Assembly: GCA_964649165.1 (NCBI GenBank)
Contig: CAZYPC010000008.1
Location: 9,788-73,787, forward strand
Origin: an uncultured Chryseobacterium sp.
Lineage (GTDB): Bacteria > Bacteroidota > Bacteroidia > Flavobacteriales_F > PHOS-HE28
Length of the DNA: 64,000 bases
Direction of reading: 5' to 3'
Shown: positions 1 through 64,000 of the stretch, piece by piece
Layout of the letters: each line of letters starts with the position of its first letter
How positions within the stretch are numbered: the stretch's first letter is position 1
Notes under the pieces: generated by a model
Told to the model about the DNA's origin: nothing
The model's database searches: none
Seen by the model: only the letters and a program-made list of their open reading frames with translations
Translations under genes and position numbers: made by a program

Positions 1-476
1 GTGATGTAGGTGGTGCCCGTTACGCGCACCTTGAAATGGATATGTACCGCACGGCCGGGATACCAGCCCGGATAGATGGTCTGAAACGTCGCCTGTCCGT
101 TCGCATCGGTGAACTGGATACCGCGCATGAAGGTCATGCCTGTAGTGTTCAGCCCGCCTAGCTGGCCCGTGTAGCCGCTGTACACGCCGTCTTTGTCGCA
201 ATGCCAGATGTCCACCATCACGTTGGGGATGGGGTTGCAGTTCTCATCCACCACGTTGATCACGCACTGCAATGGCGCACCCGCCCGGCCCTCGGTGATG
301 TTCTGCCGCACCAGGTTCGCGTTGAAGTAGTAAGGTCCCTCGGTCTCGCTCGGCGTCAGCCAGCAGGCCACGTCCTCCGGTCGTATCGGCTTCGGCGCGG
401 CCTTCAGTTTGTCCAAGGGGATCGCACAGGCGGCGCCGATGGCGGCCATGCCTTTGAGGAAGTCGGAGCGTTTCAT
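1..476 (-). CDS. intradiol ring-cleavage dioxygenase-like protein, N-terminal part (gene runs off the window start)
   Basis: My own translation of the minus strand from ATG (476..474) gives MKRSDFLKGMAAIGAACAIP (Tat-like KRSDFLK leader). It continues ...NVMVDIWHCDKDGVYSGY...YPGWYPGRAVHIHFKV, which is typical of the intradiol (protocatechuate/catechol) dioxygenase fold. It is absent from the ORF track because the window edge truncates it. Confidence 0.7.
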   Translation of the reverse strand, partial: MKRSDFLKGMAAIGAACAIPLDKLKAAPKPIRPEDVACWLTPSETEGPYYFNANLVRQNITEGRAGAPLQCVINVVDENCNPIPNVMVDIWHCDKDGVYSGYTGQLGGLNTTGMTFMRGIQFTDANGQATFQTIYPGWYPGRAVHIHFKVRVTGTTYI

Positions 477-785
477 GGGTGAAGTGCTGTGGCCGCAGGG
501 ATAAGGACAAGGATACCAGCCCGAAGGCTGCGCTCGGTCTGTTCGTCCGGCCTTTAGCCTTACAGCAACGCCAAGGTGGAAGGGCGTGTTCTCCCGGGTC
601 CGTCGTTTTCGACGGAAGGGACGAGTCGTTCGGTGAGGGCGAGCGAGGGGCGATGGAAGCTGGTCGAACCTGGTCCATTCACGCAAGGGCCCAGTGCCAC
701 GCGGTCGGGAACCGGGTGGAGTTGCAATCCCGTCATGAGACTCTCGCGAAGAACCCGAGGCTCGCTAGTCATACACGCCATGCGT

Positions 786-2261
786 TCAGAAGGGCGAATT
801 CAATGGCAGATCATTGAATCCATCAGGCGGCAATGGTGTGCCCTTCACCAAACTGTTCATCTGGGGCCATTGGAAGATACGCGCAGCATATTCAGCGCTG
901 AGCCGATCGAAGTCGCGTCGGAACGCCACATAAGCCCCGGTTCCGTGATAGAGCTTGACCATTGACTCGAAGTTCTCATGGAGCGCGGCGTTCGACATGT
1001 TGGGGCTTCCCATCCATACTTGCGCTCGTCGCGTGAAGGTGCCCTCGTACTCGTACTCACCGTCGATCAACACATACTTGGAATGTATGGCCACCTTGTC
1101 TCCTTCGTAAAAGATGCGCGCGATCATGAACAGTCGCAGCCGGTCCATAACCGACTCGATTCCGTCATCCCCTGCCAGCGTCGGATGTCGGGTAAGAATG
1201 CTGATCCGTGCACCAGCCCTGTGCAATCGCTCCAATTCGTCTATTACCCCAGTGCGTTCGTCACCCCAACGCGGCGTAACGATATGAATGTGGCATGGCG
1301 CTGATGAAGTGACGCGAACACGACCCAAGATGTTCTCAATCAGATCGCTTGATACCATGTTCGGCCTCGGGAACAGGTACAGCTTGCACAAAGCACCATC
1401 CTCAGTGACATCAACGCCCACATCCTCCTTTACAAGCGCCCGGATCAGGTCCTTCTTTTCCGCATAGTTCCCCCGTATTCCTTCTACCGTTGTTGCTGAC
1501 ACCTCTTCCTCCGTGGCAACATAGGCCCGTGCGATCTTCTTCCAGTGGTCCCGTATCACGAGCCCAAAGGCATCAGTTACCGGGACCAGGACCGCGCAAT
1601 TGCATTTGGATGCATCGGTACCGCTCGGATGGGATGTGGCGATATACAAGGCACTGGTGTATCCTGATGCAGGCTGACCGTAGATTATGCCCTTGATATC
1701 GTCGTCCTCCCGCAGTCTCCTCATCCGGGCGAGTACTCGTTGCGGATCGGTGCTTTCGAAATAGATGAACTTGTGATGGTTCCTGCGAAGGGCTGGCCGC
1801 ACCTTTCGAACTCCCCCGCCGTTCCTGTTGAACAAGCTCATGAGGTCGCTCAGATCACCGCCACCGGAGCATTCGAGACGAGGCTCATCCCCGTTGTCAT
1901 TCGGGTCGAAGTCGCCGCTCAACAGATGCACACGCAGTTCGCGAAGGTCCGCGAAGGCCTTGACCTTGCCCGCCAGGTCGCAGCGATACCAGCGGTAGAA
2001 AGAACCGAACAATGAAGAGCCCCTTTCCGCAGAACGCACACAGCTCACGACGAGCTCGTTCATGGTCTCGTCGGATGAATCCTCCTGCGGATAGGCGAAC
2101 GCACAGATGATGCTCATTATAGCGAGGGTTGTGTGCAGTATCCTGCTCCGACCCGTAATGATAACGCGATGTCTTTCTTTCTCATCGCCCCATGCACGCG
2201 CTCGCGTGTCGCGAGTGCGCATTGTTGTCTCTTCATTGTGAATGCTCCCTTGCTTGTTCAT
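786..2261 (-). CDS. phospholipase D (HKD) superfamily protein, two-lobed; nuclease or phospholipase, possibly exported
   Basis: 491-aa ORF with a canonical C-terminal HKD motif (IHSKYVLIDG ... GSPNMSNAAL) and a degenerate N-terminal copy (NHHKFIYFES). A basic stretch followed by the hydrophobic segment ILHTTLAIMSIICAFA resembles a signal peptide or anchor. Hand-counted lines give about 52% GC against the mid-60s nearby. An alternative ATG start lies at 2222. Confidence 0.8.
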   Translation of the reverse strand: MNKQGSIHNEETTMRTRDTRARAWGDEKERHRVIITGRSRILHTTLAIMSIICAFAYPQEDSSDETMNELVVSCVRSAERGSSLFGSFYRWYRCDLAGKVKAFADLRELRVHLLSGDFDPNDNGDEPRLECSGGGDLSDLMSLFNRNGGGVRKVRPALRRNHHKFIYFESTDPQRVLARMRRLREDDDIKGIIYGQPASGYTSALYIATSHPSGTDASKCNCAVLVPVTDAFGLVIRDHWKKIARAYVATEEEVSATTVEGIRGNYAEKKDLIRALVKEDVGVDVTEDGALCKLYLFPRPNMVSSDLIENILGRVRVTSSAPCHIHIVTPRWGDERTGVIDELERLHRAGARISILTRHPTLAGDDGIESVMDRLRLFMIARIFYEGDKVAIHSKYVLIDGEYEYEGTFTRRAQVWMGSPNMSNAALHENFESMVKLYHGTGAYVAFRRDFDRLSAEYAARIFQWPQMNSLVKGTPLPPDGFNDLPLNSPF

Positions 2262-2352
2262 ATCCGTTCAGTTCCACAACATTTTCCGGATATGGCGTTC
2301 AGAGATGTTTGAAAGATAACGACTAACGCACTCGCGACACGCGAGCGCGTGC
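2194..2352. repeat. perfect 26-bp inverted repeat (arms 2194..2219 and 2327..2352) enclosing a 107-bp AT-rich segment
   Basis: Read directly from the sequence: gcacgcgctcgcgtgtcgcgagtgcg and its exact reverse complement cgcactcgcgacacgcgagcgcgtgc. Each arm contains an internal palindrome (ctcgcg-tgt-cgcgag). The enclosed segment holds the ATG at 2261 of the PLD gene. Confidence 0.9.
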
Positions 2353-2546
2353 TGCAGTGTTCGGAGCGCATGTCCTCCGTGTACATGCTGGAGAACGGGG
2401 TGTGGAAGAGCATCGGCATGGTGAGCAAGGCGCGGTTCACCGCTGCCGGGCTCATCACCGACAAGCAGTACTCTTTCCGCGTGGCCGCCGTCGGCCGCAT
2501 CGGTGAGGGGCCTGTGAGCCAGGAGGTCACGGCGAAGGCCGCCTAA
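2313..2546 (+). pseudogene. 3' remnant of a fibronectin type III domain gene (truncated)
   Basis: The open frame begins just after a TGA at 2310..2312. It encodes ...ENGVWKSIGMVSKARFTAAGLITDKQYSFRVAAVGRIGEGPVSQEVTAKAA*, which matches the C-terminal strands of an FN3 domain (Y.FRV.A.n..G.G..S). There is no upstream coding continuation, and the frame opens inside the right arm of the inverted repeat. Confidence 0.55.
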
Positions 2547-2822
2547 CGCGCCAAGCGTTCCTCTCCACACCACACATGGCATCGCCCTCGGCTCCGCAAG
2601 GAACGGGGGGCGTGTCATTTTTCAGCCACCGATGTCGCCGATGGCACAGATGAACACCTGGCGTAATGGCTGACGGCACTTCCCTCCGACCGTCTGTGCC
2701 ATCCGCGTCATCGGCCGAAGAACCTTCGCCGAAAGTCATACCGCCACCATTCCCCCGTTGATATCGCACCAGCCGGTCCCGCTCCCACAGGTGGGCACGG
2801 TGGTTGTTTTGCCGGAACGAAC

Positions 2823-4202
2823 ATGCGCGTGGGCACGACCCTGTTGAGCATAGGTGCGGCGGTGATGGTGGCGGTGGCGCAACCGGAGGGCCCGCTGGAC
2901 AGTTTGCTGGCCACCTGGCCGGCCCGCGAGGCGCTGGCCCACTTGGGCGATCCGAAGGTGGTGAGCTGGGCGCCGCTGGATACCACGTTGAGCCGCACGC
3001 GCATGAGGTCCCTCGGAGCGGACCTGCCGATGTTCCAGGATGATGCGGTGGCGGACGCGATCCTGCTCTTCGGCGGCCCGCGCCGCAACGACACCGAGCT
3101 GCTACTCGGGATCGCGGCCCCTTGGATGGGGCTGATGGAGGCGGAACTACGCGAGGCGGGCCTGAGCACGGACCTGAAGTTCGTGCCGCTCGCCCTGAGC
3201 GCGATGAACCTCTCGGCCACCAGTGCGCACGGCGAGGCCGGCCCCTGGATGCTCACCTGGCCGGTGGCGGTGCGCTACGGCCTGCAGGTGACCGACACCA
3301 TCGACCAGCGCCATGACATGGTGCTGAGCACCACGGCCGCCGTGAGATACATGAAGGACCTGACGGCTCGCTTCGGCAAGGACGAGGCGTTGCTCGCATT
3401 CCTCTGCGGCCCGGCGAACCTCACGCGCGCGAAAGCGCGGAGCCCTGGCGCACGGGGCATCGCCGCCCTGTATCCGTACGTGGATGGCGCGGAACGCGAG
3501 CGCGTGCCGGCCTTCATGGCGCTGCGGTACCTGGCGCACTACGCGGAGCCCCTCGGTATCCGGCCGGTGGAAGTGGGAACCGTGCCCACCGATACGGTAC
3601 GTACGCGTCTGCCGGTGCGCGCGGACGCGTTCGCCCGCGTCATGGGCATCGATGCGCGCACGCTGGCCGAGCTCAACCCCGTGCTGGTGGGAACAACGCT
3701 GCCGGCCCATACCGTATTACGTGTACCCGGCGGTGGAGCGCAGCGCTACGCCCTCCTTGCGGACAGCATCGCGCGCGCTTCCACGACACCGACCACGCGC
3801 GATACCGCCGCAGCCCCTGGGCCGCTCACCATGGGCTATACCGTGGAGCCCGGCGACAACCTGGGCGCGATCGCGGAGGAGTATGGCGTTTCGGTGGCCG
3901 AACTGAAGGAATGGAACGAGCTGGAGGGGGATGGCATCCGGGCGGGTGCCGTGCTGCGCATCCGCGTGCCGGCGCCCGAGGTGGAAGCGCTGGAGCGCGA
4001 AAAGCCGAAACCGGCCCCGAAGACGGAGCCCAGGAAAAAGCCGGTGCCCACACGGTCGCGCATCTACGTGGTGAAAAAAGGTGACACCCTCAGCGCCATC
4101 GCCAAGCGCTATCCAGGGGTGAGCGTGAAGGCCATCATGCGCCACAACCACGTGGGCGAGAACATACGCGCCGGACAGAAGCTGGAGATACCGAAGCCTT
4201 GA
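2823..4202 (+). CDS. MltD-like membrane-bound lytic murein transglycosylase with two LysM domains
   Basis: 459 aa with an N-terminal signal-like segment and an SLT-like central region. Two C-terminal LysM repeats are present (YTVEPGDNLGAIAEEYGVSVAELKEWN and YVVKKGDTLSAIAKRYPGVSVKAIMRHN). It overlaps the next gene by 4 nt. Confidence 0.75.
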   Translation: MRVGTTLLSIGAAVMVAVAQPEGPLDSLLATWPAREALAHLGDPKVVSWAPLDTTLSRTRMRSLGADLPMFQDDAVADAILLFGGPRRNDTELLLGIAAPWMGLMEAELREAGLSTDLKFVPLALSAMNLSATSAHGEAGPWMLTWPVAVRYGLQVTDTIDQRHDMVLSTTAAVRYMKDLTARFGKDEALLAFLCGPANLTRAKARSPGARGIAALYPYVDGAERERVPAFMALRYLAHYAEPLGIRPVEVGTVPTDTVRTRLPVRADAFARVMGIDARTLAELNPVLVGTTLPAHTVLRVPGGGAQRYALLADSIARASTTPTTRDTAAAPGPLTMGYTVEPGDNLGAIAEEYGVSVAELKEWNELEGDGIRAGAVLRIRVPAPEVEALEREKPKPAPKTEPRKKPVPTRSRIYVVKKGDTLSAIAKRYPGVSVKAIMRHNHVGENIRAGQKLEIPKP

Positions 4203-5644
4203 TGAAACCCTGGCGAACGCTGCTCTTCCTGCTCTCGGTGATCGGCGTACTTGCCCTCATCGGCCGCGCGATGCCGGAGGGCGGCCTGACGCTCGGCGGC
4301 CTGACGCTCGAGTTCCCCGACCCACGCGGGATGCTGTACACCGCCCCGGAAGAGAAGGTGGACATCTCGGACATCATCGCCTTGGAAACAGACAGCCTGA
4401 ACGCTGACCGGGTCGACACGCTGGCGGTCGACACGCCGCGCGTGCCGGTGAAAGTCGCCCTCGCTTACCCGAACGACGATCCCGGCATGCTGCGGCCGGC
4501 GCTGGCCGCGCTTAGCAACGCAGCCAAAGGAGCACGTCCCGTGCGCGTGCTGCACTACGGCGATTCGCAGCTGGAGGGCGATCGTATCACGAGCTATCTC
4601 CGTAACAAGTTCCAGCTACGCTGGGGCGGCGGTGGCACCGGGTTGGTCCCCATCCTGGACGTAGGCCCTTCCTTCAGCGTTGACCGCGAACCCTCGGAGA
4701 ACTGGCGACGGTACAGCGTGATGGAACGCCAGAAGCCGGCTCTGACGCATGAGCGCTTCGGGGCCTTGTGGTCCTTCTGCCGCTATACGCCCGCCGTGGC
4801 GGATTCGCTCATCGTGGATTCCATCGCCCAGGAAGGCAGCATCCTCTTCCGCAAGGTGAAGCGCGCGTATGGACGTTCGCAGCAGTACAGCCGCTGTCGC
4901 GTGTTCTTCGGACACAACCGCCGGCCGCTCACCGTGGAACTGAGCGTGGATGGAGGCGTACCGGAATCCAAGGAGTACGAAGCAGGGACGGGTCTGCGCA
5001 TCGCCGACTTCGCCCTGGGCTCTCCATCCTCGGTGAAGCTCGCCTTCAAGGGCGCGGACAGTCCCGAAGTGTACGGTGTCTCTTTCGAAAGCACGAACGG
5101 CGTGGTGGTGGACAACATCGCCGCACGCGGTGCCGGCGGCACCGAACTGCGGAAGATCGACAAGGGGCTGCTGCGGGCGATGTATGATGCGCTGGACGTG
5201 AAACTCCTCATCCTGCAGTACGGCGGCAATGCCATCCCACACATCGAGAGCGCGGACGAGGCGGACGAATACGCCTCGTGGGTGGCCTCCCAGATCCTCG
5301 TGCTGAAGAAGCTCTGCCCCGATGCGCCGGTACTGTTCATCGGCCCGAGCGACATGAGCATCAAGGAAGGCACCACCTGGGTGACGCGGCCCTGGGTGGA
5401 GGAGACGAACACGGCGTTGAAGAAGCATGCGCTGGCGAACGGTGCGGCGTACTTCGACCTGTACACGGCGATGGGCGGTCGCAACTCCATGGTGAGCTGG
5501 GTGGAAGCGGACCCGCCGCTGGCCGCCCCCGACTACACGCACTTCAGCCCGCAGGGAGCGAGCAAGATGGCGGAGCTCTTCTGCACCGCCCTGTTCAATG
5601 ACCTGCAAGCGCTGACCCGATCCCAGCCGGAACATGTGGAATGA
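4199..5644 (+). CDS. SGNH/GDSL hydrolase family protein (candidate O-acetyltransferase or esterase)
   Basis: 481 aa with an N-terminal TM or signal segment and the block I motif VLHYGDSQLEGDRI. It is translationally overlapped with both neighbouring genes. Confidence 0.7.
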   Translation: MMKPWRTLLFLLSVIGVLALIGRAMPEGGLTLGGLTLEFPDPRGMLYTAPEEKVDISDIIALETDSLNADRVDTLAVDTPRVPVKVALAYPNDDPGMLRPALAALSNAAKGARPVRVLHYGDSQLEGDRITSYLRNKFQLRWGGGGTGLVPILDVGPSFSVDREPSENWRRYSVMERQKPALTHERFGALWSFCRYTPAVADSLIVDSIAQEGSILFRKVKRAYGRSQQYSRCRVFFGHNRRPLTVELSVDGGVPESKEYEAGTGLRIADFALGSPSSVKLAFKGADSPEVYGVSFESTNGVVVDNIAARGAGGTELRKIDKGLLRAMYDALDVKLLILQYGGNAIPHIESADEADEYASWVASQILVLKKLCPDAPVLFIGPSDMSIKEGTTWVTRPWVEETNTALKKHALANGAAYFDLYTAMGGRNSMVSWVEADPPLAAPDYTHFSPQGASKMAELFCTALFNDLQALTRSQPEHVE

Positions 5645-6920
5645 AGGACGCTTGATAACGTTACTTCGGTACCTGGCCTTCGAGCTCACGGCCTTGTTCG
5701 CCTGTGCGGTACTGGCCCAAAGTCCGAGCGACCCGCTCATCGTGCCGGACAATGACCTGGTGGACCTGTCGCGCAACCGCATCCAGCTCCCGGGCGACAG
5801 GAAGGCCTGGGACGGCTTCAACGACAAGCTGGACAAGCTCTTCTTCCAAGGCGAGGGCCAGGTGAACATCGTTCACATCGGCGGCTCGCACATCCAGGCG
5901 GACATGTGGACCGCCGAGCTGCGCGACCGCATCCAGCGCGTGGCGCCGGGCACACGCGCGGGACGCGGCTTCATCTTCCCGTACAACATGGCGGGCAGCA
6001 ACAATCCGTACTGGTACGAGCCCGTGTACACCGGCAAGTGGACGATGAGCAAGAACACCGTGCGCGCCGATACCAGCCAGTTGGGCCTCGCCGGCTATTC
6101 CGTTACCACGCGCGACCCTCAGACCTCGCTACGCATCTCCTTCCGGGGCGACCTGTACCCCGGCTACACGTTCACCCGCGCGACCGTACTGCACGGCCGC
6201 GACAGCAGCTTCGTGGTGAGCGCCCTGTGCAACGATACCGATGTAGTGGTGACCTATGCGACCGACGTGGCGCGGGGCCTCACGGTCTTCGAGTTCAGCA
6301 AGCCCGTGGATACCCTGAACCTCCGCTTCGAGCAGACCGATACCCTCACCCAGCGGTCGTTCACCCTGCGCGGCATCGACCTGGCCAGCGACGATCCGGG
6401 GATTTACTACCATGCCTCCGGTGTGAACGGCGCGGCCACATGGAGCTGGCTGCGCTGCCAACGTTTGGAGGAGGAGCTCGCCCTGCTGAAGCCCGACCTC
6501 GTGGTCTTCTCCATCGGCATCAACGACGCGCACGATCCCGACTTCTGCGCATCCTGCTACGAGAAGAACTACGAAAAGCTCATCGCGCACGTGCGCAACG
6601 TGAACCCGGATGCCGCCATCCTGCTCGTGACGAACAGCGACAGCTATCGCAAGCGGCGGTACCCCGTGCGCAACGCGGACGATGTGCGCGATGTGATGAT
6701 GCGGCTCGCTGCGAAGCATGGAACCGGCGTGTGGGACCTCTATGGCGTGATGGGTGGGCAGGGCTCGATACGCCTCTGGCAGCGGCAGGGCCTGGCCAAG
6801 CGCGACCTCATCCACTTCACGCGGCAGGGCTACACGATGGTGGGCGACCTGATGTTCACCGCGATCATGAAGGAATACGGGGAGCACCTGAAAGGGGCAT
6901 CATTGACGAAACCGGAATGA
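5634..6920 (+). CDS. SGNH hydrolase family protein (second copy)
   Basis: 428 aa with a signal-like N-terminus. Motifs: VHIGGSHIQADMW (block I), VVFSIGINDAHD (GxND), and DLIHFTRQGY (DxxH). Confidence 0.7.
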   Translation: MWNEGRLITLLRYLAFELTALFACAVLAQSPSDPLIVPDNDLVDLSRNRIQLPGDRKAWDGFNDKLDKLFFQGEGQVNIVHIGGSHIQADMWTAELRDRIQRVAPGTRAGRGFIFPYNMAGSNNPYWYEPVYTGKWTMSKNTVRADTSQLGLAGYSVTTRDPQTSLRISFRGDLYPGYTFTRATVLHGRDSSFVVSALCNDTDVVVTYATDVARGLTVFEFSKPVDTLNLRFEQTDTLTQRSFTLRGIDLASDDPGIYYHASGVNGAATWSWLRCQRLEEELALLKPDLVVFSIGINDAHDPDFCASCYEKNYEKLIAHVRNVNPDAAILLVTNSDSYRKRRYPVRNADDVRDVMMRLAAKHGTGVWDLYGVMGGQGSIRLWQRQGLAKRDLIHFTRQGYTMVGDLMFTAIMKEYGEHLKGASLTKPE

Positions 6921-6938
6921 TGACGATGCCAGTGATGA

Positions 6939-7010
6939 GTGGAAAGTGGAAAGTGGTAAGTGCCGCTCGCGATGGTCGGCACTTACCACTCTCTACTTTC
7001 CACTTTCCAC
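6939..7010 (+). repeat. intergenic word-doubled hairpin (27 bp of stem, 7-nt bulge, 11-nt loop)
   Basis: The left arm is gtggaaagtggaaagtggtaagtgccg (6939..6965). The right arm (6977..7010) pairs as 14 bp plus 13 bp, with the bulge ctctact at 6991..6997. It lies between the SGNH stop (6920) and the MBOAT start (7036). Confidence 0.85.
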
Positions 7011-7035
7011 GCCGAACCGAGCGTAAGCGCTGCCC

Positions 7036-8703
7036 ATGAGCGACCTCTCCGGCTTCTTCCGTCTGCTCTTCAGCTACGAGGAGGGCCTGCCTCTCACCTT
7101 CACGCAGCGTTTCTTCTGGGGCTTCTTTGTTGTAGTGATGACGGGCTTCGCGCTCGTTCACAAGCAGCGGGTCATGCGCAGTGCATGGCTCTTCCTGGTC
7201 AGTCTGTTCTTCTACTACAAGACGAGCGGGCTCTTCGTGCTCATCCTGCTGTTCTCCACCGTGAGCGACTACAGCATTGCGCTGATGATCCACCGCGCGA
7301 CCGGTCTCACGGCCAAGCGGCTGTGGCTCTCGCTCAGCGTGACCGTGAACCTCGGGCTGCTCTGCTACTTCAAGTACGCGCACTTCCTCACCGAGAACAT
7401 CAACCTTGCGTTCGGGACGCACTTCGTGGAGGTGAACTACTTCGCCCAGTGGTCCAACGGCCTCTTCGGCACCTCGCACATCGTGGACCGCATCCTGCTG
7501 CCCGTGGGCATCAGCTTCTTCACCTTCCAGGCCATCAGCTATGCGGTGGACGTGTACCGCGACCACATCAAGCCGGTGCGCAACATCCTCGATTTCGGTT
7601 TCTTCGTCAGCTTCTTCCCGCAGCTCGTGGCCGGCCCGATCGTGCGCGCGGCGGACTTCATTCCGCAACTGCTCGCGCCCTATCACCTCTCCCGCCGCGA
7701 CTTCGGACTGGCCGTGTTCTGGATCCTGAACGGCTTGGTGAAGAAGGTGGTTATCGGCGACTACATCGCGCTCAACTTCATCGACCGTGTGTTCGATGAT
7801 CCGGTGCGGTACTCGGGCTTCGAATGCGTCATGGCGCTCTTCGCGTATTCGTTGCAGGTGTATGCGGACTTCAGCGGCTACACGGACATAGCCATCGGCG
7901 TGGCGCTCCTCATGGGCTTCAAGCTCGCCACCAATTTCAACAGTCCTTACAAGGCCGCGCACGTTGGTGAATTCTGGAAGCGCTGGCACATGTCGCTCAG
8001 CACCTGGCTGCGCGACTACCTGTACATCCCGCTCGGCGGCAATCGCGGCGCGACGTTCGGGACGTGGGTCTGCCTGGGCATCCTTGTCGTGGTGGCCGTG
8101 CTGCTGAACAAAGCGTTCTGGTTGGTGCCGCTGGTCTTCAGCGTCGTGGCGGCCTGCGTTGTGCTCGTGCGCTACTTCCCCAAGTTCAAGGAGGGTATCA
8201 CCACGAACATCAACCTGATGATGACGATGCTCCTCGGCGGCCTGTGGCACGGTGCCAGTTCGATGTTCATCATCTGGGGCGGACTGAACGGCTTGGCGCT
8301 CGTGTTCTATAAGGGCTGGTACAGGATCAGTCCCTGGAAGGATGACAAGCGCTGGCCCGTGCATGCGCTCGCCGTGGCGCTCACGCTCACCTTCATCACG
8401 TTCACACGCATCTGGTTCCGCAGTCCAACAAAGGATGTCGCGTACAGCATCCTGCACCAGATCGGCAATGCCTTTTCCCTCGGGGTCATCCCGGCGGTGC
8501 TTATCGGCTTCAAGAACGTCTTTCTGTTGATGCTGCTTGGCTATGTGATCCACTGGCTGCCGACGACCTTCAAACAGCAGTACCGTGAACGCTTCGCCGA
8601 TCTGCCGCTCTGGGCGATGGGACTGGTCAGCGTGGGTGTGGTGTTCGTGACCTACCAGTTCGCGGCGGCAGGGAGCGTGCCGTTCATCTATTTCCAGTTC
8701 TGA
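7036..8703 (+). CDS. MBOAT family O-acyltransferase (AlgI/PatA/DltB-like)
   Basis: 555-aa polytopic membrane protein. The motif region WKRWHMSLSTWLRDYLYIPLGGNR and the conserved His in LLGGLWHGAS are typical of MBOAT proteins. Confidence 0.85.
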   Translation: MSDLSGFFRLLFSYEEGLPLTFTQRFFWGFFVVVMTGFALVHKQRVMRSAWLFLVSLFFYYKTSGLFVLILLFSTVSDYSIALMIHRATGLTAKRLWLSLSVTVNLGLLCYFKYAHFLTENINLAFGTHFVEVNYFAQWSNGLFGTSHIVDRILLPVGISFFTFQAISYAVDVYRDHIKPVRNILDFGFFVSFFPQLVAGPIVRAADFIPQLLAPYHLSRRDFGLAVFWILNGLVKKVVIGDYIALNFIDRVFDDPVRYSGFECVMALFAYSLQVYADFSGYTDIAIGVALLMGFKLATNFNSPYKAAHVGEFWKRWHMSLSTWLRDYLYIPLGGNRGATFGTWVCLGILVVVAVLLNKAFWLVPLVFSVVAACVVLVRYFPKFKEGITTNINLMMTMLLGGLWHGASSMFIIWGGLNGLALVFYKGWYRISPWKDDKRWPVHALAVALTLTFITFTRIWFRSPTKDVAYSILHQIGNAFSLGVIPAVLIGFKNVFLLMLLGYVIHWLPTTFKQQYRERFADLPLWAMGLVSVGVVFVTYQFAAAGSVPFIYFQF

Positions 8704-8733
8704 GGAGCGACTGGTGGCTGGCGTACAAGTGTT

Positions 8734-11700
8734 CTACACGGCTCGGAGGCGCTTCCGGCGGCGCCACCAGAAGAAGCCCAGCGCGGCAACGCCGAGGAGC
8801 AAGCCGAGCTTCACCCAGATGCTGCGCATGAGGCTGCCGATCGCGTAGCCTACCCGATATGTATTGGATAGAGACTTGGGTCCAAGATCTACTAGAGTAT
8901 TGCCATAAACCTTTTCAACGTCGAGCATGTATAGGACGGCTGTTGGGGTGACAGGATAACGCTCGAACTCCCTGCGCGTTCGATGATTGGTGAGGACCAT
9001 TCCATTTCCAATGGGAGCGGCATAGCCCTGCTTCTCCAGTGCAATGGTGTTACCAACGACAATGGCGAAGCCATCTTCTGTCAGGCTGGAACGCCGGAGC
9101 AAGGCGCAGTTCTCCGCAGTGGGAATGACCTCATTGTAACGGGTATCACTGACATTGACAGTGTTCCAATAGACATCTTGATTGTCCACGCCATCCTTCC
9201 TCTGAACCAGAAGCGTTCTAACATCACGCACTTCGGCTCCTACGGAAAATACACTCATGGTGTCGGTAAGAATCCAAATCGCACTATCACGCCGACCACC
9301 TTCTGAAAGAATACTCCCAAACCCTTCGCCGAATAGACACCTTCCCCCCTCCTCTCCTTGGCGATGAGAACGGCGATGCGCATTCAACCGGGTCCGTGCA
9401 ACCTTGAGGTATGACCCTTGTTCATTCAGCGTATCTAAGAACGAGGCATTCAGAGCAAGAGCACTGATCTCCTTCAGCGAATACGACTCAGGGAACGACA
9501 CAATACCAGTCGAATCCCAGATGCCAATACCACTCGAGGAGTTGGCATATAGCACGGAGCCATCAGGAGCCAAACAAGCTTCGGTCATCGCCGCCTCGGA
9601 ACGGGGCAGTTCAATCCTCACTTGATTGGTACCATCAATCAGCCAGTAGCTATCGGACCCGTGACGATACTGGAAGCAGGCTTGCTCACCAAGTCCAAAG
9701 ACCAGATCAATTTCCCTGGGATTGAGCACATCACTGTGAAAATCGCAGCTCTGCTTCAGTCTGAAGCTGTCTTCCTGCAGTTCATACAACTTTACTCCTC
9801 GTATTGCCGCTCTCATGCCTCCAGCGCCAAGCACCGATTTCACCTTGCAAAAGACGCGGCCCCGCGATGGGTAAATGGTCAGATTGTCCATCCATTCGCG
9901 GTACCAGCCCGTAACTGCCAAGAGGTTCCGCTCCATTCTTCGCTTTTCAGGAAAGCTCGTGATGCCACCAACTAGCGCCTTGCTCAGCCCCAACCTATCT
10001 ATGCCCCCTGGTCTGGAAAGAAAGTAAGCATCGATTCCATCACCATCGGGCATAGAGCTTACCCGCGCCTTCGCCACTACTGTGTTCGAAAGACCTGGCA
10101 ATGTCTCCTTAATCTGAAGCACGCTGTCAAGGATCAAGAGCCTCGGATCATCCCTTTCCACATCAATCATGCTCAGTACAGAACAAGCTCCACCCAAGAG
10201 CTTCAGTCCATCCTTCCCAATGCTTCCCGAGAAACTCCCGGTGTGATCATGCTTACTGAAGATGATTTCGCTTGAGTTCGCGGAATAGGATTTCTTCTGA
10301 AACACCCTGACGGTCCGAAATCCTACAGGGAAATCCTTCGTTGCGGTGATCTCGTAACCCGTGCTTCCTTCCATTCCAACCAATCTGCCGTATTCAACAC
10401 CATCCATCGTGAATCCCCGATACTCAAGAAGATCCTCCCCTGGGAATACCAGAGCACGGCTCAACCTGGGTGTCCACGCAGACACTGGATCGGGTCGAAC
10501 GGTGCAATACAACTCGCCTTTGGGAACACCACTTCCAAACGAGGCGGACAGAACTCCGAGATCCGCATTCTTAACAGTGTTGCTCTCCCATTCATATACT
10601 CTCATGGAATCGGTCATGAACCGCACGCGCGAGCGTCCGAGTTGGTCATTGAAGCCAAAGAACGGCCTTTGAACTTCCTTGATCCACGCCAACTCCACAT
10701 TACGGGCGGTTCCGGGAACCTGAAGAAGTGTTTTGAAGACGAATCCAGTGTCGGACTGCACTATCTCGAACAGCCCTTCATCGTCATAGAAGCGGAACTC
10801 CCCATCCCAAGCAAGGTAGTCAACAGAGCTAACGGTTTTGACCGACCGCATAGGGTCGGGGCCAAACACATTGGGAATCGGTAGGGCCTCGCGTCGAATG
10901 ATCTTTCCTTGGTCATCGAACTGATAGAATGTAACCGAGGATTCTCCGAGCTCAAACACATGCCTCGTATCCCACAGATGCAATTCACGGACTCCCGATG
11001 AGGTCGAAAAGCTCGTGTCCGAAAGGTCGATTTTGGCGATGGTGCTTCCTGCATCAGACAAAATGAAAATCGCGCTGTCCGCCGTCAAAGTGAAATAGGG
11101 TGACCCTTCATGGGAGTGTCTGAGATCGGAAATTCGTGCTAGGGATCTGAATGGGATTTCGCGGATGACATCCCCGCGTGGTGTCATCAACCTCATTTTT
11201 CTATTCGTGGCTTGGCATACCACTAAACTGTCGGCAATCGCCTTGAGGTTACCGTTGACTACCATCGAGTCGATCGATGCCACCTGCTCAAACGCAGAAT
11301 CAAAGAACTTGACCGTATGGTCTTGTTCATTCCCGACCGCGAAGTACTGCATGGAAATCGGCCAAATCAGCATGTTGCCTTCGTACCGGGCGAGTTCATT
11401 GTACCCCAGGTCGTACGCTCCGGCGAGCGCCTTCACCGTGGTCGCATTCGAGTCCTCAAGGAATGCTTGTCGCGCGAATGCCAACCCCTTGATTGGGTCG
11501 GTTCCCAGCAAATCATCCGATCGCTGTGCCAACTCAAGGCTGTAATTCTTCCGTTGGACTCGATTCAACTCTTTCACTTTTCCGACAGTATACCAACTAG
11601 CCAGAATTCCAAATCCAAGCGCCCCGAAGGTCAGCCAACGTCTTTTACTGCGCCTGTCCCTTGCCTTCCTCTCCTCCTCCCCGAACGCCCCCTCCACAAA

Positions 11701-12909
11701 CCCCCTCACCTCCCCCTTCAAGTGCAACTGGTTCCTGTACGGCCGCAGGTAGGTGAGGTCATTCGCCGTCAGCTTCACCCCGCGCTTCAGGAATTGCCCA
11801 TGGGCCTGCTGCACGAATTGCCGCACCTCGATCAACTCTTGCTCTGCACGTGTGATGCGCTGGAAGATCTGCCGGGCGAGCGCGTCGTGGAGTAGTTCGT
11901 AACGCCCGCGTTCATCGCGTTCCTTCAGCAGGCGTTTGGTCACGAAGACCTGCAGCAGCCGTTCCACATCGGCGAGATCCATCGTGGTGCCGATGGTGTT
12001 CACCCATTCATGCGCTTCAGCAGAAGTCAGTTGCCGCTTGGTGCCTTGGTCACTCACGAACGTCTTCAGCAGTGCTTCGGCGCGTTGGGGTTCTGATGTA
12101 TCGGCGACCTGTTCATCCAGGAAGGCGCCGAGCAGGTCATCGACATGGCCTATCCGCTCCAACAGCGCGGGAGAGAAGGGCTCGTCGCCTTGGCGTGTAC
12201 GCCAGCAACGGTCGAGGAAAACCTGCAGGTAGCTGAGTTCGATGCCGTGACTTTCTGGATCGAGGCGCTCAACCAGGGCAGAGGCGAAGCCCTCGGTGCA
12301 GGTGATGCCATGTGCGCCGCATAGCTGTTGCACCACGTTCATCGCGTGGTGGTGGCTGAGCCGTTCCACGCGGTTGCGGTTCTCGATCAGCCCGGGGATG
12401 ACCCGCTCATAGCGCGTGAGTTCCGCGAGGTATTCCTCGCGCACGATGAAGATGCAGCGGGCATTCCGCTCCCCTTCGACCAGTCGTGCGATCGCCGTGA
12501 AGAAGTCCTCGGCTTCGCTGTGTGTGCCGAAGATGAAAAGCTCCTCGAACTGATCGAAGAGGAACCAGATGGGCTTGAAGTGGTCGAGGTAGAGGTTGGT
12601 GACGAGCTCGGCGAGGTCGCCTGTGCTCTTGGGTGTGAGGGTGTGCTCACGCACGGCCTCGGTGAGCGAGGAGAGCATGTCACCGGAGCGGCGCACGGGC
12701 ACGGGCAGCCAGTCGCTCTCCTGGAAGCGCGAGGCGAGGCCGCATTGCACGAGACTGGTCTTGCCGGTACCTGATCCGCCGTAAACGATGAGGATGTTGG
12801 AGAGGAAGCAGCGGCGGAAGAGCTCATCCGTTTCCTTCTCGCGCCCGAAGTAGGAGCCGATGTCGGCGCGGGTATAGCTGTCGAGGAACTTGAAGGGGGA
12901 GGCGCTCAT
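8734..12909 (-). CDS. STAND-class P-loop NTPase with two predicted TM helices bracketing a ~920-aa beta-rich region
   Basis: 1391 aa. The N-terminus reads FKFLDSYTRADIGSYFGREKETDELF...VYGGSGTGKTS (Walker A, nt 12754..12780). Walker B is IWFLFDQFEELF, the pattern seen in bacterial NACHT/nSTAND-type NTPases. Predicted TM1 is WLTFGALGFGILASWYTVG (about nt 11581..11637). Predicted TM2 is VKLGLLLGVAALGFFWW followed by RRRKRLRAV (about nt 8764..8814). Confidence 0.8.
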   Translation of the reverse strand: MSASPFKFLDSYTRADIGSYFGREKETDELFRRCFLSNILIVYGGSGTGKTSLVQCGLASRFQESDWLPVPVRRSGDMLSSLTEAVREHTLTPKSTGDLAELVTNLYLDHFKPIWFLFDQFEELFIFGTHSEAEDFFTAIARLVEGERNARCIFIVREEYLAELTRYERVIPGLIENRNRVERLSHHHAMNVVQQLCGAHGITCTEGFASALVERLDPESHGIELSYLQVFLDRCWRTRQGDEPFSPALLERIGHVDDLLGAFLDEQVADTSEPQRAEALLKTFVSDQGTKRQLTSAEAHEWVNTIGTTMDLADVERLLQVFVTKRLLKERDERGRYELLHDALARQIFQRITRAEQELIEVRQFVQQAHGQFLKRGVKLTANDLTYLRPYRNQLHLKGEVRGFVEGAFGEEERKARDRRSKRRWLTFGALGFGILASWYTVGKVKELNRVQRKNYSLELAQRSDDLLGTDPIKGLAFARQAFLEDSNATTVKALAGAYDLGYNELARYEGNMLIWPISMQYFAVGNEQDHTVKFFDSAFEQVASIDSMVVNGNLKAIADSLVVCQATNRKMRLMTPRGDVIREIPFRSLARISDLRHSHEGSPYFTLTADSAIFILSDAGSTIAKIDLSDTSFSTSSGVRELHLWDTRHVFELGESSVTFYQFDDQGKIIRREALPIPNVFGPDPMRSVKTVSSVDYLAWDGEFRFYDDEGLFEIVQSDTGFVFKTLLQVPGTARNVELAWIKEVQRPFFGFNDQLGRSRVRFMTDSMRVYEWESNTVKNADLGVLSASFGSGVPKGELYCTVRPDPVSAWTPRLSRALVFPGEDLLEYRGFTMDGVEYGRLVGMEGSTGYEITATKDFPVGFRTVRVFQKKSYSANSSEIIFSKHDHTGSFSGSIGKDGLKLLGGACSVLSMIDVERDDPRLLILDSVLQIKETLPGLSNTVVAKARVSSMPDGDGIDAYFLSRPGGIDRLGLSKALVGGITSFPEKRRMERNLLAVTGWYREWMDNLTIYPSRGRVFCKVKSVLGAGGMRAAIRGVKLYELQEDSFRLKQSCDFHSDVLNPREIDLVFGLGEQACFQYRHGSDSYWLIDGTNQVRIELPRSEAAMTEACLAPDGSVLYANSSSGIGIWDSTGIVSFPESYSLKEISALALNASFLDTLNEQGSYLKVARTRLNAHRRSHRQGEEGGRCLFGEGFGSILSEGGRRDSAIWILTDTMSVFSVGAEVRDVRTLLVQRKDGVDNQDVYWNTVNVSDTRYNEVIPTAENCALLRRSSLTEDGFAIVVGNTIALEKQGYAAPIGNGMVLTNHRTRREFERYPVTPTAVLYMLDVEKVYGNTLVDLGPKSLSNTYRVGYAIGSLMRSIWVKLGLLLGVAALGFFWWRRRKRLRAV

Positions 12910-12926
12910 GATCGCTCAACTGCGAT

Positions 12927-13083
12927 GATCAAAAACAACAATGCGTCCCGGAAGCCCGGCGACGCGCAGCGTCGGGAACCGGGCTGTCCGGGACCTCACC
13001 CGATACTGCGTGGCATCATCGGGTGAGGTCCCGGACAGCCGGGGCCCCGGCCGCCTTGGGGCGGCCGCCCGGCTTCCGGGACG
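12927..13083 (-). terminator. compound hairpin followed by a U-rich tract (terminator or attenuator-like) between two co-oriented genes
   Basis: There is a perfect 23-bp inner stem (12982..13004 with 13018..13040, 13-nt loop). A 13-bp outer stem pairs 12944..12956 with 13071..13083, and a small GC hairpin ggccgcc-ttgg-ggcggcc lies between. On the minus-strand RNA the structure is followed by CAUUGUUGUUUUUGAUC. The ATG of the STAND gene lies 34 nt downstream of the outer stem. Confidence 0.6.
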
Positions 13084-13126
13084 GCTCAGTGGAATTATTG
13101 GCAGTAGCATCATGCAGTAGCCTCGA

Positions 13127-14203
13127 TCAGTTCTGCCCGGGTCCGGTGATCGCCAGCATCATATCGCGGTATTCTTCCAGGAGATCAGCGTAGTTGCCGA
13201 GGGCGCGCAGGTCGCACTTCTCGGTGGCCTCGGTGCCGGCGTACATCAGGTGATCGCCCTTGATCTTGGTGTACAGGAAAATGTCCTTGCGGATCTCCAG
13301 CTTTTCCTTCGCATCGATGGCCTCGCTGTGCGTGTCGATGATGAGCGGCGAGAGGTTGAGGTACTCGTCGATGGCCTTCAGGTTGCGCAGCAGGAGCACG
13401 GCGTGGCTCTCGGTGAAGCGGATGCCGTCCACGTCGCTGGCCTTGAAATCGGAATCGGAGCTGTTGAGCAGGTCGATGCGATGGTGGAAGACGGCGTCCT
13501 TGAAGCGCGGTTTGTGAACCTGGATCTCGCGCACGCTCACGAGCCTGTACTTGCAGAGGAAGGCGAGGGCGGAGAGCAGGTCGCCGAGACGGTCGGTGCA
13601 TTCCACGCAGCGGCGCTCGATCTCCTCCTGGTTGAGGTTGATCTGGTAGTGGCCGATCTCGTTGCGCTCGGGCACCCAGAGGTCGAGGCTCGCGTAGAAC
13701 TTGTTGTTGAGCACCTCCTTCAATTCGGGGAGGAAAAGGTTGACCTCGGGCGCGGCCATCACCTTGCCGAGTTCGCGCACGAGCCAGGTGAGGTTACCGA
13801 GGGTGATCTGCTCGAAGCGCCGCTCGAACTCCTGGATAAAGGCTGGGGAGAGCTGGAGGGTGCCGGCCTTGCGCTCCTTCCACGCTTGGGCGAGCATGAC
13901 GAAGGCGAGGAACTGCAGCGAGCGCTCGATGGTCTTGAAGAGCTGGTCCAGCCGGTGGCGGTCGGCGTTGCGCATGCCGCCGGAGAAGAGGCGCCGCAGC
14001 TCCACGCCGATGGGCCAGGGGAAATTGCGGACGATCTGGTCGGCGAGCAGCCGACGGTCCACCTCCTGACCATCCTCTTCGCCCATGGCCAGCACGGCGG
14101 CAAGGGAGGGCTTGTGCGCGACCATCGCATGGAACACGCGTTCCACGACGGTATCGTTGGCGGTGGTGGGGCGCATTGTGTCGAAGGTAGCATTTCCGCG
14201 CAC
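13127..14203 (-). CDS. hypothetical protein with two RNxxxH (HEPN-type Rx4H) motifs; candidate HEPN-like RNase
   Basis: 358-aa ORF with a GTG at 14203 and an alternative ATG at 14176. I recognise no family. The N-terminal half looks helical and contains RNADRH (nt 13955..13972) and RNEIGH (nt 13649..13666). The C-terminal half appears beta-rich. It sits directly upstream of the STAND NTPase on the same strand. Confidence 0.6.
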   Translation of the reverse strand: MRGNATFDTMRPTTANDTVVERVFHAMVAHKPSLAAVLAMGEEDGQEVDRRLLADQIVRNFPWPIGVELRRLFSGGMRNADRHRLDQLFKTIERSLQFLAFVMLAQAWKERKAGTLQLSPAFIQEFERRFEQITLGNLTWLVRELGKVMAAPEVNLFLPELKEVLNNKFYASLDLWVPERNEIGHYQINLNQEEIERRCVECTDRLGDLLSALAFLCKYRLVSVREIQVHKPRFKDAVFHHRIDLLNSSDSDFKASDVDGIRFTESHAVLLLRNLKAIDEYLNLSPLIIDTHSEAIDAKEKLEIRKDIFLYTKIKGDHLMYAGTEATEKCDLRALGNYADLLEEYRDMMLAITGPGQN

Positions 14204-14232
14204 CGCCGCAAGAGGCAGGGAACAGGGCTATT

Positions 14233-14922
14233 TTGGCGACCATGCCGAAGCAGGAAACATCCCGCAAGCCCGCGCCGTCCGAAGCGGTGGAATGCAGCTT
14301 GATGCTCATCGATGTGAGCGGTTTCACTCAGCTCCTGTACCACTCGAGCTATAAGGAAGAAGTGATGCGCGTGGTCGCTCTGGCCATGAAGCGTTTTTTC
14401 CAGGACGCCGCCGATACCGCGAAGGAGACGCGCGATGTGGAGGTGATCAATACGACCGGTGACGGCTTCATCGCGATCGCCACAGGGGCCACGCCATCAC
14501 GCACAGCGGTACGATTCTGCCAGGGCATCCGTGCGCATTTCGACGAAAAGGTGAAGGCGATGATCCATTCCGTACCGTTCCGCCAACGCGTGGACCTGCG
14601 CATCGCCCTGCACCACGGCACGGTACACCGCATCGCGATCACCGGGCTCACCGCCGGCGATCATCCGGTCTACATCGGCGATGACATCAACCTGATCGCG
14701 CGGGTGATCAACAGCCAGGTCGCCCGGCGGTATGGCATCGCGGTCACGCGCGCCTTCTACCGCCGGCTCACCATGACGAAGGGTGATGCGCCGATGGCCG
14801 ACGAGGTGATCCTGGACCGCAACCGCTATCCCGAGCAGATCGAGATCTACAAGCTGCCCACCGACATTCCGGACATGGCTGTGAAGAAGCGGCCTCATCC
14901 CGACCCGTCGGCGAAGCGCTGA
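14233..14922 (+). CDS. stand-alone class III nucleotidyl cyclase homology domain protein
   Basis: 229-aa ORF with a TTG at 14233 and an ATG at 14242. The cyclase motifs appear in the expected order: LMLIDVSGFTQL (metal Asp), TTGDGFIAI (second Asp), RIALHHGTV, and YIGDDINLIARV (Asn/Arg pair). There is no sensor or TM domain. Confidence 0.75.
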   Translation: MATMPKQETSRKPAPSEAVECSLMLIDVSGFTQLLYHSSYKEEVMRVVALAMKRFFQDAADTAKETRDVEVINTTGDGFIAIATGATPSRTAVRFCQGIRAHFDEKVKAMIHSVPFRQRVDLRIALHHGTVHRIAITGLTAGDHPVYIGDDINLIARVINSQVARRYGIAVTRAFYRRLTMTKGDAPMADEVILDRNRYPEQIEIYKLPTDIPDMAVKKRPHPDPSAKR

Positions 14923-15030
14923 CCTGTCGCACCTACGGCTGGTGTATTCTGGCATGGACGCTTGCCGGAAAGCAGGGCGAGGGGGGTACTTTCGCAGCGG
15001 ACTTCGCGCAGAACGATCGCCGCCCGTACC

Positions 15031-16485
15031 ATGCTCAAACAGAACCTGTCCTTCAAGCTTCAGCAGAAGCTCAGCCCCCAGCAGATCCAGCTGATGAAGA
15101 TGCTGCAACTGCCCACCATGGAAATGGAGCAGCGCATCAAGGACGAAATGGCCGAGAACCCCGCGCTGGAAGAAGGAGAAGAAGGCGACCAGGACGAGCA
15201 GGATGAGGAAGCGGTGGAGCAGATGGATTCCGAGGAGAGCGAGAAGGATGACGATCGCGACGACATCGACCTGAGCGACTACTACGATGACGACACGCCG
15301 GACTACAAGCTGCAGGTGAACAACAAGGGGCGCGACGAGGAGGAGCGCGAGACGCCCCTGGCCGGCGGCAACACCTTCCAGGACAACCTGCGTTCGCAAC
15401 TCGCGCTGCGCGACATCGATGAGCGCACCGAGCTGCTGGGCGAACACCTGATCGGCAACCTGGACGAGGACGGATACCTGCGCCGGGAGCTCGACGCCAT
15501 CGTGAACGACCTCGCCTTCACGGCGAACATCATGACCACGAAGGAGGAGCTGGAGAAGGCGCTGAAGGAGGTGCAGGCCCTGGACCCGGTCGGCACGGGC
15601 GCCCGCGACCTGCGCGAATGCCTGCTGCTCCAACTGGAGCGCATGCCGCACGCCGTGGACACGCTCACCGCCAAGGCCATCGTGGACAAGCATTTCGACG
15701 CGTTCACCAAGAAGCACTATGACAAGATCATGGAGCGGCTGGAGATCGATGAAGAGGCGCTGCGCGCGGCTGTGGAGGAGATCATGCGCTTGAACCCGAA
15801 GCCCGGCAACACCGACCGCGCTACGGACAAACCGATCCAGGAGATCGTTCCCGACTTCATCATCAATACCATCGACGGGCAGCTGGAGCTGCAACTGAAC
15901 AGCCGCAACGCTCCCGAATTGCGCGTGAGCAGGCAGTACCGCGACATGATCGCCGAGTACCAGCGCAACAAGAAAGACCCAGCCGCCAAAGATGCGCTCG
16001 TCTTCATCAAGCAGAAACTCGACAGCGCCAAGTGGTTCATCGATGCCATCAAGCAGCGTCAGCATACCCTGCTCGTAACGATGGAGGCCATCATGGAGCA
16101 TCAGCGTGATTTCTTCCTCACCGGTGACGAGACGAAGCTGAAGCCGATGATCCTGAAGGACATCGCCGAGAAAGTGGGCATGGACATCAGCACGATCAGC
16201 CGCGTGGCGAACAGCAAGTACGTGCAGACCAACTACGGCACCATCCTGTTGAAGTTCTTCTTCAGTGAGAGCCTGACGAACCAGGAAGGCGAAGAAGTGA
16301 GCACGCGCGAGGTGAAGAAGATCCTGAAGGATGCCATCGAAGCGGAGGCGAAGAAGAACCCGCTCACCGATGAGGAGCTAACCGACCTGCTGAAGAGCAA
16401 AGGCTACAACATCGCCCGGCGCACCGTGGCGAAGTACCGGGAGCAGCTGAACATCCCGGTGGCCCGTCTGCGGAAGGAACTTTGA
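15031..16485 (+). CDS. rpoN: RNA polymerase sigma-54 factor
   Basis: The start MLKQNLSFKLQQKLSPQQIQLMKMLQLP is the conserved region I. An acidic linker follows, and the C-terminal RpoN box is ARRTVAKYREQLNIP. I trimmed the ORF-track start from 14962 to the ATG at 15031. Confidence 0.95.
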   Translation: MLKQNLSFKLQQKLSPQQIQLMKMLQLPTMEMEQRIKDEMAENPALEEGEEGDQDEQDEEAVEQMDSEESEKDDDRDDIDLSDYYDDDTPDYKLQVNNKGRDEEERETPLAGGNTFQDNLRSQLALRDIDERTELLGEHLIGNLDEDGYLRRELDAIVNDLAFTANIMTTKEELEKALKEVQALDPVGTGARDLRECLLLQLERMPHAVDTLTAKAIVDKHFDAFTKKHYDKIMERLEIDEEALRAAVEEIMRLNPKPGNTDRATDKPIQEIVPDFIINTIDGQLELQLNSRNAPELRVSRQYRDMIAEYQRNKKDPAAKDALVFIKQKLDSAKWFIDAIKQRQHTLLVTMEAIMEHQRDFFLTGDETKLKPMILKDIAEKVGMDISTISRVANSKYVQTNYGTILLKFFFSESLTNQEGEEVSTREVKKILKDAIEAEAKKNPLTDEELTDLLKSKGYNIARRTVAKYREQLNIPVARLRKEL

Positions 16486-16581
16486 ACAAGCTTCAAGTCC
16501 CTGGATCCAAGGCTCAAGCCTCAAGAGTGCCTGAAGTCGAGTTCGTGTCTTGTAGCTTGAGCCTTGGGACTTGAAGCTTGT
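16486..16581 (+). repeat. intergenic word-doubled hairpin (16+11 bp stem, 7-nt bulge, 35-nt loop)
   Basis: acaagcttcaagtccc (16486..16501) pairs with 16566..16581. aaggctcaagc (16509..16519) pairs with 16555..16565. The bulge tggatcc lies at 16502..16508. The element starts 1 nt after the rpoN stop and ends 2 nt before the ATG at 16583. Confidence 0.85.
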
Positions 16582-16582
16582 C

Positions 16583-17200
16583 ATGCGCCCCCTCGCCAAC
16601 CTCCTCTCCGTCCTGCTCCATCCGCTATGGATGCCGACGATCACCATCTGGTGGTGCTTCCGCCTGGACCCCTACATGAGCTACGGGTATTCAAAGGATC
16701 TGCTCCTCCTCCTCTTCGGGATGGTCTTCGCGATGACCGCCGTGTTCCCCTTGGTAAGCGCCCTCCTCATGCGCCGCAGCGGGTTGGTAAGCGATCTGAC
16801 GATGCCACACCGTCAGGAGCGCATCCCGACGTTCATCATCGCGTTGATGTACTATGGCATGTGCTGGTTCCTCATCCGCCGTACCACGGAAAACCCCATC
16901 ACCACGGGCATTTTCATGGGCGCGTTCATCAGTCTGCTCCTTGTGTTGCTCATCACGTTGCGCTGGAAGATCAGCGCGCACATGGCCGGCATCGGCGGGC
17001 TCATAGGTGCCGTCCTGGCAGTGATCATCATCGACGAGCGTGAAGCCCCGCTCACGCTCTGTCTGCTCTTCGTGCTGGCCGGGGCGCTCGGAACGGCCCG
17101 GCTGGTCGCGAGCGATCACACCCCTGCCCAGGTGTATGCCGGAGCGTTGCTGGGTTGCGCCTGCGTGTATGGTTGCTCGGCCTTCGGCTTCGCCATCTAG
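16583..17200 (+). CDS. PAP2-like integral membrane protein
   Basis: Multi-TM protein with ISAHMAG and ARLVASDHTPAQVYAG, which resemble PAP2 motifs C2 and C3. I chose the ATG at 16583 over the TTG at 16571, which lies inside the hairpin. Confidence 0.6.
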   Translation: MRPLANLLSVLLHPLWMPTITIWWCFRLDPYMSYGYSKDLLLLLFGMVFAMTAVFPLVSALLMRRSGLVSDLTMPHRQERIPTFIIALMYYGMCWFLIRRTTENPITTGIFMGAFISLLLVLLITLRWKISAHMAGIGGLIGAVLAVIIIDEREAPLTLCLLFVLAGALGTARLVASDHTPAQVYAGALLGCACVYGCSAFGFAI

Positions 17201-17238
17201 CCTGCCGACCATAAAGGCCGATCCGCCATCTTCGGTCC

Positions 17239-18789
17239 GTGCTACGCGCAGCGCTGATCACCACGATGCTTCTGAGCTGGGAGGCCCGTGCCCAGGGCCC
17301 GGTCGTGCTGCATCATTGGAGCGGAGCGCTCGAGGCGACCAGCATACGCGTGCACGCCCTGCTCTCGGCGCCTTGCGACAGTGTGCGGCTGTTGGTGGAT
17401 GATGACCCGGCCTTCAATTCGCCCACCTGCTCCATCTTCATGTCGGCTGATAGCGCGCACGGGCTCGTGGCCCGGTTGCGCCGCGGTGGGTTGCTTCCTT
17501 CCACTTCATACGGCTATCGCTTCGAGGTGGCAGGGATCATCGACACCAGCTCAGCCCACATCGGGCACTTCCGTACACCTGGCCTGGGGGCTTCATCCTT
17601 CTCGGTCATCGCTGGTTCCTGCAATTCCAACAGCGACCATCCCGTGTGGCAGAGCATGGCCTGGCTCCAACCCCACCTGTTCATCGCCATGGGTGACCTG
17701 CACTACGCCGACCCCACGAGCATCGATGTCCAGGCCCACCGCGATGCTTACGTGCAGAGCGTCTACCAGCATGCCCCGGCCATGGACTTCCTGCACCGGG
17801 TGCCCATCGCGTATATCTGGGACGATCACGACTTCTGCGGCGACGGTTCGAACGGCAACGCACCAGGAAAGGCCGCAGCGGCCCAGGCGTACCGCGAGCA
17901 TGTCCCGCACTACTACCTGCCCCACGACACCTCCGTCTTCCAATCCTTCACGATCGGACGTGTGCATTTCATACTGAGCGATCTCCGCTCTGCGAAAACG
18001 GCGGAGCGCATGATGGACGAACACCAGCGTGCCTGGCTCCGGGAACAACTGTTGTTCGCACGGGACAGTGGACTGGTCGCCTGCTGGGTAAGTCCGATGA
18101 CGTGGAACGCGGAGGCCTATCCCGAGAACTGGGGTTGTCAGCCGCAGGAGCGCGCCGCGATGGGCGATTGGCTGCTGGAGAACCACATCGAGAACCTCTT
18201 CATCCTGAGCGGCGACGCGCACATGCTGGCCATCGACGACGGGGTGAACGCCGACTTCAGCACGGGACATCAGAGCCCGTACCGGTATCCGATCTTCCAG
18301 GCGGCCGCGATCAACCGCAGCGGGTCCTACAAGGGAGGCACGTTCAACCAAGGCGGCTACTTCCCCAACCCCGAAGCATGGATCGGGCAATTCGGACAGG
18401 TGCTCGTGCAGGATGACGGCGAAGAGGTGTGCATCACCTTCAATGGCTGGCGTACCGATAGCATGAGCGCCGCCATCAGCCTTCTGAACACCTATACATT
18501 CTGCCGTCAACCGCAACCTTATCACACCGTTGATGAACCGCCGCGACCGGAAGAACTACGGCTCTGGTACGATGGATCACAGGACCTCGTGATCGAGGGA
18601 CTGGACCCGGCCGAGCCCTTGGACCTGCGCGTGATCGATGTGGCGGGCCGGGTGCTCATACAACGTGGTGACACGCCGGGTGACGATCAGGAGCATGTGC
18701 TCCTGGGCCATCTCTCTTCGGGCAGCTATCTGGCCATCGCCCGCAATGGGGACAACGAGGTCAGCACACGATTCTTCGTTCAGCAATGA
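17239..18789 (+). CDS. PhoD-like alkaline phosphatase/metallophosphoesterase with a T9SS C-terminal sorting domain
   Basis: Motifs MGDLHYADP, IWDDHDFCGDGSNG and ILSGDAHMLAIDDG. The C-terminal ~80 aa (LRVIDVAGRVLIQRG...GSYLAIARNGDNEVSTRFFVQQ) resemble a Por/T9SS sorting tail. Confidence 0.85.
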   Translation: MLRAALITTMLLSWEARAQGPVVLHHWSGALEATSIRVHALLSAPCDSVRLLVDDDPAFNSPTCSIFMSADSAHGLVARLRRGGLLPSTSYGYRFEVAGIIDTSSAHIGHFRTPGLGASSFSVIAGSCNSNSDHPVWQSMAWLQPHLFIAMGDLHYADPTSIDVQAHRDAYVQSVYQHAPAMDFLHRVPIAYIWDDHDFCGDGSNGNAPGKAAAAQAYREHVPHYYLPHDTSVFQSFTIGRVHFILSDLRSAKTAERMMDEHQRAWLREQLLFARDSGLVACWVSPMTWNAEAYPENWGCQPQERAAMGDWLLENHIENLFILSGDAHMLAIDDGVNADFSTGHQSPYRYPIFQAAAINRSGSYKGGTFNQGGYFPNPEAWIGQFGQVLVQDDGEEVCITFNGWRTDSMSAAISLLNTYTFCRQPQPYHTVDEPPRPEELRLWYDGSQDLVIEGLDPAEPLDLRVIDVAGRVLIQRGDTPGDDQEHVLLGHLSSGSYLAIARNGDNEVSTRFFVQQ

Positions 18790-20333
18790 TGAAAGGTCCC
18801 ACCACATTCCATCGGAAAGCCCAACGATCCGATGGGGCCGCCTCGACGTACCCCCGCGTGATCGATCGCCTGGCGGCCCACGTACTGACCATCTCCTTTC
18901 CGCTTCAGCTGATCGCCCAGGCCCCGTACGTGCCGCCGTCCGACCCGCTTGTTGAACAGAAGCTGGAACACTGGAAGGACCTGAAGTTCGGATTGCTCAT
19001 GCATTGGGGGCCATACAGCCAATGGGGCGTGGTGGAGAGCTGGAGCATCTGTCCGGAGGATGAGGACTGGTGCAGGCGCAAGCCCGTGCACGGTGCCACC
19101 TATGCCGAGTACGTGAAGAACTATGAAGCGCTGCAGACCACCTTCGATCCGGTGAAGTTCGATCCCGCCAAGTGGGCGCGTGCAGCGAAGGACGCTGGTA
19201 TGAAATACGTGGTCTTCACCACCAAGCACCACGACGGCTTCTGCATGTTCGACACCAAGCTCACGGACTACCGCGTCACCGACCCGAAGTGCCCCTTCCA
19301 CGACGATCCGCGCGCCAACATCGCGAAGGAGGTGTTCGGTGCGTTCCGCAAAGAGGGCCTGTGGACCGGCGCCTACTTCAGCAAGCCCGACTGGCACAGC
19401 CCTTATTACTGGTGGCCCTACTTCCCGCCGAAGGACCGCAACGTGAACTACCTGCCCACGCGCTACCCCGAGCGCTGGCAGCAGTTCAAGGACTTCACCA
19501 GCGGCCAGATCGAAGAGCTGATGACCGGCTATGGGCCCATGGACATCCTCTGGCTCGATGGCGGACAGGTGCGACCGCTCGGCACGATCGACACGAGCGT
19601 GAGATGGCAGAAAGCGATCCTCATCGACCAGGACATCGACATGGCGCGCATCGCCGCGATGGCGCGGAAGCACCAGCCCGGCCTGCTCGTGGTGGACCGC
19701 ACCGTGGGCGGCGAGTACGAGAACTACGTGACGCCCGAAGGCCACGTGCCCGATGCGGACCTCGGTGTGCCGTGGGAGACCTGCATGCCCATGGGCACGA
19801 GCTGGAGCTGGGTGCCGAACGAGAAGTACAAGAGCACCGACGAGATCATCCGGACTTTGGTGAGTGTGGTATCGCGCGGGGGATCCCTGCTGCTGAACGT
19901 GGCGCCAGGGCCCGATGGGCAGCTCGATTCAACGGCCTATGTGCGCTTGAAGGAGGTGGGCGAATGGCTGAAGGTGAACGGGGAAGCAGTATATATCAAG
20001 GATGCCGACACCTGGTCAGTATCAAATGGTGCGCTTAATTTCCCTGAAGGTGGGAGCTTCATTGCTGACACAGAAGTAGAGGCTATTGATACGCGCCGAC
20101 GAGACGATCAGTACAACTACATCTTCATTGACAGCGCGAGTTTGGGCGAACTCGATCTTGGTTGCCGGTCGGACAAGCTGATTGGTCGACCGACCATCTT
20201 GGGCAACTCCAAAAGACCACGTACTACCATCAAGGATTGCCGTGTCGTGATTCACTTGACCAAGGAAGACCTCTCTGGTCCAGGAGGCATCAAGGTTATC
20301 CGGGTTCACCGCAAGAAGGATAGGATCGTTTAG
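18786..20333 (+). CDS. alpha-L-fucosidase (GH29)
   Basis: Motifs KFGLLMHWGPYSQWG, YVVFTTKHHDGFCMFDT and ILWLDGG. There is a 4-nt overlap with the phoD-like stop. The last ~115 codons are encoded by DNA of roughly 50% GC. Confidence 0.9.
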   Translation: MMKGPTTFHRKAQRSDGAASTYPRVIDRLAAHVLTISFPLQLIAQAPYVPPSDPLVEQKLEHWKDLKFGLLMHWGPYSQWGVVESWSICPEDEDWCRRKPVHGATYAEYVKNYEALQTTFDPVKFDPAKWARAAKDAGMKYVVFTTKHHDGFCMFDTKLTDYRVTDPKCPFHDDPRANIAKEVFGAFRKEGLWTGAYFSKPDWHSPYYWWPYFPPKDRNVNYLPTRYPERWQQFKDFTSGQIEELMTGYGPMDILWLDGGQVRPLGTIDTSVRWQKAILIDQDIDMARIAAMARKHQPGLLVVDRTVGGEYENYVTPEGHVPDADLGVPWETCMPMGTSWSWVPNEKYKSTDEIIRTLVSVVSRGGSLLLNVAPGPDGQLDSTAYVRLKEVGEWLKVNGEAVYIKDADTWSVSNGALNFPEGGSFIADTEVEAIDTRRRDDQYNYIFIDSASLGELDLGCRSDKLIGRPTILGNSKRPRTTIKDCRVVIHLTKEDLSGPGGIKVIRVHRKKDRIV

Positions 20334-20343
20334 CTTTCTTATC

Positions 20344-20553
20344 ATGATTCGCTCGCGGCTGTATCGCGTTCCTGTACGTTCTCTGCACCTCCTCGGGAGC
20401 CTTGCATTCGCCCTCCTGCCCCTCCTCCATTCCGCCCAGGAATCCTCCCCCTTTTCCTTCCGCATGGTCTTCACCCACCAGGCCACCGACAGTGCATACG
20501 CGGCTGAGCATCTTCCACACCTTACATTTGAAGAACGAGCGGCAAAGCCATGA
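20344..20553 (+). CDS. small hypothetical ORF translationally coupled (ATGA) to the DUF433 gene
   Basis: 69 aa with the hydrophobic stretch LLGSLAFALLPLL. Its stop overlaps the ATG at 20550. I recognise no family, so this may be a gene remnant rather than a real gene. Confidence 0.3.
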   Translation: MIRSRLYRVPVRSLHLLGSLAFALLPLLHSAQESSPFSFRMVFTHQATDSAYAAEHLPHLTFEERAAKP

Positions 20554-20774
20554 CCTACCTGATGGACCGTATCACCGTTGATCCCGCTGTGTGCGGCGGT
20601 CGTCCGTGCATCCGGGGCATGCGCATCCGGGTCACGGACATTCTGGACCTCCTGGCTTCCGGACTTTCCGCGCAACAGGTCGTTGAAGAGCTTCCCGATC
20701 TCGAATTGGCGGATGTGGAGGCTGCCTTGAAGTTCGCCAGTGGCCGTATTGACCACCCCATTCTGGCCGCGTGA
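20550..20774 (+). CDS. DUF433 domain protein (putative antitoxin)
   Basis: 74 aa. ITVDPAVCGGRPCIRGMRIRVTDILDLLASG is the DUF433 signature. Confidence 0.8.
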   Translation: MTYLMDRITVDPAVCGGRPCIRGMRIRVTDILDLLASGLSAQQVVEELPDLELADVEAALKFASGRIDHPILAA

Positions 20775-21106
20775 CCATCTGGCTTGATGCACAGCTCTCC
20801 CCGGTGCTGGCCAATTGGATCCGGGCAACGTTCCAAGTGCAGTGCTTCCCGATCAGGGACCTTTGTCCGCTCACCATGCCGGATGAAGCGCTCTTCCTGA
20901 AGGCCAGGGGCATGGCCGATGTGGTCATCACCAAGGATCTGGACCTGGTGAACATCCTGCAGCGCCTTGGCCCTCCACCGCGCATCCTCTGGCTGCGCAT
21001 GGGCAACGCCACCAATGCCCGGTTGAAGGAGGTGTTCGGCAAGCGGTTGGCCTCGGCTCTGCGAATGATCGAAGAAGGTGAACCCTTGGTGGAGCTGACG
21101 GATTAG
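20771..21106 (+). CDS. DUF5615/Mut7-C PIN-like protein (putative toxin partner of DUF433)
   Basis: 111 aa. The sequence MTIWLDAQLSP...VVITKDLDL... is typical of the PIN-like partner encoded downstream of DUF433 genes. It overlaps the DUF433 gene by 4 nt. Confidence 0.7.
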   Translation: MTIWLDAQLSPVLANWIRATFQVQCFPIRDLCPLTMPDEALFLKARGMADVVITKDLDLVNILQRLGPPPRILWLRMGNATNARLKEVFGKRLASALRMIEEGEPLVELTD

Positions 21107-21109
21107 CCG

Positions 21110-23365
21110 ATGAGAGCGGTATTGGTCGGTGCCTTTCTGATCTGGGCGTTGGATATCACCGCCCAAGAAGAGCCCATCATCCTCGTCGAGAATGGGAGGA
21201 GCCAATGGCACATCGTACCGTTGGACGGCGACAGTGCAATGTCCACGGGTTTGTTTGTCCAGGCCGCGATCTCCAAGCTCTCAGGCGTATCGTTGCCCAT
21301 CAGTGATTCAAAGCGAGGCTGCAGCATCGTCATCGGAACTCGGGCTCGCATCAAAGAAGCTTACAAACGCGAGGAGCGGATGTTCACCTACGAAGTGGAC
21401 CAGCTCGTGGCGCCATTCGGTGATCACATCTGCATTGCTGGAGATGATTGGGAGAGCCTGATGTGGCCTGCTCGAGAGTTCCTGATGTACCTCAACGGTA
21501 CTGAGATGTTGGCCCCAGGCGTGATCTCCTTCAGGCACGTCGACACACTGCGTTTCGGCGATCCAGAGCTCAAGGGCAAACCTGCATTCAGCTTCCGAAT
21601 GCCCTATTACTCTCCGGCCCGCGATCATGAATATTCCCTCTGGAACGGGATCGATCAGATCGGATTCGGTGCTCCTCGTGAGCTTCATTATTCATGGGGC
21701 CTCTGGGTACACACCATGCACCGCTTCGTCCCGCCCGCGCAGTTCGATGCACACCCGGAGTACTTCGCGGAACGCAACGGCACCCGCGTTCCCGACCAGC
21801 TGTGCCTGAGCAACCCCGAGGTACTGCGCATCACCGTGGACAGCCTGCGTGCGATGATGGCCGGCAAGCCCGCTGCGCGATACTGGAGCGTGAGCCAGAT
21901 GGACAACTTCAACCACTGCCAGTGCGCGCAATGCCACCGCACCGACAGCATCGAGGGCGCACCCAGCGGCACCATCCTCCGATTCGCGAACGCTGTCGCC
22001 GACAGCTTTCCCGACATGGTGATCAGCACACTGGCCTACCAGTACAGCCGCACCGCCCCGAAGGTGACGAAGCCGCGGCCCAACGTGAACATCATGCTCT
22101 GCAGCATCGAGGAGGACCGCAGCCGGCCGATCGCATCGCGGGATCAGCCCGGTTCCTTCACGTCGGACCTACGCGCGTGGTCTTCCCTTACCCACAACAT
22201 CATCGTGTGGGACTATGTGATCAACTTCTCGCACCTGGTGATGCCCTTCCCAAACTGGAAGGTGCTCGCGCCCAACCTGCAGCTCTTCCGCGACAACGGG
22301 GTACCGATGATGTTCGAGCAGGGGCTCTCTTCTCCGGGCGGAGAGATGCCCGAGTTCCGCACCTACCTGCTCGCCAAGCTGCTCTGGAACCCCGACCTCA
22401 ACGTGGACTCGCTGCGCACGCACTTCATGGACGGGTTCTATGGCGAGGCAGGCACCTACCTCGACAAGTACACGCACCTGCTTGAAGAGGAGCTGGACAG
22501 GAGCGGCAAGGCGCTCACGCTTTACGAACACCCGCAATCACACAAGAACGGCTACCTCAGTCCGGCGAACCTCGCGAAGTACAAGATGCTCTTCAACAGT
22601 GCCGAGGCCGCAGTGATGGACGAGGACACCATCTACCAGTGGCGCGTGGAGGATGCGCGATTGGGGATCATGTACGCCGAGCTGGAGATCGCGCGCGCCA
22701 TGCCACATGCACCGAACGGGCTCTTCGAAAAGGATAGCACGGGGAGCTGGCGCGCGAAGCCCTACTACACGGAGCTGCTGGAGACCTTCGTCTCACGGGC
22801 GAAGAAGCACGGGCACCGGCTGTTGCACGAGACGCGGCTGACACCGGATGAATACCTCGCCGAATTCAGTGCGCACCTGAAGCACGGCGCGCGATCACAT
22901 CTGGCCGTCGGCAAGACCATCACCTTCGCCACACCGCCGGATGAACGCTATCCAGGAGGTGGGCCTGATGCGCTGATCGACGGCTTCACGGCCAGCACCA
23001 ATTACCAGTTCGGTTGGCAGGGGTGGTATGGCAAGGACATGGTGGTGACGATCGATCTGGGCGCATCCCATCGCATCGATTCAGTGAGCATCGCCTTTCT
23101 GCAAGACCAACAGAGCTGGATATTCCTGCCGGGTGAAGTCCGATGGCAGGCCTCCATGGATGGGAGCGCCTGGCATGAATTCGCAGCTGACCGCAAGTCA
23201 TCAGCTTCGATCAAGGGCGATCTGAGCGTACACATCACCGATCACCTTCGAGGAACCCAGGCCCGTTACATCCGCATCATGGCCAAGAACCTGGGCGACC
23301 TGCCCGCCTGGCACGGCAGCAAGGGCAAGTGCTGGTTGTTCTGTGATGAGATCGTAGTGCGATAG
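21110..23365 (+). CDS. DUF4838-type glycoside-hydrolase-like protein with a C-terminal F5/8 type C (discoidin) domain
   Basis: 751 aa with a signal peptide and the Cys cluster NHCQCAQCHRTDSIEG...LRFANAVADSFPD. The C-terminus (ALIDGFTASTNYQFGWQGWYGKDMVVTIDLG...) is discoidin-like. Confidence 0.65.
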   Translation: MRAVLVGAFLIWALDITAQEEPIILVENGRSQWHIVPLDGDSAMSTGLFVQAAISKLSGVSLPISDSKRGCSIVIGTRARIKEAYKREERMFTYEVDQLVAPFGDHICIAGDDWESLMWPAREFLMYLNGTEMLAPGVISFRHVDTLRFGDPELKGKPAFSFRMPYYSPARDHEYSLWNGIDQIGFGAPRELHYSWGLWVHTMHRFVPPAQFDAHPEYFAERNGTRVPDQLCLSNPEVLRITVDSLRAMMAGKPAARYWSVSQMDNFNHCQCAQCHRTDSIEGAPSGTILRFANAVADSFPDMVISTLAYQYSRTAPKVTKPRPNVNIMLCSIEEDRSRPIASRDQPGSFTSDLRAWSSLTHNIIVWDYVINFSHLVMPFPNWKVLAPNLQLFRDNGVPMMFEQGLSSPGGEMPEFRTYLLAKLLWNPDLNVDSLRTHFMDGFYGEAGTYLDKYTHLLEEELDRSGKALTLYEHPQSHKNGYLSPANLAKYKMLFNSAEAAVMDEDTIYQWRVEDARLGIMYAELEIARAMPHAPNGLFEKDSTGSWRAKPYYTELLETFVSRAKKHGHRLLHETRLTPDEYLAEFSAHLKHGARSHLAVGKTITFATPPDERYPGGGPDALIDGFTASTNYQFGWQGWYGKDMVVTIDLGASHRIDSVSIAFLQDQQSWIFLPGEVRWQASMDGSAWHEFAADRKSSASIKGDLSVHITDHLRGTQARYIRIMAKNLGDLPAWHGSKGKCWLFCDEIVVR

Positions 23366-23370
23366 AAGGA

Positions 23371-23450
23371 TACCGCAAAGGACACGAAAGACGCAAAGGA
23401 GCGCGGGCTATCGGAGTTCCCTCTTTGCGCTCCTAGCGCCCTTGGCGGTA
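23371..23450 (+). repeat. imperfect word-doubled hairpin after the DUF4838 gene stop
   Basis: The left arm is built from doubled words (taccgcaaaggacacgaaagacgcaaaggagcgc). aggagcgc (23397..23404) pairs with gcgctcct (23427..23434). taccgc (23371..23376) pairs with gcggta (23445..23450). This is a weaker instance than the others. Confidence 0.45.
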
Positions 23451-23455
23451 CCAAC

Positions 23456-24865
23456 TCAGTACCCGCCCGCCCCTCGGTACAACCGCACCGGTCCGTCCAG
23501 CCTCACCTTCAGTACCGTCATCCACGGATCGGCCGCCTCCATCGGCACATCGATGAAGACCAGCCCGGGCACCTTGCTCCAGCTGATCTTGCCCACTACG
23601 CGGTGCGCGAGCGGCATCGAACGGCCCACGACTTCCACCGAGAGGATCTTGTTATCCAGTCCCTTGATCTCCACGCTTCCGCCTGCGGGTTGAGGGAGGA
23701 AGAGATAGAGCGCGGTGCTGTCTTGCGATAGCGTGCTCGGGCCGAAGAAGTGGCCGTTCGGTAACCCGGCTCGTGTGCCGTAGATCGCCTCCGCGTGTTT
23801 GCTCGTCCACTGGCCGATCTGTTCCAGCCGCTCGACCTGTCCAGGTGGTATGGTACCATCCTCCTTCGGGCCGATGTCAAGCAGCAGGTTGCCGCCATGA
23901 CCGATCACATCGGCGAAGATGTGGATCAGGTCGTGCGTGCTCTTGTAGTTGGTATCCTGCGGTTGCCATCCCCATTGATCGCCGATGGTCATGCATAGTT
24001 CCCATGCGGGTGCCGTCGGTGTTTCAACGGGGATGTTCTGCTCGGGCGTGGCATAGTCGCCGAACCCCGCGAGCCTCCCATTGATGATCGCCTTCGGGTT
24101 CTTCTCCAGGATCATCGCGCGCACCTTGGCCGCTTCCCATTCCTCGGCGCTGTGTTCCCAATCGCCATCGAACCACCAGAGGTCAGGATCCAGTTGTGTT
24201 GCGATCTCGTTGATCTGCTGATGGAACTCCGTCCTGAACAACTGCCACCGGGAGGGATCATCCTTGATCGTGTACCTCGTGCTGTCTTTGGTGAAGGCCG
24301 GATAATTGAAATGGGACCAGTCGATCAGCGAGAAATAAGCTCCGCGCTTCAATCCGGCCTCGGAAAGCGCTTTGAACAGGGGTGCGACCAAGCCCATACG
24401 GCCAGGAAGCCAGTTCGTATTCCCATGGTCCAGCGTTGGCGGCATTCCGTCACGGCTTGTCATCCAGTCGGTTTTCCACATGGGTACCCCGTCATGGTGC
24501 TTGGTGGTGATCACCGCGTACTTCGCCCCGCTCTTCGCGATCAGATCCGCCCATGCTGCCGGATCGTAGTTCTTCGCCGTGAAGCCCTCGAGCTGCTTCA
24601 TGTAATCGGTGTGTGACCTCTTCTTGTTGTAGAAGGCCCAGCTCTCATCCACGCCCTGCACACTGTAAATACCCCAGTGGATGAAGATGCCCAGCTTGGC
24701 GTCCTGGAACCAGCGCAGTTCCTCGCGCGCTGGTCCCTGCGCGATCAGATGACCAGGGAATGAGATGATCAGAAAATGGAATGCCAGGCACACGAAGCGC
24801 TTCGCGCGCCCAGCGAAGAACGGCTTCGTCCAGCAGGCATTCGGATCATCTGGCTGCCCGATCAT
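23456..24865 (-). CDS. alpha-L-fucosidase (GH29), second copy
   Basis: Motifs KLGIFIHWGIYSVQG, YAVITTKHHDGVPMWKT and LWWFDGDWE. I placed the start at the ATG at 24865, which overlaps the galE stop as ATGA. The ORF track extends it to 24946. Confidence 0.9.
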   Translation of the reverse strand: MIGQPDDPNACWTKPFFAGRAKRFVCLAFHFLIISFPGHLIAQGPAREELRWFQDAKLGIFIHWGIYSVQGVDESWAFYNKKRSHTDYMKQLEGFTAKNYDPAAWADLIAKSGAKYAVITTKHHDGVPMWKTDWMTSRDGMPPTLDHGNTNWLPGRMGLVAPLFKALSEAGLKRGAYFSLIDWSHFNYPAFTKDSTRYTIKDDPSRWQLFRTEFHQQINEIATQLDPDLWWFDGDWEHSAEEWEAAKVRAMILEKNPKAIINGRLAGFGDYATPEQNIPVETPTAPAWELCMTIGDQWGWQPQDTNYKSTHDLIHIFADVIGHGGNLLLDIGPKEDGTIPPGQVERLEQIGQWTSKHAEAIYGTRAGLPNGHFFGPSTLSQDSTALYLFLPQPAGGSVEIKGLDNKILSVEVVGRSMPLAHRVVGKISWSKVPGLVFIDVPMEAADPWMTVLKVRLDGPVRLYRGAGGY

Positions 24866-25890
24866 CCGATCTTCTGATGGGACAGTCCCTGCTGCCAGCG
24901 CCATGCATCGCGCAACGCGTCGTGCAGTGTGAGGGTGGGCGCCCATCGGAGCACATCGCGGCTCTTGGCCGTGTCCGCATAAACGGCCGTCGCATCGCCG
25001 GCCCGCCGAGGACCGATCACGTACGGCACCGGCGTAGCGGTCGCCTCCTTGAAGGCTTGTATCACTTCCAGCACGCTGTTCCCTTTGCCGGTGCCGATAT
25101 TGAATACTTCACAGGCCGCAGCCCCGGGCTCCTCCATCCATTGCAACGCGCGCAGGTGCGCTTTCGCGAGGTCGACCACATGGATGTAGTCACGGACGCA
25201 GGAACCATCGGGCGTGTCATAGTCGTCACCGAAGACGGTGAGCTGCTTGCGCAGACCTGCGGCGGTCTGTGTTACGAAGGGCACCAGATTGTTCGGGACG
25301 CCGAGCGGGAGTTCCCCGATGTGCCCGGAAGGATGCGCGCCCACCGGATTGAAGTAGCGCAACAGCACCGCCCGGAGCGTGGGGTCGCTCGCCGTGGTAT
25401 CGCGCAGCATCTGTTCGCAAGCGACCTTGGTGAAGCCGTAGGGCGACACCGCGTTATGGTCCGGAGCTGACTCGGTAACGGGCAGATGTTCGGGCTGCCC
25501 GTACACCGTGCAACTGGAGGAGAAAACGAGGCGCTTCAGGCCGTGTTTGCTCATCAGTCGGAGCAGCAGCACGAGCGAGCCGATGTTGTTGTGGTAATAC
25601 TTGAGAGGATCCTGTACGCTCTCGCCAACAGCCTTGTCGGCAGCGAAGTGGATGGCACCGTGGATCGGCCCTTCGGCAGCGAACATGCGCTCCATGGCGT
25701 TCGCGTCGCAGCAATCGATCCGATGTACGGCCGGTTTGCGGCCGATGATGCGCGCGATGCCCTCCAGGGCCCGTTCCTCGCTGTTGCGCAGGTCGTCCAC
25801 GATCACCGGCTCGAACCCGGCGGCGGCCAGTTCCACACAGGTGTGACTTCCGATGAATCCGGCCCCGCCGGTCACAAGCACCTTCTTCAT
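24862..25890 (-). CDS. galE: UDP-glucose 4-epimerase
   Basis: MKKVLVTGGAGFIGSHTCVEL (Rossmann fold), the YGFTK catalytic YxxxK motif, and LLRYFNPVGAHPSGHIGE. I trimmed the start from 26058 to the ATG at 25890. Confidence 0.9.
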   Translation of the reverse strand: MKKVLVTGGAGFIGSHTCVELAAAGFEPVIVDDLRNSEERALEGIARIIGRKPAVHRIDCCDANAMERMFAAEGPIHGAIHFAADKAVGESVQDPLKYYHNNIGSLVLLLRLMSKHGLKRLVFSSSCTVYGQPEHLPVTESAPDHNAVSPYGFTKVACEQMLRDTTASDPTLRAVLLRYFNPVGAHPSGHIGELPLGVPNNLVPFVTQTAAGLRKQLTVFGDDYDTPDGSCVRDYIHVVDLAKAHLRALQWMEEPGAAACEVFNIGTGKGNSVLEVIQAFKEATATPVPYVIGPRRAGDATAVYADTAKSRDVLRWAPTLTLHDALRDAWRWQQGLSHQKIG

Positions 25891-25951
25891 AGTGGTGGCG
25901 AAAATGGCGAGAATGGAGGGAACGCCGTTCGGCTTCGCACATTCGCGCCGC

Positions 25952-27739
25952 ATGTTTCGCCGGAGACCGTCGCCATCCACGCTGGCCATCCTGGCGGTGA
26001 TGGCCTTCTTCGCCATCATCACCTGGCGATGGAGCTGGAACCAGGGTCCGGCGGTCATCCGCAGCGATGCCGAGGGGTACTACGGCTACCTCCGCGCTGT
26101 CTTCATCAACCACGACCTGGGACACGAGCGACCGAACGGGACCTACCTGCACGAGACGCCGGATGGTACACTGAACAAGTATTTCGCCGGCGAGGCGGTG
26201 ATGCTCACGCCGTTCTTCCTTGCCGCACATGCTTGGGCACACTTCGCAGGCGCTGCCACGGACGGCCTTTCCACGCCGTACCTCCGCGCGGTCGGTCTGG
26301 CTGGGCTGATCTATGCTTGGCTGGGTCTGCTCGCGTTCCGTGCCCTACTGAGGAGATCCGGCATCGGCGAGCCGGTGATCAGCGTTCTGCTCCTCACCAT
26401 CGGCTTCGGCACACAACTCGTTCAGTACGCCAGCATTCAGCCTGGTTGGTCGCACGTGTACTCGTTCTGCATGGTGAGCGTGTTCCTCCTGCTCACGCTC
26501 CGGCTCGTGGAAGCGATGAACGTCCGACGCTCCGTGGCTTGGGGGCTGTCGTTCGGTCTTGTCGTGCTGCTGCGCCCGGTGAACGGACTGGTGCTGCTGG
26601 CGCTTCCGGTGGTTCTTGGGATCGGGGTGTGGGCATTCATTCGAACACTCTTCACGCGATGGGAGCGCACGATCGCCGCTGTCCTCGCCTTCGGATGTGT
26701 GATCTTCATCCAAGGCGCGTTGTGGTACGCACAAACGGGACATCTCATCGCGGATGGATACAAAGGCGAAGGCTTCCATTGGGACAGACCGGAGGTCCTC
26801 CAAGTACTGGTCGGATTCCGCCGCGGACTGTTCCTGTGGACGCCTGTGCTGCTCTTCGCCGCCCTCAGCTCGCTGCTCTTGTGGAAGACCGATCGCACGC
26901 GCGCCCTCGCGTCGCTCGCGTACTGGTCGGCGAACACGTTTGTGATCGCGAGCTGGTGGATCTGGTACTATGGCAGCGGATGGGGTGCGCGCGTCTACAT
27001 CGATCACTATCCGGTGCTCTTCCTTCCACTGGCCTTCGTGCTGTCGCGATGGAAAAGCGTTCATCCCTGGCTCTGGCGAGGCACCGTTGCGGGGCTAGCG
27101 GCCGCCTCGCTCTTCACCGTGGCCCAATTCTACCAGTACAACCACCGCCTGCTGCATGTGGAGTGCATGGACGCACGCAAGTACGCGTACAGCTTCATGC
27201 GGTTCGATGACGCACATCGGGACCGCTTCGGTGGCAACTACCGCATCGCTCCCTTCAACCCGAACGGACTGGACACCCTGCTCCACGAGAAGTGGAACGC
27301 GGAAGGAACCTGGTCGCACTGGCAGGGAAGACGCATCCGGATGCAAGGCGCTCCGAGTCCCGATCACGCGGTGGCCTGCGACCTGGTGGACGGCTTCGGG
27401 CCATCCTTCACCATGCGATCATCCGAACTGCCCAAAGGACGCGCGCTCTTCCTGGCCATCGGCTTCGAGCGCTACGTGGAGCACATGGACGACACCCGGA
27501 CCATGCTGTGCGTGACCGTGCTGGAGGATACCAGCGGCACGCAGTCGTTCTATGAACCGTTCGACATGGAGCCCCTGCCCCCCACCAAGGGCGTTTGGGA
27601 ACACGTTGAATACCGCATTTCCATCCCGCCTCCGGAAGAGGGGGAAGACCTGAAGTTCTATTTCTGGAACAAGCAGAGTGCCGCGCGATTCCGTCTCGAT
27701 GACCTGGACGTGACGGTGATGGCCGTACGCCCCTATTGA
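25952..27739 (+). CDS. polytopic membrane protein, GT-C-type (ArnT/PMT-like) glycosyltransferase candidate
   Basis: There are about 10 or more hydrophobic segments, and an early loop reads IRSDAEGYYGYLRAVF. A soluble domain of about 200 aa lies at the C-terminus. The start is uncertain (25853, 25904 or 25952). Confidence 0.5.
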   Translation: MFRRRPSPSTLAILAVMAFFAIITWRWSWNQGPAVIRSDAEGYYGYLRAVFINHDLGHERPNGTYLHETPDGTLNKYFAGEAVMLTPFFLAAHAWAHFAGAATDGLSTPYLRAVGLAGLIYAWLGLLAFRALLRRSGIGEPVISVLLLTIGFGTQLVQYASIQPGWSHVYSFCMVSVFLLLTLRLVEAMNVRRSVAWGLSFGLVVLLRPVNGLVLLALPVVLGIGVWAFIRTLFTRWERTIAAVLAFGCVIFIQGALWYAQTGHLIADGYKGEGFHWDRPEVLQVLVGFRRGLFLWTPVLLFAALSSLLLWKTDRTRALASLAYWSANTFVIASWWIWYYGSGWGARVYIDHYPVLFLPLAFVLSRWKSVHPWLWRGTVAGLAAASLFTVAQFYQYNHRLLHVECMDARKYAYSFMRFDDAHRDRFGGNYRIAPFNPNGLDTLLHEKWNAEGTWSHWQGRRIRMQGAPSPDHAVACDLVDGFGPSFTMRSSELPKGRALFLAIGFERYVEHMDDTRTMLCVTVLEDTSGTQSFYEPFDMEPLPPTKGVWEHVEYRISIPPPEEGEDLKFYFWNKQSAARFRLDDLDVTVMAVRPY

Positions 27740-27753
27740 CGCTTTACATGTCG

Positions 27754-27826
27754 TGGGCCCAGCAGGATTTGAACCTGCGACCAACGGATTATGAGTCCGC
27801 TGCTCTGACCGCTGAGCTATAGGCCC
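27754..27826 (-). tRNA. tRNA with CAT anticodon (elongator Met or lysidine-modified Ile2)
   Basis: The reverse complement reads GGGCCTATAGCTCAGCGGTCAGAGCAGCGGACTCATAATCCGTTGGTCGCAGGTTCAAATCCTGCTGGGCCCA. It has a 7-bp acceptor stem, the CTCATAA anticodon loop and a GGTTCAAATCC T-arm. The 1-72 positions are G-C paired, so it is not an initiator. CCA is not encoded. Confidence 0.9.
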
Positions 27827-27859
27827 GGTCGCCTCCACCGAAGCCTTGGGCCGGGCGGA

Positions 27860-28537
27860 ATGAGCGGCGAAAGTAGCTGGACGGGCGTGTGGATACATTC
27901 GCGGCCCGTGATCGATACCCTCCTGCTCGACCTCGGTGGCGTGCTCATCGACGTCGACTATCACCGGACGGCCGACGCGTTCAATGCGCTCGGCTTCGAC
28001 GGTTTCGAGGCCATCTACAGCAAAGCGCAACAGGACCATCTGTTCGATGGATTCGAGATCGGCGCGCTCTCACCGGACCAATTCCGCGCGCGGATCCGAT
28101 CGTTGCACGGCAACGGCATCACGAATGCCCAGGTGGACCACTGCTGGAATGCCATGTTGGGCCGGATCCCGCCGGAGCGCATCGAATTGTTGAAGCGGTT
28201 GCGCTCGCGGTACAAGCTGCTTCTGCTGAGCAACACCAACGCCATCCATGTGCCCGCCTTCGAGCGCATCATCGCCGAGCACAACGGCATCGCGGACTTC
28301 AAGGCGTTGTTCGACGGCGCTTACTACAGTTGCGAAATGGGCCTGCGCAAGCCGGATGCGGAAGCGTTCCACCATGTGCTGTCACGACATGGCGCGGAAC
28401 CTTCCAGCACCTTGTTCATCGATGACAGCATCCAGCACGTGATCGGTGCGCGGGAGGCCCGGCTGCAAGCCGAGCATCTGGACCTGCACCAGGAGGATGT
28501 CATCGGGCTGGTGCGGCGCCTTGACCTCGACAATTGA
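27860..28537 (+). CDS. HAD family hydrolase (subfamily IA-like)
   Basis: Motifs LLLDLGGVLIDVDY (motif I), LLLSNTN (motif II) and LFIDDS (motif IV). Confidence 0.8.
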   Translation: MSGESSWTGVWIHSRPVIDTLLLDLGGVLIDVDYHRTADAFNALGFDGFEAIYSKAQQDHLFDGFEIGALSPDQFRARIRSLHGNGITNAQVDHCWNAMLGRIPPERIELLKRLRSRYKLLLLSNTNAIHVPAFERIIAEHNGIADFKALFDGAYYSCEMGLRKPDAEAFHHVLSRHGAEPSSTLFIDDSIQHVIGAREARLQAEHLDLHQEDVIGLVRRLDLDN

Positions 28538-28873
28538 TCACTTCCGCGCCGCCTTCCTCCTGCTCTCCGGCAAAGGCAAAGCGCTGGCGACGCGCAGTAG
28601 CAGATCCGGCAGCTTTCGATCGCCCGTGATCACATCCTCCGGAACCAGGTAGTAGTCCTTGGATCCCGGGTACGCCGGCGCGCGTTCGCAACGGCGTTCG
28701 AGCGCGGCGCTCTCCTCCATGATCTTCACGAAGAGCTGGTCGTCGCAGATGAACGCTACGGGTTTGCCATCGGCGTACAGGGCGAATTCCCCGAACATGG
28801 AGCGCACGCTGAAGCGGTCCGGATGTCCGAGTTGTTCAACAATGAACTCGGCCGTGGCCTTCTTGGTCGCCAT
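28538..28873 (-). CDS. TfoX/Sxy N-terminal domain family protein
   Basis: 111 aa. FSVRSMFGEFALYADGKPVAFICDDQLFVK matches the TfoX_N pattern. Confidence 0.7.
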   Translation of the reverse strand: MATKKATAEFIVEQLGHPDRFSVRSMFGEFALYADGKPVAFICDDQLFVKIMEESAALERRCERAPAYPGSKDYYLVPEDVITGDRKLPDLLLRVASALPLPESRRKAARK

Positions 28874-28876
28874 CGA

Positions 28877-29278
28877 CTAGCGGATCTCCTGCGTCAGTTC
28901 CACGAGCACGCCGTTCGCGCTTTTCGGATGCACGAAACAGACCAGCTTGTTGTCAGCGCCCGGCTTCGGCTCATCGCTCAACAACTGGAATCCCTCGGCC
29001 TTCAATCGCGCCATCTCCGCCCGGATATCCTCCACTTCGAAAGCCACATGATGGATGCCTTCGCCGCGCTTCTCGATGGCCTTGGCGATGGGTCCATCGG
29101 GTCGCGTGCTTTCCAGCAGCTCGATCTTGTTGGGTCCCACCTGGAAGAAGGAGGTGATCACTCCTTCACGTTCCACCGCTTCGCGTTTGTAAGGGGCCAC
29201 GCCGATCAATTTCGTGTAGGTCTCCTCAGCCTTGCTCAGGTCGCTCACGGCGATGCCGAGGTGTTCAATGCGGATCAT
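28877..29278 (-). CDS. mce: methylmalonyl-CoA epimerase (VOC/glyoxalase fold)
   Basis: 133 aa with IEHLGIAVSDL, GEGIHHVAFEVEDI and VCFVHPKSANGVLVELTQ. Confidence 0.85.
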   Translation of the reverse strand: MIRIEHLGIAVSDLSKAEETYTKLIGVAPYKREAVEREGVITSFFQVGPNKIELLESTRPDGPIAKAIEKRGEGIHHVAFEVEDIRAEMARLKAEGFQLLSDEPKPGADNKLVCFVHPKSANGVLVELTQEIR

Positions 29279-29388
29279 GGGACAAGGTTAACCTCGACGA
29301 CGCGACGACGACCCGGGGTGAAGCACGGAACGAAAAGAAGAAAGCCCCCTGTTCGGAGGCTTTCGGATGGATCGATGCCGTAGGACCA

Positions 29389-30177
29389 TCAACGCTTGAT
29401 GAAGGTCTCCCCCATCTTGTTGTCGTAGTTCAGGTAGTACATGTCCTTCTTCAGGGTGCTCACATCGAGCTTGTTGGCGTAGCCACGTTTCACGACGTTT
29501 CCGTACTGGTCATACACCTCGTAAAGCGTGTTCCCGCTGAAGATGATCTCGTCCTTCGGTTTTTGCGGTTGCCAGGTGATCACGGCCACCGTGGGATCCG
29601 TGTAGTTGACGCTCTGGCTGTAGCGCGCCTTCTTGGTGAGATCCACCTGCTTCACCCGGAACGTGTTCTCGCCGCTGTGCGGTGTCACTTTGAAGGAGTA
29701 CGTATGCTCCCCGGGCGTGCCGGCCCCGGGCACTTCGCCCACCTTCACCCACTTGTTCCAGCGCTTCTGTTCCACAACGAAGGGCAGTTCGCCGGTCTCG
29801 TTGCTGGTGACCCACGAATAGGTGCCGTCCGCAGTCACCTGTTGTTTCACGATGTCGAACGTGCTCTTGGGCTTCAGCACCTCCGGATTGAGCACCAAGG
29901 GCGTGCATCCATCCTTGTGCTTGATCTTCACCGTCACCTTGTCCCCGAGCTTCAGACCGAAATTGGCCATGTCCACCTCGAACGCACTGGAGTTGATCTC
30001 ATCCGTCGCGATCTGGTCATTCACCGTCACTTCGTAAACGCAGAAACCGACGCCCGCTTCGGAGAAGGGGTTCTGGATGAAGAGGTTCTTGCCTTGATAA
30101 TTGCCTTCCAGCACTAGCGTGCCCGCCGATGCGGACAGCCCCATGAGGGCTACCAAGGTCAGTAAGGTTGCTCGCAT
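29389..30177 (-). CDS. exported hypothetical protein, possible T9SS-type C-terminal tail
   Basis: I placed the start at MRATLLTLVALMGLSASAG (signal peptide). The protein is beta-rich and ends ...LDVSTLKKDMYYLNYDNKMGETFIKR. I recognise no family. Confidence 0.6.
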   Translation of the reverse strand: MRATLLTLVALMGLSASAGTLVLEGNYQGKNLFIQNPFSEAGVGFCVYEVTVNDQIATDEINSSAFEVDMANFGLKLGDKVTVKIKHKDGCTPLVLNPEVLKPKSTFDIVKQQVTADGTYSWVTSNETGELPFVVEQKRWNKWVKVGEVPGAGTPGEHTYSFKVTPHSGENTFRVKQVDLTKKARYSQSVNYTDPTVAVITWQPQKPKDEIIFSGNTLYEVYDQYGNVVKRGYANKLDVSTLKKDMYYLNYDNKMGETFIKR

Positions 30178-30290
30178 CAAGGTCTGGGATAGGGGTCGCA
30201 ATGTTAGCAATTCGGGTCCGCTTGGCCTAACCCGATCCGACCGGGCAAAACCTCTGCGGATCAAGGGTTTTCATGAGCATGCCTGCGGAC

Positions 30291-30818
30291 TCATGCCGGA
30301 GGCTTGGGGGAAATGGCGGCCATCATCCGCTCGATGTCCTGCTGGTTGAATGTCCCATCATCGACATCCTGCACCACGAAGCTCCGATCACCCGCGTGCA
30401 CCACCTGGCAGTAGTGCATGAAGACCAAGCTCGGATCATCCGGGAATTCGCTCCGGTAGATGAGCAGTTCAGGCGTTTCGCGCAGCACCGCGTTCTTTTT
30501 CAATAGATCCCGCTCCAGCGAGGCCTTCAATCGGGGTATATCTCCCGGCTCCTCGCGGATCATCAACCCGAAGTGCTCTCCGGCCCGGATCTCCAACGTT
30601 CCGGTTTCGTCCTTCCAGACGATGCTGGGATCCTGTCCGGCGGTCAACTGCTTATCCGGCGGGGTGAGCAGCAACGGCAGGTCATGGCTGGACAGGTCGA
30701 TCACCGGAACAGCGGACGTGGTCGTGCTATCGGCAGCCGTGGCGGCTTCCGTGGCCGGGGGCGCATCGCCACAAGCGGCGATCAGCATCAGGGCGAGCGC
30801 GTGCAGTAGGTGCTTCAT
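30291..30818 (-). CDS. hypothetical lipoprotein
   Basis: The start MKHLLHALALMLIAACG carries a lipobox Cys. The 219-aa track ORF was trimmed to this start. Confidence 0.55.
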   Translation of the reverse strand: MKHLLHALALMLIAACGDAPPATEAATAADSTTTSAVPVIDLSSHDLPLLLTPPDKQLTAGQDPSIVWKDETGTLEIRAGEHFGLMIREEPGDIPRLKASLERDLLKKNAVLRETPELLIYRSEFPDDPSLVFMHYCQVVHAGDRSFVVQDVDDGTFNQQDIERMMAAISPKPPA

Positions 30819-30948
30819 CGGTGGCGAAGTTCCATGTGGCCAGGACCATCCATCCATGCCCTTCCTCGGCTTCTGTTCACGGCCGCCAGTGGGATCCGTT
30901 CCGCAAGCGCCCCCTATATTCGGACCACACCACCAAACCCGTGTTCCC

Positions 30949-31404
30949 ATGATGCGCTCCTCTCTCGTGATCGCCAGCCTCCTGCTCTTGGGCGTCCATT
31001 CCGCTCACGCCCAAAGCGAAGCCGTTGTGACCAAGGGGTCCGTGTGGGAGGTGCGCATGGTGAAGACCGTCGCCCACTCCCAGGAGGATTACCTCGCCCG
31101 CTTGAATGCCTTCTATCTGCCCGTGATGCGCAAGGCACAGGAGCAGGGGCTTATCAAGTCCTTCAAGGTACTGGCCGGTACGGCGTCCAATGCGGACGAT
31201 TACGATGTGATGCTGCTGGTGGAGCACGCCGGCATGGGTTTCTATGACCCGGACGCATCGCGCGACGCCAAGTGGGACGCCATCGAGAAGGACATGGTCG
31301 CGGCCATGGGTGGAGCGGAAAAGCGCAAGTCCTTCACAGCGGGTCTCGATGAGATCCGCAACTACCAAGGCGAGAAATACATGCGGGAGGTCACGGTGAA
31401 GTGA
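30949..31404 (+). CDS. hypothetical secreted protein
   Basis: The start MMRSSLVIASLLLLGVHSAHAQ is a signal peptide. The upstream part of the 314-aa track ORF is antisense to the previous gene. Confidence 0.6.
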   Translation: MMRSSLVIASLLLLGVHSAHAQSEAVVTKGSVWEVRMVKTVAHSQEDYLARLNAFYLPVMRKAQEQGLIKSFKVLAGTASNADDYDVMLLVEHAGMGFYDPDASRDAKWDAIEKDMVAAMGGAEKRKSFTAGLDEIRNYQGEKYMREVTVK

Positions 31405-31414
31405 GCATGGTCGA

Positions 31415-31990
31415 TCAGGGCGGCAGTGGCCCGTTGTAGCGTACACACGGCGTGGCATACCACGGGCACTGGTCGAACAGGGGTAGTTCCGCATGAGCGG
31501 TATCGCCACCAACGACCGTGATCACACCGAAAGGTCCGAACAGCCAGCGATCAAGGCACGCCTTGTCGATGGCCTCTGTGTAGAGGGCCGGTTGGGCGTG
31601 GTCTTTCAGGAGTTGTCGATATCGCTCGTCATCCACACGCTCCCTGTCCAGGATAAGGTAGTTGCCTGCGGGCACCGTAAGGTAGCCATGGCCCATGCCG
31701 TCGGTATGGATGGTATCGAGCACGGGCTCTCGCAGTTCGTTCATTGCCAGGTCACCACTGTCCGCATGCACTCTGCGAAGGAACATGCTCCCCTCCCAGG
31801 GTTCTGGTCGCGGCATGCCTTCCGGGCCGGGGTCAGCCCCACCGCAATAGGCCGATGTGCGGGTGACGTGGAGGTGCAACTCGCCATGCGTTGGAAGCAA
31901 TGCTGCGGGCTGTGGCTCTTCAACCGTTCGGCGGGAAGCGGTGCAGGCCAGCAGGAGCAGGATGCCGCTCATGGCGATGGCGCGCATCAT
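31415..31990 (-). CDS. hypothetical lipoprotein
   Basis: The start MMRAIAMSGILLLLAC carries a lipobox. It begins 2 nt after the ridA stop on the same strand. Confidence 0.55.
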   Translation of the reverse strand: MMRAIAMSGILLLLACTASRRTVEEPQPAALLPTHGELHLHVTRTSAYCGGADPGPEGMPRPEPWEGSMFLRRVHADSGDLAMNELREPVLDTIHTDGMGHGYLTVPAGNYLILDRERVDDERYRQLLKDHAQPALYTEAIDKACLDRWLFGPFGVITVVGGDTAHAELPLFDQCPWYATPCVRYNGPLPP

Positions 31991-31992
31991 GC

Positions 31993-32403
31993 TCAGAGGG
32001 TGGCGATCACCTTCAGCTCGATCGCGATGGGCGTTGGCAGGCAGTTGATCTCCAGCGTCGTCCGGCATGGCGGATCCTTCTCGAAGTACTCCTTCCATAA
32101 CCGGTTGTAGGTCTGGAAGTCGTCCTTCATGTTGGTGAGGAACACGGTCACGTCCACGATCTTCTCCCAGCTGCTGCCGCTGTCCTCCAGGATCCAGCGT
32201 ACATTCTGGAACACGCTGCGCACCTGCGTTTCGATGTCGTACGAAACGATGTGGCCTTGCGCATCGAGTTCCACCCCCGGGATCTTCTTCGAGCCTCGTT
32301 CGCGCGGGCCCACACCACTGAGGAAGAGCAGGTCGCCCACGCGGCGAGCATGCGGGTAGTGGCCGACGGGTTCGGGAGCTTTTGAAGAGGAGATCGAGGA
32401 CAT
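31993..32403 (-). CDS. ridA: RidA/YjgF family reactive-intermediate deaminase
   Basis: 136 aa (MSSISSSKAPEPVGHYPHARRVGDLLFLSGVGP...VDVTVFLTNM...PCRTTLEINCLPTPIAIELKVIATL). It corresponds only to the C-terminal part of the 467-aa track ORF. Confidence 0.85.
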   Translation of the reverse strand: MSSISSSKAPEPVGHYPHARRVGDLLFLSGVGPRERGSKKIPGVELDAQGHIVSYDIETQVRSVFQNVRWILEDSGSSWEKIVDVTVFLTNMKDDFQTYNRLWKEYFEKDPPCRTTLEINCLPTPIAIELKVIATL

Positions 32404-32472
32404 GTTCGTAGACGTTGGGATAAAGATGCGGCGATCATCTCTGCCAGATCGCCAGCGAACAGGATCGGCACC

Positions 32473-33468
32473 ATGATCGCCCCTATCGGCCTCATGGAAA
32501 CCCTTTTCGTGGAGGCGAACGACCTGGAGCTGCTGGATGCCTACAGCCGAACGGTCACGGGCGTTGTTGGACGTGTGGCGGAAGCGGTGGTGCATGTGCA
32601 GGTGAAAAGAACGGCGAAGGACGCGCGCAGTGGGCAGGACCGCGCGCAACAGGGAAGTGGAAGCGGGTTCATCTTGAGCAGCGACGGCTTCGTTGTTACC
32701 AATGACCACGTGGTGAGCGGTGCGCAGCAGATCCTGGTAGCCCTGCTGGACGGCCGCATGCTGAGCGCGGAAGTGAAAGGCACGGATCCCAGCACCGACA
32801 TCGCCGTACTGAAGATCGATGCGCCAGGCCTGAAGGCGCTGCGGTTCTCGCGGGATCCGGTCCAAGCGGGCCAGATCGCCATAGCCATCGGCAACCCGCA
32901 CGGGCTGCAGCACACCGTGACGGCCGGTATCGTGAGCGCGACCGGTCGCACACTGCGCGCGCAGAACGGCCGCTTGATCGACGATGTCGTCCAGACCGAT
33001 GCCAGCTTGAATCCCGGCAACAGTGGCGGTCCCTTGATCGACAGCGCCGGTCGTGTGATCGGTGTGAATACCGCCATCTTCCCCACAGCGCAAGGCCTTT
33101 GCTTCGCCGTAGCCGGCCCCCTGGCCGAACGTACCGCCGGAGAACTCATCATGCACGGCCGCATCCGCCGCGCCTATCTGGGCATCGCGGGGCAGCCGGT
33201 GAAACTCACCGATCGCATCATGGCGGCGAACAAGCTGGGAGTACGCACGGGGGTCTATGTGTTCGAGATCAGCCCGACGGCCGGGGTCGACGTGTCGGCG
33301 CTTCGCCTGGGTGATATCATCATCGGCTTTGATGGCCGGCCTGTCGCGACCGTCGACAACCTCCACTTGCTGTTGGGGGCGGACCGCATCGGGCATGCCG
33401 TGAAACTGAAGGTGCTCCGTGCTGGGGGCACCATCGAATTGTCCATCACACCGGGGGAGCTACGCTGA
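32473..33468 (+). CDS. S1C (HtrA/DegP-like) trypsin-fold serine protease with PDZ domain
   Basis: The catalytic triad context is VVTNDHVV, TDIAVLKI and GNSGGPLID. A PDZ-like C-terminus is present. There is no obvious signal peptide. Confidence 0.85.
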   Translation: MIAPIGLMETLFVEANDLELLDAYSRTVTGVVGRVAEAVVHVQVKRTAKDARSGQDRAQQGSGSGFILSSDGFVVTNDHVVSGAQQILVALLDGRMLSAEVKGTDPSTDIAVLKIDAPGLKALRFSRDPVQAGQIAIAIGNPHGLQHTVTAGIVSATGRTLRAQNGRLIDDVVQTDASLNPGNSGGPLIDSAGRVIGVNTAIFPTAQGLCFAVAGPLAERTAGELIMHGRIRRAYLGIAGQPVKLTDRIMAANKLGVRTGVYVFEISPTAGVDVSALRLGDIIIGFDGRPVATVDNLHLLLGADRIGHAVKLKVLRAGGTIELSITPGELR

Positions 33469-33546
33469 GTTGTACAACTTCGCGCACCAACGGTCCTCGG
33501 TCCGATCGCCCCCCTTCTTCACTCCTCCTCCGCTCATTTTCTACCC

Positions 33547-34527
33547 ATGCGCTATCGCCGCCTCGGCACATCCGGCCTTCAAGTGAGCGAAGTCTCGCTC
33601 GGTTCATGGCTCACGTTCGGCAAGCTCATCACGGATGACACCGCCGAAGCGTTGATGGAACTCGCCTACGACAACGGGGTGAACTTCTTCGACAATGCGG
33701 AGATCTATTCCAAGGGCGAGAGCGAGCGCGTGATGGGGCGCATCCTACAGAAGATGGAATGGCCGCGCGATACATGGACCGTGAGCAGCAAGGTCTTCTT
33801 CGGGGCGGGCGGAAAACTGCCGACGCAGGTGGGGCTCCATCGCAAGCATGTGTTCGAGGCGTGTCATGACGCGCTCAAGCGCCTCCAGGTGGAGTACCTG
33901 GACCTCTACTTCTGCCACCGTCCCGATCCGAACACGCCGATCGCCGAGACGGTATGGAGCATGCACCAGCTCATCCTGCAAGGCAAGGTGATGTACTGGG
34001 GAACAAGTGAATGGAGCGCGAAGGAGATCGCCGAAGCGCATGCCGTGGCGCAGAAGCACCACCTCATCGGTCCGGTGATGGAACAGCCGCAGTACAACAT
34101 GTTCCACCGCGAGAAAGTGGAGCAGGAGTTCGCGCCGCTCTACGATACCGTCGGGCTGGGTACCACTATATGGAGTCCGCTCGCGAGCGGCGTGCTCAGC
34201 GGCAAGCATTCCCTGGAGGGCGATACCTCCTCACGACTGCGCGCCGCCGGTCTCGACTGGTTGCGCGAACGCGAGCTTACCGAAGCGCGCTTGAAGAAGG
34301 TCGATGAATTGAAAGCGCTCGCGACAGGTCTCGGCCTTTCCCTGCCCGTGCTCGCCATCGCCTGGTGCCTGAAGAATCCTCGCGTGAGCACCGTGATCCT
34401 CGGCGCGAGCAAGACCGCCCAGTTGGAAGAGAACCTGAAGGCGGTGGAGGCCCAGGACCTGCTGACGCCCGATGTGCTCACGCAGGTCGAACAGACATTG
34501 TCCGGGGCGAAGCTGAGTACCTGGTGA
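33547..34527 (+). CDS. aldo/keto reductase (Kv-beta-like subfamily)
   Basis: 326 aa with MRYRRLGTSGLQVSEVSLGSW, FDNAEIYSKGESE and DLYFCHRPD. Confidence 0.85.
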   Translation: MRYRRLGTSGLQVSEVSLGSWLTFGKLITDDTAEALMELAYDNGVNFFDNAEIYSKGESERVMGRILQKMEWPRDTWTVSSKVFFGAGGKLPTQVGLHRKHVFEACHDALKRLQVEYLDLYFCHRPDPNTPIAETVWSMHQLILQGKVMYWGTSEWSAKEIAEAHAVAQKHHLIGPVMEQPQYNMFHREKVEQEFAPLYDTVGLGTTIWSPLASGVLSGKHSLEGDTSSRLRAAGLDWLRERELTEARLKKVDELKALATGLGLSLPVLAIAWCLKNPRVSTVILGASKTAQLEENLKAVEAQDLLTPDVLTQVEQTLSGAKLSTW

Positions 34528-34720
34528 TGGCTCCCCGCTGGACAGGACCTGGGGGGTGCCTGTTGCCGCAGTAGCAAGAACATGATCACGTATCCGTGGG
34601 TGCGGTAGTTCGCGCGGGATGCTGTCCACCTCCGTTCACCGCGATCCCGCTGCTGTTCACATGGGACTCCGTGCTGCACGCCCTTGGGTGGCATAGGTTG
34701 CCGTCCCAACCCTCAGGGCC

Positions 34721-36907
34721 ATGCGTGCGCAATCGCTTCTCCTCACATTCACGTTGATGTTCATGCTGAAAGCCCAACCCCCCAGCCTCCATTGGGCACA
34801 GGCGACCGGGGGTGCGGGCCAGGAGACCTGGAAGGACGTGGCGGTCGATGGGGCCGGGTCGATCGTCACCGTGGGCAACCTGCTCACCAGTGGAACACCC
34901 ATCGACCTGGATCCGGGCCCGGGCCTGTTCAACGTGGTATCCACTGCCGGCAGCTACGACGTGTACTTCCGCAAAATGACCGCTAACGGCGACTTCCTCT
35001 GGGGCGGGGTCTTCGGAGGGACCACCACGGACAACGGGTTCTCCATCGCTACCGATGCGGCGGGCAACGTGTTCCTGGCGGGCAACGTCGTCGGCTCTAA
35101 CGTTGACCTGGATCCCGGCGCAGGGGTTTTCCCGGTGACCACGAGCAACGGTGGGTACGACGCGTTCGTGGTGAAGCTCTCCTCTTCCGGCGGTTTCTTA
35201 TGGGGCCGGATCTTCGGTGGCCTGGGCACGGACGCGGCCAATGCCATCGCTGTGGACGGCGCCGGCGACGTGTGGGTCACCGGCGTGCTGGGCAACGGCG
35301 GTGATCTGGACCCCGGAACGGGCAGCTTCACGGTCGCGGGCAACGGGTTGCAGGACATCTTCATCGTGAAGCTGGACGCGAACGGTGGATTCGTCTGGGG
35401 CGGCAGCGTCGGCGGTACGACCAACGACATCGGGCGCGGCATCGCCATCACACCGAACGGGCACGCGGTGGTCTGTGGTGAGTTCCGGGGCTCCGCCGAC
35501 TTCGATCCAGGGGCCGGTACGCTATCGCGCACCTCGGGAGGGGATGCGGACATGTTCGTGATGCGGCTCGATGGAAGCGGGGCGTTGCAATGGGCCCACC
35601 GCTTCGGAGGCACCAGCTTCGAAACGGCGCGGAGCATAGCGGTGGACGGCAGTGGTGACATCGTATTCACCGGGGAGGTGAACTCGATCACTGACATGGA
35701 CGTCGGGTCGGGCACAGCGGACCTGGCGGGCTCGTTCAACGAGCCCTCTTTCGTGGCCAGGCTCGACGGCGGCGCGGCGCACCAATGGTCCTTCCTGCTG
35801 CCCGGCTTCATCAACAAAGGCAACGGCGTGGCGGTGGACGGCCAGCGCGATGTCTACGTCACGGGATCCTTCGGCGGCACCATGGACATCGATCCCGGAC
35901 CCGGGGTAACGAATCTGGTGCAGGCCACAGGTAGCGACGGATATGTACTGCGCTACTCATCAGCCGGTACCCTGGTGTGGGGGTTCAAGCTGGACGCGAC
36001 AACCGCGAATATGCTGGCGGAGAGCATCGCGATATCGCAATCGGCGTCCGTGGTGGCCGTCGGCGCTTTTCCCGGCAACATGGACATGGACCCGGGCGCC
36101 GGCACCATCAACATCACTTCCGCCGGCAGCACCGACGCGTACACCGGTGTGTACACGCAGACCCAGCCCTGCCAGAATGCACAGGTGACGCTCAGGGCCC
36201 TGCTGGAAGGGCCGTACCGCTCGGAAACCGGGCTGATGGTGGACTCCCTGCGCGTGCTCGGCCTCCTGCCCCTCAACGAACCATACAGCGCTCAGGGCTT
36301 TGCCATCACCGGCGGAGGAACGACCACCCCAGCGGTGATGGCCGTGACCGGCACCGACGCGGTGGTGGATTGGGTGCTGGTGGAACTGCGGTCCGATGCG
36401 GACGCATCCATCGTGGTGGAACGGCGCGCGGCGCTCATCCAGCGCGACGGTGACGTGATGGCCCCGGACGGCACCTCGCCCGTGGCCTTCTGCGCCCCTG
36501 ACGGGAACTACGTGGTGGTCCTGCGTCACCGGAACCATCTGGGCGTGGCCACCGCCACGCACCAATCGCTGTCGGGCACGCCGACGCTCATCGACCTCAC
36601 GCTCGTCTCAACGCCTGTGTTCGGCACCGACCCGCGCCATGAAGTGAACGGGGTATGGACCTTGTGGCAGGGCAACGTGGTGCCGAACACGACCGCCAGC
36701 TATACCGGCCCCGCCAATGACCGTGACCCCATACTGTTGCGCGTGGGCAGTACCACGCCGAACAATACCGTTCAGGGTTACTGGCCGGAAGACGTGAACA
36801 TGGACGGCACGACCAAGTACACCGGTTCCGCCAACGATCGCGACCGCATCCTGCTCACCGTGGGCAGCACCACGCCGAACAATACCCGCGCCGAACAGTT
36901 GCCCTGA
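34721..36907 (+). CDS. secreted SBBP-type beta-propeller repeat protein with C-terminal dockerin-like duplicated motif
   Basis: 728 aa with a signal peptide. There are many repeats of the form GG...D.G..IA.D..GNV...G......D.DPG.G. The C-terminus carries a duplicated YTG(P/S)ANDRD.ILL.VGSTTPNNT motif. Confidence 0.7.
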   Translation: MRAQSLLLTFTLMFMLKAQPPSLHWAQATGGAGQETWKDVAVDGAGSIVTVGNLLTSGTPIDLDPGPGLFNVVSTAGSYDVYFRKMTANGDFLWGGVFGGTTTDNGFSIATDAAGNVFLAGNVVGSNVDLDPGAGVFPVTTSNGGYDAFVVKLSSSGGFLWGRIFGGLGTDAANAIAVDGAGDVWVTGVLGNGGDLDPGTGSFTVAGNGLQDIFIVKLDANGGFVWGGSVGGTTNDIGRGIAITPNGHAVVCGEFRGSADFDPGAGTLSRTSGGDADMFVMRLDGSGALQWAHRFGGTSFETARSIAVDGSGDIVFTGEVNSITDMDVGSGTADLAGSFNEPSFVARLDGGAAHQWSFLLPGFINKGNGVAVDGQRDVYVTGSFGGTMDIDPGPGVTNLVQATGSDGYVLRYSSAGTLVWGFKLDATTANMLAESIAISQSASVVAVGAFPGNMDMDPGAGTINITSAGSTDAYTGVYTQTQPCQNAQVTLRALLEGPYRSETGLMVDSLRVLGLLPLNEPYSAQGFAITGGGTTTPAVMAVTGTDAVVDWVLVELRSDADASIVVERRAALIQRDGDVMAPDGTSPVAFCAPDGNYVVVLRHRNHLGVATATHQSLSGTPTLIDLTLVSTPVFGTDPRHEVNGVWTLWQGNVVPNTTASYTGPANDRDPILLRVGSTTPNNTVQGYWPEDVNMDGTTKYTGSANDRDRILLTVGSTTPNNTRAEQLP

Positions 36908-36931
36908 GCGCGCAACAGCGAACTTGGTCGC

Positions 36932-38722
36932 ATGCGCGTTCCGCTATTCTGCGTTGTCCTTTCCTGCGCAACGGCACATGCCGCTTCAACGGACAGCCTG
37001 ATCCTCGCGCTCGACGGGTTGCCACGGGACACCATACGTTCCCGCGTCCTTGCGAAAGTGGTCCGTGGCCTCATGCGCAGCGACCCCGATTCCGCCCTGG
37101 GCTATGCGCACGAATACCTGGCGCTCGCCGAGGAACTGCATGACCAGGCCCGCATCGCGCGAGGGCATTCGGAGATCGGGCTCTGCCTGATGCTCGCCGG
37201 GGACCATCACGACGCGTTACCGCGTTTTCTCCTCGCGCTGCAGTGGTACGAGGAAGCTCGGGACACGTCCATGACCGCCACCATGCGGAACAACATCGCC
37301 GAGGTGTACAAAGCGGAAGGGCGGCACGAACTGGAAGTGGAGGAACTGCGCAAAGCGCACAGCGGCTTCAGGGCCGTGAAGGACACGATGTGGACCGCGT
37401 TCACCGCCGAGGCACTCGCCAGCGCATTCGAACAGCTCGGTATGCGTGACAGCGCCTTCTTCTACTTCGACCGCACCGCAGCGCTCATGGAGGCGGTGGG
37501 CTCACCACAGCACGCCGCCATGGTGCGCTACCGCCAGAGCACCATGCTCGACGAATGGGGCAGTGACTCTCTCATGCGTACCATGCAGGAGCAGGCGCTC
37601 GCCATGCTGGGCTCCTCGCAGGACCGTCTCGCGCGTTCGATCATCCTTACCGGCCTTGGCAGGACACTTGCGCGCCTGGGCCAGGACGAAGAGGCCGAGG
37701 CGCGCCTCCGGGAAGCGTTGGCGCTGGCCATCACCGGCGGCTTCAAGAAACAGATAGCCGAGGCGCACCATGCTCTGGGCGGGATGTTCCAGCACCAGCG
37801 CTCGCCCGACAGCGCCCTCGTGCATTTCACCGCCTTCATGCAATGGCACGACAGCCTGAACAATGAGGAGCGCAGCGCCCGCATCGCTGAAGTGCAGGGG
37901 CGCTTCGATGGTGCCCGAAAGGATGCTGAGCTGGAGCGCCGGAACGCCTTGATCGCCGACCAGCGTTCACGCATCACGCTCTATCTGGGGGCCGCCTCGG
38001 TCATGGCCGTGGTGATCATCGCCCTGGTGCTCGGGCACCGCCGGAACCGCCGGTACCGGCGCGTGTTGGAGGAGCGCAACACCGAGGTGGAAACGGCTTT
38101 GAAGGAGAAGGAACTGCTGCTGCGCGAGCTGAACCACCGCGTGAAGAACAACATGCAGACCGTCGGCAGCCTGCTGCGGTTGCAAGCGCGGAATGTGACC
38201 GAGGAAGGCACCCGCCGCGCGTTGCAGGAGGCGATGATGCGGGTGAAGAGCCTTGCCCTCGTCCACCAGGACCTCTATAGCGGCACCGCGCTCACCAGCG
38301 TTTCCATGGACCAGTACGTGGGCAAGCTCGCGCAAGGACTCCTCCGCAGCCATGGCATGGAGGAGCGCATCCGATTGATGCTCGAATTGGAACCCGTGGA
38401 ACTGGAGGTGGATTCGGCCGTTCCGTTCGGGCTGATCATGAATGAATTCATCACCAACGCCTTCAAACACGCCTTTCCGGGCGATGCGCGGGGATCGCTC
38501 ACCGTATCGTTGAAGATGCAGGGCGACCTCCTGGTACTGGAGGTCAGGGATGATGGCGTGGGCTACGACCTGCGGCAAAGAGCGGGAACGGGGCCTGACA
38601 GGCTCCTCTCGGGCGTGGGCATCGTGGATACGTTCGCAGAGTCGCTCGGTGCGGAATGGTCCGTGATCAACGAAGGAGGTACGACCGTCCGCTTCGCCGC
38701 CCGCAATGTCAAGCGTGCATGA
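36932..38722 (+). CDS. TPR-repeat sensor histidine kinase (HisKA_2-type phosphoacceptor)
   Basis: 596 aa with a signal or TM segment and TPR-like repeats. A TM segment (ITLYLGAASVMAVVIIALVLG) follows. The H-box is LLRELNHRVKNNMQTV, and an HATPase_c region is present (GVGIVDTFAESLG). Confidence 0.8.
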   Translation: MRVPLFCVVLSCATAHAASTDSLILALDGLPRDTIRSRVLAKVVRGLMRSDPDSALGYAHEYLALAEELHDQARIARGHSEIGLCLMLAGDHHDALPRFLLALQWYEEARDTSMTATMRNNIAEVYKAEGRHELEVEELRKAHSGFRAVKDTMWTAFTAEALASAFEQLGMRDSAFFYFDRTAALMEAVGSPQHAAMVRYRQSTMLDEWGSDSLMRTMQEQALAMLGSSQDRLARSIILTGLGRTLARLGQDEEAEARLREALALAITGGFKKQIAEAHHALGGMFQHQRSPDSALVHFTAFMQWHDSLNNEERSARIAEVQGRFDGARKDAELERRNALIADQRSRITLYLGAASVMAVVIIALVLGHRRNRRYRRVLEERNTEVETALKEKELLLRELNHRVKNNMQTVGSLLRLQARNVTEEGTRRALQEAMMRVKSLALVHQDLYSGTALTSVSMDQYVGKLAQGLLRSHGMEERIRLMLELEPVELEVDSAVPFGLIMNEFITNAFKHAFPGDARGSLTVSLKMQGDLLVLEVRDDGVGYDLRQRAGTGPDRLLSGVGIVDTFAESLGAEWSVINEGGTTVRFAARNVKRA

Positions 38723-39462
38723 TGGACCCGGTGCGCCTGCTCGTTGTGGAAGATGATGCGGTGATAGCCGCCGACCTGGCTTCCCTGTCGCGTGACCTCG
38801 GATATCTCGTATGCGCCATCTGTGCGGACGCCGGAGCCGCGATGTCCGCTCTGGCCGTGCATCGGCCCGATCTCGTACTGCTGGATATCCACCTGGGTAG
38901 CGGCAAGGATGGCATCTCGGTGGCCGAGCATATCAACTCGCACGCCGCTGCGCCCTTCATCTTCGTTACCGGCCATACGGATCGTGCCACACTCGAGCGC
39001 GTGAAAGCGGTAAGGCCCGCTGGTTTCATCATCAAACCGTTCGACGAGGATGACCTGCGCACCCAGATCGAGATCGCGCTGGCCCGTTTTGCCGCCCGGA
39101 TGGAAGTAACCGCCCTGCCCTCCGGGGCACAGCAACAGGACTTCCGCATTGCGGACGTCCTTTTCGTGCGCGACAAAGGACGATTGGTGAAAGTGCCCGT
39201 CAAGGAGATCATATACGCGGAAGCGGCTGACAACTACGTGGTACTGCATGTCCGGGACCGACGATATGTCCTCGCCTCCACGCTGACCGGGCTGGAAGAG
39301 CGGATCGCTTCCCCGCATTTCGTACGCATCCATCGAGGCTATCTCGTGGATGTGCGTCGCATCACAGGATTGCGGGAAAGGGAAGCGCTCATCGGCGACA
39401 TCTCGTTGCCCGTGGGACGTACGCACCGGGATGAGTTGAGGCGCCGGTGGCAAATGGTCTGA
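38719..39462 (+). CDS. LytTR-family response regulator
   Basis: The start overlaps the kinase stop as ATGA. The receiver reads LLVVEDD...DLVLLDIHL, and the LytTR C-terminus reads IIYAEAADNYVVLHV...FVRIHRGYLV. Confidence 0.85.
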   Translation: MMDPVRLLVVEDDAVIAADLASLSRDLGYLVCAICADAGAAMSALAVHRPDLVLLDIHLGSGKDGISVAEHINSHAAAPFIFVTGHTDRATLERVKAVRPAGFIIKPFDEDDLRTQIEIALARFAARMEVTALPSGAQQQDFRIADVLFVRDKGRLVKVPVKEIIYAEAADNYVVLHVRDRRYVLASTLTGLEERIASPHFVRIHRGYLVDVRRITGLREREALIGDISLPVGRTHRDELRRRWQMV

Positions 39463-39555
39463 GATCGGCCGCACGGGGGCATACCATCCTCCATTCCCCT
39501 CACCAGGACCAGGGGAACTGCTCCAGGAGGACCAGGACGTGTATGGAGACCGGAG

Positions 39556-40167
39556 CTACTTGATCAGCGCATACCCCAGGTAGAACTGTGCCGCGCGGTT
39601 GTTGTCGCCGTCGGTCATACTGAAGTCACCGCTGTCATCCACGGAACACAGGCCGTAGGTGTAGCGGATGCCGGCCTGCCAGCGACCGAGGTTGAGCGCG
39701 GCACCGCCGAGCAGACCAAAGTCGCTGTCGTTGAGATCATCGGTACTGAGCTGTACACCATCGTCGGCGACCTGCTGGGCCAGACCGCCCAGATCCGTGG
39801 AAAGCAACTTGGAGCCGTAGCCTCCGAACTGCAGGTCCAACGGTCCGAAGGGAAACACAGCGAAGAGCGGTACTTCCACATAGTTGAGTCGGATATTGGT
39901 CACTTCGTCGCCGTTCTGAACAGGCGTGTTCTTCTCCGTGTAGAGCACCTCCAACTGACCGCCCATACCCACCGGTGGCGCGATGCGCAGGTAGAGGCCG
40001 CCGTGGATGCCCATCGGTTCCGTCTTGAACGCCGTGCCCAGGTCCAGCGAGCGCTGCTGGATACCACCCTTGATGCCGAACCGGACGAACGGCAGGGACT
40101 GCGCGAAGGAGAGCGCGGCCACGCTCAGGAGGCCGAAGAAGAGGGCGGTGCGAAGGAGCTTCTCCAT
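39556..40167 (-). CDS. outer-membrane beta-barrel protein (OMP_b-brl/PorT-like)
   Basis: It has the signal peptide MEKLLRTALFFGLLSVAALSFAQ and alternating beta-strand patterns. The C-terminus ...QFYLGYALIK lacks a strict terminal aromatic residue. Confidence 0.65.
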   Translation of the reverse strand: MEKLLRTALFFGLLSVAALSFAQSLPFVRFGIKGGIQQRSLDLGTAFKTEPMGIHGGLYLRIAPPVGMGGQLEVLYTEKNTPVQNGDEVTNIRLNYVEVPLFAVFPFGPLDLQFGGYGSKLLSTDLGGLAQQVADDGVQLSTDDLNDSDFGLLGGAALNLGRWQAGIRYTYGLCSVDDSGDFSMTDGDNNRAAQFYLGYALIK

Positions 40168-40310
40168 GGTTTCCGTGCGTTCACGTGGTGCGAACCAACG
40201 CATCCCCTGAACGGGGGATAAGGCCGGTCGTGTATCTGGTGGTCTTCGGCGAGCAAGTGGCGGGCCATGCTGCCCGGACCGTTTCCGCGCCTGGTCACGA
40301 ACGGGCCTCT

Positions 40311-40670
40311 TCAGCGCTTGGCTGCGGCCTGCGCCATCTCCTTGGTCACCTTGGGTGCGTTACCGATGAGGATGCGGTCGTCGATCACCATCACCGGCCG
40401 TTTGAGGAAGGTGTATTCCTCCAGGATGTACTTACGGTAGTCCTTTTCCGACAGCTTCATCTTGTTCAGACCGAGACCTCGGTACTTCAAGGCGATGCGA
40501 CTGAAGAGCGCTTCGTAGCTGCCGGCGAGCGCCTTCATTTCGTCCAGCTCTTTCGGCGTGATGGGATCACCTTTGATCTCCCGGAGCGTGAACGACTTCA
40601 AGTTCGGGATCTCCTTCATGATGCGCTCACAGGTGGTGCAGGTGCCGAGGTAATAGAAGATGCGGGCCAT
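40311..40670 (-). CDS. ArsC/Spx/MgsR family thioredoxin-fold protein
   Basis: MARIFYYLGTCTTCERIMKEI carries a CxxC motif at the N-terminus, and FLKRPVMVIDD appears later. I chose the start at 40670. Confidence 0.6.
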   Translation of the reverse strand: MARIFYYLGTCTTCERIMKEIPNLKSFTLREIKGDPITPKELDEMKALAGSYEALFSRIALKYRGLGLNKMKLSEKDYRKYILEEYTFLKRPVMVIDDRILIGNAPKVTKEMAQAAAKR

Positions 40671-40790
40671 GGCCGCGAAGTTCTTGAACCTCATCATACG
40701 ACCACATCAAGGACGAGCGGCCAACACGCTTCAGGGACACGGCGTTGGCCGGACCCTGACGACGGTACGGGTCGCGAAGGCGTGGTCGCC

Positions 40791-42251
40791 TCAGAACTCC
40801 GCACTCTTCGGCGTCCGTGGGAACGGGATCACATCCCGGATGTTCCCCATGCCGGTAACGAAGAGCACGAAGCGCTCTAGCCCCAGTCCGAAGCCCGCAT
40901 GCGGCACCGAACCGAAGCGGCGCGTATCGAGGTACCACCAGAGCTCCTCGGCGGGCACGTGCATCTCCTTCATGCGCGCTTCGAGCACATCCAGGCGTTC
41001 CTCGCGCTGACTTCCACCGATGATCTCGCCGATGCCAGGGAAGAGCACGTCCATCGCCGCGACCGTAGTGCCCTTGTCGCTGTAGCCGAAATCACCCGGC
41101 GCATTGGTGCGCATATAGAAGGCCTTGATCTTGCCCGGATAGCCCGTGACGATCACCGGCTTCTTGAAGTGCTTCTCCACCAGGTAGCGCTCGTGCTCGC
41201 TCTGCAGATCGATGCCCCATTCCACCGGGAACTGGAACTGCTTCTTCTGGTAAGGTTTGCTGCGCAGCAGGATGTCGATCGCGTCCGTGTAGGTGATCCG
41301 CTCGAAGGGGTTGTCCAGCACGAACTTCAAACGGGCGATCAGACCCATGTCACTGCGCTGCTCCTTCGGCTTCTGCGCTTCTTCCTCCTTCAAACGCGCA
41401 TCCAGGAACTGCAGATCATCCATGCTGTTTTTCAACACGCGTGCGATCAAGTGATTGCACAGACCTTCCGCCAGGTCCATGTCGCCTTGGAGGTCCATGA
41501 AAGCGGCCTCGGGCTCGATCATCCAGAACTCGGCGAGGTGGCGTGCCGTGTTGCTGTTCTCCGCGCGGAAGGTGGGTCCGAAGGTGTAGACTTTGCCGAG
41601 CGCGAGGGCAGCGAGTTCCGCTTGCAGCTGTCCACTAACGGTGAGGCGGCTTTCACGTCCGAAGAAATCCTGGCTGAAATCCACGCTGTCGTTGTTCTCC
41701 AATCGGGGCGGACTGTTGGCATCGAGCGTGCTCACGCGGAACATCTCGCCCGCACCTTCCGCATCGCTGGCGGTGATGATCGGGCTGTGGAAATAGTTGT
41801 AACCGAGCTGATCGAAGTACTCGTGAATGCCGAAGCTCACCTGGTGGCGGATGCGGAAGATGGCGCTGTAGGTGTTCGTGCGGAAGCGCAAGTGCGCGTT
41901 CTCGCGCAGGAATTCGAGGCTATGTTTCTTCGGCTGAATGGGGTACTTCTCCGCGTCGCTGTCGCCGAGCACATCCACGGAAGTCACCTGCATCTCCACA
42001 CGCTGGCCGCTGCCCTTGCTCTCCACGATCAGGCCCGTGCATTTCACGGCGGCACTGGTGGTGAATCGCGCGCGCGCGGCCGCCTCCACCTTCTCCTGAT
42101 CGATCACGCACTGCAGGTTGCGGATGGTGCTGCCGTCGTTCAGCGCGATGAAGCGGTCGTTGCGGAAGGTGCGCACCCAACCGGCGACCGTAACGGTCGT
42201 ACCCGTGAGCGCTTCATCGTCGAGGACGGACTTGATGGTCGTGAGTTCCAT
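40791..42251 (-). CDS. asnS: asparagine--tRNA ligase
   Basis: Motifs VAGWVRTFRNDRFIALNDGS and FGPTFRAENSNTARHLAEFWMIEPE (AsnRS signature), with GLGLERFVLFVTG as class II motif 3. I trimmed the start to the ATG at 42251. Confidence 0.95.
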   Translation of the reverse strand: MELTTIKSVLDDEALTGTTVTVAGWVRTFRNDRFIALNDGSTIRNLQCVIDQEKVEAAARARFTTSAAVKCTGLIVESKGSGQRVEMQVTSVDVLGDSDAEKYPIQPKKHSLEFLRENAHLRFRTNTYSAIFRIRHQVSFGIHEYFDQLGYNYFHSPIITASDAEGAGEMFRVSTLDANSPPRLENNDSVDFSQDFFGRESRLTVSGQLQAELAALALGKVYTFGPTFRAENSNTARHLAEFWMIEPEAAFMDLQGDMDLAEGLCNHLIARVLKNSMDDLQFLDARLKEEEAQKPKEQRSDMGLIARLKFVLDNPFERITYTDAIDILLRSKPYQKKQFQFPVEWGIDLQSEHERYLVEKHFKKPVIVTGYPGKIKAFYMRTNAPGDFGYSDKGTTVAAMDVLFPGIGEIIGGSQREERLDVLEARMKEMHVPAEELWWYLDTRRFGSVPHAGFGLGLERFVLFVTGMGNIRDVIPFPRTPKSAEF

Positions 42252-42482
42252 GGGCGTAAGGGGGCGCAAATGAACGAAGGCCGCGCGGATGCCAGCATTC
42301 GACGAGCCATCCTCGGTCCCGCGACCTCGACCAGCTTCCGGCACATGCGGAACACGACCCGCTGCGGACGCCTCGAAGCGTGAGCCTACCAGCAAGGCGC
42401 AGCCTTCCCGGGCCGGCTCCTGGCATCCCTGGCCGTACCCCTGTCGCGCCGCCCATCCATCTGCCATTGCCGTTCGTCACAC

Positions 42483-42513
42483 TGGAAACGTTTTTAATTG
42501 CATTTCGTTTCCA
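42483..42513. promoter_or_regulatory. 8-bp inverted repeat tggaaacg-N15-cgtttcca upstream of the TetR gene (candidate operator)
   Basis: Read directly from the sequence: 42483..42490 and 42506..42513 are exact reverse complements. The site is in an AT-rich stretch about 50 nt upstream of the ATG at 42562. Confidence 0.4.
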
Positions 42514-42561
42514 TTGTGCTTCGTTTGCGCCCCGTTCGGAGCACGGCCCTCACCTTCCCTG

Positions 42562-43182
42562 ATGGACCTCAAGAAGAAAGACATCCTCGAGCAGGCGCAC
42601 AAGTTGTTCATGCGTCTTGGTATCAAGAGCATGACGATGGACGACGTGGCCACCCATCTGCGCGTGAGCAAGAAGACGCTCTATGAGCACTTCACCGACA
42701 AGAACGACATGGTGGAGCAGGTCGTGGCCGGCGTGTGCAAGCACCACCGGACCAGCATCGATGCCATCTGCGCCAAGGGAATGAACGCCATCGACGAGAA
42801 CCACGAGATCACCAACTTCATCGTGGGCCAGATCGGTGGCGTCCACCCGAGCGTGCAGTTCGACCTGCAGAAATACCACCCCAAGGCCTGGGCGATCCTG
42901 GATGACACGGAACGGACGGACATCTTCCGCTGCGTGAGCACCAACCTGAAGAAAGGTGTTAAGGATGGCCTCTACCGCGAGGACCTGGACGTGGAAGTGA
43001 TCACGCGCCTTTACATCTCGCGCATGGACTCCACCTGGGACGGCCGCGTATTTCCGGCTGAAGAGTTCAACATCAAGGATGTGCTCTGGAAGCACTTCGA
43101 ATACCACATCCGCGGCATCGCCAGCAAGAAGGGGCTGGAGTATCTGGAGAAAAAAGTGAAGAAAGAACGCGCGGCGGCCTAG
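42562..43182 (+). CDS. TetR/AcrR family transcriptional regulator
   Basis: MDLKKKDILEQAHKLFMRLGIKSMTMDDVATHLRVSKKTLYEHF is a TetR HTH. It leads a TolC-adaptor-RND operon. Confidence 0.85.
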   Translation: MDLKKKDILEQAHKLFMRLGIKSMTMDDVATHLRVSKKTLYEHFTDKNDMVEQVVAGVCKHHRTSIDAICAKGMNAIDENHEITNFIVGQIGGVHPSVQFDLQKYHPKAWAILDDTERTDIFRCVSTNLKKGVKDGLYREDLDVEVITRLYISRMDSTWDGRVFPAEEFNIKDVLWKHFEYHIRGIASKKGLEYLEKKVKKERAAA

Positions 43183-43197
43183 GCCCCGCGAGCGAAC

Positions 43198-44532
43198 ATG
43201 AGACGCACCACCACCATCATCGCCACCATCGGCACGCTGCTCGTCACGGCCCAGGGTCCGTTGAGCCTGAGCCTGCGACAGGCCATGGACCTCGCCGCGC
43301 AAGAGAGCTACGCCGTCCGTTCCAGCAAACTGGAGGCGGAAAAGTCCATTGAGCGCAGCAAGGAGGTCACGGCCATCGGGTTCCCGCAGATCAACGGCAA
43401 GGTCGAAATGAGCAACTACATCGACGTGCCCACGCAGCTCATCCCGAACTTCTTCAGCGAACCGGGTACAGGGGCCCCCGAATTCGTTCCCGTGCAGTTC
43501 GGCGTGCCTTGGAGCATGAACGCGGGCGTCACGCTCACCCAGCTGCTTTTCGATGGCAGCTATCTGGTGGGGCTGCGCGCGGCGAAGGAACTGAAGACCC
43601 AGAGCGAAGAGGACCTGCAGAAAGCCCAAGCCGATGCGCGCAATCAGACGGCCAAGGCCTACTTCGGGGTGCTCGCTGCGGAGGAGGGTTCGCGACTGGT
43701 CGGCGAAGGGATCCCCCTCCTGGAGAAGAGCCTTCGCGAGGTGACCGCCATGATGGATGCCGGGTTCATGGAGCAGACCGACGTGGACCGCCTGAACATA
43801 CAGCTGGAACAGGCCCGCGCACAGAAGCGCAACTTCGACCAGCAGGCTGACGTGGCCCGCATGCTGCTCTCCCTAACGCTCGGTACTCCGCACGGAACAC
43901 CCATCACGCTCACTGACAAGCTCGAGACCATCCTCACGGATGGCGAGGAGATCGGCCTCACCGAACAGACCATGGACCCCAACGGTCACATCGAACAGAA
44001 CCAGGCGAACACGCTTGTGCGCCTGCAGGAGCTGAATCTGAAGAACGGGAAGGCCAAAGCGCTGCCCTCGCTCGGCGGTTTCTTCTCCCACTCGCAAGTG
44101 TGGAACGGACCGAAGTTCGATCCAGGAGGCACCTATCCGTTCTTCCCCACCACGCTCTGGGGCCTTCAACTCAACGTCCCCATCTTCAGCAGCGGCAACC
44201 GCTACCATCAGGTGAAGCAGGAACAACTCGCGCTCGAACAGGTGAAGATCAACCAGACGGCCACCGAGCACCGCCTGAGGACCATGGCCGAGCAGCAGCG
44301 CTCGCAGACGCGGTCCGCCTATGACAACTTCAAGACCGAAGAGCGGAACCTCGGGCTCAGCAAGAACATCTTCGACCGCACCAGCATCAAGTTCACCAAC
44401 GGCAGCGCGGCCAGCTTCGAGCTCACGCAGGAGCAGGGCAACTACCTGCTGCAACAGCAGACCTATATCCAGCGCATGGTCGAGCTGCTCATCGCGCGCG
44501 CAGACCTGCGCAAAGCGCTTGACCTTTATTGA
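43198..44532 (+). CDS. TolC family outer-membrane efflux protein
   Basis: 444 aa with a signal peptide and a two-repeat OEP architecture. It is the first structural gene of the efflux operon. Confidence 0.85.
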   Translation: MRRTTTIIATIGTLLVTAQGPLSLSLRQAMDLAAQESYAVRSSKLEAEKSIERSKEVTAIGFPQINGKVEMSNYIDVPTQLIPNFFSEPGTGAPEFVPVQFGVPWSMNAGVTLTQLLFDGSYLVGLRAAKELKTQSEEDLQKAQADARNQTAKAYFGVLAAEEGSRLVGEGIPLLEKSLREVTAMMDAGFMEQTDVDRLNIQLEQARAQKRNFDQQADVARMLLSLTLGTPHGTPITLTDKLETILTDGEEIGLTEQTMDPNGHIEQNQANTLVRLQELNLKNGKAKALPSLGGFFSHSQVWNGPKFDPGGTYPFFPTTLWGLQLNVPIFSSGNRYHQVKQEQLALEQVKINQTATEHRLRTMAEQQRSQTRSAYDNFKTEERNLGLSKNIFDRTSIKFTNGSAASFELTQEQGNYLLQQQTYIQRMVELLIARADLRKALDLY

Positions 44533-44589
44533 AACCCGGATCGATCAGGAACAAGCACCGGGCCCCTACCGAACCGAACCGAACACCAC

Positions 44590-45747
44590 GTGATGAAGAA
44601 CACGATCGCATACCTGTCCATCGCCGCACTCCTCGCCGCCTGTGGAGCTTCCGTGCCCACCGATGACCTGGGCCGCAAAAAGGCCGAACTGGATTCATTG
44701 AAGGCGGCCTACAAAGAGCTGGGCGAAAAGATCAAGGAGGCCGACACCTGGATCACCGAGCACGACAGCACCGTGAAGAAGAACCTGCCCAGCGTGACCA
44801 CGCTGGCGCTCAACCCAACGCGCTTCGAACATTTCGTAGAGGTGCATGGCAACGTGAAGGCCGACAAGAGCGCCGACCTTTTCGCCATGGGCGGTCGTGT
44901 GCGCCGCATCCTCGTGACCGAGGGTGACCGTGTACACAGCGGGCAACTGCTGATCGATCTGGACAACGATGCGTCCGCCCGCCAGCTGGAAGCCGCCGAA
45001 GCCGCAGCCAAACTGGCCAAGGATGTGTTCGACAAACAGGGCAAACTGTGGGAGCAGAAGATCGGGAGCGAGATCCAGTACCTGCAGGCCAAGAGCCAGA
45101 ACGACCAGGCCGCCGCCCAAGTGGCCGCCTTGCGCGAGCAGGTGCGCCTGAGCAATGTGACCGCCCCGTTCGACGGCGTGGTGGACGACATCATGGTGAG
45201 CGTGGGCGACATGACCAGTCCCATGGCCGCCGTGGCCCGTGTGGTGGACCCGAGCGGTGCGACACTTGAAGCCGACGTTCCTGAAAGCTACCTGCAGCGC
45301 GTGAGGAACGGCGATCCCGTGAAAGTCGAATTCCCTTCGCTCGGTGACACCCTCGATGCCACGCTGACCAACGTCAGCCGCTTCATCAATCCCGCCAACC
45401 GCACGTTCAAGGTGAGTGTACGCATCCCCGGCGGCGGCGACCTGATCCGGCCCAACCTCCTTAGCCTGATCCATGTCCGCGATCTCGTGAAGGATAGTGC
45501 CCTGGTGGTTCCGAGCAAGGTCATCCAGGAGGACGTGAACGGCAACAACTACGTTTTCGTGCTCGAGAACAAGGATGGAAAGCAGCTCACGAAAAAGGTG
45601 ATGGTGGACCGCCTCGCCGACTACAAGAAGAACACGATGATCACCGTGAAAGGCGGGGACTCGGCACTGCTCAGGGGCACAACGATCGTGGATGAGGGGG
45701 CCAAAAGTGTGGGCGACGGACAGGAAGTGAAGGTGACGAAACTCTGA
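44590..45747 (+). CDS. efflux RND transporter periplasmic adaptor subunit
   Basis: It has the lipoprotein signal MMKNTIAYLSIAALLAACG, a coiled-coil hairpin, and lipoyl/beta-barrel motifs (APFDGVVDDIMVSVGD). Confidence 0.9.
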   Translation: MMKNTIAYLSIAALLAACGASVPTDDLGRKKAELDSLKAAYKELGEKIKEADTWITEHDSTVKKNLPSVTTLALNPTRFEHFVEVHGNVKADKSADLFAMGGRVRRILVTEGDRVHSGQLLIDLDNDASARQLEAAEAAAKLAKDVFDKQGKLWEQKIGSEIQYLQAKSQNDQAAAQVAALREQVRLSNVTAPFDGVVDDIMVSVGDMTSPMAAVARVVDPSGATLEADVPESYLQRVRNGDPVKVEFPSLGDTLDATLTNVSRFINPANRTFKVSVRIPGGGDLIRPNLLSLIHVRDLVKDSALVVPSKVIQEDVNGNNYVFVLENKDGKQLTKKVMVDRLADYKKNTMITVKGGDSALLRGTTIVDEGAKSVGDGQEVKVTKL

Positions 45748-45752
45748 CCAGG

Positions 45753-45861
45753 TTCACCACAGAGGCACAGAGAGCACAGAGAAATGCGAGGCAACCGCAG
45801 ATGAACGCCGATGGACACGGATGGGGTTCACCCTCCGTGACCTCTGTGTCCCTGTGGTGAA
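45753..45861 (+). repeat. intra-operon word-doubled hairpin (20-bp stem, 69-nt loop)
   Basis: ttcaccacagaggcacagag (45753..45772) pairs with ctctgtgtccctgtggtgaa (45842..45861), with one mismatch and one G-U pair. It lies between the adaptor stop (45747) and the RND pump start (45873). Confidence 0.8.
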
Positions 45862-45872
45862 AAAGATCGAAC

Positions 45873-48800
45873 ATGGACCACAACAGCATCGAGAACGAAG
45901 CCTACGGCGAAGGCCACGGGAAGCAGTTCGCCATCACCAGCTGGGCGGTGAAGAACCGCACCACCGTCATCGTCATCACCGCGCTGATCTTCATCTACGG
46001 GATCTACTCCTACATCGCCATGCCGAAGGAGAGCTTCCCGGAGGTGGTGACCCCGGAGATCTACGTCGGCACGCCGTACAACAGCAGCTCGGTGGTGGAC
46101 ATCGAAAAGCTCATCACCAAGCCGCTGGAGAAGGAGATCAACACCATCACAGGCGTTGACGAGATCAACTCCACCAGCGTTCCGAACTACAGCACCATCC
46201 AGGTGAAGTTCAACTACAACGTCACCCCGACAGAGGCGCTGCGCAAGGTGAAGGACGCCGTGGACAAGGCGCAAGGTGATGTGGACTTCCCCAAGGACCT
46301 GCCAGCAGAGCCCAACATCTTCGAGATGAACTTCTCGGAGATGATGCCGGTGATGAACATCAACCTGAGCGGCGACTACAGCATCGACCAGTTGCACCAC
46401 TACGCCAAGATCCTCGAGGACCGCATCGAAGCCTTGCCCGAGATCAACAAGGTGGACATCCGGGGCGTGCCTGAGAAGGAGGTGAAGGTGAACGTGGACC
46501 TGCACCAGCTCGAAGCGCTCCAGCTCAACTTCAACGACGTGGCGCAGGCGCTACAGACGGAGAACCTGACCATGAGCGGTGGCGAAGTGCTCACCGACGG
46601 CCAGCGCCGCGCGGTGCGCGTGATCGGCGAGTTCGCGGACATGGAGACCATCCGCAACATCGTGATCAAGAACGAGAAGCAGCAGGAAGTGCGCCTCCGC
46701 GACGTGGCCGACGTGAGCTTCGACTTCAAGGAGGCCGACAGCTATGCCCGCGAGTACGGCAATCCCGTTGTGATGGTCGACATCATCAAGCGCGCCGGGG
46801 AGAACCTGATCGAAGCCAGCGATAAGATCAACGCCATCCTGAACGAATCACGCGGTACCGTGATCCCGAGGGACGTGACCATCACGCTCACCAACGACCA
46901 GAGCGACGACACGCGCGTGCAGGTGGACGAGCTGTTCAACCACATCATCTTCGGTGTGATCCTCGTGGTCGGCACGCTGCTGTTCTTCCTCGGCCTGCGC
47001 AACGCGCTCTTCGTGGGGCTCGCGATCCCCATGTCCATGTTCATCTCGTTCATCATCCTGAACGCCTTCGGGGTGACGCTGAACATCATGGTGCTCTTCT
47101 CCCTCATCCTGGCCCTCGGCCGACTGGTGGACGACGGAATCGTGATCGTGGAGAACATCTACCGCCACATGAGCAACGGTGAGCCGCCGATGACGGCTAC
47201 CCGGAAAGCCGTAGGTGAGGTGACCATGCCCATCGTGGCGGCCACCACGGCGACCGTGATGGTGTTCGTTCCGCTCATCTTCTGGCCCGGCCTCATGGGC
47301 CAGTTCATGAAGTGGATGCCGATCACCTTCATGGTGTCCCTCAGTTCCTCGCTCTTCGTGGCCCTCGTGGTGAACCCCGCACTCAGCACCCAGTTCATGA
47401 AGGTGGAACGCGAGAACCCGAACGCGAAAAATGTCTACCGCCAGGTGGGCATCCTCGCCGTGATCGGTACGCTCATCGCCGTTCTCGGCATGTCCTCACA
47501 CTCGGGCTTCGTGACCGGTCTGGGAACCTTCACGGTCTTCGCGGCCATCCTCGGCCTGCTCAACCTGTGGGTAGGGGTCCCTGGCACGCGCTGGTTCCAG
47601 GACAAGTTCCTGCCGCGCCTGGAGAAACGCTATGAAGGCTTCCTGCGCTACGCGCTCGCCAAGCACCACCCGCGCACCTTCTTCTTCGGCACCATCGGCC
47701 TGCTTCTGTTCGCCTTCGTCCTTCTCGGTGTGTTCCCGCCGAAGGTCGAATTCTTCCCGATCAATGAACCGAAGTATGTGAACGTCTTCATCGAGGCGCC
47801 GATCGGTACGGACATCGAGAAGACGAACGAGATCACACGCCTGCTGGAGAAGCAGGTGGATGACATCGTGAACGTGGACCCGTACATGGAGGAGGTGGAG
47901 GTGCAACACCCGAACGGTACCGTCACCAAGGAGCGCAAGAACTGGCTGATCAACTCGGTTATCTCACAGGTCGGCAACGGCACCAGCGATCCCGCACAAG
48001 GGGTAAGCATGGCGAACACCCCGAACAAGGGCCGCATCCAGCTCAGCTTCGTGAAGTACGCCGATCGCCGCGGTCTGAAGACGAATGACGTTCTGCTGAA
48101 GCTCCAGAAGGAGATGGCCGGCTATCCCGGTGTGATCGTCACCGTGGACAAGGACGCTGCCGGACCACCTACGGGCAAGCCCATCAACATCGAGATCAGC
48201 GGGGACGAGATCGAACCGCTGCTCGCCGAGGCCGACCGCTTGAAGACCTTCATGGAAAGCAAGAACGTACCCGGTGTCGAAGCGCTGCGCATCGACATCG
48301 ACCGCGCGAAACCCGAGATGCCCATCGTGATCGACCGCGCGAAAGCGGGCCGCCTGAACGTGAGCACCTGGGCCGTGGCCGATGCCATCCGCACCGCGCT
48401 CTTCGGGAAGGAGGTGAGCACCTACCGCATCGAAGGCGATGACGACGACTACAAGATCCAGGTGCGCCTGAAGGACGAGCAGCGCTACGACGTGGGCACC
48501 ATCATGGACATGAAGATCACCTTCCGCGACATGCTCACCGGGCAGATCCGCCAGGTGCCCATCAGCGCCGTGGCGAAGGACGAGCGCAGCACCACCTTCA
48601 GCGCCATCAAGCGCCAGGACCTGAAGCGCGTGGTGACCGTGAGCAGCAACGTGATCGCCGGCTACAACAGCAACGAGGTGATCGCCGAGATGAAGGACGC
48701 CCTCAACGGCTACGAGAAGGACGAGCGCTTCGGCATGGCCTTCACCGGCCAGCAGGAGGACCAGGGCAAGGAGATGGCCTTCCTCGGCCGCGCCTTCCTC

Positions 48801-49478
48801 ATCGCCCTCTTCATCGTGTTCCTCATCATCGTGTGGCAGTTCAACAGCATCAGCTACCCGATGGTCATCCTCAGCACCGTGCTCTTCAGCACCATCGGGG
48901 TGTTCCTCGGCCTGGTGGTCTTCCGCATGGACTTCATCATCCTGATGACCATGCTCGGTATCATCTCGCTGATCGGCGTGGTGGTGAACAACGCCATCGT
49001 GCTCATGGACTTCGCGCGCCTGCTCTTCGACCGCCAGCGTGAGAAGCTCGGACTGGACGAGACCGCCGAGCTGCCGATCGACTCGTCACGCGAGGCGCTG
49101 ATCATCGCCGGCAAGACCCGTCTGCGCCCCGTGCTCCTCACCGCGGTGACCGCCGTGCTCGGCCTGCTCCCGCTCGCCGTGGGCTTCAACCTGAATTTCG
49201 GTACGCTCTTCACCCACCTCGATCCGCACATCCACATCGGTGGTGACAACGTGATCTTCTGGGGACCGCTCAGCTGGGCCGTGATCTACGGCCTCACCTT
49301 CGCGACTTTCCTCACCCTGATCATGGTGCCGGTGATGCTGCTGATCATCGCCAAGATCAAGCACCGCCGGTACTCCAACAAGCTGCGGCACAAGCAGGCG
49401 GTCATCGTTGACGATGCGCCGAAGAACACGCTTCGGCCGGGGCATTCGCCGGGAGAGATCGGGCCCGCGACGGCTTAA
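45873..49478 (+). CDS. efflux RND transporter permease subunit (AcrB/HAE family), long form
   Basis: 1201 aa with a 12-TM architecture and two large periplasmic loops. Typical segments include RLVDDGIVIVENI and VVNNAIVLMDF. It has an extended C-terminal tail. Confidence 0.9.
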   Translation: MDHNSIENEAYGEGHGKQFAITSWAVKNRTTVIVITALIFIYGIYSYIAMPKESFPEVVTPEIYVGTPYNSSSVVDIEKLITKPLEKEINTITGVDEINSTSVPNYSTIQVKFNYNVTPTEALRKVKDAVDKAQGDVDFPKDLPAEPNIFEMNFSEMMPVMNINLSGDYSIDQLHHYAKILEDRIEALPEINKVDIRGVPEKEVKVNVDLHQLEALQLNFNDVAQALQTENLTMSGGEVLTDGQRRAVRVIGEFADMETIRNIVIKNEKQQEVRLRDVADVSFDFKEADSYAREYGNPVVMVDIIKRAGENLIEASDKINAILNESRGTVIPRDVTITLTNDQSDDTRVQVDELFNHIIFGVILVVGTLLFFLGLRNALFVGLAIPMSMFISFIILNAFGVTLNIMVLFSLILALGRLVDDGIVIVENIYRHMSNGEPPMTATRKAVGEVTMPIVAATTATVMVFVPLIFWPGLMGQFMKWMPITFMVSLSSSLFVALVVNPALSTQFMKVERENPNAKNVYRQVGILAVIGTLIAVLGMSSHSGFVTGLGTFTVFAAILGLLNLWVGVPGTRWFQDKFLPRLEKRYEGFLRYALAKHHPRTFFFGTIGLLLFAFVLLGVFPPKVEFFPINEPKYVNVFIEAPIGTDIEKTNEITRLLEKQVDDIVNVDPYMEEVEVQHPNGTVTKERKNWLINSVISQVGNGTSDPAQGVSMANTPNKGRIQLSFVKYADRRGLKTNDVLLKLQKEMAGYPGVIVTVDKDAAGPPTGKPINIEISGDEIEPLLAEADRLKTFMESKNVPGVEALRIDIDRAKPEMPIVIDRAKAGRLNVSTWAVADAIRTALFGKEVSTYRIEGDDDDYKIQVRLKDEQRYDVGTIMDMKITFRDMLTGQIRQVPISAVAKDERSTTFSAIKRQDLKRVVTVSSNVIAGYNSNEVIAEMKDALNGYEKDERFGMAFTGQQEDQGKEMAFLGRAFLIALFIVFLIIVWQFNSISYPMVILSTVLFSTIGVFLGLVVFRMDFIILMTMLGIISLIGVVVNNAIVLMDFARLLFDRQREKLGLDETAELPIDSSREALIIAGKTRLRPVLLTAVTAVLGLLPLAVGFNLNFGTLFTHLDPHIHIGGDNVIFWGPLSWAVIYGLTFATFLTLIMVPVMLLIIAKIKHRRYSNKLRHKQAVIVDDAPKNTLRPGHSPGEIGPATA

Positions 49479-49491
49479 CCAAGCACGACCC

Positions 49492-49533
49492 AAAGCGGCG
49501 AGGCCCCCGATCGATCGGGGGCCTCGCCGCTTT
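49492..49533. terminator. bidirectional intrinsic terminator hairpin
   Basis: The perfect palindrome aaagcggcgaggcccccgatcgatcgggggcctcgccgcttt is flanked by A and T runs. It lies between convergent genes, the RND pump (+) and the vWA gene (-). Confidence 0.85.
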
Positions 49534-49549
49534 CAGTCTTCTATCGGGA

Positions 49550-50833
49550 CTAACAACCCGGCTTCTTCCTCACATCAACCGTCTTCTCCTTCTCCACAGG
49601 CGGCACCGCCACTTTCGCCTTGGCCTCTTCGAACTTGAAGCCCTTCTCCGTGGCCATGCGCTCAATGCTCCGCAGCACGGCATTCTCCAGTTCATTGGTG
49701 ATGCCCGCCTTGCGGTTGTGCTCCGACACGAACTCCTCGCGCTTCACCATCAGCTCGGCGATGCGTGCGCGATTGGTCTCCTTCTGTTGCCGCTCCACCA
49801 TGATCGCGCCTTTCAACCCTGCTTGGTCCAAGCCGCGGTATTTCTCCGGTAATGTCTTGCGGTCCAACCCACCGATCACGCTGTCGAGCTTGGCCGTCTC
49901 CACTTCGGTGAGGTCCCATGTGCTGTTCACATAGCCGTTGTTCGATTTGAACTTCAGGCGGCTGTTGCACGAACTCAACCCGAGACTTTCCGCGTTCTTG
50001 TCCTGCGCGGTATTGTTCGCCCAGTTGTAGGTACCGTACTGTCCATAGTAGATGCAATTCCCGTTCAGCCCGGCGTTCAGCTTGGCGAGTTCCTCATCGA
50101 AGGGTGAGGCGACCTGCGCGGTGACGGCGTCCTGGTCGATGCTGAAGTAGTCGCCCTTGGCGGCCAGCGCACCCGCCTGCCACGAGGTGTTGATCCCCTC
50201 GCGATGATCACCGCAGAAGATGGTGTTCACGATGATGCCCTTCTGCCTCGCGCGCTCGCACGAAGTGGCGAAGCTGATGGGCCCTTGCGTGAAGGCTTCG
50301 TTCCCCGCGATGTAGATCATGCGCAGATCGGCCTCGTTGCCGCCCCAGTCCAGCTCCTCGATAGACCGGGCCATCACCGCCCCGCAGTATTCTTCGCCCC
50401 CGTTGGTGCTGAGCGCGAACAGCTGCTTGCTGATCTCATCCATGTTCGTCGTGAACGCGCTCACCTGGCGGATATAGTGCTCCTGCATCGGCAGACCTGA
50501 ATTACCGTACTCGTACAGCGCCACACGCACCGTGGGCCGCTGTCCGTCGTTGCGCGCTTCGGAAAGGCGGTTCACGATGTTCCAGAGCTGCGCCTTCGCC
50601 TGATCGATGAGTCCGTCCATGCTGTTGCTGGTGTCCAGCAGCAATCCGAGGAGGATGGACTTTGTGCCCGGCGGAGCGGGGGTGGGTGGTGCGGGTGCTG
50701 GAGCATCTTGTTGCACAATGGGGCTGGCGGCCATGGCGAGAACGCCCCGGCCTCCGGTGTCGGACATGCAGGCGACGGTGCCTGAAAGAAGGCCCAGGGC
50801 GAGCGCCGAAAGGCCGGTCTTCATCGTGTTCAT
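49550..50833 (-). CDS. von Willebrand factor type A domain lipoprotein
   Basis: MNTMKTGLSALALGLLSGTVAC is lipobox-like. The MIDAS motif is LLLDTSNSMDG. I chose the start at 50833. Confidence 0.75.
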   Translation of the reverse strand: MNTMKTGLSALALGLLSGTVACMSDTGGRGVLAMAASPIVQQDAPAPAPPTPAPPGTKSILLGLLLDTSNSMDGLIDQAKAQLWNIVNRLSEARNDGQRPTVRVALYEYGNSGLPMQEHYIRQVSAFTTNMDEISKQLFALSTNGGEEYCGAVMARSIEELDWGGNEADLRMIYIAGNEAFTQGPISFATSCERARQKGIIVNTIFCGDHREGINTSWQAGALAAKGDYFSIDQDAVTAQVASPFDEELAKLNAGLNGNCIYYGQYGTYNWANNTAQDKNAESLGLSSCNSRLKFKSNNGYVNSTWDLTEVETAKLDSVIGGLDRKTLPEKYRGLDQAGLKGAIMVERQQKETNRARIAELMVKREEFVSEHNRKAGITNELENAVLRSIERMATEKGFKFEEAKAKVAVPPVEKEKTVDVRKKPGC

Positions 50834-51012
50834 CGGTGTGGATCTTTGATACGAAGCAACCTTGCCGGGCCCGGGGGTGTGTAGTGCCAACTGGCCGATC
50901 CGCCTTCCCGCTTGGTGAACGCGCCGCCCCGGTCCGCCTGTGCCGCCATTCCAACGGAAAGACCGGCCGGTCCGCCCCTTCAGCCTTTGCGCATGGCCGT
51001 ATGTTTACCCAC

Positions 51013-53022
51013 ATGGAACGCCTGTTCGCGCGACTTTCCACCTGCTTCTTCTCGCTCCTCATCGCCTTTACGATGTGCGGCCAGAAGAAGTACCTGGAGA
51101 AGATCTCCAGCTCCCGATCGCAAGAGGTGGTGAGCAATGCGCGCATGATGGCCCTGCTCGATTCCGCCGAACGCGCGGGCGACGACCGACGGGATACCGC
51201 TTTCCGTATGGTGGAAACCGCCCTGCTCTGGAGCATCGACGCCGGTGATGCCGTGACCGAGGCCCGCAGCTACGCCGTGCTCGCCGGCCTCTTCGTCAAG
51301 GAGGACCAGTGTGATCTCGCCATCGGCTACTACGACAAATGCGCGGAGACCGGTCCGGACCCGAACAGCCCGGTCGTTCTTCTCGCACGGTTCGACAAGG
51401 CGAAGTGCCTGCGCAAGTTGAACCGCCTGCTGCAGGCGCGCACGGAACTGGAGATGCTGAAACAGCGCGTGGAGAACACTTCTTCATCCGCGCTCGTGCC
51501 GGAGATCAACAACCAGATCGCCGGCATCCTGCTCGACATCGGCGACATCGCACGCTCCGGTGAAGTGCTGCGGGAGAACCGGGGCTACATCGAGGGCGCG
51601 GACAAGAACGCCTTCGGTACGAAGAACGCCGAACTGGAATCCGAAACGAAACTGCTGCAAGGTCTGGTCAGCTTCAAGGACCGCAAGGAGGCCGAGGGGC
51701 TCGGCTTCATTGGCCAGGCCTGGGCGGCGGCCGATTCGGTGAGCGGCAACAAGGAGCGCCTGAAGTTGAAATCCGACATCGCACAAAAACTGGAGGAGAA
51801 CGGCCAGCTCGACCTGACAGAACGCTACCGCACGGAACTCTTCGGGACCTATCAGTGGGGAACGGGGAATGACGTGGAGCGCCTCTGCAACACGGTGGAA
51901 CTGGGCGAAACGCAGCGCGCCAATCGCAAGCCCGAGCTCGCCATCAACACCCTGAGCAATGCGCTCGCGGATCCCAAGCTCGCACCCAATTCCAACGACC
52001 CACAACTGCTGGACCTGCGCATGCAGGCACTGAAGGGACTTTCCGAAACACACCTCGAAGCCGGGAATCCCCAAGCCGCGCAGAAGTACCTGAACGAGTA
52101 CATCTCCACGCTCGAACTCGCCAATGCGGAGAAGAAGAAGAAGCTCGAAGCCAACCTCGGCCTGTTCAGCTCGCTCAATGCCGATGTGCAGCGCATCCGT
52201 ATCCTGGAGAAGGACCGCGAGATCAACCAACGCCAGATCGCACTGCTGCGCACTCAGGGAGACCTGCGGTCTTCGGAGCTCTTCTCGCGCAATGCCATCA
52301 TCTTCTCGCTTATCGCCCTTGTGCTGCTGCTGGCCGGACTGCTTTTCTTCCGGCAGCGCGCGCGCAACAAGGAACGGGTCGCGGCACGACTGGTCGAACT
52401 GCGCTCCTTGCGCACACAGATGAACCCGCACTTCATCTTCAACGCGCTCAACTCCGTGAACCACTACGTCGCGCTGCAGGACGAGCGCAAGGCTAATCGC
52501 TACCTGACGGATCTGAGCGGGCTCATGCGTAAAGTCCTCTCTTACTCCGAACTCGATCTGATAGAACTGGATGACGAACTGGAGCTCCTCGAGCAGTACA
52601 TGCGGTTGGAACACGAGCGCTTCAGCGACCGCTTTGACCTGCGTTTCGAGGTCGACCCCGCATTGAAGGGAGCGGGCCTTCGTGTGCCGCCGATGCTCGT
52701 GCAGCCTTTCATCGAGAACGCGATCTGGCACGGACTCCGACACAAGGAGGGCAAAGGCCTGCTGTCTGTGAACGTGACGGACACCGGCAGTGCGATCCGC
52801 TTCGAAGTGTCGGACGATGGGATCGGTCGCGCGAAGGCCGCCGAAATGAAACGCGTGCACGCGAAAGCATCGAAGGGGATCGACAATGCACGCAATCGTA
52901 TCGCCCTGGTGAACTCGCTTTATCACGCACAGCTCACCTTGGGGGTGGACGACATGAACCCCGACGGCACGGGAACGCGCGTGCGTTTCGATGTGCCCAA
53001 AGACCTGGAACGCCATGCCTGA
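51013..53022 (+). CDS. TPR-repeat sensor histidine kinase of the LytS/YehU (His_kinase) type
   Basis: It has a signal-like start (MERLFARLSTCFFSLLIAFTMC) and TPR-like repeats. A TM segment (IIFSLIALVLLLAGLLFF) follows. The H-box is RTQMNPHFIFNALNSVNHYV, and an HATPase region is present. The start is at 51001 or 51013. Confidence 0.8.
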   Translation: MERLFARLSTCFFSLLIAFTMCGQKKYLEKISSSRSQEVVSNARMMALLDSAERAGDDRRDTAFRMVETALLWSIDAGDAVTEARSYAVLAGLFVKEDQCDLAIGYYDKCAETGPDPNSPVVLLARFDKAKCLRKLNRLLQARTELEMLKQRVENTSSSALVPEINNQIAGILLDIGDIARSGEVLRENRGYIEGADKNAFGTKNAELESETKLLQGLVSFKDRKEAEGLGFIGQAWAAADSVSGNKERLKLKSDIAQKLEENGQLDLTERYRTELFGTYQWGTGNDVERLCNTVELGETQRANRKPELAINTLSNALADPKLAPNSNDPQLLDLRMQALKGLSETHLEAGNPQAAQKYLNEYISTLELANAEKKKKLEANLGLFSSLNADVQRIRILEKDREINQRQIALLRTQGDLRSSELFSRNAIIFSLIALVLLLAGLLFFRQRARNKERVAARLVELRSLRTQMNPHFIFNALNSVNHYVALQDERKANRYLTDLSGLMRKVLSYSELDLIELDDELELLEQYMRLEHERFSDRFDLRFEVDPALKGAGLRVPPMLVQPFIENAIWHGLRHKEGKGLLSVNVTDTGSAIRFEVSDDGIGRAKAAEMKRVHAKASKGIDNARNRIALVNSLYHAQLTLGVDDMNPDGTGTRVRFDVPKDLERHA

Positions 53023-53767
53023 CAAACACCGGTGCATCATCGTGGACGATGAGCTCGCGAGCCGGGAAGTGCTGGCGAGCTACCTCGGCAAGTACTGTCC
53101 CGAGGTGGAGATAAGTGGCAAGGCCGCCAGCGTGGACGAGGCCATAGCCTTGATCGATCGGACAAGTCCCGGTATCGTGTTCCTCGACATCGAAATGCCG
53201 TTCAAGTCCGGGTTCGAACTGCTCGCCTCCTATGGTGACCGGCCGTTCCAGGTGATCTTCGTTACGGCCTATAGCGACTATGCGCTGAACGCGATCCAAG
53301 TGAGCGCGGCCGACTATCTGCTCAAGCCGGTGAGCATCGATCAGCTCCAGGCCGCTGTGCGCACCGTTGTCGGCCGCATCCATGAGCGCGACAGCCTGGA
53401 CCGCGCTCGCGTGCTGCTGGAGAACATCCATGGTGCACCCAACGGCGACCGGCGCATCGTGCTGCCCCTGCTCGATGGCTTCGAGGTGGTCCGCGCCAAG
53501 GACATCACACGCTGCGAAGCGGAAGACAACTTCACCCGCTTCCACTTGACCGACGGCAGCAAGCGCCTGATCTGCCGACCCATGAAGCACTACGAGCAGG
53601 CACTCGTTCCGTTGGGTTTCGTGCGCGTCCACCGCTCGCACATGGTGAAGGCCGACAGCATCAAGCGCTATGTGAAGGGCAAAGGCGGCACGCTCTTCCT
53701 GCAGGACGGTAGCGAGATCCCCGTGAGCGAAACGCACAAGCAGGCGCTGCTCGACCTGTTCCGATGA
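53015..53767 (+). CDS. LytTR-family response regulator
   Basis: It overlaps the kinase stop. The receiver reads CIIVDDE...IVFLDIEMP, and the LytTR C-terminus reads ITRCEAEDNFTRFHL...FVRVHRSHMV. Confidence 0.85.
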   Translation: MPDKHRCIIVDDELASREVLASYLGKYCPEVEISGKAASVDEAIALIDRTSPGIVFLDIEMPFKSGFELLASYGDRPFQVIFVTAYSDYALNAIQVSAADYLLKPVSIDQLQAAVRTVVGRIHERDSLDRARVLLENIHGAPNGDRRIVLPLLDGFEVVRAKDITRCEAEDNFTRFHLTDGSKRLICRPMKHYEQALVPLGFVRVHRSHMVKADSIKRYVKGKGGTLFLQDGSEIPVSETHKQALLDLFR

Positions 53768-53855
53768 CCTTCACAAGTTCTCACGATCACCTTTTCACAA
53801 GGTGAGGCCCGGCGGCTTCGGTAGCAAGACCGGGGCAGGCATCTTCGGCCGTTCG

Positions 53856-55295
53856 ATGAAGCGCCACCACTTCCTGCCCCTCGGTCCCCTCGCTGCCGCG
53901 CTGCTCTATTTCGCGCTGCGCCACTTGGGCCACGCGCAGGCCGCCATGGCCGGCACCGTGCTGTGGATGGCCATCTGGTGGATCAGCGAAGCGGCACCCA
54001 TTCCCGTCACGTCCATGCTGCCGATCGTGCTCTTCCCGCTGCTGGAGATCACCCGCCTGAGCACCGTGGCCGCGTTCTACGGCAAGGAGGTGATCTTCCT
54101 CTTCATCGGCGGCTTCCTGCTCGCCCTCGGGGTGGAGCGCAGCGGGCTGCACAACCGCATAGCGCTGAAGATCGTGTCGCGCATTGGCGCGTCACCTTCG
54201 CGGCTCATCCTCGGCACGCTGCTCGCCACCGGCTTTCTCAGCATGTGGATCAACAGCACCGCCGCCGTGCTGGTGATGCTGCCCATCGGCCTGAGCCTCG
54301 TGAGCCAGGCGAAGGGCCACGCGCGGCTCGGCGCGGCCCTCGCGCTCGCGGTCGCCTATGGCGCGACCATCGGCGGCATGGCCACGCCCGTGGGCACCCC
54401 GCCCAACCTGGTGATGGTCGCGCTCTGGGAACAGCAGTTCCCGCAAGACCCCCCGATCGGCTTCGGCCAATGGATGCTCTTCGGCGTACCGTACGCGCTG
54501 CTCTTCCTGCTCATCACCTGGGGACTGATGATCCACGTCCTGTTCCGCATGCCCGGGCCGGCGAGCGTGGACCGCGCGCAATTGCGAAAGGAACTCGCCG
54601 CGCTCGGGCCCGCTTCGCGCGATGAGCGGCTCAGCGGCCTGGTCTTCGCCCTCACCGCGCTGCTGTGGATCACCGGCGACCGCATCGACTTCAGCGATTC
54701 CTTCTCCTACCTCGGCTGGCGCGCGGCGCTCGGCCTGAAGGAACTCGGCGATCCGGCCGTGGGCATGATCGGCGGCCTCGCCCTGTTCATGATCCCCTCG
54801 AAGAAGGAGAAGCGATCCCTGCTCGACTGGTCCTTCGCCGAAGCGCGCATCCCGTGGGGCGTGGTGCTCCTCATCGGCAGCGGCTTCGCGATCGCCGGCG
54901 GTATCGATACCTGTGGCCTGAGCACCACCATCGGCAACGCCCTGGCGCAGTGGCGCGCCGGGTCCGAGGCGCTGCAGATCGGGGCGACGGCCACGAGCGT
55001 CACCCTGCTCAGTGAACTCGGCTCGAACACCGCGGTGGCGAGCCTGGTGCTGCCCATCCTCGCGCGCACCGCGGAAGTCTGGAACATGGCGCCGCTGTCC
55101 CTGCTCATTCCCGCCACCATGGCCGCGAGCTGCGGCTTCATGCTACCCATCGCATCGCCCATGCAGGCCATCGTTTTCGCAAGCGGTCAGCTCAGTGTGA
55201 AGCAGATGGTGAAAGCCGGCGTCCTTATGGATCTCTTGGGCGTCGCACTGCTGATGCTCCTGTGGGGCTTGATCGGAAGCGCTGTGTTCGTCTGA
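53856..55295 (+). CDS. DASS/SLC13 family sodium-coupled anion symporter
   Basis: Polytopic membrane protein. WWISEAAPIPVTSMLPIVLFPLL and the SNT-type hairpin motif ELGSNTAVASL are typical of DASS transporters. Confidence 0.8.
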   Translation: MKRHHFLPLGPLAAALLYFALRHLGHAQAAMAGTVLWMAIWWISEAAPIPVTSMLPIVLFPLLEITRLSTVAAFYGKEVIFLFIGGFLLALGVERSGLHNRIALKIVSRIGASPSRLILGTLLATGFLSMWINSTAAVLVMLPIGLSLVSQAKGHARLGAALALAVAYGATIGGMATPVGTPPNLVMVALWEQQFPQDPPIGFGQWMLFGVPYALLFLLITWGLMIHVLFRMPGPASVDRAQLRKELAALGPASRDERLSGLVFALTALLWITGDRIDFSDSFSYLGWRAALGLKELGDPAVGMIGGLALFMIPSKKEKRSLLDWSFAEARIPWGVVLLIGSGFAIAGGIDTCGLSTTIGNALAQWRAGSEALQIGATATSVTLLSELGSNTAVASLVLPILARTAEVWNMAPLSLLIPATMAASCGFMLPIASPMQAIVFASGQLSVKQMVKAGVLMDLLGVALLMLLWGLIGSAVFV

Positions 55296-55456
55296 CCGGG
55301 GTCAGGATCCCAAGGAGCCCTGCCCACGTCTCAACGCGCTAAAATCCGCGTTCCGCATGGGCTTCATAACGGCGACATCTGGTCGGCGTTCGAGCAGCTC
55401 CTTCATCCCAGAATCGTAGGCAAACCAAGAATGATAGCAATTGCATTTCGTTGCTT

Positions 55457-55473
55457 TGTGAGAACATCTCACA
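55457..55473. promoter_or_regulatory. perfect palindrome tgtgaga-aca-tctcaca upstream of the MarR gene (candidate operator)
   Basis: Read directly from the sequence. It lies in an AT-rich stretch 31 nt upstream of the ATG at 55504 and is immediately followed by ttgtac. Confidence 0.45.
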
Positions 55474-55503
55474 TTTGTACCGTCAACAAAAACAACGATT
55501 GAC

Positions 55504-56127
55504 ATGATACCACCAACCCCCATCACCGCCCAGCATCCCATGGCCTACATGCTTCAGCCTGAGATGCTTACACTTGAACCCGCCTTTGAAGCTACCGAGC
55601 TCGACTACATGGGTAGTGGGCTGTTCGGGATTTTCTCGAACTTTACACAGTTGACGAACACAACCATTGAAATGAGCAACGAAACGAACGCACTTGCCTG
55701 GGCTCTCCCCCAAACGGCTACCGCCATTGTCCGCCGCCTCCACCAAGCGCTGGAACAAGCCGGCATCGATCTGATCCCGGCCCAAGTGATGTTCCTGGTC
55801 CACATCTCCACCAATGACGACCCCGTGCAAACGTTGATGGCCACCCAGATGGGCAAGGACAAGAGTGCCGTGCTCCGCCAGGTGGACCTCTTCGAGCAAC
55901 GCGGCTGGGTGGAACGCAAGATCGACCCGAATGATCGGCGCCGGAAGCGCCTGATCCTGACCCCGGCGGGCGAAGAAGTCCTGGCCCGCGGCCGTGGCGT
56001 GATGGAAATGGTCTTCGGCCACGCCTGCGATGGCATCCCATCGGCTGACATCGCCATCTGCATCCGCGTACTGACCCAGCTCCGCGAACGCGTGATGCCC
56101 CTCCTGCAGGTGCAACAGCAGGGCTGA
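55504..56127 (+). CDS. MarR family transcriptional regulator
   Basis: The winged-helix region is LIPAQVMFLVHISTNDDPVQTLMATQMGKDKSAVLRQVDLFEQRGWVERKIDPNDRRRKRLILTPAG. An alternative shorter start at 55672 (MSNETNAL) would give a typical 151-aa MarR. Confidence 0.75.
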   Translation: MIPPTPITAQHPMAYMLQPEMLTLEPAFEATELDYMGSGLFGIFSNFTQLTNTTIEMSNETNALAWALPQTATAIVRRLHQALEQAGIDLIPAQVMFLVHISTNDDPVQTLMATQMGKDKSAVLRQVDLFEQRGWVERKIDPNDRRRKRLILTPAGEEVLARGRGVMEMVFGHACDGIPSADIAICIRVLTQLRERVMPLLQVQQQG

Positions 56128-56160
56128 TCCACTGACATAACAACCTCCATCCTAACGCTC

Positions 56161-57489
56161 ATGAAAACCATGACGATAGCCACCGCTTTGCTCTGCGCGA
56201 CCGTAAGCGTTGCCCAACAAAGCCACACGATGAGCCTGAAAGAGGCCATCGACTACGGCCGCAAGAACAGCCCCGCGCTCATCATCGCGGCCAACGACCA
56301 GGGGATCGCAAAGGCGCAAGCCAAGGAAGTCCGCTCAGCGCTGCTTCCGCAGATCTACACCAGTGTACAGGCCGACGACTACATCAAGCGGCAGACCACG
56401 TACCTGCCCGCCGGGGTTTTCGGGGAGGAACCAACGCCCGTGGAACTCGGCACCCAGTTCGCCACGTCCGTAACGCTCGTGAACGAGCAGACCATCGTCG
56501 ACTTCGCCACCTTCCAGAAGATCAAGGCCACTGTGCCGAACATCGAGATGGCCCGCCTGCGCGGTACGCAGACCGAAGAACAGCTCATCTACGACGCGTC
56601 CAGGTCATACGCGCAGGCACTCATCTATCAGGAGCAGGTACGCCTGCTGGAAAAAAACCAGCAGCAATACGATGAGCTCGTACCCATCCTGCGCCTTCGG
56701 CTGGAGAAAGGTGTGGCACAGCAGCTCGAAGTGGACCGCGTGGAGGTCACGCGCCGCAACATCATCTCCCAGCGGACCGTGGCCCAAGCCAACTACGATC
56801 TGGCGATCGCCCAGTTGAAGCGGGTGATCGGGATGCCTCTCCATGATCCCCTGCGCTTGACCGACACCATCACGCTCGCCGACGGACTGAAACAACCCAC
56901 GCCGACGAATTTCTCCCTGATGAACCTGACCGGTCACCGCCTGAGCGAACAGTCGATCCTGCTGAAGGACCTCGAACTCAAGCGCCGGCGCGCGCTCGCG
57001 CTGCCCACGCTCAGCACGTACAGCCGCTTTGGCGCGCTCGCCCAAGGCGATGAGCTCGGCGGGCATCTGGAGGATTGGAACAGCTACAACAGCATCGGAC
57101 TGAAGATCAACGTGCCCCTGTTCTCCGGCTTCCGCCGCGCTTCTCAGGTCAAGCAGGCCGAGCTGGACCTCGCGAACTCACGCCAGCAGATGAGGCTGAA
57201 CGAACTGGGCTGGGAACTCGACCATCGCAGCGCCGATACGCGTCTGACGGCTTCACGCAGCACGGTGACCAACGATGAAGAGAACCTCCACCTCGCCGAA
57301 CAGGTCTTCGCCAATACCAACCTGCAATACCAACAAGGCCTCGCACCGCTCAGCGATCTGCTCAACGCCGACTACCAGTTGCAGGAAGCACGCAACAACT
57401 ACACCACCTCGCTGCTCAACCATTACATCGCCACGATCGACGTGGAGAAGGCCAAGGGCAGCCTCATCGACTTCGCACAGACCCTCTGA
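56161..57489 (+). CDS. TolC family outer-membrane efflux protein
   Basis: 442 aa with a signal peptide and OEP repeats. It is the first structural gene of the second efflux operon. Confidence 0.85.
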   Translation: MKTMTIATALLCATVSVAQQSHTMSLKEAIDYGRKNSPALIIAANDQGIAKAQAKEVRSALLPQIYTSVQADDYIKRQTTYLPAGVFGEEPTPVELGTQFATSVTLVNEQTIVDFATFQKIKATVPNIEMARLRGTQTEEQLIYDASRSYAQALIYQEQVRLLEKNQQQYDELVPILRLRLEKGVAQQLEVDRVEVTRRNIISQRTVAQANYDLAIAQLKRVIGMPLHDPLRLTDTITLADGLKQPTPTNFSLMNLTGHRLSEQSILLKDLELKRRRALALPTLSTYSRFGALAQGDELGGHLEDWNSYNSIGLKINVPLFSGFRRASQVKQAELDLANSRQQMRLNELGWELDHRSADTRLTASRSTVTNDEENLHLAEQVFANTNLQYQQGLAPLSDLLNADYQLQEARNNYTTSLLNHYIATIDVEKAKGSLIDFAQTL

Positions 57490-57510
57490 TCACCACAACA
57501 CTCCCATACC

Positions 57511-58569
57511 ATGAAACGCAAACTCATCCTGCCCATCATCATCGGACTGACGGTGCTGGGCTTCGGCTTCAAACTGGCCGCGAACAAGAAGAAGATCAAC
57601 GCGGCGAACCAGCCGGTGGACCGCTCCGCCTTCGCCATCCCGGTAACCACGCTGACCGCCGGAGAGACCGCCGTAGGAGGGACCTTCAGCGTGCCCGGTG
57701 AACTGCGACCACGCGACCAAGCCCAGGTAATGGTGAATGCCGCCGGCAAGCTGGCGTACCTGAACGTGGAGCTCGGATCGAAGGTGACCAAGGGACAGGT
57801 CATCGGCAGCCTCGACGTGAAACAGAAGCAGCTCGACCTCGCCGCCGCTGAACTCACGATGAACAAATTGAAGAAGGACGACGCCCGCTACCGCGACCTG
57901 TACGCCGGCAAAGCCACCAGCGAAGCGAGCTACGACGATGTCCACTTCAACTACGAGAACGCCAAGGTGAAAGTGGATCTCATCCGCCAGCAGATCCATG
58001 ATGCGCAAGTGATCGCCCCGGTCGACGGGATCGTGGTGAAGAAGAACATCGAGGTGGGCGAATACGTGAATCCAGGGATGATGATCGTGGAGATCGTCGA
58101 CGTCAGCCGCCTCAAGGCCGATGTGCATGTGAGCGAACACGACGCGTATCGCCTGAAACCCGGCCAGCCCGTGACCATCACCAGCGATGTATGCCCCGGG
58201 GAAAGCTTCAAGGGCCAGGTCGCCTTTGTGAGCCCACAAGGCGATGCCAGCCACAACTACGACGTGGAGGTGGCCGTGGAGAACACCGCGAAGCACGCGC
58301 TCAAGAGCGGCACATTCATCAACGCCACCTTCGACACCGGAGCCGCCGGCAACGCGATCCTGGTACCGAAGAGCGCGCTCGTCGATGGCCTGAAGAACCC
58401 GTTCGTTTACCTCGTCGAAGGCGACCGTGCCGTGACCCGTCAGCTCACCCTCGGGCGCGAACTCGGCGAACAGGTGGAGGTCCTGAAAGGACTCAACATC
58501 GGCGATGTCGTCATCCTCAGCGGTCAACTCAACCTCAACAACGGCAGCCTGGTGCAGGTCGCCCAATAA
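57511..58569 (+). CDS. efflux RND transporter periplasmic adaptor subunit
   Basis: 352 aa with an N-terminal anchor and a coiled-coil. IAPVDGIVVKKNIEVGEYV is the lipoyl motif. Confidence 0.9.
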   Translation: MKRKLILPIIIGLTVLGFGFKLAANKKKINAANQPVDRSAFAIPVTTLTAGETAVGGTFSVPGELRPRDQAQVMVNAAGKLAYLNVELGSKVTKGQVIGSLDVKQKQLDLAAAELTMNKLKKDDARYRDLYAGKATSEASYDDVHFNYENAKVKVDLIRQQIHDAQVIAPVDGIVVKKNIEVGEYVNPGMMIVEIVDVSRLKADVHVSEHDAYRLKPGQPVTITSDVCPGESFKGQVAFVSPQGDASHNYDVEVAVENTAKHALKSGTFINATFDTGAAGNAILVPKSALVDGLKNPFVYLVEGDRAVTRQLTLGRELGEQVEVLKGLNIGDVVILSGQLNLNNGSLVQVAQ

Positions 58570-58578
58570 CGAACAGTC

Positions 58579-61500
58579 ATGTCACTAACGGAGATCTCCC
58601 TCAAACGGCCGCTGCTCATCACGGTGATGTTCGTCACCCTGATCCTCTTCGGCTTCATCGGCTACAAGCAGCTCAACTACGACCTCCTCCCCTCCTTCGA
58701 GTCGAACATCCTCGCGGTGAACACCAAGTACCGCGGGGCCTCGCCCGAAGAGATCCAGAACACCATCACCAAGCCCCTCGAGGATGCGGTGAGCGCGATC
58801 GAAGGCGTGGACATGATCGCTTCCAGCTCCCGCGAAGGGATGTCCTCGATCACCGTCACCCTCAAGACCAACGTGAGCGTCGGTGATGCACAACGCGATG
58901 CGGAGCGCAAGATCGATGCGATCCGAAGCACGTTGCCGGAGGACGCGGACGACCCCACCGTGAGCCGCTTCAGCACCTCCGAACTGCCCATCCTGCGCAT
59001 CAGCACCTCATCGAACCTTTCACCGGGCGCGTTCCACGAATTGCTCGACAACCGCGTGCTGCCACAGCTCAGCAACGTGGAAGGCGTGGGCTCGGTCACG
59101 CTGATCGGCGCGCAGGAGCGCGAGGTGCAGGTGGTGATGAACAACGACAAGCTGAAGGCCTACGGCATCAGCGCGGCCGTCGTGGCCCAGGCCGTGGGCG
59201 CGAACAGCAGCACCTTCCCCGCAGGCAATGTGGAGAGCGCGAACGATCGCCTCTCCATCAACCTCGAGGCACGCGCCATGAAGGTGGAGGACCTGCGCAA
59301 CACGGTGATCCGCGAGAACCCCGATGGATCGCGCATCCTGTTGCAGGACGTGGCCGCCGTGACCGATGGGCTCACCGAAGCCATCACCTTCAGTCGCATC
59401 AACGGCAAACCGGGGGTGGGCCTGCAGATCATCAAGCAGAAGGATGCGAACGGTGTGGAGGTCGCGGCCGGCGTAAAGGCCAAGCTCGCCGATCTGACCG
59501 AGGAACTGAAGAGCGCCGGGTTCAACTACAGCATCGCCATCGACCAGAGCACCTACACGCTCGCTTCCGCTGATGCGGTGATGTTCGACCTCGTGCTCGC
59601 CGTGCTCATCGTGGGACTGGTCATGCTCTTCTTCCTGCACAGCGTACGCAGCTCGCTCTTCGTGCTCGTGGCCCTGCCCAGCGCCATGATCCCCACCTTC
59701 ATCATGATGTACGTCTTCGGCTTCTCGCTGAACCTGATGACGCTGATGGCGCTCTCGCTCGTCGTTGGCATCCTGGTTGACGATAGCATCGTGGTGCTGG
59801 AGAACATCACGCGCCACCTCGAGATGGGCAAGACACGTTGGAGCGCCGCGCTCGAAGGCCGTAACGAGATCGGCTTCACCGCCGTCGCGATCACGCTCGT
59901 GGACGTGGTGGTGTTCCTGCCCATGGCCTTCACCGGCGGCCTCATCGGCAACATCCTGCGCGAGTTCTCCCTGGTCGTCGTATGCAGTACGTTGATGAGT
60001 TTGCTCGTCGCCTTCACGCTCACGCCGCTGCTCGCTTCGCGTTGGGGACAGGTCGATCACCTGAGCAAGGCCACGCTCTGGGGCCGCATCAGCCTCGGTT
60101 TCGAGGGCATCATCGAAGGGCTCAAGAACCGGTATGCCAACGCGCTCCATTGGGGCCTGCGCCACAAGCGCTGGGTGCTGGGCGGGACGCTCGTGCTCCT
60201 CATCGGGTCCTTCGCGCTGGTGGGTGCCGGCTTCATCGGCGCCACCTTCATCAAGCCCAGCGATCGCGGTGAATTCCTCGTGCAGCTCGAGACCTCGTCC
60301 GGTTCCAATCTCGCACAGACCGACCGCCTCACGCAGGAGGCCGAACGCATCCTGCTGAAGCATCCCGAAGTGGTGAACGTGTTCACCACCGTGGGCACGC
60401 AAAGCGGCGCGATGGGCACCTCCTCCGGGAATGCGAACATCAGTGAGATCAACGTGAAGCTCGTGGGTCTCCATGAACGCACGATGTCCAGCGAGCAGTT
60501 CGGGGCCATGGTGCGCGACGAGGTGGGCAAGATCCCCGGACTGAAGGTGACCATCGTGGAAACGAACATCACCGGCAGCGCCAACACGCCCATCGAGATC
60601 GCGGTGAAGAGCACGGACCTCGACACCCTCCGCTTCGCAGCGGCCAAACTGCGCGACATCGTCCGTAGCACGCCCGGCACCGACTACGTTGAATTCAGTA
60701 CCAAGTCGCCCAAGCCGGAAGTGAAGATCGAGCTCGACAAGGAGCGCATGGCGAACCTGGGCTTCAATAGCGGCGAGGTCGGCGCGGCGGTGCAGACGGC
60801 TTTCCGCGGCAATGACGACTTCAAGTTCAAAGAGCGCGGCGAAGAGTATCCCATCAATGTGCGGATGGAGAAGGTGGACCGTCAGAACGTAGCCAGCGTG
60901 CGCGGTCTGATGGTGACCAACTCACAGGGTGCAACGGTGCGCTTGGACCAGCTCGCGAACGTGTACGAGACCATGGGCAGCTCCGTGCTGGAGCGCACTG
61001 ATCGACTGAACTCGATCAAGATAACCAGCGCGGCCGTCGGTCGTCCCAGTGGTACGATCGTGGAGGAGATCAAGCAGAAGCTCGCCAAGGATCCGCTGCC
61101 CGCCGGTGTGAGCGTGGAATACCTAGGCGACGCGGAAAAGCAGGCTGATGCCTTCGGAAGTCTCGGTCAGGCGCTGCTGCTCGGCGTCATCCTCGTGTAC
61201 CTGATCATGGTCGCACTGTACGAGAACGCGATCTACCCCTTCGTGGTGCTCTTCTCCATCCCGGTGGCCATCATCGGTGCTCTGCTCGCCCTGGCGCTCA
61301 CGATGCAACCCATGAGCATCTTCGTTCTGGTCGGTATCATCATGTTGCTCGGTCTGGTGAGCAAGAACGGCATCCTCATCGTCGACTTCGCTAACCAGCT
61401 GCGTGCTGAGGGCAAGTCGCTCATTGAAGCACTCATCGAAGCCGGCAAGGAACGCCTGCGCCCGATCCTGATGACCACCGTGGCGATGATCCTCGGCATG

Positions 61501-61713
61501 CTGCCCCTGGCGATGGCCACGGGCGCCGGTTCCGAAGTGAAAGGTGGAATGGCCTGGGCATTGATCGGGGGGCTCACCAGTTCGATGGTCCTCACCCTCT
61601 TCGTGGTGCCCTCGATGTACTACATCATCACTCGACTGATGGAGCGCGTGAGCGCCTGGCGGAAGTCGCGCAAGAACGACGAGAAGGGAACGGTGATCGT
61701 GGCCATGGCCTGA
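58579..61713 (+). CDS. efflux RND transporter permease subunit (AcrB/HAE1-like)
   Basis: 1044 aa with the canonical 12-TM RND layout. Typical segments include GILVDDSIVVLENI and VSKNGILIVDFANQL. Confidence 0.92.
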   Translation: MSLTEISLKRPLLITVMFVTLILFGFIGYKQLNYDLLPSFESNILAVNTKYRGASPEEIQNTITKPLEDAVSAIEGVDMIASSSREGMSSITVTLKTNVSVGDAQRDAERKIDAIRSTLPEDADDPTVSRFSTSELPILRISTSSNLSPGAFHELLDNRVLPQLSNVEGVGSVTLIGAQEREVQVVMNNDKLKAYGISAAVVAQAVGANSSTFPAGNVESANDRLSINLEARAMKVEDLRNTVIRENPDGSRILLQDVAAVTDGLTEAITFSRINGKPGVGLQIIKQKDANGVEVAAGVKAKLADLTEELKSAGFNYSIAIDQSTYTLASADAVMFDLVLAVLIVGLVMLFFLHSVRSSLFVLVALPSAMIPTFIMMYVFGFSLNLMTLMALSLVVGILVDDSIVVLENITRHLEMGKTRWSAALEGRNEIGFTAVAITLVDVVVFLPMAFTGGLIGNILREFSLVVVCSTLMSLLVAFTLTPLLASRWGQVDHLSKATLWGRISLGFEGIIEGLKNRYANALHWGLRHKRWVLGGTLVLLIGSFALVGAGFIGATFIKPSDRGEFLVQLETSSGSNLAQTDRLTQEAERILLKHPEVVNVFTTVGTQSGAMGTSSGNANISEINVKLVGLHERTMSSEQFGAMVRDEVGKIPGLKVTIVETNITGSANTPIEIAVKSTDLDTLRFAAAKLRDIVRSTPGTDYVEFSTKSPKPEVKIELDKERMANLGFNSGEVGAAVQTAFRGNDDFKFKERGEEYPINVRMEKVDRQNVASVRGLMVTNSQGATVRLDQLANVYETMGSSVLERTDRLNSIKITSAAVGRPSGTIVEEIKQKLAKDPLPAGVSVEYLGDAEKQADAFGSLGQALLLGVILVYLIMVALYENAIYPFVVLFSIPVAIIGALLALALTMQPMSIFVLVGIIMLLGLVSKNGILIVDFANQLRAEGKSLIEALIEAGKERLRPILMTTVAMILGMLPLAMATGAGSEVKGGMAWALIGGLTSSMVLTLFVVPSMYYIITRLMERVSAWRKSRKNDEKGTVIVAMA

Positions 61714-61728
61714 TCGCTCGACGAGAAC

Positions 61729-62544
61729 CTACCAACGATAAGCGACATGCGCACCGAGCACATCCGGCGAGACGAGGGGAACCACGCTGAGACGCTCGGT
61801 GCGCGTGCGCCGATGCAGATGGGGAATGAGGTATCCGGCCGCACCGCCCATGAGGGCTCCGACGATCACATCACTGGGGAAATGCTTGCCGCCCTGGATC
61901 CGGTAGTAACCGACAAGTGCGGGAGGAACGAGCGCCGCTCCATAGACCAACCAACGCTTTCCCCCGAGCTCGGGATGCAGATCGTCGATCACCTTCGCCA
62001 TGAAGAAGGTGGCCACCGCCGTGTTCGCCGTGTGCCCGCTGTAGAAGGAGTTCACGTTGCGCTGATCCGTGCGTTGGCCCAGCGTGGCCGTGGGGATATA
62101 AGCGATGGGCCGATAGCGCGGAAAGGCCGACGTGCTCAACGTCTGTACGCCTCCGGTGATCAATGCCGACTCCACGTAGAGGGTGGCGATCGCGAGCCAC
62201 TCGCGCCTGACCCGCCTGTCCAGGCCCAACAACAACGGAGCCCCGGCGGAAATGTTCAGCACGAGGTCCGAGCTGCCCAGCGCACGGTCCTGACCGGTCG
62301 GGTCGACGCGCAAGGCGGCACGATCGAATGCCGGCACGCGGCTCTCGTCGAGTGCCAGGACCAGATCCTCCGAGAGCGGGAGCCGATCGTCCTGCAGCCG
62401 AAGACCGATGAACGTCGCCGCGAAACCCCCGACGCACAGCGCCGCGTCCATCCACGGTCGTACGCGATACACACTGCTGTCCCGTTGGGCCATGCCCGAT
62501 ACCACCGTCAATAAGAGCCCTACGCCGATCACGCCACGCTTCAT
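61729..62544 (-). CDS. PAP2 family phosphatase
   Basis: Motifs SFYSGHTANTA (PSGH-like) and GGKHFPSDVIVGALMG (SRxxxxxHxxxD-like). I placed the start at MKRGVIGVGLLLTVVSGMAQ (62544). Confidence 0.8.
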   Translation of the reverse strand: MKRGVIGVGLLLTVVSGMAQRDSSVYRVRPWMDAALCVGGFAATFIGLRLQDDRLPLSEDLVLALDESRVPAFDRAALRVDPTGQDRALGSSDLVLNISAGAPLLLGLDRRVRREWLAIATLYVESALITGGVQTLSTSAFPRYRPIAYIPTATLGQRTDQRNVNSFYSGHTANTAVATFFMAKVIDDLHPELGGKRWLVYGAALVPPALVGYYRIQGGKHFPSDVIVGALMGGAAGYLIPHLHRRTRTERLSVVPLVSPDVLGAHVAYRW

Positions 62545-62617
62545 TTCACGAAGAAAGCCGGTCAGCGCCATTCCACCCGAACATGAGCCATCTTTATGCT
62601 CACCCCCAACGGAAGCC

Positions 62618-63808
62618 ATGAGCCCCTTCGCCAAGCGCTTCTTCGCCACACGCACACCGGAAGAGTTCAAGGAACTCTCGCGCAGCGTGGTCTATCGCCA
62701 TCCGATCCGTACGGCCATCCTCTCCCAGATCGGCTTCTGGCTCATCGCCAATTCACTCCTCCTCCTCACGGCCTGGCAGGTGTTGTACCGCGCCTCCCTG
62801 GTCTATCCCACCCTGATCGTTCCACCGCTGGGAGTGATGCTCACTGCGGCATGCACGGCGGCGGTGATCTATGGCACCCTCCTCGGGGGGGTGGATATCT
62901 GGTTGACGTCCTGGTTGAGCGGTGACCTCCCCCTTGGATCCCGCATCCTCATCAAGAGTGTCATCTATACGCTGGTGCTCGTAGCCGTCATGGCCCTGGT
63001 GGTCACCGTGGTGCGATCGCTCGTGGGTGAGGAATACGCCGATGCGCACGGCATGATCGCGGGCTCGAAGACGGGGTACGGCTTCCTGTGGGTGATCGTT
63101 CCCTACGCCCTGGTGTGCAATACGCTGATGTCCGCCTTGAAGCAGATCGATGCCAGTTTCGGCCCGGGCGTGCTGCCCGCCATGCTGCTCGGCCGCTACC
63201 GACGTCCCGTGCGTGAGCATCGCGTCTTCATGTTCATGGACCTGCGCTCATCCACGAAGTACGCCGAGCAACTCGGGCATGAACGCTACAGCGTGATGAT
63301 CCGCGACCTCTTCTCCAGCATGGACGAGGCCATCCGCCGCTATGATGCCGAGGTGTACCAATACATCGGGGATGAGGTCGTGTTCACCTGGAACTCGGAG
63401 AAAGGAACCCGCGACCACCGCTGCCTGCTCTTCTTCTTCGCCATCGAGGACATCATCAGGGGACGTCGTGACCATTACCTGAAGGAGTATGGCCTCGTGC
63501 CCGAGTTCAAGGCCGGCCTCCATCTTGGCGAAGTGACCACCGTGGAGATCGGTACCATCAAACGCGAGATCGCCTACCACGGGGACGCGGTGAACACGGC
63601 CGCACGCATCCAGGGCCTGTGCAATTCCATGGAACGCACCGTGCTCATCTCCGACGATGTGCTGCGCGCCTGTGGCGAACTGCGCGACGTGCCTGTGCGC
63701 ACAGAGGACCTGGGCAGCGTGCTGCTCAAGGGCAAGGCCACCCCCACGCTCGTACACGCCGTTTCGCGCGCGGCCCGCTGGAACGCGACGAAGCCCCCTC
63801 ATCGCTGA
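62618..63808 (+). CDS. membrane-anchored class III adenylate/guanylate cyclase
   Basis: It has about 5 N-terminal TM segments followed by the cyclase domain: VFMFMDLRSSTKYAE, YIGDEVVFTW, KAGLHLGEVTTVEIG and YHGDAVNTAARIQGL. I trimmed the start to the ATG at 62618. Confidence 0.85.
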   Translation: MSPFAKRFFATRTPEEFKELSRSVVYRHPIRTAILSQIGFWLIANSLLLLTAWQVLYRASLVYPTLIVPPLGVMLTAACTAAVIYGTLLGGVDIWLTSWLSGDLPLGSRILIKSVIYTLVLVAVMALVVTVVRSLVGEEYADAHGMIAGSKTGYGFLWVIVPYALVCNTLMSALKQIDASFGPGVLPAMLLGRYRRPVREHRVFMFMDLRSSTKYAEQLGHERYSVMIRDLFSSMDEAIRRYDAEVYQYIGDEVVFTWNSEKGTRDHRCLLFFFAIEDIIRGRRDHYLKEYGLVPEFKAGLHLGEVTTVEIGTIKREIAYHGDAVNTAARIQGLCNSMERTVLISDDVLRACGELRDVPVRTEDLGSVLLKGKATPTLVHAVSRAARWNATKPPHR

Positions 63809-63843
63809 GGGGGCCCCGCCGCTGGTTCTGGTCGAAAGGGACC

Positions 63844-64000
63844 TTATTGTACGATCAGGCGACCGGTCGCGACACGTCCACCGATCATCACGCGATACTG
63901 GTACACGCCCATCTCCACCGCATCAGCGGAGAACGGAACCCGCACTTGCTGTCCTTGGGTCACACCGGTTACGGTCATGGTCTTCACCGGGCGGCCGTTC
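63844..64000 (-). CDS. C-terminal end of a T9SS-sorted protein (gene body beyond window end)
   Basis: My own translation of the minus strand gives ...NGRPVKTMTVTGVTQGQQVRVPFSADAVEMGVYQYRVMIGGRVATGRLIVQ*. This resembles a Por/T9SS C-terminal sorting domain. Confidence 0.6.
   Translation of the reverse strand, partial: NGRPVKTMTVTGVTQGQQVRVPFSADAVEMGVYQYRVMIGGRVATGRLIVQ

Follow-up and report, generated by a model that had tools for sequence, protein, structure and literature searches.

Three adjacent genes lie at the locus studied here, within a window comprising the whole analysed stretch of 64,000 nucleotides. Their layout as given in an earlier note, with two co-oriented genes (A and B) and a third gene (C) divergent from A and separated from it by 30-65 bp, agrees with the coordinates of the open reading frames. 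The genes and their features are as follows.

8734..12909, minus strand: ORF of gene B, 1391 aa, a membrane-spanning nSTAND1 NTPase
11785..12897, minus strand: nSTAND1 NTPase module of B, aa 5-375 (Pfam PF20703, E=1.3e-37)
12754-12780, minus strand: Walker A, GGSGTGKTS, in the nSTAND1 module of B
12541-12564, minus strand: Walker B, FLFDQFEE, in the nSTAND1 module of B
11581..11637, minus strand: predicted transmembrane (TM) helix 1 of B, aa 425-443, with an Arg-rich stretch ahead
9016..11301, minus strand: hypervariable low-GC region of B, aa ~537-1298, presumably extracytoplasmic, with no detectable homologue
8767..8823, minus strand: predicted TM helix 2 of B, aa 1363-1381, followed by an RRRKR tail; conserved in relatives L005 and L002
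12935..13095, minus strand: long GC-rich hairpin followed by a U-rich tract, within the 217-bp A-B spacer
13127..14203, minus strand: ORF of gene A, 358 aa, reaching a GTG at 14203
13649..13666, minus strand: conserved RNxxxH, R171-N172-E-I-G-H176, within WVPERNEIGHYQ; candidate HEPN-like active site
13955..13972, minus strand: second RNxxxH string, RNADRH (aa 69-74), not conserved
14233..14922, plus strand: ORF of gene C, 229 aa, likely starting at ATG 14242; stand-alone class III nucleotide cyclase domain

The homologues of gene A begin at ATG 14176, which gives a protein of 349 aa (13127..14176, minus strand). The locus is flanked by SLT-LysM, two GDSL and MBOAT genes on one side and by RpoN on the other, in agreement with the setting described previously. 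These neighbours are housekeeping genes, and no mobile or defence hallmarks were identified around the locus in the window.

Protein B had been assigned to the STAND-type P-loop NTPases from its Walker motifs. Both motifs are intact, and the match to PF20703 (130.8 bits against a cut-off of 27.1) extends over the full module with its NTPase, helical and winged-helix parts, covering aa 5-375 with a profile of 379 positions, which identifies B as a member of the nSTAND1 clade. Residues G44, S46, G47, G49, K50, D119, Q120, F121 and E123 are invariant among 44 homologues. The claim that the protein spans the membrane is supported by both predicted helices, the C-terminal one (aa 1363-1381) being clear. 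The first (aa 425-443) is marginal by hydropathy in the window protein (~1.18 by hand calculation, and not called at a threshold of 1.3), but 60 of 67 homologues partnered with A have a strong TM helix at this position (aa ~425-476), as do partners from three other phyla. In nearly all partner nSTAND1 NTPases the STAND module leads directly into a TM helix, beyond which lie WD40 propellers (in ~30 of 44 proteins) or unrecognisable sequence.

A compositional break inside gene B, also pointed out before, is evident from the decrease in GC content from 0.615 in the N-terminal part to 0.527 in the C-terminal part, with GC3 falling from 0.79 to 0.59; GC falls in the C-terminal region of all seven relatives as well. 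Homology of B to its close relatives ends at aa ~536 and restarts at aa ~1299. In a syntenic relative with ~86% DNA identity the variable region is replaced, and DNA similarity to the syntenic L005 is absent between positions 11668 and 8839. The ectodomain (query aa 521-1301) had no homologues among 5.8e9 proteins, leaving an orphan region of ~770 aa, and B contains no internal repeats and has no second copy in the window.

The gene A product is a cytoplasmic protein of a new family, the constant partner of membrane-spanning nSTAND1 proteins. It has more than 1,000 homologues, and the earlier statement that no family could be named for it was substantiated by the lack of any match in Pfam, NCBIfam, PADLOC or the PDB, the sequences of the latter being searched both by phmmer and by profile. 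All members of the family share a core of the form PWPIGxELRRLFS ... NLSPLIIDT. In the predicted structure (pLDDT 78.8, pTM 0.84), the protein appears to consist of an N-terminal helical domain and a beta-rich C-terminal domain with a last helix; neither the full-length model searched against PDB and BFVD nor the helical domain alone searched against PDB gave a Foldseek match with E<0.1. The EACC1 domain was considered as the identity of A and rejected, as EACC1 is a small single-TM domain that is paired with caspases.

Two RNxxxH motifs had been noted in A as the signature of HEPN ribonucleases. Both strings are present, but only ERNEIGH (aa 170-176) is conserved across relatives. The RNADRH string is not retained even in a 92%-identical relative, its position reading RKAERH, RAADRR or RQLDRM in related proteins, and it is probably fortuitous. 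R171 and N172 do not vary among 26 stand-alone members of the family, down to 26% identity, in which H176 shows at least 90% conservation; these three residues supply the Rx4-6H motif of HEPN domains, which is commonly RNxxxH. The motif was identified in 41 of 53 stand-alone representatives versus none of 50 fused ones. The assignment to HEPN is weakened nonetheless. Pfam HEPN profiles do not match the window protein or 33 close homologues, and three of ten divergent members match them over the motif region with E-values of 5.5e-4 to 0.028 that are below the curated cut-offs (HEPN_RiboL-PSP at 5.5e-4 and 3.9e-3, Cas_Csm6_HEPN at 0.028). HEPN RNases act without metal and fold as a four-helix up-down bundle in which the motif stands at the start of the last core helix; the motif region of A is all-helical, the motif lying just ahead of a long helix in a segment with pLDDT <50. 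A HEPN fold was not recovered by Foldseek from two AlphaFold models of A, the single HEPN-class entry seen being 2q00 at rank 43 (E=6.7). In stand-alone forms such as the window protein, the output would most likely be the invariant RNxxxH site, as a putative HEPN-like RNase.

A neighbourhood comparison of A homologues, which had been suggested as a check, demonstrated that A is followed directly by a co-oriented nSTAND1 gene, no more than 600 bp downstream, in 64 of the 79 loci with enough sequence to be informative. In most of the remaining loci an nSTAND1 gene occurs at 0.6-5 kb downstream, and many loci contain two to five nSTAND1 genes in tandem. The neighbourhoods are many and otherwise unrelated to one another, the pair being identified across orders and its fused forms across phyla; thus A and nSTAND1 constitute a conserved, undescribed pair in several bacterial phyla. 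PADLOC and NCBIfam contain models neither for A nor for its pairing with nSTAND1, in line with the earlier view that no described system fits the locus. The proposed module can be recognised by a gene with the A core immediately 5' of a co-oriented nSTAND1 gene whose product starts with SPFKFLD..FFGR and continues from the NTPase module into a TM helix, and this combination is found in the window and across the family.

Distant proteins with the A domain bear an N-terminal CHAT protease, an AraC HTH domain, or an AraC HTH domain together with a cyclase. The most frequent fused form is CHAT-A, accounting for 56 of 150 representatives; it precedes a membrane-spanning nSTAND1 gene in Alphaproteobacteria, Saprospiraceae and Aminicenantes, and genes for caspase and TIR proteins neighbour its loci. 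The AraC and AraC-cyclase fusions precede nSTAND1-WD40 genes, which are followed by a gene for an OMP-barrel-like protein; an OMP-like third gene was identified in 21 A loci. As every fused form examined is located upstream of the same type of membrane-spanning nSTAND1, A is the constant partner, to which swappable outputs are attached.

The observed gene linkage, domain fusions, TM positions, hypervariability and motif distribution are consistent with a two-gene module that comprises a receptor-like membrane-spanning STAND protein, B, and a cytoplasmic partner, A, and that probably has a conflict or immune-type role. B would be arranged as a cytoplasmic NTPase, a TM helix, a quickly replaced ectodomain of ~900 aa, another TM anchor and finally a short tail of basic residues, and the conserved core of A would dock onto its STAND module. 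A ligand or perturbation sensed outside the cytoplasmic membrane would drive nucleotide-dependent oligomerisation of the STAND modules, which in turn would cluster and activate A. The stand-alone form of A may be a HEPN-like RNase that needs two juxtaposed copies, its activation leading to RNA cleavage and growth arrest, while in other lineages the output would come from the CHAT protease, the AraC DNA-binding domain or the AraC-cyclase pair that is joined to the A core. The favoured role is envelope sensing of molecules derived from phages or competitors. Features of the conflict type that were counted towards it are the orphan ectodomain, its replacement as a cassette at a syntenic site, the GC drop in the C-terminal region, the multiple copies in several genomes, the fragmentation of some partner nSTAND1 genes and the caspase and TIR genes beside CHAT-A loci.

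The earlier note had proposed the three genes as a candidate unit, and this can be accepted for A and nSTAND1, which are conserved together, but mostly not for the cyclase. Gene C indeed encodes a stand-alone class III nucleotidyl cyclase with intact catalytic residues, as had been stated: it matches Guanylate_cyc (PF00211) with E=2e-10 and 41 bits (cut-off 21.9), and its metal-binding Asp pair and transition-state Asn and Arg align with those of a related cyclase domain (motifs IDVSGFT, GDG, RIALHHG and DINLIARV); an Asn occupies the position of the substrate-specifying Lys. A three-gene defence system, in which the cyclic nucleotide made by the divergent cyclase works with the HEPN-motif protein and the STAND protein in a manner similar to Pycsar or CBASS, would be compatible with the short divergent spacer, suggestive of shared regulation, and with the weak PADLOC PycC match of C (4e-7). 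The cyclase-A-B order is seen again in L089, whose cyclase is 91% identical, and in L006/L091, with 72%, where rpoN and MBOAT were not detected in the 14.8 kb fetched of L006; cyclase domains are fused to A in P0125, P0140 and P0141, and a CHAT-kinase-cyclase-AAA_16 protein adjoins one CHAT-A locus. However, its adjacency to A is confined to two close lineages, that of the window and a sister, and C is absent from the other A loci, at least 80 in number. Orthologues elsewhere, 71-72% and 50% identical, occur away from A and B; their neighbours are recR and genes for a GT2 glycosyltransferase and a HAD hydrolase. C is only 23% identical to the cyclase domain fused to A. Domains for cNMP binding were not found in A, B or rpoN, nor SAVED, CARF or TIR domains in A or B. 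The analogy with Pycsar fails because no cNMP-binding effector is present, and this reading of C was rejected also in view of the housekeeping contexts of its orthologues; the three-gene scenario as a whole is considered unlikely. A link of C to the module is conceivable because HTH-cyclase-A fusions precede the same type of nSTAND1, and its membership is uncertain; C is probably a resident gene and at most a lineage-specific or occasional accessory.

A stronger competitor, though still clearly less probable than an immune-type role, is trans-envelope signalling of a non-immune kind, comparable to the hybrid two-component systems of Bacteroidota or to STAND regulators of the MalT type. The ectodomain would recognise a ligand from the environment or the envelope, and A would relay the signal to transcription or to a second messenger; the stand-alone A would then act via another partner, possibly the adjacent cyclase. 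This reading is favoured by the AraC and AraC-cyclase fusions ahead of nSTAND1-WD40 and OMP-barrel-like genes and by the OMP-like third genes in the 21 loci. The AraC and cyclase outputs point to ordinary signalling rather than to cell-death immunity and count against an immune role, as do the housekeeping neighbours without a defence island and the absence of A from IMG/VR viral contigs, INPHARED phages and PLSDB plasmids. On the other hand, CHAT-A is the commonest fused form and lies beside caspase and TIR genes, the stand-alone clade retains an invariant nuclease-like motif, and orphan ectodomains swapped between close relatives, along with decaying paralogues, are atypical for nutrient sensors. 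That A and B are neighbours merely by chance, with no joint function, would agree with the lack of mobile or defence hallmarks in the window and with the long hairpin between the two genes, but is very improbable and already contradicted by their linkage in unrelated neighbourhoods across orders and by the fused forms across phyla.

It may tentatively be proposed that the STAND proteins are TM NLR-like pattern-recognition receptors nearer in architecture to Toll-like receptors, the hypervariable, cassette-swapped ectodomain surveying the periplasm or envelope for molecules of phages or competitors and signalling by STAND oligomerisation. A would then be a new type of adaptor to interchangeable outputs (a HEPN-like RNase, a CHAT protease, an AraC regulator or a cyclase), with a split-off cyclase adding a cyclic-nucleotide branch in the present lineage. 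Bacterial STAND/NLR immune sensors are not known to act outside the cytoplasm; if the STAND switch of this widespread module is membrane-anchored, with its diversifying domain outside and its signal passed to a dedicated new adaptor with swappable outputs, the NLR paradigm would reach extracytoplasmic surveillance. If the module holds, the proteins with the A domain, which number more than 1,000 and occur in Bacteroidota, Acidobacteriota, KSB1 and Alphaproteobacteria, would make up a new domain family, and its modular outputs (an RNase-like motif, a protease, a transcription factor and a cyclase) would provide natural experiments on STAND signalling in trans.

The module is regarded as a previously undescribed form of STAND-based sensor-effector system, and the three-gene model as partly supported. 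Avs and bNACHT each consist of one polypeptide located in the cytoplasm, where it recognises phage proteins. The module shares with them a tripartite organization in which a STAND switch links an effector to a variable sensor, WD40 sensors among them (Nature 2026, PMC13581612), but its sensor is predicted to be extracytoplasmic and its effector or adaptor is encoded by a separate gene; among the PADLOC profiles for Avs, bNACHT and other STAND systems, B had only P-loop matches without significance, and proteins with the A domain had no match. The conflict systems centred on nSTAND1 (Kaur, Burroughs, Iyer & Aravind, eLife 2020, PMC7159879; eLife 2021, PMC8195603) resemble the module in the PF20703 clade, in variable repeat or lectin-type C-terminal regions, in caspase/CHAT and TIR effectors that are fused or encoded next door, and in being enriched among environmental bacteria. 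In those systems the STAND protein is reported to bear EAD or Death-like adaptor domains at its N-terminus, by which the effectors are coupled, whereas B begins directly with the NTPase, a TM helix parts the NTPase from the variable region, and A is a separate protein family without an EAD or bDLD Pfam match. Transmembrane STAND ATPases have been noted as sensors of Pepco-protease modules (bioRxiv 10.1101/2025.11.14.688446), which shows that STAND proteins spanning the membrane occur in modules of the defence type; those STAND proteins, however, are fused to proteases, paired with Pepco and found in Actinobacteria and cyanobacteria, and no A-family partner is mentioned there. HEPN-STAND fusions and HEPN abortive-infection RNases (Anantharaman et al. 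2013, PMC3710099) are similar in coupling an Rx4-6H-type motif, RNxxxH in A, to a STAND NTPase, but the motif domain of A belongs to a polypeptide of its own, which also has a beta-rich domain, and is a candidate HEPN for which the curated models stay below threshold. Pycsar systems likewise contain a small class III cyclase, PycC, next to a cNMP-activated effector in which a cNMP-binding domain is fused to a TM or TIR module; C lacks such a neighbour. The hybrid two-component systems (HTCS) of Bacteroides connect a beta-propeller sensor in the periplasm, by way of a TM segment and cytoplasmic transduction, to an output of the AraC type, and MalT is a STAND protein that controls transcription. 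The module differs from both in having no kinase or receiver domains, in the N-terminal position of its NTPase, and in carrying the DNA-binding domain, where present, on the separate A protein, that of the window being without an HTH.

A consensus promoter and terminator scan gave no signal above chance, and a tRNA was the single match of an Rfam scan of the whole window. The hairpin in the A-B spacer has a predicted folding energy of -126 kcal/mol (z=-11.6) and is retained in L005, while L089 gave no alignment there. It could be an attenuator or terminator or a palindromic insertion, and it could uncouple the transcription of A and B, which was counted against a two-gene unit.

The three open reading frames described in the earlier note are present in the window, flanked on one side by SLT-LysM, two GDSL hydrolase and MBOAT genes and on the other by RpoN and PhoD:

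8734..12909, minus strand: B, a 1391-aa NTPase (Pfam nSTAND1 over aa 5-375, E=1.3e-37)
13127..14203, minus strand: A, 349 aa when counted from the ATG at 14176, where its homologues start
14233..14922, plus strand: C, a class III nucleotide cyclase (Pfam, E=2e-10, above threshold)

Both Walker motifs, A and B, are intact in the NTPase. An alignment of C with the cyclase domain of a related protein matches up the metal-binding Asp pair and the Asn/Arg; the match of C to PADLOC PycC is weak (4e-7). Searches with protein A against Pfam, NCBIfam, PADLOC and PDB sequences gave no match.

Homologues of A are numerous (more than 1,000 at E<=1e-3, with about 55% identity across orders), and the named matches all come from Bacteroidota MAGs. 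A scan with one genome per species yielded 213 relatives, of which the top 80 loci were analysed. An nSTAND1 gene lies downstream of A, on the same strand and within 600 bp, in 64 of the 79 loci with enough downstream sequence, and 0.6-5 kb downstream in most of the other informative loci. The surrounding genes differ each time (for instance gamma-glutamyltranspeptidase, rhamnosidase, a beta-lactamase-fold protein and TPR-SpoIIE proteins), so the linkage is not due to shared synteny, and the proposed pairing of A with a STAND NTPase is conserved. Within the top 80, a single locus (L045, JBLNAO010000168.1) was deposited as a Chloroflexota MAG, which is probably a binning error; the others are all from Bacteroidota.

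More than one A locus (two or three) is present in several genomes, and tandem nSTAND1 genes, some of them fragmented, are found in many loci. Two to five TM-nSTAND1 paralogues follow a single A gene in L061, L039, L052, L002, L032, L037, L058, L063, L064 and L083, and frameshifts have broken paralogues in L004/L074, L015, L039 and L073. In 21 loci (including L004, L016, L020, L085 and L087), the TM-nSTAND1 gene is directly followed on the same strand by a third gene, absent from the window, that encodes an OMP-beta-barrel-like protein of about 340-380 aa; given its weak matches to OMP_b-brl and OMP_b-brl_2, this protein may be an outer-membrane third component.

An exhaustive profile search extended the A family to 871 representatives at 50% clustering, many with N-terminal extensions identified by Pfam:

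AraC-type HTH fused to A: P0128, P0137, P0144, P0148
AraC HTH and class III cyclase fused to A: P0125, P0140, P0141
CHAT protease fused to A: P0173, P0192, P0206 and many more

In a BLAST comparison of 150 representatives, 56 proved to be CHAT fusions. All fused forms with readable context lie directly upstream of an nSTAND1 gene, as in L086, L087, L088, L096 (Allopontixanthobacter sediminis), L097 (Flavilitoribacter nigricans) and L098 (Aminicenantes), and in L085 an HTH-cyclase-A gene is followed in turn by nSTAND1, WD40 and an OMP-like gene. These nSTAND1 genes share the N-terminal signature SPFKFLD..FFGR found elsewhere and, where complete, the same TM helix, which on sequence comparison marks the A core (the part common to all members) as the constant partner of TM-nSTAND1 in at least four phyla, with interchangeable output domains. 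The CHAT-A loci also hold caspase-DUF7379, TIR-TPR and CHAT-kinase-cyclase-AAA_16 proteins. In the Aminicenantes genome, the last of these (L098 3263-7924, 1553 aa) unites CHAT, Ser/Thr kinase, class III cyclase and AAA_16 STAND-like NTPase domains, has strong PADLOC PD-T4-6 kinase matches, and adjoins CHAT-A and nSTAND1-WD40.

Two RNxxxH motifs underlay the earlier reading of A as a HEPN-motif protein. One of them, RNADRH, is unconserved already at 92% identity, but ERNEIGH is conserved: 26 stand-alone members (those lacking CHAT, HTH or cyclase domains), the most distant at 26% identity, share just eleven invariant columns, which include R171 and N172, and H176 is conserved to at least 90%. 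In the 150 representatives, RNxxxH occurs in 41 of the 53 stand-alone proteins covering the site versus 0 of the 50 proteins fused to CHAT, HTH or cyclase domains, as would be expected were the motif to serve as output in A proteins without another output domain. Sub-threshold Pfam HEPN matches cover the motif region in three of ten divergent stand-alone members (HEPN_RiboL-PSP, 5.5e-4 and 3.9e-3; Cas_Csm6_HEPN, 0.028); however, no A member tested reached the curated Pfam HEPN thresholds, and Foldseek did not recover HEPN structures, the HEPN-class entry 2q00 (PMC3710099) ranking 43rd with E=6.7. The AlphaFold model of A is confident overall (pLDDT 78.8, pTM 0.84): aa 1-210 form a helical domain, aa 211-315 a beta-rich one, and a helix lies at the C-terminus. 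The motif sits in a segment with pLDDT <50; neither the full model nor the helical domain alone had a Foldseek analogue in PDB or BFVD. It is plausible, if tentative, that A is a HEPN-like RNase.

A single strong TM helix at aa ~425-476, directly behind the STAND module, is found in 60 of 67 partner proteins; an RRRR stretch precedes it in the partner consensus, and WD40 propellers follow it in about 30 of 44 partners. In the window protein the segment at this position (aa 425-443) is less strongly hydrophobic, and a second, clear TM helix lies at aa 1363-1381, ahead of an RRRKR stretch, in agreement with the membrane-spanning STAND protein of the earlier note; these predicted segments suggest an N-in, middle-out, C-in topology. 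The compositional break noticed within B is likewise borne out, the N-terminal 1.3 kb having GC 0.615 and GC3 0.79 versus 0.527 and 0.59 in the remainder (GC3 of gene A is 0.90), and the C-terminal part is lower in GC in each of the seven relatives examined. The closest relatives (77% identity) are homologous up to aa ~536 and again over the final ~85 residues only. The closest public relative of the locus, L005 from an activated-sludge Flavobacteriales MAG, has ~86% DNA identity across it: identity with the window is 85.6% over 14223-11669, similarity is absent over 11668-8839, and the two then align again over the C-terminal anchor and onward into MBOAT/GDSL. This difference is a cassette replacement at a syntenic site. 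No homologue of the replaced region (aa 521-1301) turned up at E<=1e-3 in a search of 5.8 billion proteins, and a search for internal repeats found none.

The divergent cyclase, previously taken as a third, Pycsar-like component, adjoins A in only a few relatives. Of the first 84 loci retrieved, L006 alone has a relative of C; its A is 83% identical, and tblastn finds neither rpoN nor MBOAT in the fetched stretch. A metagenome scan gave seven loci: L089 (cyclase 91% identical) has the same arrangement as the window, L091 is identical in sequence to L006, and in L092, L093 (71-72%) and L094 (50%) no A or B lies within 1.6-6 kb of the cyclase, whose neighbours are recR, a GT2 glycosyltransferase and a HAD hydrolase. 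As orthologues of C occur without A or B, and neither of these has a cNMP-binding domain, C is not a conserved component and Pycsar membership fails. A lineage-specific functional link of the cyclase to A and B is possible, if unlikely, in view of the A-core cyclase fusions elsewhere, the cyclase-containing neighbour in L098 and the cyclase-A-B trio in L006; identity between the window cyclase and the A-fused cyclase domain is just 23%. Cyclase and rpoN, 40-108 bp apart in the window, are separated in L090 (1270-3738) and L095 (330-2981), whose cyclases are 88-91% identical to C, by the gene for a protein of 822-883 aa bearing a T9SS sorting tail; local gene order is therefore fluid.

Conflict systems centred on nSTAND1 and STAND proteins are already described (PMC7159879, PMC8195603), as are HEPN-STAND fusions (PMC3710099), and TM STAND ATPases receive passing mention as sensors of Pepco-protease modules (bioRxiv 10.1101/2025.11.14.688446). 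For the A family, its obligatory TM-nSTAND1 pairing and the output swapping, no description was found in the literature searched and no profile in Pfam, NCBIfam or PADLOC. The module of A and TM-nSTAND1 is a variation within STAND-type systems, not a new category.

Gene linkage, domain fusions, TM positions, hypervariability and the distribution of the motif are observed. Beyond these, we infer that the B ectodomain would sense something outside the cytoplasmic membrane, that the STAND modules would then oligomerise in a nucleotide-dependent manner, and that the A core would dock onto the activated NTPase, clustering making the output active. At the window locus this output would be the RNxxxH site, whose HEPN-type chemistry would need two juxtaposed copies. 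The main rival to a conflict or immune role is ordinary envelope signalling. In its favour, AraC and cyclase domains are among the outputs of the A core, the locus has housekeeping neighbours, and A was not found in phages, plasmids or viral contigs. The orphan and replaced ectodomains, the paralogue arrays and their decay, the company of CHAT, caspase and TIR proteins, and the known associations of the nSTAND1 clade favour the conflict or immune role.

A nested, GC-rich hairpin of 160 nt (12935-13095, minus strand; -126 kcal/mol, z=-11.6) takes up the A-B spacer, with UUGUUGUUUUUG after it. This hairpin is common to the window and L005 (spacer 216 bp), has no blastn alignment in L089 (spacer ~118 bp), and looks like an inserted palindromic element or internal attenuator. 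Elsewhere in the window, GC3 is unusually low in the ORFs 20555-21211 (minus, 0.64; nothing matched in Pfam or PADLOC at the thresholds applied) and 61747-62514 (plus, 0.67; none in PADLOC, the sole database scanned). The minus-strand pair 786-2261 and 2268-2618 also has low GC3 (0.65 and 0.60, versus 0.75-0.9 in its neighbours) and includes a 491-aa protein in which PLDc_2 (6e-10) marks a PLD-like domain and which matches PADLOC ZacB weakly (1.9e-6); it may be the product of a foreign or defence-type nuclease gene.

Follow-up and report, generated by a model that had tools for sequence, protein, structure and literature searches.

HEPN RNases generally need two domains to form an active cleft. 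In Ire1 and RNase L, a sensor (which lies across the membrane in Ire1) drives nucleotide-dependent self-association, by which HEPN domains are juxtaposed and RNA is cleaved. The KEN domain of these proteins is classified as HEPN (PMC3710099). [quoted passage not shown] The name nSTAND1 goes back to Kaur et al. 2021 (PMC8195603), and related nSTAND1 conflict systems are treated in Kaur et al. 2020 (PMC7159879). A limited literature search yielded no description of the module reported below, and its arrangement is likewise absent from the searchable text of a survey of defence STANDs published in 2026.

The DNA analyzed here (the window) is a stretch of 64,000 nucleotides from an uncultured Chryseobacterium sp. 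It contains a gene on the minus strand, referred to as the target, and directly downstream on the same strand a gene for an nSTAND1 NTPase, its partner (Table 1). The region homologous to the target in other proteins is called the module. Our analysis makes it reasonably probable that the target is a HEPN RNase effector, or else an output adaptor, encoded in trans to an NLR-like receptor that spans the membrane.

Table 1. Coordinates of the target, its partner and adjacent features in the window
Feature	Position (nt)	Strand	Basis
Partner gene, 1391-aa nSTAND1 NTPase	8734..12909	-	PF20703, E = 1.3e-37
Partner, predicted TM helices	11581-11637 and 8767-8823	-	hydropathy
Partner, NTPase domain	11785-12897	-	PF20703
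Partner, Walker A GGSGTGKT	12757-12780	-	motif search
Spacer of 217 nt between target and partner; nested hairpin, then U-rich run	12910..13126	-	folding
Target ORF, 358 aa from GTG at 14203	13127..14203	-	ORF call in the window
Target, beta-rich C-terminal domain and terminal helix, residues 219-353, including conserved LNLSPLIIDT	13145..13549	-	AF2
Target, all-alpha HEPN-like domain, residues 44-222	13538..14074	-	domain-only AF2 and weak HEPN Pfam matches
Target, R180-N181-E-I-G-H185 (RNEIGH, residues 180-185), predicted RNase active-site motif	13649..13666	-	invariant in the A1 and A3 alignments
Target, E93, invariant upstream acidic residue in a long helix	13925..13927	-	invariant in A3; lost together with RNxxxH in fused forms
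Target, RNADRH, residues 78-83, not a conserved HEPN motif	13955..13972	-	H83 and N79 vary
Target, FPWPIGVELRRLFS block, residues 61-74, candidate constant surface or core	13982..14023	-	conserved in every architecture
Class-III nucleotidyl cyclase, 229 aa, divergent	14233..14922	+	PF00211, E = 2e-10; PADLOC PycC, E = 4e-7 (weak)

A preliminary description of this DNA, made from the sequence alone, had reported the open reading frame and two RNxxxH strings within it, and all three are present exactly where it had placed them. The true start is probably the ATG at 14176 (M10), which would give a product of 349 aa, as the start of almost every homologue aligns with M10. The same description had called the protein an orphan, which is wrong. 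A search of 5.8 billion proteins returned homologues in 1089 clusters at 90% identity, and 862 matches at E <= 0.001 came from an exhaustive profile search against 1.84 billion representatives at 50% identity. The proteins of the 1089 clusters are about 345-350 aa long, come from Bacteroidota MAGs, are unnamed and lack a Pfam domain; identity to the target is 55-58% for most of the clusters. Direct scans of the target against Pfam, NCBIfam and PADLOC gave no match, and sequence searches of the PDB with the profiles A1, A3 and A4 found no relative (a chance match to AlaRS at E = 0.56 only). A collection of about 185,000 species, each represented by one genome, contained 213 loci, all of them in MAGs, and several MAGs hold two or three copies of the family; the distribution is therefore patchy but multi-copy. 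Phage and plasmid collections contained no copy by tblastn, and a link to phages or plasmids was dropped for this reason.

In 46 standalone homologues, ranging down to 23% identity, the sole invariant columns are E93, R180, N181 and H185. An alignment of 34 family members showed the entire block E179-R180-N181-x-x-G184-H185-Y186-Q187 to be invariant. The published R-x4-6-H rule with its polar residue after the arginine holds for R180-N181-x3-H185 and fails for the other string, RNADRH (motif 1). E93 would take the place of the second acidic residue of HEPN domains (PMC3710099), with the local form E-R-x-x-Q and not the typical E-x3-[K/R].

In the full-length AF2 model (pLDDT 77.6, pTM 0.82), residues 15-218 make up a helical half, residues 219-320 are rich in beta structure and a terminal helix follows; the motif loop in this model has a pLDDT below 50. 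Modeled separately with a more diverse alignment, residues 44-222 form a single compact domain (pLDDT 93.6, pTM 0.89). R180 and N181 are here located in a short helix (176-184) and H185 at its end, followed by a loop and a long helix (192-212). As modeled, this placement of the motif at a helix end, before the loop to the last long helix, fits the published description of HEPN domains (PMC3710099). The beta-rich C-terminal half, as the preliminary description had expected, is also confirmed in the AF2 model, with strands at 219-320 and a helix at 338-353 (pLDDT 47-82); for this half Foldseek gave no more than weak, local OB-like matches (uS12, SSB, DUF669).

Profile comparisons point in the same direction as the motif, at borderline strength. 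Among 45 diverse members the only recurrent Pfam matches were HEPN models, all below threshold (RiboL-PSP 4, Swt1 3, Apea 1, Csm6_HEPN 1, MAE_28990 1). The best natural sequence reached E = 1.5e-4 against Pfam HEPN, under the gathering score, and no individual natural sequence (the target and the diverse members) passed such a score. Consensus sequences of subfamilies were compared with Pfam as a stand-in for a true profile-profile test. In this comparison the A4 consensus matched HEPN_RiboL-PSP at E = 1.9e-6 with 28.4 bits, which equals the gathering score, and also matched Swt1, Apea and DUF4145; the g5 consensus matched HepT-like at E = 5e-5 (23.4 bits against a cut-off of 23.5), and the A2 and A3 consensus sequences matched Swt1 at E ~0.015. 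A word-indexed profile search from a divergent subfamily toward Pfam-annotated HEPN proteins gave three matches only. Structure comparison by Foldseek, which the preliminary description had proposed as a check against HEPN structures, gave no significant match to the PDB: neither the full-length nor the domain model gave a hit at E <= 0.001 in the PDB, nor did the full-length one in BFVD, and the best E-value in the PDB was 1.1. For the domain model, the top target-normalised TM-scores and the lowest rmsd belonged to HepT/SO_3166 toxins, not significantly so (7bxo, TM 0.45; 5yep, TM 0.41; E ~5). As no structural match was significant, the assignment of the fold depends on the sequence profiles and the motif, and we rate the helical domain as likely, but not proven, to be HEPN.

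The partner has an intact Walker A (GGSGTGKT) and Walker B (FLFDQFEE). Its nSTAND1 domain begins at residue 5 and is not preceded by an N-terminal domain, and the approximately 920 aa between the two TM helices have no Pfam match. Searches for EAD, EACC1 or Pepco found no match. An identity with EACC1 was rejected since EACC1 is a single-TM domain (PMC7159879), and one with Pepco since Pepco is a 117-aa beta-barrel former.

Pairing of module and nSTAND1 gene is a general property of the family. An nSTAND1 ORF starts no more than 700 nt downstream in at least 60 of the 75 related loci with enough downstream DNA (median gap 32 nt); tblastn adds two partners that had been missed by the ORF caller, and most of the remaining loci have one within 5 kb. 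The pairing is kept in every other architecture examined, with overlapping or abutting stop and start codons. This applies to proteins with a CHAT domain and the module, where the overlap with the nSTAND1 gene is 4 nt (L083, L084), to a protein with HTH, cyclase and module, which abuts the nSTAND1 gene (L085), and to the two most divergent standalone subfamilies, where the genes overlap or abut (L086-L088; L089/L090). In one representative the C-terminal half of the module and the nSTAND1 NTPase are joined in a single ORF. At some loci a single module gene is followed by two NTPase genes, or the module gene is itself present twice in tandem. Several large clusters of seemingly conserved ORFs near the gene are shadow ORFs, read from the strand opposite the target and the NTPase.

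Of 55 partner ORFs with a length of 600 aa or more, 53 have one strong hydrophobic helix right after the NTPase domain, at about residues 425-480. In the partner of the most divergent subfamily this TM helix has a hydropathy of 2.91 and is followed by WD40 propellers. The corresponding helix of the window partner (425-443) is weaker and preceded by RRSKRR, and a second helix (residues 1363-1381) closes the protein. Since the NTPase must be cytoplasmic, we infer that the variable region faces the periplasm. Conservation falls steeply from the module outward: module and NTPase domain can be aligned in all pairs, with a median pairwise identity of 66% and 55%, respectively, and the outer (variable) region in 37% of pairs, with a median of 27.5%. 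WD40 or beta-propeller matches occur in many partners. In 21 loci, an NTPase of about 966 aa is followed by a gene of about 360 aa with a signal peptide and a weak match to an outer-membrane beta-barrel (PF13568); this third gene is absent from the window.

Distant relatives carry N-terminal extensions in three forms, namely an AraC-type HTH with the module, an HTH and a class-III cyclase with the module, and a CHAT protease with the module. The fate of the conserved site in these forms was followed in a census of 150 representatives aligned to the family HMM. Among 44 standalone representatives, 35 have the full R-N-x3-H, each of them with E93 as well (E93 is found in 40), so that all four site residues occur together in 35/44; among the 72 N-terminally extended ones (CHAT, HTH or cyclase) the corresponding number is 0/72, none has the full R-N-x3-H, and E93 is found in 12. 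P62, R84 and P286 stay about 100% conserved in every architecture class. Because the four residues are lost together in the fused forms while these other positions are kept, E93, R180, N181 and H185 seem to behave as a single functional unit, which would thus be dispensable once another output is attached. A co-loss of this kind is to be expected of a site that is an enzymatic output in its own right, in which case a separate and constant role would fall to the remainder of the module.

We therefore propose a mechanism in which the target would be a cytoplasmic two-domain protein, with a divergent single-site HEPN domain and a beta-rich C-terminal domain, serving, from a gene of its own, as the constant partner of one clade of nSTAND1 NTPases. 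The latter would be anchored in the inner membrane by the helix after the NTPase domain and expose a hypervariable region, often a beta-propeller, on the other side of the membrane. The variable region would sense a signal outside the cytoplasm, upon which the NTPase would oligomerise in an NTP-dependent manner and recruit and cluster the module via its constant parts (PWPIG-ELRRLFS block, R84, LNLSPLIIDT). The HEPN domains so juxtaposed would form a composite active site and cleave RNA, and the outcome could be growth arrest, abortive infection or a regulated RNA-processing response. Relatives would use the same scaffold with a CHAT protease, AraC HTH or cyclase as output, their RNase site having decayed. 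Taken one step further, module and partner may constitute an unrecognised trans-membrane NLR-like pathway, in which an extracytoplasmic propeller sensor, an oligomerising nSTAND1 and a scaffold with interchangeable outputs (HEPN RNase, CHAT protease, AraC factor, cyclase) are combined, in some loci perhaps across the whole envelope via the outer-membrane-type third gene; with HEPN as its output it would be a bacterial counterpart, in function, of Ire1/RNase L. This broader view is put forward tentatively, as a speculative extension.

An alternative at the level of biological role, which can be reconciled with the molecular mechanism just outlined, sees the system in envelope or nutrient signal transduction, following a logic like that of Bacteroidota hybrid sensor regulators, and not in anti-phage or other conflict; the HEPN form would then regulate specific transcripts. 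We regard it as possible, though doubtful. Sensors of propeller type that would face the periplasm behind a TM helix, the outer-membrane-type third gene in 21 loci and the AraC-HTH and cyclase outputs of the relatives all agree with such a role, and the AraC-HTH outputs suggest signaling rather than suicide defence. The same can be said of the highly conserved module sequence and of the gene context, since the genes around the target in the window are housekeeping genes (rpoN, MBOAT, GDSL lipases, SLT-LysM, PhoD, fucosidase) and PADLOC matched neither the target nor the NTPase. What speaks for conflict instead is the patchy distribution (213 loci in about 185,000 species genomes, with more than one copy in several MAGs), the hypervariable sensors, and CHAT and HEPN outputs, which are typical of nSTAND1 conflict systems (PMC8195603, PMC7159879). 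As a separate observation, the unusually good conservation of the module, the housekeeping context and the absence from phages and plasmids count against an effector of a conflict system.

It is less probable, and in our judgement unlikely, that the module is a non-catalytic adaptor or regulator that couples nSTAND1 to outputs, with the E/RN/H site binding a ligand (a nucleotide or an RNA end) and no cleavage taking place. This reading draws on the forms that have lost the site, in which the scaffold keeps its full conservation and its pairing with nSTAND1, on the precedent of HEPN domains that bind without catalysis (PMC3710099), and on the lack of a significant structural HEPN match. It has to contend with the exact R-N-x3-H and acidic residue, which are the RNase signature of active HEPN families (PMC3710099), and with the loss of the site precisely where another enzymatic or DNA-binding output has been fused, as would be expected if the site were the output.

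The genes flanking the target bear on a third reading. The cyclase gene lies on the opposite strand only about 60 nt away. It adjoins the pair here and in one further locus (L004) and is absent from all other examined loci, including one whose identity is as high as 78% (L005). The cyclase of the window is only 23% identical to the fused cyclase domains, and on both counts it was dropped as a core component; it may be a lineage-specific accessory linked to the system. A Pycsar-like pair, in which the cyclic nucleotide of the divergent cyclase would bind the beta-rich C-terminal domain and activate the HEPN domain, could appeal to the class-III cyclase with its weak PycC match, to the short gap, to the recurrence in L004 and to the cyclase domains fused to the module in relatives. 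We hold it to be very improbable, given the otherwise missing cyclase and its distance from the fused domains, the fact that neither Pfam nor Foldseek detected a cNMP-binding domain in the target, and the conserved partner, which is an NTPase. On the other side of the target, the spacer hairpin is very stable (minimum free energy -141 kcal/mol, z = -11.4). It is present in locus L003 with one compensatory pair and absent in L004, and its core palindrome also occurs in three unlinked metagenome contigs; the spacer is regarded as a lineage-specific insertion. Rfam matches on the hairpin were set aside as generic hairpin matches far under the gathering scores.

There remains the reading with which the preliminary description had explained the two strings, 102 residues apart in the target. 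Generic R-x4-6-H strings are uninformative in this protein because it is Arg-rich (29 Arg, 10 His), with five seen and 2.4 expected by chance. For RNxxxH, 0.038 copies are expected and at least two copies occur in 0.06% of shuffles (P = 0.0006), and judged from the target sequence alone the pair seems meaningful. In the alignment of 34 family members, 32 homologues have M, L, R, G or S in place of H83 of motif 1, and only the two closest have His; N79 varies as well, and R78 and R82 are invariant. The His and Asn of motif 1 are conserved in no subfamily. Conservation of R78 and R82 holds for the Bacteroidota family, that of the neighboring R84 (about 100%) for all architectures. Since only one RNxxxH site is conserved, a tandem-HEPN RNase with two domains per chain and an intramolecular composite site as in Cas13, although suggested by two compositionally rare strings that AF2 indeed places in the helical half, is effectively refuted by the alignments and can hardly be upheld against the variation of H83 and N79 in the close family and all subfamilies, the single set of invariant catalytic-type residues and the one compact domain modeled for residues 44-222. 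The HEPN idea itself stands for RNEIGH, where alignment of the homologues found both R180 and H185 invariant, and falls for RNADRH.

The favored reading, a single-site HEPN output operating in trans with an nSTAND1 receptor, concerns a large family (more than 1,000 90%-identity clusters in Bacteroidota, plus the CHAT-, HTH- and cyclase-fused relatives) for which Pfam, NCBIfam and PADLOC have no model. If true, it would add a new HEPN family and define a class of STAND/NLR-like receptors with an extracytoplasmic sensor and a separate, swappable scaffold effector. Bacterial NLR-like immunity or signaling would then extend from the cytoplasmic sensing of phage proteins to the envelope, and the family would represent a natural experiment in the swapping of outputs (RNase, protease, transcription factor, cyclase) on one scaffold. 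Which residues to mutate is already apparent from the way in which the active site is lost.

Compared with known systems, the target has in common with HEPN RNases (Swt1-like, RiboL-PSP, Apea, HepT) the R-N-x3-H with its polar residue, and would share with them an upstream acidic residue and, as modeled, the all-alpha domain and the position of the motif at a helix end. It differs from them in the larger domain of about 180 aa with an extra N-terminal PWPIG-ELRRLFS element, and in the fusion to a beta-rich C-terminal domain. Unlike HepT-MntA toxin-antitoxin pairs it is not accompanied by an MNT antitoxin, no such gene being found among the neighbors (nSTAND1 NTPase, cyclase). With Cas13 and other tandem-HEPN proteins the type of RNxxxH motif is shared; Cas13 has two conserved HEPN domains per chain, whereas the target has one conserved site. 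Pycsar combines PycC and a cNMP-binding effector in one operon, whereas here the cyclase is divergent and nearly always absent and the target has no detected cNMP-binding domain. STAND/NLR-like systems (Avs, bNACHT, nSTAND1 conflict systems) share intact Walker motifs, a hypervariable C-terminal sensor, effectors of the (here putative) HEPN or CHAT type and the patchy, multi-copy distribution. In those systems the effector is an N-terminal fusion or EAD-coupled, whereas here it would be a separate, highly conserved upstream gene; in addition, a TM helix lies between sensor and NTPase domain, the outputs include AraC HTH and cyclase, and the pair is unrecognised by PADLOC. In Ire1 and RNase L the nucleotide-binding module is a kinase or pseudokinase, here a STAND P-loop NTPase, and the putative HEPN domain is located on a separate polypeptide, with a sequence relation at the level of the superfamily only. 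The activation logic we propose, by analogy, would nevertheless be the same as in Ire1 and RNase L.

The partners of the module gene, which encodes a protein with a single HEPN-like site, are arranged in several ways among the related loci (L numbers; other genomes and metagenome contigs). In L031, L054, L059 and L082 a single module gene is followed by two nSTAND1 paralogues, and in L016 and L025 two module genes precede one NTPase gene. These tandem arrays suggest that effectors are shared by several sensors. Some contigs from long-read metagenomes carry the partner NTPase broken into several short ORFs, which represent either frameshift assembly errors or pseudogenes. All loci are from Bacteroidota except L039 (JBLNAO010000168.1), whose metagenome-assembled genome is labeled Chloroflexota; its gene order is the typical one (module, NTPase, third gene), and this exception could be due to contamination during binning or to horizontal transfer.

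The third gene (~360 aa) is conserved directly 3´ of the ~966-aa class of partner NTPases at 21 loci, and its product carries a signal peptide and a weak match to PF13568 (outer-membrane beta-barrel). It is absent from the window, where the NTPase has 1391 aa. Within the window NTPase, the ~920 aa flanked by the two predicted TM helices had zero Pfam matches, and tblastn matched this region in only a few of the closest loci (L003, L004, L032 and L067), mostly over short stretches at ~30% identity.

On its other side the target, i.e. the window's module gene, is flanked by a divergent class-III nucleotidyl cyclase gene with a weak PycC-like match; ~60 nt separate it from the probable start of the target. 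A cyclase gene likewise adjoins the module gene in L004, and distant relatives have fusions of the module with cyclase domains. Two long antisense ORFs in this region are apparently not genes but shadow ORFs, cast by the high-GC coding strand; comparable antisense ORFs form clusters across related loci.

Coordinates of features in the window and at related loci
Feature	Sequence	Position	Strand
NTPase region between TM helices	window, gene 8734-12909	residues about 445-1360	-
Spacer hairpin	window	12910-13126	-
Its counterpart	L003	1095-1309	
Class-III cyclase	window	14233-14922	+
350-aa ORF antisense to target	window	13250-14302	+
534-aa ORF antisense to rpoN	window	14497-16101	-
Split NTPase	L002/L071	9043-10523	
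Split NTPase	L085	9070-11951	
Third gene	L002	12042-13169	
Third gene	L010	9935-11080	
Third gene	L085	11905-12987	

Target and NTPase gene are separated by 217 nt in the window, in contrast to only ~32 nt in most relatives. This spacer holds a nested hairpin followed by a U-rich run, and its fold is very stable (-141 kcal/mol, z = -11.4). The element recurs in L003, a relative at 96% identity, where a single base pair differs in a compensatory manner (G-C to A-T); it is absent from L004. The palindrome of the hairpin core is also present in three unlinked metagenome contigs, one of which contains two copies. The spacer element resembles an insertion of the REP or MITE kind, or else a terminator or attenuator between the target and NTPase genes.
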